Positions 1-5,134 of a DNA stretch of 5,134 nucleotides are shown here, piece after piece. This DNA comes from a virus (taxonomy: Duplodnaviria; Heunggongvirae; Uroviricota; Caudoviricetes). Location: the IMG/VR virus record IMGVR_UViG_2541047722_000007; one strand, 5' to 3'. The notes below the pieces were generated by a model. It was not told the origin of the DNA, made no database searches, and was given only the letters and a program-made list of their open reading frames with translations. Made by a program: the position numbers and the translations under genes. Numbering within the stretch: position 1 is the first letter of the stretch; each line of letters begins with the position of its first letter.

Positions 1-179
1 AAGCGGAGGTAATACACCGTAAGAGCTGGAAAAACCGTGCAGAAGTGGAACTGGCCACACTCACGTGGGTGGACTGGTATAACAATCGACGATTGCTGGA
101 AAGGCTGGGCCATACTCCTCCGGCAGAAGCAGAAAAAGCTTATTATGCTTCCATCGGAAACGATGATCTGGCAGCCTGA
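1..179 (+). CDS. insF: IS3 transposase OrfB (InsF), C-terminal fragment; 5' end lies outside the window
   Basis: Open frame from the window edge translating ...AEVIHRKSWKNRAEVELATLTWVDWYNNRRLLERLGHTPPAEAEKAYYASIGNDDLAA*, stop TGA at 177-179. Recognised from memory as the IS3 InsF C-terminus. Confidence 0.85.
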   Translation, partial: AEVIHRKSWKNRAEVELATLTWVDWYNNRRLLERLGHTPPAEAEKAYYASIGNDDLAA

Positions 180-182
180 GTT

Positions 183-221
183 CACAGATAAAACACTCTC
201 CAGGAAACCCGGGGCGGTTCA
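183..221. repeat. IS3 terminal inverted repeat (IRR, ~39 bp)
   Basis: CACAGATAAAACACTCTCCAGGAAACCCGGGGCGGTTCA; its reverse complement TGAACCGCCCCGGGTTTCC... begins the second copy at 5033. Confidence 0.7.
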
Positions 222-309
222 GTGGATGCAAAAGGCGTAAGCCCAATATTTGATACCAGACCTCTCCGCGCCGCCATGATTGTCTTTCTCCTGATGCAGG
301 AGGCCAATA

Positions 310-504
310 ATGCTTAGCCCATCTCAATCCCTTCAATACCTGAAAGAAAGCATAGAGCGGGCTTCAATGTGCACAGAGTGGATTCTATCTAGGTTTAGCG
401 CATACAGAAGATTGCCGGTAAAGGGCATGCCAAGCAAGTCGATGCTGCATATGCAAAAGAATGCGCGCTGGAAGGTATGGCGAGAACACAGGTTATGTGG
501 CTGA
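310..504 (+). CDS. hypothetical 64-aa ORF; possibly the 5' part of a frameshifted ybcO-like gene
   Basis: ATG at 310 preceded by a strong Shine-Dalgarno AGGAGG (297-302, 7-nt spacer); stop TGA 502-504. No recognisable homology by eye; overlaps the frame-0 remnant at 399-527. Confidence 0.3.
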
Positions 505-527
505 AAGAGGGGGTTATTAAGGCGTGA
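399..527 (+). pseudogene. 3' remnant of the gene that normally precedes rusA (ybcO-like); no start codon in frame
   Basis: 43-codon open stretch ...[24 protein letters not shown] with stop TGA 525-527 overlapping the rusA GTG start (GTGA), the overlap I recall for ybcO-rusA. In-frame stops at 390-392 and 396-398 close it upstream. Homology is from memory only. Confidence 0.3.
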
Positions 528-886
528 ATACCTACAGCATCACATTACCCTGGCCTCCGAGCAATAATCGCTATTACCGCCATAATCGCGGGCGCACGCA
601 CGTCAGCGCAGAGGGGCAGGCATACCGCGATAACGTCGCCCGAATCATTAAAAACGCAATGCTGGATATCGGCCTGGCTATGCCTGTGAAAATCCGCATT
701 GAGTGCCACATGCCGGATCGCCGTCGCCGTGACCTGGATAATCTGCAAAAAGCCGCTTTTGACGCACTCACTAAAGCAGGTTTCTGGCTGGATGATGCTC
801 AGGTCGTTGATTACCGCGTTGTGAAGATGCCTGTTACCAAAGGTGGGAGGCTGGAACTGACCATCACCGAAATGGGGAATGAATGA
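524..886 (+). CDS. rusA: RusA, crossover junction endodeoxyribonuclease (Holliday-junction resolvase) of DLP12-type prophage
   Basis: 120-aa product [42 protein letters not shown]... matches RusA as I recall it. GTG start at 524; only a weak/distant SD (GAGG ~13 nt upstream). Confidence 0.93.
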
Positions 887-1023
887 TGTTTGAGTTTAAT
901 ATGGCAGAACTTCTTCGCCACCGCTGGGGGCGTCTGCGCTTATATCGTTTCCTCGGTTCTGTTTTGACCGATTACCGAATACTGAAGAATTACGCCAAAA
1001 CCCTGACAGGAACAGGAGTATGA
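883..1023 (+). CDS. ylcG: YlcG-like small protein (46 aa), DLP12-type prophage
   Basis: ATGATG start overlapping the rusA stop (ATGA); translation [46 protein letters not shown], stop 1021-1023. Below the 60-aa cutoff of the ORF track; recognised from memory. Confidence 0.65.
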
Positions 1024-1108
1024 AGTCAGAGATAACAATCAACTAATACTGTTTTGTTGATTTTTGCTTGTAATTGGCGTTCTGGTCTGATTTTTGTGGA
1101 GTAAGTTG

Positions 1109-1492
1109 ATGCGTGATATTCAGATGGTTCTTGAGCGTTGGGGTGCGTGGGCGGCTAATAATCATGAAGATGTGACCTGGTCGTCCATTGCCGCCGGTTT
1201 TAAGGGATTAATTCCTTCAAAAGTAAAATCTCGCCCGCAATGTTGTGACGATGACGCGATGATCATTTGCGGGTGCATGGCCCGTCTGAAAAAGAACAAC
1301 AGCGATTTACACGATTTATTAGTAGATTATTATGTATGTGGTATGACATTCATGTCACTGGCAAGTAAGCATTGCTGCTCGGATGGTTATATCGGGAAAA
1401 GGTTACAGAAGGCTGAGGGCATAATTGAAGGGATGTTAATGGCATTAGATATCCGGTTAGATATGGATATCGTTGCTAATAATTCTAATTGA
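1109..1492 (+). CDS. quuD: Late-gene antiterminator Q (phage 82 / DLP12 QuuD type), 127 aa
   Basis: [49 protein letters not shown]... ; ATG at 1109 with GGAG SD 7-8 nt upstream. The TTG at 1094 used by the ORF track is probably a spurious extension. Confidence 0.9.
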
Positions 1493-1629
1493 TATGCAAT
1501 TGTTTACTAAAAGTTATTAAAAATGGGGCGTGGAAACGCCCCCAAAATAAAGGGTAATATATAACAGAAGGTTTATATAGTAAGAAGCAAGGTAGTGCTT
1601 CTAAAGGAAGTGGCTTGAGGGCTCCACTT
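1493..1629 (+). promoter_or_regulatory. Putative late promoter (PR') / Q-utilisation region immediately downstream of Q
   Basis: Placed by position only, by analogy with lambdoid phages where PR' and qut follow Q. AT-rich; I could not pin down convincing -35/-10 hexamers. Confidence 0.3.
1525..1542. other. GC-rich hairpin GGGGCG-TGGAAA-CGCCCC; candidate minus-strand terminator or pause/structure element
   Basis: 6-bp GC stem with 6-nt loop. On the minus strand it is followed by a U-rich tract (ATTTTTAATAACTTTT), which could end the porin transcript. Confidence 0.3.
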
Positions 1630-1669
1630 ATATGTTGCGGAGGCAAAGCCTCCCGCAACATATCTTTTT
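1630..1669 (+). terminator. Rho-independent terminator (tR'-like), plus strand
   Basis: ATATGTTGCGGAGGC-AAA-GCCTCCCGCAACATAT: ~15-bp stem with one bulge, followed by CTTTTT. The minus-strand reading has no U tract, so it looks unidirectional. Confidence 0.7.
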
Positions 1670-1680
1670 CGTAAGTCAGA

Positions 1681-2763
1681 TTAGAACTGATAAACCAGAC
1701 CTACAGCGACGATGTCGTCGGTATCAATACCAGCTGTTTTGGTAAACTTACTATCGTCAATTAAGTTGATTTTGTAATCAACAAAAGTGGACATGTTTTT
1801 ATTAAAGTAGTAAGTAGCACCGACATCGACATACTTGACTAAGTCTCGGTCACCATGAACACCAAGGTCTTTACCTTTTGACTGAAGGTAAGCAACAGAT
1901 GGACGCAGACCGAAGTCAAACTGATATTGTGCTACTGCTTCAAAGTTTTGTGCTTTGTTTGCAATATGGTTATTACCAAAAACGGTCATATTCTGAGTTT
2001 CAGAATATGTGGTAGCCAGATAGATATTGTTCGCATCATATTTCAGGCCTGCAGCCCATACTTCCGCATTTTTGCCGGAGGCATTGAATTTGCTCTTACC
2101 ATAGGCGACCTGACCGTCAGTGCGATCTGATTTAGCATAGGTTGCACCCACGCCGAATCCTTCATACTCATAAGTAGTGGAGAAACCGAAACCATCACCA
2201 TTGGCTTCAGTTACGTCAGTGCGGTCATTTTTACCCTGATACTGAGCAGCAAAGTTCAGGCCATCGACCAGACCAAAGAAGTCGTTGTTACGATAAGTTG
2301 CAACACCAGTAGTGCGACCAGTCATGAACACATCTGTTTGGGTCCAGGTATCACCACCGAATTCTGGCAGAACGTCAGTCCACGCACCGATGTCGTATGC
2401 TACACCGTAGTTACGGCCGTAATCGATTGAGCCGTAATCACCAAATTTCAGGCCTGCAAATGCAAGACGGGTTTTGTCTTTGGAAGAACCTTGAGATTCA
2501 GCACGGTTGCCTTTGAATTCATATTCCCACTGACCGAAACCAGTCAGTTGATCGTTGATTTGGGTTTCACCTTTGAAGCCAAGACGGGCATAAGTAGTAT
2601 CACCATCATCTGCATCATTAGAGGAGAAGTAGTGCTTGGCATTAACTTTCCCGTATAGATCCAGCTTGTTACTGTCTTTATTATAAATTTCAGCTGCCTG
2701 AGCAGACATCGCCATCAGTACTGATGCAGCTACAGCAGAAATTGCCACTGTTAATTTTTTCAT
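1681..2763 (-). CDS. nmpC: Outer-membrane porin, NmpC/OmpD/Lc type (OmpC/OmpF family), intact, 360 aa
   Basis: [23 protein letters not shown] signal peptide, then [17 protein letters not shown]...; PEFGGD loop-3 motif; C-terminal ...VGLVYQF beta-barrel signature. ATG at 2763 (the ORF track's upstream start at 2823 adds 20 unlikely residues). Confidence 0.93.
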
Positions 2764-2974
2764 TGTACGCCCTTTTTTTGAACTATTATTAAAAAATGAT
2801 GTCACTGCGCGATAAATATTCATCTAATCAATGTGATTATTTCAAGATGTAAGTTTTAGTTTCTCATTTAATTTGTGAAGTAGATCTCTATTTTTATCTG
2901 AACCTTTTCTATCTAATCCTATTCATGGCTCTTGTCTGAACAAAAATAAATCTATTAGCTAATTTATATTAATG

Positions 2975-2992
2975 GCACTTATTTATAAGTGC
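2975..2992. repeat. Inverted repeat GCACTTAT-TT-ATAAGTGC (8 bp arms, 2-bp spacer); candidate protein-binding site
   Basis: Read directly from the sequence; ~210 bp upstream of the porin start codon. Confidence 0.4.
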
Positions 2993-3131
2993 TCTATAAT
3001 TCTTTAGCTTAATTTAAACAAACTAAAAATAACATCGGAAATTATTAACTGGTTATTTGTTGAAGTTTTCTTATGCATTTGTGGTGGTGTTTTGAACACT
3101 CGGTGGCATTCTCACAAATATCATTTAGTAG

Positions 3132-3145
3132 TTTACGTACGTAAA
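3132..3145. repeat. Perfect 14-bp palindrome TTTACGTACGTAAA; candidate operator
   Basis: Exact self-complementarity read from the sequence; overlaps the candidate -35 of the promoter-like element below. Confidence 0.45.
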
Positions 3146-3159
3146 AAATTGGTTATGCT
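3132..3159 (+). promoter_or_regulatory. Candidate sigma70-type promoter (-35 TTTACG, 16-bp spacer, -10 TATGCT with an upstream TGG)
   Basis: Hexamers found by eye; a start near 3166 would give a ~55-nt transcript ending at the 3190-3222 terminator. Confidence 0.3.
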
Positions 3160-3189
3160 GTTAAGAGTGGTTACTTCGTCACACAGCTT

Positions 3190-3222
3190 AAACCCGCCGT
3201 CGAGCGGGTTTTTCCATTTTTT
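3190..3222 (+). terminator. Rho-independent terminator, plus strand, ~130 bp upstream of the holin
   Basis: AAACCCGC-CGTCGA-GCGGGTTT (8-bp stem) followed by TTTTTCCATTTTTT. No plus-strand gene lies upstream of it. Confidence 0.65.
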
Positions 3223-3351
3223 GAGTCTCGATATTAGCTGATAACCCAATACCTGAGTTATTCACTGACTCCGAATCTGTTACGTTTCTGCCTTTATTGC
3301 GATACGTAGTATCCCCTTAATTTACACCCGCTTTGTCTGCGAGGTGGGGTT

Positions 3352-3567
3352 ATGAAATCCATGGATAAGTTAACAACGGGTGTCGCCTATGGTACCTCAG
3401 CAGGTAGTGCCGGGTACTGGTTTTTACAGTTGCTCGATAAAGTCACGCCCTCACAGTGGGCGGCAATAGGTGTGCTGGGTAGCCTGGTATTTGGCCTGCT
3501 GACGTACCTGACAAACCTTTATTTCAAGATTAAAGAAGATAAGCGCAAGGCTGCGAGAGGTGAATAA
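3352..3567 (+). CDS. essD: Class II holin / pinholin (phage 21 S21-type; DLP12 EssD), 71 aa, with dual-start motif
   Basis: [71 protein letters not shown]; Met1 and Met4 give the antiholin/holin pair; two predicted TMDs; SD GAGGTGGGG upstream. Confidence 0.92.
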
Positions 3568-4064
3568 TGCCTCCATCATTACGAAAAGCCGTTGCTGCTG
3601 CTATTGGTGGCGGAGCAATTGCTATAGCATCAGTGTTAATCACTGGCCCAAGTGGTAACGATGGTCTGGAAGGTGTCAGCTACATACCATACAAAGATAT
3701 TGTTGGTGTATGGACTGTATGTCACGGGCATACAGGAAAAGACATCATGCTCGGTAAAACGTATACCAAAGCAGAATGCAAAGCCCTCCTGAATAAAGAC
3801 CTTGCCACGGTCGCCAGACAAATTAACCCGTACATCAAAGTCGATATACCGGAAACAATGCGCGGCGCTCTTTACTCATTCGTTTACAACGTGGGTGCTG
3901 GCAATTTCAGAACATCGACGCTTCTTCGCAAAATAAACCAGGGCGATATCAAAGGCGCATGTGATCAGCTACGTCGCTGGACATATGCTGGCGGTAAGCA
4001 ATGGAAAGGTCTCATGACTCGTCGTGAGATTGAGCGTGAAATCTGTTTGTGGGGTCAGCAATGA
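3567..4064 (+). CDS. rrrD: SAR (signal-anchor-release) endolysin, lysozyme R21 type (DLP12 RrrD), 165 aa
   Basis: N-terminal Gly/Ala-rich SAR domain [20 protein letters not shown]; E35, D44 and T50 present at the positions of the R21 catalytic triad; ATG overlaps the holin stop (TAATG). Confidence 0.95.
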
Positions 4065-4522
4065 ACAGAGTAACCGCGATTATCTCCGCTCTGGTTATCT
4101 GCATCATCGTCTGCCTGTCATGGGCTGTTAATCATTACCGTGATAACGCCATTACCTACAAAGCCCAGCGCGACAAAAATGCCAGAGAACTGACGCTGGC
4201 GAACGCGGTAATTACTGACATACAGATGCGTCAGCGTGATGTTGCTGCGCTCGATGCAAAATACACGAAGGAGTTAGCTGATGCGAAAGCTGAAAATGAT
4301 GCTCTGCGTGATGATGTTGCCGCTGGTCGTCGTCGGTTGCACATCAAAGCAGTCTGTCAGTCAGTGCGTGAAGCCACCACCGCCTCCGGCGTGGATAATG
4401 CAGCCTCCCCCCGACTGGCAGACACCGCTGAACGGGATTATTTCACCCTCAGAGAGAGGCTGATCACTATGCAAAAACAACTGGAAGGAACCCAGAAGTA
4501 TATTAATGAGCAGTGCAGATAG
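4061..4522 (+). CDS. rzpD: Spanin inner-membrane subunit Rz (i-spanin; DLP12 RzpD), 153 aa
   Basis: [24 protein letters not shown]-terminal TMD followed by a charged, coiled-coil-like periplasmic domain; ATG at 4061 overlaps the endolysin stop (ATGA). The GTG at 4049 in the ORF track is probably an extension. Confidence 0.9.
4281..4463 (+). CDS. rzoD: Spanin outer-membrane lipoprotein Rz1 (o-spanin; DLP12 RzoD), 60 aa, fully embedded in Rz in the +1 frame
   Basis: [20 protein letters not shown] (lipobox ending in Cys) followed by a proline-rich mature region (PPPPP, PPP); AAGGAG SD 8 nt upstream of the ATG. Confidence 0.85.
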
Positions 4523-4526
4523 AGCT

Positions 4527-4542
4527 GCCCATATCGATGGGC
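4527..4542. other. Short hairpin GCCCAT-ATCG-ATGGGC between the convergent Rz and bor stops; weak bidirectional terminator candidate
   Basis: 6-bp stem, 4-nt loop, no strong U tract on either side. Confidence 0.25.
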
Positions 4543-4553
4543 AACTCATGCAA

Positions 4554-4847
4554 TTATTGTGAGCAATACACACGCGCTTCCAGCGGAGTATAAATGCCTA
4601 AAGTAATAAAACCGAGCAATCCATTTACGAATGTTTGCTGGGTTTCTGTTTTAACAACATTTTCTGCACCACCACAAATTTTTGCTGCATCGACAGTTTT
4701 CTTCTGCCCAATTCCCGAAACGAAGAAATGATGGGTGATGGTTTCCTTTGGTGTTACTGCTGTAGGTTTGTTTCCAACAGTAAACGTCTGTTGAGCACAT
4801 CCTGTAATAAGCATTGCCAGAGCGGCAGAAAACAACATTTTTTTCAT
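4554..4847 (-). CDS. borD: Bor lipoprotein (serum-resistance moron of lambdoid phages; DLP12 BorD), 97 aa
   Basis: MKKMLFSAALAMLITGCAQQTFTV... lipobox LITGC; C-terminal ...GIYTPLEARVYCSQ; ATG at 4847 with AGGA SD. The ORF track's start at 4895 is a 16-codon extension. Confidence 0.92.
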   Translation of the reverse strand: MKKMLFSAALAMLITGCAQQTFTVGNKPTAVTPKETITHHFFVSGIGQKKTVDAAKICGGAENVVKTETQQTFVNGLLGFITLGIYTPLEARVYCSQ

Positions 4848-5032
4848 CTTATTATCCTGCATTGTTAAAAACGGCAGAATCCTATGTGACAACAATTAAA
4901 CGATAGTTAAATGGATTGATGAAAATTAAAACTACACAGGTGGGCTCAGACTATTGGAGGAAGTTGGGGACACTCAGAATCCTGTGGAATGAAATAAACC
5001 GGTCTATCCGTCCATTACCCTTTTAGCTGCGC

Positions 5033-5134
5033 TGAACCGCCCCGGGTTTCCTGGAGAGTGTTTTATCTGTGAACTCAGGCTGCCAGATCATCGTTTCCGA
5101 TGGAAGCATAATAAGCTTTTTCTGCTTCTGCCGG
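5033..5134 (-). mobile_element. IS3 right-hand end, partial, inverted relative to the copy at 1-221; element continues beyond the 3' window edge
   Basis: 5033-5134 is the exact reverse complement of 120-221 (102 bp); starts TGAACCGCCCCGGG at 5033. Confidence 0.85.
5075..5134 (-). CDS. insF: IS3 transposase OrfB (InsF), C-terminal fragment (19 codons plus stop); 5' end outside the window
   Basis: Reverse complement encodes ...PAEAEKAYYASIGNDDLAA*, identical to the left-copy terminus. Confidence 0.8.
   Translation of the reverse strand, partial: PAEAEKAYYASIGNDDLAA

Follow-up and report, generated by a model that had tools for sequence, protein, structure and literature searches.

The window analysed here, a 5,134-nt stretch of DNA, carries two inverted ends of one insertion sequence (IS) around 4.8 kb of prophage genes, and the question that it raises is whether the IS copies and their cargo form a unit that moves a porin and the serum-survival gene iss together, or whether the IS copies have reworked a prophage in place. 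A mobile unit would give iss and the porin a route out of prophages, and the evidence here speaks against it. We consider it very probable that the window is a draft contig cut inside two inverted IS629/IS1203-type copies in a decaying lambdoid prophage, reflecting IS-driven erosion and not a mobile unit.

Contig edges and identity of the insertion sequence

In the draft E. coli genome GCA_000456885.1, the window corresponds exactly to the contig that two N-gaps delimit in scaffold KE699351.1, and because both gaps sit within IS copies, the window's edges are assembly breaks. The N-runs measure 430 bp (left) and 1390 bp (right), and the far sides of the gaps carry IS positions 1-354 and 1-219, respectively, leaving 735 bp and 989 bp of IS missing, a mismatch of 300-400 bp with the gap estimates; the pairing of the inner with the outer junction of each IS in the source is given by the scaffolding alone. 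The absence of the usual lambdoid neighbours from the window, which the initial annotation had taken as a sign of rearrangement, therefore carries no information. A contig ending in repeats can mimic a mobile element, and this window is an example.

Positions 120-221 are the exact reverse complement of positions 5033-5134, as had been claimed (102/102 nt, far beyond chance), and the complementarity ends at 221/222 and 5032/5033; what looks like a continuation as far as 235/5019 is noise. It is the end of the window at 5134 that cuts the repeat to 102 nt; in full it spans the whole 1.3-kb IS. Both arms are the IS end downstream of the transposase gene, and this end faces the block in both copies, so the transposase-distal orientation proposed earlier stands, while the attribution to IS3 gives way to an element of the IS629/IS1203 type. 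Specifically, the element is 1310 bp long (three identical copies in FY26), has 5′-TG...CA-3′ ends that both read TGAACCGCCCCGGG (the right terminal inverted repeat of the left copy ends ...GGGGCGGTTCA at 221), and encodes a DDE transposase of the IS3 family, with rve_2/rve_3 matching the fragment in the window. In its full copies, PGAP marks a ‘programmed frameshift’ and an AL1L pseudoknot over two overlapping frames. The element is 96.3% (96.26%) identical, full length and ungapped, to a copy carrying the PGAP label ‘IS3-like element IS1203 family’, and its place in the IS629/IS1203 isoform group is defined by the length of 1310 bp and identity of at least ~95% at the nucleotide level to a named member, here the PGAP-annotated O111 copy. 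IS1203 is an isoform of IS629, for which target duplications of 3-4 bp are reported (PMC3271280); for the element here we observed GCGC at the right IS and, as controls, 3-bp duplications at simple insertions of the IS with 0 mismatches in CFT073 (GGT) and strain 51489 (GAC). With IS629/IS1203/IS3411 of E. coli O157:H7, O111 and Shigella it thus shares the 1310-bp length, two overlapping frames with a programmed frameshift, 5′-TGAACCGCCCCGGG...CA-3′ ends and 3-4 bp duplications, as well as a frequent association with prophages and deletions (PMC3271280); it is ~4% diverged from the O111 comparison copy. IS3 itself was rejected: K-12 IS3C, which likewise lies inside a DLP12-type prophage, shares the family, a frameshifted DDE transposase and TG...CA ends, but it is 1258 bp long, gave no blastn or megablast match to the 1310-bp element, has an OrfB only 27% identical, and differs in its terminal repeats (TGATCTTACCCAG... 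/ TGATCCTACCCAC...).

The block as a segment of a lambdoid prophage

The cargo listed by the initial annotation (rusA, Q, porin, lysis cassette and bor) was confirmed gene by gene (Table 1).

Table 1. Features of the 5,134-nt window
Feature	Position	Strand	Basis and remarks
Left IS end	1-221	+	Element positions 1090-1310 (100% identical to the 1310-bp element); N-gap directly upstream of position 1
OrfB C-terminus	3-179 (stop 177-179)	+	Pfam rve_2/rve_3 match
ninX 3′ remnant	222-317	+	Last 31 codons and TAG; joint with left IS at 221/222
DUF1364 (ybcO-like) remnant	438-527	+	PGAP pseudogene; fragment already in IS-free prophages
rusA, Holliday-junction resolvase	524-886	+	PF05866, 6.9e-23; 120/120 identical to K-12 RusA
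ylcG, small nin-region gene	883-1023	+	44/46 identical to K-12 YlcG
quuD, late-gene antiterminator Q	1109-1492	+	PF06530, 6.7e-54; 122/127 identical to K-12 QuuD
Porin, NmpC/Lc type, prophage-borne, intact	1681-2763	-	PF00267, 1.9e-151; 316/346 identical to K-12 nmpC fragment
Promoter-like site (2972-3000), then hairpin and T-tract (3190-3211)	2972-3211	+	Consensus scan
essD, phage-21-type holin	3352-3567	+	PF04971, 2e-35; 71/71 identical to K-12 EssD
rrrD, endolysin (lysozyme)	3567-4064	+	PF00959; 163/165 identical to K-12 RrrD
rzpD (Rz spanin)	4061-4522	+	PF03245; 144/153 identical to K-12
rzoD (Rz1), embedded in rzpD	4281-4463	+	59/60 identical to K-12
iss/bor, serum-survival lipoprotein	4554-4847	-	PF06291; WP_001298464.1 (Iss); 89/97 identical to BorD, 95/97 to plasmid Iss
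GCGC, inner copy of right-IS target duplication	5029-5032		Native single GCGC at L005 18808-18811
Right IS end	5033-5134	-	Element positions 1209-1310, second inverted copy of the IS; 5134 is an assembly-gap edge

Q, holin, endolysin, Rz with embedded Rz1 and bor follow one another in the order of a lambdoid late-control and lysis module of the DLP12/phage-21 type, and the promoter-like site and hairpin upstream of the lysis genes are likely a late promoter and terminator resembling PR′/tR′. Similarity to K-12 DLP12 begins at 438, from where gene order and orientation are alike (rusA-ylcG-quuD-nmpC-essD-rrrD-rzpD/rzoD-borD), nucleotide identity is 97.4% over 438-1722 and 91.1% over 1756-4901, and the RusA and EssD proteins are identical. 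The two prophages differ in that the one here lies at icd and DLP12 at argU, IS5 disrupts K-12 nmpC but the porin here is intact, the lipoprotein here is the Iss allele, and an almost complete series of morphogenesis genes follows here beyond the right IS. PGAP labels the porin ‘OmpC’. In this prophage remnant, which has lost its repressor, the left IS is oriented so that it reads toward rusA and Q.

The interior of the window (222-5032) matches IS-free lambdoid prophages at icd collinearly and with 100% identity, and dozens of IS-free genomes contain it unbroken at that identity; its gene order is that of the IS-free prophage of the avian pathogenic E. coli (APEC) strain IMT5155, it matches FY26, NCTC11151 and EC21GDE043 exactly, and 1,348 (~1,350) complete E. 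coli genomes contain the block at a coverage of at least 80%. This native position and order argue against the proposal that two IS copies and 4.8 kb of cargo form a composite (compound) transposon, moved or able to move the porin and iss together. Identical inverted copies of one IS do flank intact cargo, each outer end is a left terminal repeat ending 5′-TG, and compound transposons of copy-out-paste-in IS elements exist (bioRxiv 10.1101/2023.06.07.543989). However, the cargo is not foreign to its surroundings and is not found in several contexts, the outer flanks share no common duplication (ATA vs GCG; …AATA vs GCGC…, the left outer side reading ...GGCAATA and the right outer side GCGCTGTA...), and the right IS has a duplication of its own. 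The bracketed block was found on none of 72,556 plasmids, and plasmid iss regions continue past the GCGC site with no junction common with the window. As to identical junctions at 221/222 and 5032/5033 in other genomes, the left one occurred in 0 of 5,426 complete E. coli genomes, the right one only in five complete genomes, all related and all with it at the same prophage position, and neither was found in species-representative or metagenome contigs. We regard a composite transposon as extremely improbable. An inverted IS629 pair acting as a translocatable or invertible cassette, taking the porin and iss to a plasmid, say, and, separately, activation of rusA and Q by the left IS reading toward them, are very improbable suggestions. 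IS2 and IS10 insertions switch on rusA in K-12.

The right and left copies

A simple insertion placed the right IS between iss and TonB-like/terminase genes, with an intact 4-bp target duplication (...AGCT GCGC-IS-GCGC TGTATCG); GCGC occurs only once at this point of the native sequence and stands on both sides of the IS in FY26, EC21GDE043 and the source scaffold. It is thus an independent insertion in contiguous prophage DNA. Two such insertions, each with its own duplication, had been named as the outcome that would speak against a mobile or rearranged unit; this describes the right copy but not the left one, which is a rearrangement joint. Specifically, the left IS of the source scaffold is flanked by a truncated integrase gene on the outside and by a truncated ninX on the inside, with no target duplication (…GGCAATA-IS-GTGGATG…), and these flanks lie 15,332 bp apart in IS-free IMT5155, a distance that includes a strain-specific 2.4-kb IS66. 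An IS without a duplication between flanks that are non-adjacent in an IS-free relative is characteristic of an IS-mediated deletion joint, an assignment that for this copy depends on the scaffold link. The earlier suggestion that the block is a product of IS-mediated deletion is supported to this extent, with a deletion of ~13-15 kb of the early region indicated by the comparison.

The outer (integrase) junction of the left IS is identical to that of IS-A in FY26. On the inner side, where the native ninX sequence reads ...GAATGGTGTGTGGATG, FY26 and NCTC11151 read IS-GTGTGTGGATG and the window reads IS-GTGGATG, a difference of 4 bp. Because of this difference, and because the window's junction is present in no other genome, a common origin of the left joint with that of FY26 and NCTC11151 is something that we infer. 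The 4 bp lost are bracketed by GTG microhomologies right at the IS end. No genome was found with the reciprocal junction of ninX with the IS left end, so an ancestral simple insertion in ninX is undocumented.

Rearrangements in relatives and the origin of the left joint

The related genomes carry 14-28 IS-end matches each, against a median of 3, and they display different recombination products at this locus. FY26 is arranged int′-IS-sieB...O′-IS-ninX′, with deletions of 5,395 and 2,788 bp, and EC21GDE043 is arranged int′-IS-O, with a 12,779-bp deletion; the gene O junctions of these two are 2 bp apart without overlap, and are therefore not two sides of one insertion. In NCTC11151 the flanks (the duplication halves) are swapped, which proves a 13-kb inversion between inverted IS copies.

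The layout of FY26 bears directly on how the left gap of the source is filled, as the source might likewise have two direct left IS copies with the 4.7-kb sieB-to-O′ segment between them, a contig skipped by the scaffolder, so that O and not integrase would lie on the outer side. FY26 and NCTC11151, the closest complete relatives, both have this layout, with an integrase junction identical to that of the source and with ninX joined to the IS 4 bp away from the window's junction, and the linkage in the source is scaffolding across a repeat. This arrangement would nevertheless need ~6.7 kb, against a gap estimate of 430 bp and the 735 bp that a single IS needs, and the scaffold link requires read pairs joining unique integrase to unique ninX sequence. 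We therefore consider it unlikely, and one IS, rather than two, probably fills the gap.

NCTC11151 likewise bears on the claim that the 4.8-kb block is perhaps inverted. Identical inverted 1.3-kb repeats are good substrates for recombination, and NCTC11151 has such an inversion, between its integrase-side and iss-side copies, with the halves of one duplication split onto two inverted IS copies. In the source scaffold, by contrast, both GCGC halves border the right IS and the order of the outer flanks is the native one, and the block is inverted in 0 of 5 complete relatives; a block that is currently inverted, or that switches orientation through its inverted IS copies, is accordingly highly unlikely.

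Returning to erosion of a resident prophage, the contig is a stretch (nin region, Q, porin, lysis genes and iss) native to a lambdoid, DLP12-like prophage adjoining icd, in a strain from an extra-intestinal/avian pathogenic lineage in which the IS629/IS1203-type element multiplied. The right copy would have arisen from one insertion by copy-out-paste-in transposition with its 4-bp GCGC duplication, and then been inherited vertically. The left copy is a deletion joint linking the truncated integrase gene to the ninX tail, with xis, red, N, cI, cro, cII, O, P, ren, ninB and neighbours (~13-15 kb) lost. Its most likely origin is homologous recombination, the partners being IS copies in direct orientation at separate insertion points in the prophage, and a small loss of 4 bp at a GTGTGTG run would then have followed. 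Substrates for such recombination are plentiful, as simple insertions of the same IS are documented in the region (CFT073, 51489).

Alternatively, the left joint could stem from a one-ended, transposase-linked (possibly IEE-assisted) deletion running outward from a resident IS, with the 4-bp difference as a further small one. The missing reciprocal junction of a ninX insertion is consistent with this, as are several end points where the same side of the IS meets flanking sequence (O at L005 11211; ninX at 13894, 13997 and 14001) and the 4-bp loss between GTG microhomologies, and both IS629-associated deletions and microhomology-based models have been described (PMC3271280; bioRxiv 10.1101/2023.06.07.543989). 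Copy-out-paste-in elements are, however, not expected to make adjacent deletions alone (bioRxiv 10.1101/2023.06.07.543989), and the independent simple insertions in CFT073 and 51489 also argue against it; we regard a one-ended deletion as possible but doubtful.

The locus is of a kind that is already known, and the finding has little importance beyond bookkeeping, although it is a well-controlled example of how one multiplying IS erodes and reshuffles a prophage, with porin, lysis and serum-survival genes left intact. In O157:H7, 21 of 47 IS629 sites keep their target duplication (PMC3271280). Like the IS629-mediated deletions and inversions in O157:H7 prophages, the locus and its relatives combine IS copies that lack duplications and have flanks lying apart in IS-free relatives with duplication halves exchanged by inversion, and they differ only in lineage (B2-type ExPEC/APEC) and in the particular junctions.

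Inverted IS ends and the edges of the window

The two arms at 120-221 and 5033-5134 match as reverse complements over 102/102 nt, as the initial annotation had claimed, and they cease to be complementary at 221/222 and 5032/5033. A reading frame (3-179) running into the left arm matches the integrase-core families rve_2 and rve_3, so both arms represent the IS end downstream of the transposase gene, and in both this transposase-distal end is directed into the block. The gene content described at that stage (rusA, Q, a porin, lysis genes and bor) likewise holds, and an Rfam search found no RNA families in the window. A 64-codon open frame at 310-504, which covers the end of ninX and a DUF1364 remnant, lacks a Pfam match and probably does not represent a gene.

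Features of the window, with strand and remarks where recorded
Feature	Position	Strand	Remark
rusA	524-886		
ylcG	883-1023		
Q/quuD	1109-1492		
Strong hairpin	1525-1542		quuD end to porin gene end
Strong hairpin	1631-1661		31-nt palindrome; quuD end to porin gene end
Porin	1681-2763	minus	
Promoter-like site	2972-3000	plus	ATGGCA-17-TATAAT; consensus scan
GC hairpin and T-tract	3190-3211	plus	~190 nt after promoter-like site
Holin	3352-3567		
Lysozyme	3567-4064		
Rz	4061-4522		
Rz1	4281-4463		within Rz
bor/iss	4554-4847	minus	

The name IS3 originally given to the element proved wrong. Strain FY26 carries three copies that are identical for precisely 1310 bp, with complete divergence on either side; both termini read TGAACCGCCCCGGG. 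When a true IS3, the 1258-bp IS3C of K-12, was used for comparison, the 1310-bp element gave no blastn match and its OrfB was only 27% identical to that of K-12 IS3; the element is 96.3% identical, at full length and ungapped, to a copy annotated by PGAP as 'IS3-like element IS1203 family'. Taken together, these two comparisons make it a member of the IS3 family, not IS3. IS1203 and IS3411 are among the isoforms of IS629 (PMC3271280).

The window matches scaffold KE699351.1 (GCA_000456885.1) exactly between N-runs of 430 and 1390 bp, with IS positions 1-354 and 1-219 present beyond the gaps; it is a single contig whose edges are assembly breaks within a repeat. IS position 1090 is also where contigs of eight or more other draft assemblies start, which marks the window edge as technical: assemblers break systematically at this point, and the edge is not a biological boundary. 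Such contigs start 221 nt from the IS629 right end, often directly after an N-gap (extracted loci L007-L009 and L012-L015, gene starts). Because the window is cut at assembly gaps, the absence of neighboring prophage genes within it, from which a rearranged or mobile unit had been argued, is uninformative and means nothing in itself.

Native prophage position of the block

Along the scaffold, icd is followed by a truncated integrase, an IS (+), the window, an IS (-), the TonB-like gene, and the small and large terminase, and the IS-free prophage of APEC strain IMT5155 carries the same genes in the same order from ninX to the TonB-like gene. The interior (222-5032) is matched exactly in FY26, NCTC11151 and EC21GDE043 and is found unbroken, at 100% identity, in dozens of genomes lacking the IS; at ≥80% coverage the block is present in 1,348 of 5,426 complete E. 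coli genomes. Relative to the rusA-to-borD part of K-12 DLP12 the block is 91–97% identical, with RusA and EssD identical in protein sequence, and its Iss matches BorD at 89/97 residues and a plasmid Iss at 95/97. The DLP12 homology begins at window 438, placing a mosaic joint near this position.

The proposal that the two IS copies form a composite-transposon-like unit able to move the porin and the serum-resistance lipoprotein together is not supported: the cargo is native to its prophage position, the outer ends of the IS-bracketed block share no common duplication, and the bracketed block occurs in none of 72,556 plasmids. The window is ordinary IS-driven prophage erosion and reshuffling, viewed via a contig that ends in repeats. 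A plasmid link via ColV-type iss was also considered. In the ColV-type plasmid pEco_M21170_137 (L021 4001-6670), iss lies near an IS1203 copy. Identity to the prophage in this iss region is 87.6%, starting at Rz and ending ~95 bp beyond the GCGC target site of the right IS; the IS1203 copy follows 540 bp further on, in the opposite orientation, and no window junctions are shared. This link is rejected, since the homology passes the GCGC site and the IS is 540 bp off in the other orientation.

A simple insertion on the right and a deletion joint on the left

Looking for target duplications at each IS gave different answers for the two copies. The native sequence at the right site reads ...TTTTAGCT GCGC TGTATCG..., with a single GCGC, and the IS found there in the source scaffold, in FY26 and in EC21GDE043 is flanked by GCGC on both sides, which identifies a simple insertion that duplicated 4 bp of target. 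IS629 has been reported to duplicate 3–4 bp of target, and in O157:H7 the duplication is kept at 21/47 IS629 sites only (PMC3271280). In two controls the same IS occurs with 0 mismatches and a 3-bp duplication, between ren and ninB in CFT073 (L017 1912-3221, GGT) and in ninX in strain 51489 (L020 2791-4100, GAC). Among complete E. coli genomes the exact right junction is found in five related genomes only (EC21GDE043, FY26, APEC E12053, BEN5202 and NCTC11151), in all five at the same prophage position, and it had 0 matches in metagenome and species-representative contigs.

The left IS has no target duplication in the source scaffold. Its outer flank is an integrase fragment (...TTTCGGCAATA adjoining the IS), the same junction as that of the FY26 copy IS-A, and its inner flank is ninX (IS followed by GTGGATG). 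These flank points lie 15,332 bp apart in IMT5155, counting a strain-private 2.4-kb IS66, so the left IS marks where the early region was deleted. The IS-mediated deletion suggested by the initial annotation is thus borne out on the left side, where a duplication is absent and the flanks are non-adjacent in IMT5155, and not at the right IS.

No exact match to the left junction was found: its 44-mer had 0 matches in species-representative genomes and metagenome contigs, and a 200-nt query against the 5,426 complete E. coli genomes returned only FY26 and NCTC11151, both 4 bp different, and two other ninX insertions. The ninX joint of the window sits 4 bp further in than the FY26 and NCTC11151 joint, the native sequence being GGTGTGTGGATG, with GTGTGTGG following the IS in FY26 and GTGG in the window. 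At 215-230 the joint lacks GTGT, reading GTGGATG after the IS versus GTGTGTGGATG in FY26 and NCTC11151. The simplest reading of these sequences is that a small deletion occurred between GTG microhomologies; the difference may also be an independent event, or may be an assembly error. The 31-residue product of the ninX remnant, sought for sister contigs, returned no record.

Related genomes carry other deletions at the same element. FY26 has the order int'-IS-sieB...O'-IS-ninX', with deletions of 5,395 and 2,788 bp, and EC21GDE043 has int'-IS-O at a different integrase position, with a deletion of 12,779 bp. A single gene O insertion behind both the FY26 and EC21GDE043 junctions is excluded, as a 2-bp gap separates their end points, which have no common duplication. 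The left joint could have arisen by recombination between two copies, and a one-ended, transposition-linked deletion (background in bioRxiv 10.1101/2023.06.07.543989) is kept as a rival mechanism on account of the unmatched ninX joint, the gene O gap and a missing reciprocal junction: a constructed query for the junction reciprocal to the window's, as a hypothetical simple insertion at its ninX site would leave it, was found in no genome.

Rearrangements in relatives and predicted regulatory signals

In BEN5202 (L004 7913-9221) the IS lies 107 bp further up in ninX and its outer flank is unrelated, which indicates a larger chromosomal rearrangement. In NCTC11151 the TonB-side flank with GCGC is on the sieB-adjacent IS and the integrase lies beyond the iss-adjacent IS, a pattern that is the hallmark of an inversion through recombination of inverted copies. 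The inversion once put forward for the window block is seen only in this relative, where a longer stretch, running from the IS on the sieB side to the one on the iss side, has been flipped with respect to the chromosome (L002 906-2215, 13037-15502). At the iss end of that stretch a complete copy adjoins the integrase fragment and is itself abutted by a truncated IS (positions 155-1310); like the source scaffold's left IS, the complete copy has G124. Other lineages (CFT073, strain 51489 and BEN5202) show independent insertions of the same IS into the nin region of the prophage. The right-junction genomes have 14–28 IS-end matches each, against a median of 3 among E. coli genomes with any match, suggesting that the IS629-type element has expanded in their lineage, an O2:K1-like APEC/ExPEC group.

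Within 177-524, the left IS transposase frame is directed toward rusA, ~300 bp downstream. No terminator-like site was found between this frame and rusA, and a consensus scan of the IS end that faces rusA gave no promoter directed outward. The source scaffold has lost the phage repressor region. In K-12, silent rusA is activated by upstream IS2 or IS10 insertions (PMC1636454), an arrangement that the left IS upstream of rusA may recall by analogy.

The promoter-like site and the hairpin with T-tract, the latter ~140 bp ahead of the holin gene, look like a predicted lambdoid late promoter and terminator, in which case the antisense porin gene would separate Q from its likely target. Judged by sequence, the two strong hairpins between the quuD and porin gene ends are likely terminators of these convergent genes.

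Follow-up and report, generated by a model that had tools for sequence, protein, structure and literature searches.

The position of an IS629/IS1203-like element upstream of a prophage rusA gene is probably an incidental product of insertion sequence activity

An insertion sequence (IS) that ends shortly upstream of the resolvase gene rusA was found in a stretch of viral DNA of 5134 bp, analysed here over its full length (the window). In our view this juxtaposition probably arose incidentally, through the activity of the IS in a lambdoid prophage that is in decay, and is not a case of the activation that is known from the rus suppressors. IS activation of rusA as a phenomenon has been known since those suppressors were described (PMC1636454), and if the IS drove rusA here, the arrangement would be their natural counterpart: an IS by which a prophage gene is rewired to serve DNA repair in the host. 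The evidence favours the ordinary alternative, namely IS-driven erosion of a prophage in a lineage that is rich in this IS. A selected or functional activation of rusA is not supported, and no line of the evidence obtained favours read-through over chance.

The window represents the nin-to-lysis segment of a lambdoid prophage, in which one IS is present twice, in inverted orientation, with its right end at either edge. Gene calls from Pfam, from PHROGs and from the annotation of near-identical genomes in RefSeq are consistent and yield the following features:

1-221, + strand: right end of the IS (Pfam rve_2/rve_3; copies in relatives)
222-317, + strand: 3' remnant of ninX, the last 96 of 342 nt (phrog_444, E = 8.9e-11; partial ninX in FY26 and NCTC11151)
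310-504, + strand: ninF-like ORF of 64 aa (phrog_672 match over residues 1-22; AGGAGG ribosome-binding site)
~438-527, + strand: C-terminal remnant of ybcO/DUF1364 (Pfam YbcO, positions 62-92 of 92)
524-886, + strand: rusA, Holliday-junction resolvase of 120 aa with a GTG start (Pfam RusA, E = 6.9e-23)
883-1023, + strand: ylcG, its start overlapping the rusA stop (annotation in relatives; phrog_2705, E = 6.6e-20)
1109-1492, + strand: quuD, Q-type late antiterminator (Pfam Phage_antitermQ, E = 6.7e-54)
1681-2763, - strand: nmpC/ompC-type porin gene, intact
3352-4522: essD, rrrD, and rzpD with rzoD
4554-4847, - strand: iss/bor
5033-5134, - strand: right end of the second IS copy, inverted, downstream of iss (reverse complement of window 120-221)

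The prophage belongs to the icd-integrated, iss-carrying type of the B2 ExPEC/APEC strains (e.g. CFT073), and at least 80% of the window is present in more than 1300 complete genomes. A scan of the window against Rfam returned no family above its threshold. The porin gene is whole in the window, and its counterpart in K-12 DLP12 is interrupted by IS5 (L007 10530-12826). A plasmid record labelled Bacillus thuringiensis (HM037272.1, 58002-60251) shows 94% identity to the E. coli porin and lysis-gene block; the match is probably due to contamination or misassembly of that public record.

The preliminary description had placed IS3 about 300 bp upstream of rusA in the same orientation. The distance (302 bp, from the IS end at 221 to the rusA start at 524) and the shared strand were recovered, but the element, judged by its sequence, is an IS629/IS1203-like member of the IS3 family and not IS3. 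Window positions 3-176 encode the C-terminus of orfB, which is the last part of an integrase core of the rve type (DDE; Pfam rve_2/rve_3), and the frame stops at 177-179; the right inverted repeat (~196-221) is imperfect and leads to the 3' end of the element, which reads ...CCCGGGGCGGTTCA (final bases GGTTCA). This end is 100% identical to that of full copies in FY26, EC21GDE043 and strain 51489. The full element, as recovered from FY26, measures 1310 bp, has the ends TGAACCGCC.../...GGCGGTTCA and begins with the left inverted repeat TGAACCGCCCCGGGAATCC...; the 14 terminal bases are common to both ends (~22/26 overall, with TG...CA termini). The annotation of full copies includes a programmed frameshift as well as a frameshift pseudoknot, and copies of the element are flanked by target duplications of GTG (S1-CAM-02-A), GAC (51489) and GCGC (downstream of iss). 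It thus carries the characteristics of the IS3 family: a DDE (rve) orfA/orfB transposase with -1 frameshift, imperfect TG...CA repeats and duplications of 3-4 bp. IS3 proper, taken to have a length of ~1258 bp, the ends TGATCTTACC.../...GGTAGGATCA and a nucleotide sequence similar to that of K-12 IS3, was rejected: the full element had no blastn match to K-12 IS3C, and both the ends and the length of 1310 bp are different. For IS629/IS1203 the criteria were a length of 1310 bp and a nucleotide identity with a reference copy at the level of isoforms (~95% or more); the identity to the IS629/IS1203-type copy in O26:H11 11368 is 95.3% over 1310 bp, and neighbouring copies in STEC carry the annotation IS1203 or IS629 family.

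The rusA gene itself is intact and identical to that of K-12 DLP12 (b0550) over 363/363 nt and 120/120 aa, and the PF05866 domain (E = 6.9e-23) together with the full-length identity to the characterised E. coli enzyme identifies the product as a RusA resolvase. As described before, the gene has a GTG start (524) that overlaps an upstream stop codon (TGA, 525-527, read as GTGA) and a weak Shine-Dalgarno (SD) sequence, the only SD-like run being GAGGGGG (507-513), which precedes the start by 10 nt. The overlapping TGA is the stop of the ybcO remnant. The proposed dependence of rusA on upstream translation is weakly founded: the frame that ends in this TGA is open from 399 only and its sole start codon, ATG 474, has no usable SD, so that translational coupling of rusA to it is unlikely in any member of the lineage.

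The gene between the IS and rusA had been described as decayed, and remnants of ninX, a ninF-like gene and ybcO are indeed what the gap contains. The decay of the latter two is, on the comparisons made here, ancestral and unrelated to the IS, because the same sequence occurs at 98-100% identity in prophages without the IS and in lambdoid phages that have been isolated. A ninF-like N-terminus is joined out of frame to the C-terminal remnant of ybcO/DUF1364 (310-527). The resulting 64-aa ORF is preceded by AGGAGG (299-304) at a spacing of 5 nt, starts with ATG at 310, ends at 504, 20 nt before the GTG of rusA, and carries the name 'protein ninF' in the annotation of phages ev207 and ev099. The ybcO remnant is an annotated pseudogene in every examined relative with a ninX-type prophage, whether the IS is present or not, and in the IS-free Combat2C1 ninX is intact and the ninF'/ybcO' fusion remnant is unchanged. 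For positions 222-530 the identity with isolated lambdoid phages is 98-100% (ev207, ev017, PhiR57_1 and mEp332 among them), and rusA therefore occupies the same context in isolated, sequenced phages. Over the 80 nt immediately 5' of rusA a single base differs from K-12 (one mismatch to K-12 ybcO over its last 80 nt). A second, distinct RusA-family gene is located next to a Q antiterminator in another prophage of NCTC11151 (L013 3203-3568), and that genome thus has more than one dormant resolvase gene.

Among 5426 complete genomes the junction between the IS and ninX was found in FY26 and NCTC11151 only. Both read GGTTCA/GTGTGTGG, whereas the window reads GGTTCA/GTGG and is without four bases (GTGT); the exact version of the window had no match among the 5426 genomes. 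The four-base difference could be due to slippage in the GT run, to a further small adjacent deletion or to an assembly difference. In FY26 and NCTC11151 the left flank of the IS is not ninX, it is the replication gene O, truncated at about nt 552; the flanks show no target duplication (CAG vs GTG), and about 3.5 kb is absent relative to the IS-free Combat2C1 (the rest of O, P, ren, ninB, a methylase gene, ninE and most of ninX). A simple insertion at the junction was rejected on the basis of this flank and the lack of a duplication, and because of these two features and the loss of ~3.5 kb the junction was made by, or together with, a deletion. For IS629, extensive deletions next to an element that itself stays intact are documented (PMC9330008). 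The genomes that bear the junction carry 14-28 copies of the IS end (vs a median of 3), and related strains display differing IS-bounded truncations as well as an inversion of the same prophage.

Gene O carries an IS junction in EC21GDE043 as well. The junctions O'/IS in FY26 (L001 4911/4912) and IS/'O in EC21GDE043 (L003 5221/5222) lie 2 bp apart and map to L002 2496-2499, where the target AATTCAG resembles the IS end GGTTCA. This target is either a second hot spot, or it received one insertion that was followed by a small loss; a single ancestral insertion common to both strains was considered and could not be established, given the 2-bp offset and the lack of a common duplication. In NCTC11151 a truncated and a full copy of the IS stand in tandem beside iss, with an int remnant and icd on that side (L005 11037-13502), and the prophage segment has therefore undergone an inversion or rearrangement between copies of the IS.

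The position of the IS can be explained from the target itself. In the unrelated strain S1-CAM-02-A, of which the prophage is 6.6% diverged from that of the window, an identical IS occupies the identical position in ninX (window 221/222) and is reversed, with the GTG target cleanly duplicated (L009 1311-2620). This points to the (GT)3 run of ninX (TGGTGTGTGG) as a reused IS target, an insertion hot spot, and such reuse would account for the position of the IS without invoking rusA. We surveyed the 5426 complete genomes with two queries, the right end of the IS plus the 5' end of rusA, and the left end of the reversed IS plus the same piece of rusA. The survey covers one IS type (IS629-like) in a dozen genomes, within ~620 bp upstream of rusA, and gave the following:

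IS toward rusA: 5 genomes, 4 independent junctions, at 306 (two genomes), 409, ~500 and 558 bp upstream
IS away from rusA: 7 genomes, ~6 independent junctions, at 191 (two genomes), 306, 344, 401, 444 and 524 bp upstream

Within this range and these dozen genomes the IS629-like elements upstream of rusA show no orientation bias. The proximity and the orientation of the IS relative to rusA are no more than chance would give.

The alternative that survives best is that transcription from the right end of the IS (from the transposase promoter or a cryptic internal one) crosses the 302-bp gap and raises RusA to a junction-resolving level, as in rus-1 and rus-2; we consider this unlikely. The background is correct, in that rusA of DLP12 is quiescent in K-12 and upstream insertions of IS2 or IS10 activate it and suppress ruv mutations (PMC1636454, PMC2265524), which provides a precedent for the identical gene. 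It was also rightly noticed that the transposase reads toward rusA: its frame stops at 177-179 and the element ends at 221, on the strand on which rusA starts at 524. A terminator-like hairpin was not found on the + strand between 150 and 560, and transposase transcripts could therefore run into rusA. Rho-dependent polarity across the gap would be unlikely, because the ORF with the strong ribosome-binding site (310-504) covers most of it and ends just before the GTG. Moreover, the ends of IS3-family elements are rich in proto-promoters (PMC12095673), and an extended -10-like sequence, TGGTATAAC, is present at 75-83. That sequence is the best candidate on the + strand and misses the conserved final T. 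No consensus sigma-70 promoter was detected on the + strand of 1-300, the junction included, in a type of scan that non-canonical and weak promoters escape. A hybrid promoter at the junction was evaluated as well: the IS end provides TTCAGT as a -35 and there is no -10 at a usable spacing, neither in the window nor in the GTGT variant of FY26. The outward promoter P3R of IS3 (TTGGTG/CAATTT), which points out of the right end in the direction of the transposase (PMC12095673, PMC8860574), was rejected as a driver of rusA, as there is no sequence similarity and the right-end motifs of IS3 (TTGGTG/CAATTT and TTTAAT/TACAAT) do not occur in window 1-221. The element is not IS3, IS2 or IS10; in a literature search of titles and abstracts no outward promoter of IS629/IS1203 was found, and PMC9330008 describes none. 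Since an outward consensus promoter is lacking, the element's own transposase promoter is left as the only possible feed for rusA. Some weak read-through from the IS into rusA would be possible; that it is measurable and meaningful seems rather improbable to us.

Other observations also argue against an activation of rusA by the IS. The natural insertions lack an orientation bias and the same target was used in reverse, and the upstream context seen in the window serves rusA in isolated lambdoid phages. Because quuD lies downstream of rusA on the same strand, read-through that reached it would express the antiterminator too. RuvA blocks RusA in vivo by shielding the junctions (PMC2265524), so that a ruv+ host would gain little from rusA expression; ruvC, ruvA and ruvB are intact in the nearest genome, NCTC11151, and a selective benefit is thus not expected. 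The natural pair formed by the window type and S1-CAM-02-A, in which the same IS is reversed at the same base pair, offers a ready control for the read-through idea, and a cheap test is possible. On the - strand at 200-212 the window has a terminator-like hairpin with a T-run (CCGGGTTTCCTGG AGAGTGTTTT) that is directed inward across the right inverted repeat; transcription that enters the IS from outside, antisense to the transposase gene, could end there.

Still less probable, in our estimation, is that the IS acts chiefly as a polar block and deletion agent, which locks the prophage in place and keeps the iss and porin cargo without the risk of lysis; on induction, the IS would then lower, and not raise, the transcription from pR into rusA and quuD. 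With O truncated and P gone, the prophage would be locked in place. In FY26 and NCTC11151 P, ren and nin genes are absent and the repressor, cro, cII and the N-side genes are kept; further IS copies replace the int side and others are found downstream of iss, and in related strains the same prophage is truncated in several distinct ways, each bounded by an IS. Against this view, no terminator was seen on the + strand in the last 221 nt of the IS, and there is no sign of selection for immobilisation over neutral decay. It is very improbable that, with the (GT)3 run as a true hot spot for IS629-like elements, read-through from an IS directed toward rusA gives constitutive low-level RusA, and possibly Q, from a repressed and immobilised prophage; if true, natural APEC/ExPEC lineages would get a second Holliday-junction resolvase that is relevant under DNA damage.

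The second IS copy (L001 11037-12346) was introduced by simple insertion, as the junction and the GCGC duplication in full-length relatives (L001, L003 and L004) indicate, and is present downstream of iss in at least 5 complete genomes. Together the two copies enclose a block of 4.8 kb (rusA, quuD, the porin gene, the lysis genes and iss) with their right ends facing inward, like in a composite transposon. A role of this block as a composite transposon on plasmids was not borne out, as a search of plasmids gave no IS-bounded copy and the large matches were chromosome-sized records.

We therefore return to the incidental origin, for which we propose the following course of events. In a lineage with many IS629/IS1203-like copies, one IS end would have attacked a preferred target, GTG within the (GT)3 run of ninX, after which the ~3.5 kb between an IS copy in O and the ninX target would have been lost, either by intramolecular transposition (adjacent deletion) or by recombination of two direct copies. 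This would have left the right end of the IS at 302-306 bp from rusA, and rusA would have retained the exact upstream context that it has in IS-free prophages and isolated phages. Any IS-derived transcription of rusA should then originate from the transposase promoter and read through the right end, which is possible and probably weak, and its effect on the phenotype of a ruvABC+ cell should be small.

Compared with known systems, the window departs from a standard lambdoid nin region (ninX-ninF-ybcO-rusA-ylcG-Q) in two respects: ninX is interrupted by the IS at nt 247 of 342, and the sequence from the middle of O up to the cut point in ninX is absent in the IS-bearing relatives. From 222 on, the gene order is conserved and the sequence is 98-100% identical to that of isolated phages, and also to that of more than 1000 IS-free prophages. 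The element resembles IS629/IS1203 in length (1310 bp), TG...CA ends, an orfA/orfB organisation with programmed frameshift and target duplications of 3-4 bp, and differs by ~5% divergence from the STEC copies; NCBI annotates the window-type element only as 'IS3 family transposase'. The large adjacent deletion with an intact IS is a described outcome of IS629 (PMC9330008). With the P3R system of IS3 the element shares the IS family, but the two elements have no sequence similarity and the promoter motifs are absent, and since the element is not IS3 the documented outward promoter of IS3 does not apply. The differences with rus-1 (IS2) and rus-2 (IS10) concern the IS, which is IS629/IS1203-like and has no recognisable outward promoter, either of its own or at the junction, in the consensus scan of the + strand of 1-300; the origin, since the suppressors were selected in a ruv mutant whereas the window type is from a natural isolate lineage with intact ruvABC; and the junction, which was formed with a deletion rather than by simple insertion. 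What the window has in common with them is an IS inserted upstream of rusA (IS end at 221, rusA start at 524), full nucleotide identity of rusA itself, its GTG start included, and, apart from the one base that differs from K-12, the same 80 nt immediately upstream.

Follow-up and report, generated by a model that had tools for sequence, protein, structure and literature searches.

A complete lc/nmpC-type porin gene of mosaic structure between the antiterminator and lysis genes of a lambdoid prophage

A porin gene that lies antisense between the Q antiterminator and the lysis genes of a tailed phage raises the question of whether it is a working phage gene, a silent remnant, a gene of the bacterial host or part of a module that the host has retained. 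We addressed this question for the porin gene of the window, by which we mean the whole 5,134-nucleotide stretch of DNA analysed (IMG/VR virus record IMGVR_UViG_2541047722_000007, Caudoviricetes). A six-frame ORF list contains a single long minus-strand ORF at 1681..2823, and the porin coding sequence, 1681..2763 on the minus strand, is this ORF read from an internal ATG (MKKLTVAIS...). It comprises 1083 nt, namely 360 codons and a TAA at 1683-1681. The parts of the gene discussed below are as follows.

1681..2763, minus strand: porin coding sequence, NmpC/Lc type (360 aa precursor; named ‘porin OmpC’ by PGAP, WP_000737271.1)
2695..2763, minus strand: signal peptide, 23 codons (cleavage between AQA and AEIYNK; same as the PA-2 lc sig_peptide)
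1684..2277, minus strand: diverged 3' block, codons 163-360, loops L4-L8, recombinant segment (identity windows and dS)

The initial annotation had described a complete porin ORF with a signal peptide, a PEFGGD loop motif and a C-terminal aromatic residue, and each of these elements is present. The coordinates given for the ORF are correct to the base, as judged by the ORF list, PGAP and a full-length Pfam match; PGAP annotates a CDS of exactly this extent (WP_000737271.1) in identical genomes. Residues 1-23 match the signal peptide annotated for PA-2 lc without any difference, and the mature chains of OmpC, OmpF and PhoE deposited in the PDB begin at query residue 24. PEFGGD occupies residues 133-138 and is invariant among Lc, NmpC, OmpC, PhoE, OmpF and OmpN. 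The C-terminal beta-signal reads ...VAVGLVYQF-stop, with Y358, Q359 and the aromatic F360 likewise invariant. No frameshift, internal stop, truncation or insertion sequence, IS5 included, was found in the porin ORF, either in the ORF list or in an alignment of seven sequences that includes functional homologues, and the reading frame is continuous throughout. A longer, 380-codon reading from the upstream ATG at 2823, which appears in older records (ev207, UTI89, APEC O1), was rejected because PGAP and the PA-2 record both start at the MKK codon, because an AAGGG ribosome-binding site precedes 2763, because 20 additional residues would leave the signal peptide buried and because a 1-nt indel in PA-2 shifts the upstream ATG out of frame.

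The Pfam Porin_1 profile (PF00267) matches residues 29-360 over positions 1-337 of its 337 (504.7 bits, E = 1.9e-151), and this full-length match is therefore far beyond chance. The seven aligned proteins were the window porin, PA-2 Lc, a K-12 NmpC rebuilt free of IS5, and K-12 OmpC, PhoE, OmpF and OmpN. Amino acid identity to the window porin is 92% for Lc, 92% for the rebuilt NmpC, 68% for OmpN, 66% for OmpC, 65% for PhoE and 63% for OmpF; the window porin is closer to Lc and NmpC than to any chromosomal porin compared. Around the loop-3 constriction, P133-D138, D130, E134, K39, R60 and R150 are invariant across all seven sequences, and R99 is present in the window porin at a position where PA-2 Lc alone has histidine. 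Query residues 24-360 match the solved structures of OmpC, OmpF, PhoE and OmpK36 at full length. Because identity to K-12 OmpC, PhoE and OmpF amounts to 63-66% and the matches to their structures are full length, the window porin is predicted to form trimers of 16-strand beta-barrels that act as outer-membrane channels. The chromosomal porins OmpC, PhoE, OmpF and OmpN thus share with it the Pfam family, a full-length alignment, the constriction residues, PEFGGD and the C-terminal signal, but they are only 63-68% identical to it and differ in locus and regulation. PhoE differs further within loop 3, where the lysine of its FMTKR segment is replaced by glycine in the window porin (FMTGR); this lysine underlies the anion selectivity of PhoE. 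Some phage annotators have labelled the protein ‘OmpD’.

The Lc/NmpC type named in the initial annotation agrees with the 92% amino acid identity to both proteins, with the same synteny and with flanking DNA that is 92-96% identical. The lc gene of phage PA-2 (GenBank J02580) lies in the same place and runs in the same direction between Q and the lysis genes and has the conserved 3' UTR and terminator, and its product differs from the window porin at only 2 of the first 181 residues. In contrast to the 360 residues of the window porin, Lc has 365, and the shorter length of the window porin stems solely from the in-frame loss of 3 codons in L4 and of 2 in L5. In prophage DLP12 of K-12, nmpC (b0553) has the same neighbours, with rusA, ylcG and quuD on one side and essD, rrrD, rzpD/rzoD and borD on the other. 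The K-12 gene was described in the initial annotation as disrupted by IS5, and the MG1655 annotation, the junction sequence and the record of phage 434B all agree. MG1655 nmpC is annotated as a 1040-nt fragment, IS5B and a 58-nt fragment, the junctions show a CTAA target duplication, and the frame passes from ...NDFT into IS5. Phage 434B, which carries this K-12 region, is annotated with an ‘IS5 insertion after codon 346’. When the two MG1655 fragments are joined, they encode a protein of 365 residues that is nearly identical to Lc. Whereas IS5B after codon 346 removes the last beta-strand and the C-terminal Phe from DLP12 NmpC, the window copy is uninterrupted and has another allele of the 3' half.

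The PA-2/K-12 allele was rejected as the identity of the window gene, which is instead a mosaic allele with a deeply diverged 3' half. A comparison with PA-2 lc in 60-nt windows gives a nucleotide identity of 93-100% for codons 1-162 and the two flanks, whereas codons 163-360 are 57-88% identical. Nei-Gojobori estimates against PA-2 lc give a dS of 0.10 and a dN of 0.005 for the 5' part, in contrast to a dS of about 2.0, which is saturated, and a dN of 0.093 for the 198 codons of the 3' part. Differing alignment columns are concentrated (28/36) in the indel-prone third of the family alignment columns, which we take to be external loops L4-L8 as seen in the OmpF, OmpC and PhoE structures. PhiR70_1 has a third allele, which shares its 5' part and L4 with the window gene but differs in L5, L7 and L8. 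The contrast in divergence between the 5' and 3' parts, together with this third allele, therefore indicates that diverged lineages of prophage porins have exchanged the 3' half as a single block. Such an exchange is an allele-level detail and is typical of surface proteins.

The surroundings of the gene are those of a lambdoid phage. The following plus-strand features flank the porin gene.

1109..1492, plus strand: Q-type antiterminator QuuD, 127 aa (Phage_antitermQ, 7.7e-54; PGAP)
1630..1670, plus strand: terminator-like hairpin and CTTTTT directly downstream of Q (fold -22.9 kcal/mol, z = -4.7)
2972-3000, plus strand: candidate late promoter, ATGGCA-17-TATAAT (promoter scan)
3190-3221, plus strand: intrinsic terminator upstream of the holin gene, stem 3190-3211, T-run to 3221 (terminator scan)
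3352..4522, plus strand: lysis cassette (Pfam, PGAP), consisting of the next four genes
3352-3567, plus strand: P21-type holin essD (Pfam, PGAP)
3567-4064, plus strand: endolysin (lysozyme) rrrD (Pfam, PGAP)
4049/4061-4522, plus strand: spanin Rz, rzpD (Pfam, PGAP)
4281-4463, plus strand: spanin Rz1, rzoD (Pfam, PGAP)

The ORF list and Pfam confirm the antisense placement that had been proposed, with the porin on the minus strand and both Q and the lysis genes on the plus strand. The same Q-porin-S order and orientation are found in PA-2, DLP12, ev207, PhiR70_1, ev243 and 434B. The Phage_antitermQ ORF has alternative starts (1094/1109-1492), and QuuD gives a distant match to Q21 structures (4e-8); further Pfam matches among the neighbouring ORFs of the window are to RusA, YlcG and Bor. 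Directly beyond Q, the plus-strand palindrome at 1630-1663 followed by CTTTTT is terminator-like for transcripts leaving Q, and read on the minus strand the same palindrome is the first stem of the IpeX-like RNA described below. The terminator scan missed the hairpin at 1630-1670, probably owing to a bulge in its stem.

The late promoter of the phage bears on whether the porin belongs to the late operon. The promoter scan found no promoter-like site on the plus strand between Q and the porin. Since a plus-strand promoter-like site (2972-3000) and a terminator (3190-3221) fall between the porin and the holin gene, the arrangement suggests that the late promoter lies there as well, leaving the porin upstream of pR' and outside the late operon. 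The two elements are a possible pR'/tR' pair, of which PA-2 and K-12 both retain the terminator. No promoter is annotated between the porin and holin genes in the curated record of 434B, and a paper on DLP12 gives only ‘-121 to +650’.

Transcription of the porin itself would begin in the spacer on the holin side, where four minus-strand features were located.

2764..2900, minus strand: porin promoter/leader region (93-95% identical to PA-2 and K-12)
2772-2776, minus strand: ribosome-binding site AAGGG (from the sequence)
2871-2891, minus strand: proximal CRP-type site TGTGA-N6-TCTCT (annotated in J02580 at the aligned position)
3166..3186, minus strand: distal CRP-type site TGTGA-N6-AACCA (from the PA-2 record; invariant in a three-way alignment)

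This 588-nt upstream spacer is very AT-rich (27-30% GC); aligned with its PA-2 and K-12 counterparts it has a mean column identity of 96%, and it is about 93-96% identical to that of PA-2. The window retains the two CRP sites of the PA-2 annotation, the distal one 403-423 nt upstream of the porin start codon. K-12 PnmpC, a promoter that has been studied experimentally, aligns with the promoter region of the window, in which the exact -10 element and transcription start are putative. The K-12 nmpC promoter was mapped by 5' RACE and is activated by CRP and repressed by OmpR, IHF and MprA.

Downstream of the stop codon lies a further element that appears to belong to the porin transcript.

1519..1680, minus strand: structured porin 3' UTR, putative IpeX counterpart (terminator scan, fold and alignment)

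The 3' UTR is 162 nt long to the end of the T-run and is closed by an intrinsic terminator at 1542-1519 (stem 1542-1525, T-run 1524-1519), with the sequence GGGGCGTTTCCACGCCCC and then ATTTTT. The minus-strand segment 1515-1680 has a minimum free energy of -53.6 kcal/mol, with z = -6.4 against shuffled sequences. The 188-nt downstream spacer shows 87% mean column identity with PA-2 and K-12 and is 92-93% identical to PA-2 in 60-nt windows; the 3' UTR aligns throughout with the DLP12 and PA-2 sequence downstream of nmpC and lc. A scan of the whole window against Rfam at E <= 1 returned two chance-level matches only, and because it gave none to any family at the 3' UTR, it is by position, size and conservation that we infer this segment to be the counterpart of the DLP12 small RNA IpeX. 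In published accounts, IpeX is described as an RNA of ~167 nt that comes from the 3'-terminal part of the phage porin mRNA and lowers OmpC/OmpF, and these sources disagree on whether it acts by base pairing. Both RNAs would lie directly after the porin stop codon, converge with Q and use the same terminator, and their sizes are similar (~162 nt here versus the 167 nt given in the same accounts). They differ by several substitutions in stems and loops of the window counterpart. In K-12, moreover, IS5 separates IpeX from the porin promoter, whereas the counterpart in the window is contiguous with an intact porin gene. The porin unit thus probably includes an IpeX-type small RNA in its 3' UTR, as judged from these sequence comparisons.

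Public genomes place this allele in many strains and in several phages. The porin CDS is 100% identical in nucleotide sequence in CFT073, Nissle 1917, ATCC 25922, UM146, ABU 83972, NU14, APEC O18 and many others. E. coli genome records with a copy of the porin number 1225 at an identity of at least 99%, 319 at 95-99% and 282 at 90-95%, and only these bands of at least 90% count as the allele, the 80-90% band (1313 records) being one that may mix PA-2/K-12-type alleles with paralogues. Identity is also 100% in phages ev207, ev017, PhiR57_1 and PhiR63_2, and 99.7-99.9% in Perceval (99.8%), 4A7, 2G7b, D2 and others. Phages ev207, ev017 and PhiR57_1 are inducible and were recovered as free particles. 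At least 1000 contigs encode the exact protein, which is called ‘porin OmpC’ or ‘outer membrane porin protein LC’, and the annotated contexts in FY26 and CFT073 carry the same accession, WP_000737271.1. B2 strains contain a second match to the porin query, and CFT073 has another gene named nmpC, c2348. Over its full length the window is 99.9-100% identical to APEC and B2 genomes, and positions 1-5034 match CFT073 with 100% nucleotide identity.

The ends of the window raise the possibility that the gene is no longer simply part of a phage. Inverted arms of 116 nt, 96% complementary, lie at 120-235 and 5019-5134, bracketing the rusA-iss segment, and the genomes closest to the window carry a prophage that lacks part of its replication region and has three IS3-family copies; in FY26 a truncated replication gene and a partial ninX lie next to IS copies. 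From this evidence one could read the 4.8-kb rusA-iss segment between inverted IS3-family copies as a domesticated host module, kept, and possibly moved, for the sake of the porin and Iss irrespective of a phage life cycle, both of these being proteins that are encoded antiparallel to their neighbours and have been detected as proteins in CFT073. The same module is, however, 100% identical in ev207, ev017 and PhiR57_1, which form free particles, and the CFT073 module has one IS copy only, located further upstream. We consider domestication possible but, on this balance, somewhat doubtful; it complements the reading of the gene as a functional phage porin gene and is specific to this lineage. 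Regulation of the porin in this host could differ, its prophage being interrupted by the IS3-family copies.

Whether a gene in such surroundings is expressed can be judged from published data on closely matching alleles. A supplementary table for CFT073 identifies C_RS07310 as c1560/nmpC (WP_000737271.1), whose protein is identical to the window porin. Its mRNA rises at 37 C relative to 23 C with a log2FC of 6.45 (adjusted p 2.4e-39), which places c1560 among the genes most strongly induced at 37 C; the protein assigned to c1560 rises with a log2FC of 2.67 in this strain, which also has the second nmpC-named gene. In prophage Perceval of LF82, NmpC is a listed moron, expressed 10-fold above the local background in an overnight LB culture. 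According to a review, 89% of UPEC isolates have NmpC in their outer-membrane proteome. Detection of the protein had been proposed as a check on the gene; with the CFT073 data, this expression test has thus already been done on the identical allele. CFT073 c1560 and Perceval NmpC resemble the window gene in having an identical protein or 99.8% nucleotide identity over the porin CDS. The CFT073 prophage differs from the window in keeping ninB, a methylase gene, ninE and ninX upstream and in having no IS after iss, whereas IS3-family ends flank the segment in the window.

These data weigh heavily against a gene that is intact but quiescent, that is, a silent or decaying remnant like nmpC of K-12 and B that makes no contribution to the outer membrane. 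Such a state would fit the name ‘quiescent porin gene’ given to nmpC of laboratory strains, as well as the low GC content of the upstream spacer, which is typical of silenced foreign DNA, and the partly lost replication region and three IS3-family copies of the closest genomes. Yet in CFT073 the identical gene shows strong induction at 37 C and its protein is detected, the LF82 copy is expressed in culture, most UPEC outer-membrane proteomes contain NmpC, and the reading frame, signal peptide, pore residues, promoter region and terminator of the window gene are all intact. We therefore regard quiescence as highly improbable.

Finally, that the gene is host ompC or a duplicate of it, and no phage gene, can be dismissed almost entirely, since the PGAP name ompC and a score of 521 bits against the 484-bit cut-off of the NCBIfam ‘porin OmpC’ model, which defines a subfamily and not an equivalog, are outweighed by an identity of 66% to K-12 OmpC versus 92% to Lc and NmpC, by the location of the gene between Q and holin in prophages and in free inducible phages, and by the position of the sequence, which is not that of the ompC locus next to micF in the window or in the two identical genomes examined. 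The NCBIfam equivalog models score below their cut-offs (503.7 against 599 for PhoE; 481.5 against 583 for OmpF). At 66% identity to K-12 OmpC and in a prophage context, the gene is not an ortholog of chromosomal ompC.

Taken together, the porin gene of the window is best explained as a functional lambdoid-prophage porin gene of the kind known as lc in PA-2 and nmpC in DLP12, forming a self-contained unit of lysogenic conversion, or ‘moron’; we assign this reading a probability of about 0.92. As regards its character as a moron, a minus-strand terminator was found, the promoter region aligns with PnmpC, and expression in lysogens is known from the literature. The porin appears dispensable for the phage, because some lambdoid phages share the holin gene without the porin and spacer and because 434B is viable with nmpC::IS5.

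How the unit would work can be outlined from its parts. In the lysogen, a sigma-70 promoter that belongs to the porin gene and lies in the AT-rich spacer would start leftward transcription, controlled by catabolite status, osmolarity and temperature. The 360-residue precursor would be exported by Sec and cleaved after AQA, and the C-terminal ...VYQF signal would direct its insertion by BAM as a trimeric general-diffusion porin with the usual loop-3 constriction. The transcript is predicted to run ~160 nt beyond the stop codon, through the structured 3' UTR to the intrinsic terminator, and the 3' UTR may give rise to an RNA of the IpeX type that limits how much OmpC and OmpF is made. Overall, a phage-encoded porin would partly take the place of the major porins of the host, with altered permeability, surface antigenicity and receptors for other phages. 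Work by Schnaitman and colleagues in the 1970s reportedly found that PA-2 lysogeny replaces OmpC, the PA-2 receptor, with Lc and so leads to superinfection exclusion. The allele in the window is predicted to have IpeX activity, and receptor exclusion is likewise predicted for its host.

A more speculative extension concerns B2 extraintestinal E. coli, where an intact nmpC-ipeX unit, and not OmpR, MicF or MicC, may drive a porin switch at body temperature. On this proposal, which we think rather unlikely, the prophage promoter would become active at 37 C, where nmpC mRNA rises by about 6.5 log2, an IpeX-like 3' UTR on the same transcript would lower OmpC, and the exchange of L4-L8 among prophage alleles would reflect selection by phages or antibodies on a porin that has become a major protein of the host surface. 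If true, such a switch would explain the reversal of OmpC thermoregulation in CFT073 relative to K-12, where IS5 uncouples IpeX from the promoter. That thermoregulation of OmpC in CFT073 is the reverse of that in K-12 has been published, in a paper that makes no mention of IpeX.

The gene family, its location, the K-12 IS5 lesion, the associated small RNA and expression of the exact allele are already known from the literature or from public annotation. Because the gene, its position, the K-12 IS5 lesion and expression in uropathogens have all been published, the present finding mainly confirms that the annotation is correct. Its biological weight lies in what prophage porins do: they alter the entry of antibiotics and nutrients, the docking of phages and colicins, and visibility to the immune system. 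Many pathogenic E. coli carry this allele, among them CFT073, Nissle 1917 and avian strains, and its RefSeq label ‘ompC’ can mislead surveys of porin loss or resistance. The linked IpeX-like RNA could, moreover, offer a cheap explanation for strain differences in the regulation of OmpC.

The porin gene carried by this prophage is a recombinant, with a junction between segments 2278-2763 (minus strand) and 1684-2277 (minus strand). Compared with lc, the porin gene of lambdoid phage PA-2, codons 1-162 have a dS of 0.10 and codons 163-360 one of about 2.0, a saturated value; identity to PA-2 climbs back to about 93% in the DNA just past the porin stop codon. A third porin allele, found in phage PhiR70_1, shares the 5' part of the gene and external loop L4 with the window and differs from it in loops L5, L7, and L8.

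An upstream in-frame ATG extends the porin reading through 2764-2823 (minus strand) to 380 amino acids, and the gene is annotated in this form in the older records of ev207, UTI89, and APEC O1. In PA-2 the frame of this N-terminal extension is disrupted by a 1-nt indel, which argues that the longer reading is an annotation artefact. Naming of the gene also calls for care. In a search of the E. coli genome collection, the porin query finds two matching places in most B2 genomes, and in the CFT073 paper c2348 is named as a further ‘nmpC precursor’, likewise induced at 37 °C. Because RefSeq labels the prophage porin gene ‘ompC’, more than one gene may be listed as ‘ompC’ in B2 genomes with two such places.

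On its 3' side, the porin transcript, which would include the structured IpeX-like RNA of its 3' UTR (minus strand, 3' end at about 1519), and the transcript of the antiterminator gene Q (plus strand) would run towards each other and share about 150 nt (1519-1670). Within this overlap lies the following feature:

1630-1670, plus strand: terminator-like hairpin for the Q transcript, overlapping the porin/IpeX-like transcript

The palindrome at 1630-1663 would play a dual role: it would form the stem of the plus-strand terminator and, in the minus-strand porin/IpeX-like RNA, the first stem.

On the other side of the gene, the spacer between porin and holin is 90-100% conserved except at 2995-3058, where identity to PA-2 and PhiR70_1 falls to 73-75%. 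This stretch lies directly downstream of a plus-strand TATAAT (2995-3000), in a region of 27-30% GC; should the TATAAT belong to the late promoter, a site for Q loading or pausing would be expected here. Further along, window positions 3136-3212 hold a 60-77-nt piece common to Shigella phages SfII and SfIV at 90-95% identity, encompassing the distal CRP-type site and a plus-strand terminator (3190-3211). Neither phage has any further match to the porin-holin query used, and with the Q-region query the match of SfIV is limited to the first 64 nt. The sequence comparison thus hints that this terminator moves between phages as a regulatory element of its own.

The outer parts of the window contain the following features:

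about 1-235 and 5019-5134, inverted copies of one end: IS3-family element ends, with 116-nt arms at 120-235 and 5019-5134
223-531, plus strand: remnants of ninX and a DUF1364 (ybcO-like) gene, C-terminal fragments only, between the IS end and rusA
4554-4847, minus strand: gene for a 97-aa Bor-family lipoprotein, named Iss (increased serum survival) by PGAP; second antiparallel gene, after the spanins

A protein identical to this Iss (WP_001298464.1, c1564) is listed in the CFT073 supplementary table as up at 37 °C at both the mRNA and the protein level. The two inverted arms are 96% complementary over their 116 nt, and the 4.8-kb rusA-to-iss segment between the IS3-family ends thus has a composite-transposon-like arrangement. 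FY26, a near-identical genome, carries three copies of the same IS; its PGAP annotation records both the ninX and the DUF1364 remnants as partial pseudogenes. Beside these IS copies, FY26 has only truncated forms of the replication gene and of ninX, so the prophage is probably defective. CFT073, in contrast, holds the same module with a single IS copy, located further upstream, and none after iss.

The module also occurs in phage 434B, a laboratory derivative of phage 434 (OL657227.1, 1159-3455), in its K-12 DLP12 version including nmpC::IS5. The record labels this stretch ‘approximate region of 434 nonhomology’, and 434B apparently gained the module through recombination with the cryptic prophage.

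Follow-up and report, generated by a model that had tools for sequence, protein, structure and literature searches.

A probable Q-controlled late promoter, parted from gene Q by a porin insertion, upstream of the lysis genes of a lambdoid prophage

Positions 3132-3222 of the DNA analysed here (5,134 nucleotides, IMG/VR record IMGVR_UViG_2541047722_000007, assigned to the Caudoviricetes; the whole stretch is referred to as the window) very probably form the late-gene regulatory cassette of a lambdoid prophage, composed of the promoter PR', a short leader and the terminator tR', and controlled by the antiterminator Q. Homology to a mapped promoter, a shared architecture, conservation across genera and covariation between Q and a dyad over the -35 hexamer are observed, and from these we infer the start site at this locus, the binding of Q to the dyad and Q-dependent read-through. 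A reading of the letters and open reading frames alone (hereafter the sequence-only reading) had offered, among other possibilities, that a porin insertion had parted a native late leader (PR'/qut/tR') from Q, and this proposal turns out to be essentially right in view of the homology, the Q partnership and the dyad covariation. In kind the element is ordinary, one more copy of the textbook late switch that depends on Q, and it is without annotation in every record inspected. [quoted passage not shown]

Open reading frames and matches to annotated phages identify the window as the part of a lambdoid prophage devoted to late control and lysis (Table 1), in which the late (lysis) genes S, R and Rz/Rz1 occupy 3352-4522, downstream of the cassette. 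Two isolated phages, ev017 and PhiR57_1, which carry Q and nmpC in the same order as the window, match the intergenic region between nmpC and S (2824-3351) at 100% identity; the figure is 92% for PA-2 and 90% for phage 434B. In the DLP12 prophage of K-12 the element is unchanged, inside a 93%-identical alignment of 3090-3351, and part of 3100-3351 is found in 2,658 of 5,426 complete E. coli genomes. DLP12 lacks 17 bp of the window (3286-3302), between tR' and the ribosome-binding region of the holin gene. The ends of the window form a 116-nt inverted repeat (120-235 and 5019-5134, 96% complementary), and an ORF at 45-179 resembles a transposase C-terminus; the Q-to-bor module is thus bracketed by inverted IS copies.

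Table 1. Features of the window, with positions counted from its first nucleotide
Feature	Position	Strand	Basis or remark
rusA	524-886		ORF list and annotated-phage matches
ylcG	between rusA and gene Q		ORF list and annotated-phage matches
Gene Q, QuuD-like late antiterminator, 127 aa	1109-1492	+	ORF; trans-acting partner of the element
Cargo between Q and PR'	1493-3128	-	porin gene nmpC/lc with its 3' region and 5' control region
Porin nmpC/lc	1681-2763	-	ORF and annotated-phage matches
14-bp dyad TTTACGTACGTAAA, candidate QBE	3132-3145		overlaps -35 hexamer; A-tract after it
-35 hexamer TTTACG of PR'	3132-3137	+	inside dyad
-10 hexamer TATGCT of PR'	3154-3159	+	16 bp after -35
Start region TAAGAGTGGTTACTTCGTCAC	3162-3182	+	-4 to +17, near-invariant
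Predicted transcription start (A)	3166	+	7 nt after -10; by homology with Sakai Sp5
Terminator tR'	3190-3222	+	stem 3190-3197/3204-3211, U-run to 3213, second T-run 3217-3222
S21-type pinholin S	3352-3567	+	ORF; equivalents annotated in phages 21 and 434B
SAR endolysin R	3567-4064	+	ORF; equivalents annotated in phages 21 and 434B
Rz	4049-4522	+	ORF; equivalents annotated in phages 21 and 434B
Rz1	4281-4463	+	ORF; equivalents annotated in phages 21 and 434B
bor	after Rz/Rz1	-	ORF list and annotated-phage matches
Dyad sequences set against TTTACGTACGTAAA as swap partners			AACGCGTACGCAAA, GCGCGGTCCGCAAA

Direct reading bears out the parts that the sequence-only reading had named, namely a perfect 14-bp palindrome, a promoter whose hexamers are separated by a 16-bp spacer and a terminator made of the hairpin AAACCCGCCGTCGAGCGGGTTT (3190-3211) and two T-runs, the stem of which folds at about -12 kcal/mol. 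It had also remarked that the terminator has no plus-strand gene upstream, and this holds, the adjacent gene, that of the porin, being encoded on the minus strand. The RNA of about 55 nt that it predicted survives as a short terminated RNA, with its length corrected to about 45-50 nt (start near 3166, end in the first T-run). Judged within the window alone, neither the palindrome nor the promoter match stands out from chance. Two perfect 14-bp palindromes are present against 0.36 expected, and at least one occurs in 30% of dinucleotide shuffles; the second lies at 2713-2726, within the nmpC coding region. PR' matches 8 of 12 consensus positions, which is weak and below the threshold of the promoter scan, and matches of this level occur in the window at the chance rate (14 observed, 16 in shuffles). 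The element is judged real because it is conserved across related sequences, and not on window statistics. The terminator scan gave no second plus-strand terminator before S. In the literature, including the supplements of an eLife Term-seq study, we found no transcript, start-site or 3'-end data for this exact locus; those supplements enter neither essD nor the K-12 coordinates of the element, where 3166 corresponds to 577,229 of MG1655 (window position plus 574,063), and genomic SELEX and ChIP papers naming essD or nmpC hold nothing of useful resolution for it.

The closest relative is the PR' of Stx phages of the 933W and H-19B types. A sensitive BLAST search of phage genomes with 3100-3351 returned full-length matches in nmpC-carrying phages and about 300 Shiga-toxin phage records that match 3129-3213 only; this homology begins at about 3129, ends at 3213 and runs at 78-89% identity, and on the Stx-phage side it starts in the last codons of gene Q and extends about 70 bp past Q. 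The sequence-only reading had pointed to phage 21 and its relatives for a counterpart of 3100-3350: the Stx phages supply one, just after Q, and phage 21 does not, the DNA alignment with its PR' giving no similarity and the architecture alone being shared. In the Stx phages (933W, H-19B, Sakai Sp5 and Sp15) the homology extends from the dyad to the end of the first hairpin, and the -35/-10 geometry and the start region are those of the window. Sakai Sp5, for example, reads TTTACG-16-TATCAT (9/12 in the promoter scan), its dyad TTTACGATCGTAAA is likewise a perfect 14-bp palindrome that differs from TTTACGTACGTAAA in the two central bases only, and TATCAT is followed by GATAAGAGTGGTTAC and then by a GC hairpin and T7. 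PR' of Sp5 and Sp15 has been mapped by dRNA-seq and the 3' end of its transcript by Term-seq, 258 nt apart (Sy et al., PMC7547250). Counting 258 nt back from the last T of the tR' T-run in Sp5 leads to an A 7 nt after TATCAT, the base equivalent to 3166 of the window; since this A lies exactly 258 nt before the end of the T-run, as published, the homologous promoter has experimental support as a PR'. For Sakai a genome-version offset of 142 bp was used, an inferred value of which the 258-nt argument is independent because the 3' end must fall in the T-run. A start further upstream, with TAnnnT serving as a pause element, was also considered and conflicts with the 258-nt length in Sakai.

The Stx phages and the window also differ. 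In the former the cassette abuts the Q stop codon, with the dyad overlapping it, and the transcript runs on for about 210 nt to a second terminator, its 3' 74 nt being StxS; in the window the porin cargo lies between Q and the cassette, the extension and second terminator are missing and the cassette leads straight into the lysis genes. The window holds no StxS gene, since it lacks the functional 3' part. The Stx phages do keep an early hairpin and U7 at +24 to +50 of PR' (769-795 of the Sakai Sp5 locus L012, equivalent to 3190-3213 of the window). The 258-nt PR' RNA accumulates in these phages, in a paper that is silent on the early hairpin (PMC7547250), and the hairpin and U7 would therefore be an incomplete stop there.

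Copies of the cassette were collected by searching the start-region core in IMG/VR and in one genome per species and were analysed by script. The cassette is represented by 131 fetched copies and is found in about 2,400-2,660 of 5,426 complete E. coli genomes. A PF06530 Q gene lies upstream, on the same strand and within 6 kb, in 110 of the 131 copies, and the distance from its stop codon to the core is either 5-40 bp or 626-2885 bp, with unrelated, mostly minus-strand genes in between. Since the Q stop is 5-40 bp from the core in relatives, 1493-3128 of the window is an insertion. The genera concerned are Escherichia/Shigella, Citrobacter, Enterobacter, Kosakonia, Trabulsiella and Atlantibacter, and further Phytobacter, Yersinia, Serratia, Ewingella, Tatumella and Rosenbergiella. 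Among the 57 unique variants, TAnnnT stands at the -10 position in 56, and all 57 have a GC-rich hairpin followed by a T-run that starts at +41 to +65, mostly at +42/+43; the hairpin passes a cut-off of -8 kcal/mol in 45. The stem sequences of tR' differ widely in distant members, with compensatory changes at 5 of 7 stem pairs (RNAalifold). The retention of TAnnnT and of a hairpin with T-run, the latter through compensatory changes, therefore argues for a real promoter and a real terminator, both under selection. Near-identical copies were also met on short contigs of metagenome-assembled genomes (MAGs) assigned to Chitinophagaceae, Bacillota and Erysipelotrichaceae (among L162, L175, L184 and L167); such E. 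coli/Shigella-like copies are likely due to mis-binning or contamination. In addition, a Chryseobacterium assembly contains a diverged copy, and the Elizabethkingia phage EKP1 (H130) a match of 34 nt.

In every variant a dyad is present at one fixed position, with its centre 15 nt before the -10 hexamer and, as a rule, an A-tract behind it, and the dyad sequence varies (TTTACGTACGTAAA, TTTACGATCGTAAA, ACGCGTACGCA, GCGCGGTCCGCA, TGTGGAATTCCA, ATTCGTTACGAAT, TGTTATAACA and TGTAATTACA). The symmetry is retained: across 12 independent types the mean arm is 4.0, a value attained in 0 of 20,000 resamplings, and shuffles average 2.39. When the upstream Q proteins were clustered at 80% identity, each cluster had its own dyad type, with clusters about 70-74% identical sharing one, and dyad type stood one-to-one with Q clade at a Q distance of 5 bp as well as of 2.9 kb. 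The types of spacer, -10 and downstream flank, by comparison, are mixed among the Q clusters, and the flank TTTTTGTACCTGTAAAC occurs in four of them. As the dyad follows the Q clade and keeps its symmetry beside a near-invariant core and amid shuffled downstream DNA, which is to be expected of a specificity determinant, we read it as the element bound by Q, and the dyad at -34 to -21 is a likely candidate for the QBE of the window. The linkage between Q and dyad could in part be co-inheritance, because cargo inserts upstream of the dyad.

The Q protein of the window matches Pfam PF06530 (E 4e-53), which Yin et al. name the Q21/Q933W family (bioRxiv 10.1101/651190). It is 96% identical to the Q of phage 434B, which is DLP12-derived and matches the K-12 DLP12 Q in the same comparison, and 76% identical to Stx1-phage Q; its matches to the Q21 structure 6P18 and to the crystal and cryo-EM chains of Q21 are distant (E 4e-8). 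The sequence-only reading had called it an 82-type Q, an assignment that has to be given up: phage 82 Q (X92588, 229 aa) shows no similarity to it (BLASTP E 8.4). Belonging to the Q21/Q933W family and not to the 82 type, Q thus appears, from the sequences, to form a cognate pair with PR'. The mismatch earlier supposed between a foreign Q and a '21-type' leader dissolves with it, the dyad type being the one that fits the Q clade. The classic lambda qsr'/p4 hybrids presumably also used the Q specificity of this module.

Phage 21 offers the most direct comparison of parts. Its curated genome (OL657228) has, in order, the Q stop, the -35, the QBE in the spacer, the -10, the start, a pause element at +2 to +8 and a terminator at +3 to +50. 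The window has the same order of parts, a PF06530 Q and an S21-type lysis cassette downstream, and its terminator ends at about +47, that of phage 21 at about +50. The QBE of Q21 is a direct repeat, ATTGAGCA/AATGAGCA, in the spacer (-27 to -12), whereas the candidate QBE of the window is an inverted repeat at -34 to -21, unlike that of Q21, the only solved relative. A QBE of the phage 21 type (two copies of AWTGAGCA) was sought in 3138-3153 of the window and is absent there. A -10-like pause element (TAAGCT, +2 to +7) is recognisable in phage 21, and the window shows no evident counterpart. The lambda PR'/qut/tR' region with its 6S RNA and the PR' of phage 82 follow the same logic, in which a short terminated transcript is made until Q loads near the promoter, although the Q proteins of lambda and 82 belong to families unrelated to the window Q. 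The hallmarks of the 82 cassette (an AAA start, an extended -10-like element at +9 to +14, GCC at +15 to +17 and a pause at +25) are absent from the window.

The cassettes of lambda, 21 and 82 are defined in part by a sigma-dependent -10-like pause element, and inspection of +1 to +25 across the variants gave no conserved nAnnnT or -10-like hexamer. What is conserved is the start region, present in a single copy in the window (TAAGAGTGGTTACTTCGTCAC). The segment TAAGAGTGGTTAC.T.G.CAC (-4 to +17) is found as an exact pattern in every copy, in at least 12 genera of Enterobacterales, with Q proteins that are only 40-60% identical; this near-invariance is partly by construction because the segment served as the search pattern, and a looser pattern recovers limited variation. 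A role of the near-invariant start region in pausing or Q loading is possible. Two features within it were considered: TAAGAG resembles the TAAGCT of phage 21, yet spans -4 to +2 of the predicted start, and a 5' hairpin GUGG...CCAC (+2 to +17) shows only G-C to G.U changes and two G/A mismatches, with zero compensatory pairs. We tentatively propose, as an idea that may well prove wrong, that the QuuD/Q933W branch loads differently from Q21, in that a symmetric Q dimer would read a clade-specific palindrome over the -35, the 21-bp segment from -4 to +17 would replace the pause element, and the same segment would serve as a recombination joint for late modules and defence cargo among Enterobacterales prophages.

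In the proposed model for the window, a sigma-70 promoter, PR' (TTTACG/TATGCT), would fire at about 3166. In a lysogen without Q, polymerase from PR' would end at tR' (3211-3214), yielding an RNA of about 45-50 nt and leaving the lysis genes silent, and polymerase from upstream promoters (2972-3000, or the reported essD +1 near 2811) would also be halted at tR'. Once Q protein is made, it would recognise the cassette, most likely at the 14-bp dyad over the -35, and join the early elongation complex, and the resulting terminator-resistant polymerase would transcribe S, R and Rz/Rz1. Since the inserted porin gene nmpC, together with its flanks (1493-3128), parts Q from PR', Q would act in trans, on a site 1.6 kb away. 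The viable phages ev017 and PhiR57_1 carry the Q-nmpC-PR' order, with no other candidate late promoter in the stretch from Q to S, and phage 434B has a DLP12-derived Q-nmpC::IS5-PR' substitution. The DLP12 lysis operon is under Q-type antiterminator control according to a statement in PMC7918800 that cites Rueggeberg 2013. Recent K-12 work gives the DLP12 lysis promoter a '+1' upstream of PR', with amplicon coordinates -121/+650. This essD +1 falls near 2811 of the window (4375 of the K-12 locus L013), beside the nmpC start codon and about 355 nt upstream of PR', a placement made from the -121 amplicon end and the mapped forward primer only, the primer Pdlp12Rv having no match within 2 mismatches; transcripts from there must therefore cross tR', and a published start so far upstream counts against the model.

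A short terminated RNA is an expected by-product of such a cassette, and the question arises whether this RNA is instead the point of the element, that is, whether 3132-3222 is a dedicated small-RNA gene whose product of 45-50 nt acts in trans, like StxS, or in cis by controlling Q loading. We consider this unlikely, and it would be compatible with the late-promoter explanation, to which it would add. Terminated RNAs derived from PR' can gain small-RNA function, as StxS demonstrates (PMC7547250), the leader ends in a terminator hairpin and U-run as Hfq-binding small RNAs do, and conservation is much stronger in the start region and a large part of the leader than in the Q proteins, which on this reading would reflect RNA function. 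Functional StxS, however, comprises the last 74 nt at the 3' end of a 258-nt RNA, a part without homologue in the window, where the homology ends at 3213, and an Rfam scan of the whole window gave no match in 3100-3250 at E<=1. Distant genera, moreover, keep only -4 to +17 and vary in the single-stranded linker and the terminator sequence, a pattern that fits a signal at the level of DNA or polymerase better than a base-pairing seed, and the 5' hairpin, sometimes mismatched, is without compensatory change.

It is much less probable that the element is an operator-controlled insulator, in which a repressor or host factor would bind the palindrome and the terminator would shield the lysis genes from read-through out of the porin region. 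There are sources for such read-through, namely plus-strand promoter-like sites upstream at 2972-3000 (10/12 in the promoter scan) and the reported essD +1 at about 2811, from either of which unmodified polymerase would stop at 3190-3213, and the GenBank record of PA-2 annotates a 'CRP site' equivalent to 3167-3187. Against this, the cassette also occurs directly after the Q stop codon, where there is nothing to insulate against, the dyad varies with Q clade and not with host or cargo, and the homologous promoter under the dyad is constitutively active in lysogens (PMC7547250). The 'CRP site' lies more than 340 bp from the porin start codon and has one good half-site (TGTGA, minus strand). The insulator put forward in the sequence-only reading accordingly lacks specific support, the palindrome covarying with Q and not with any repressor gene. 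The PA-2 record, which dates from 1986, in fact lists two 'CRP/CAP binding sites', equivalent to 2871-2891 and to 3167-3187, the second inside the PR' leader; measured against TGTGA-N6-TCACA, the latter has one perfect half and 2/5 in the other, and non-porin variants read TGTGG.

That the element is a decayed remnant, a fossil PR' with late transcription starting elsewhere (e.g. just after Q, antisense through nmpC), is hardly credible in spite of the IS-flanked prophage fragment that the window represents and the weak promoter consensus match, since the element is identical or nearly so in viable phages of the same gene order, the promoter, start-region and terminator features are all intact, and 1493-1680, between Q and nmpC, holds neither a promoter-like site nor a second copy of the cassette.

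Reading 3132-3222 as a Q-controlled late cassette gives a position to the late promoter that depends on Q in the DLP12-type lysis module, a module present in about half of complete E. coli genomes including K-12, and the position of PR' bears on how expression of essD-rrrD-rzpD is read. It would also mean that adjacency of Q and its target is dispensable. The Q-PR' junction repeatedly takes up cargo expressed in the lysogen, porins and defence systems among it. The clade-specific dyads could serve as natural specificity swaps (Table 1) for testing promoter recognition by the Q933W-type antiterminators, which control Shiga toxin expression.

The slot between the Q stop and the -35 of PR' holds inserts of 0.6-2.9 kb (loci L004, L005, L032, L060, L101 and others). 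Besides the porin NmpC, its cargo includes Kiwa (KwaB at E 2e-126 and a membrane partner), the KAP-NTPase candidate system PDC-S20 (E 1e-177), a PDC-M68A protein of the HNH type and lipoproteins, as well as several unassigned two-gene cassettes. In the window, the 3' flank of nmpC (1493-1680, minus strand) has a terminator at 1542-1525 and a long perfect hairpin at 1630-1663, the source of a spurious, sub-threshold Rfam match to sau-19; IpeX, a DLP12 RNA of 167 nt processed from the porin transcript, is reported at the nmpC 3' region. A 49-codon ORF with a TTG start (3092-3241, plus strand) spans PR' and the terminator and may be the source of the 'hypothetical protein' annotated there in several phage records; it is probably no gene, because its upstream half is unconserved in other cassette variants.
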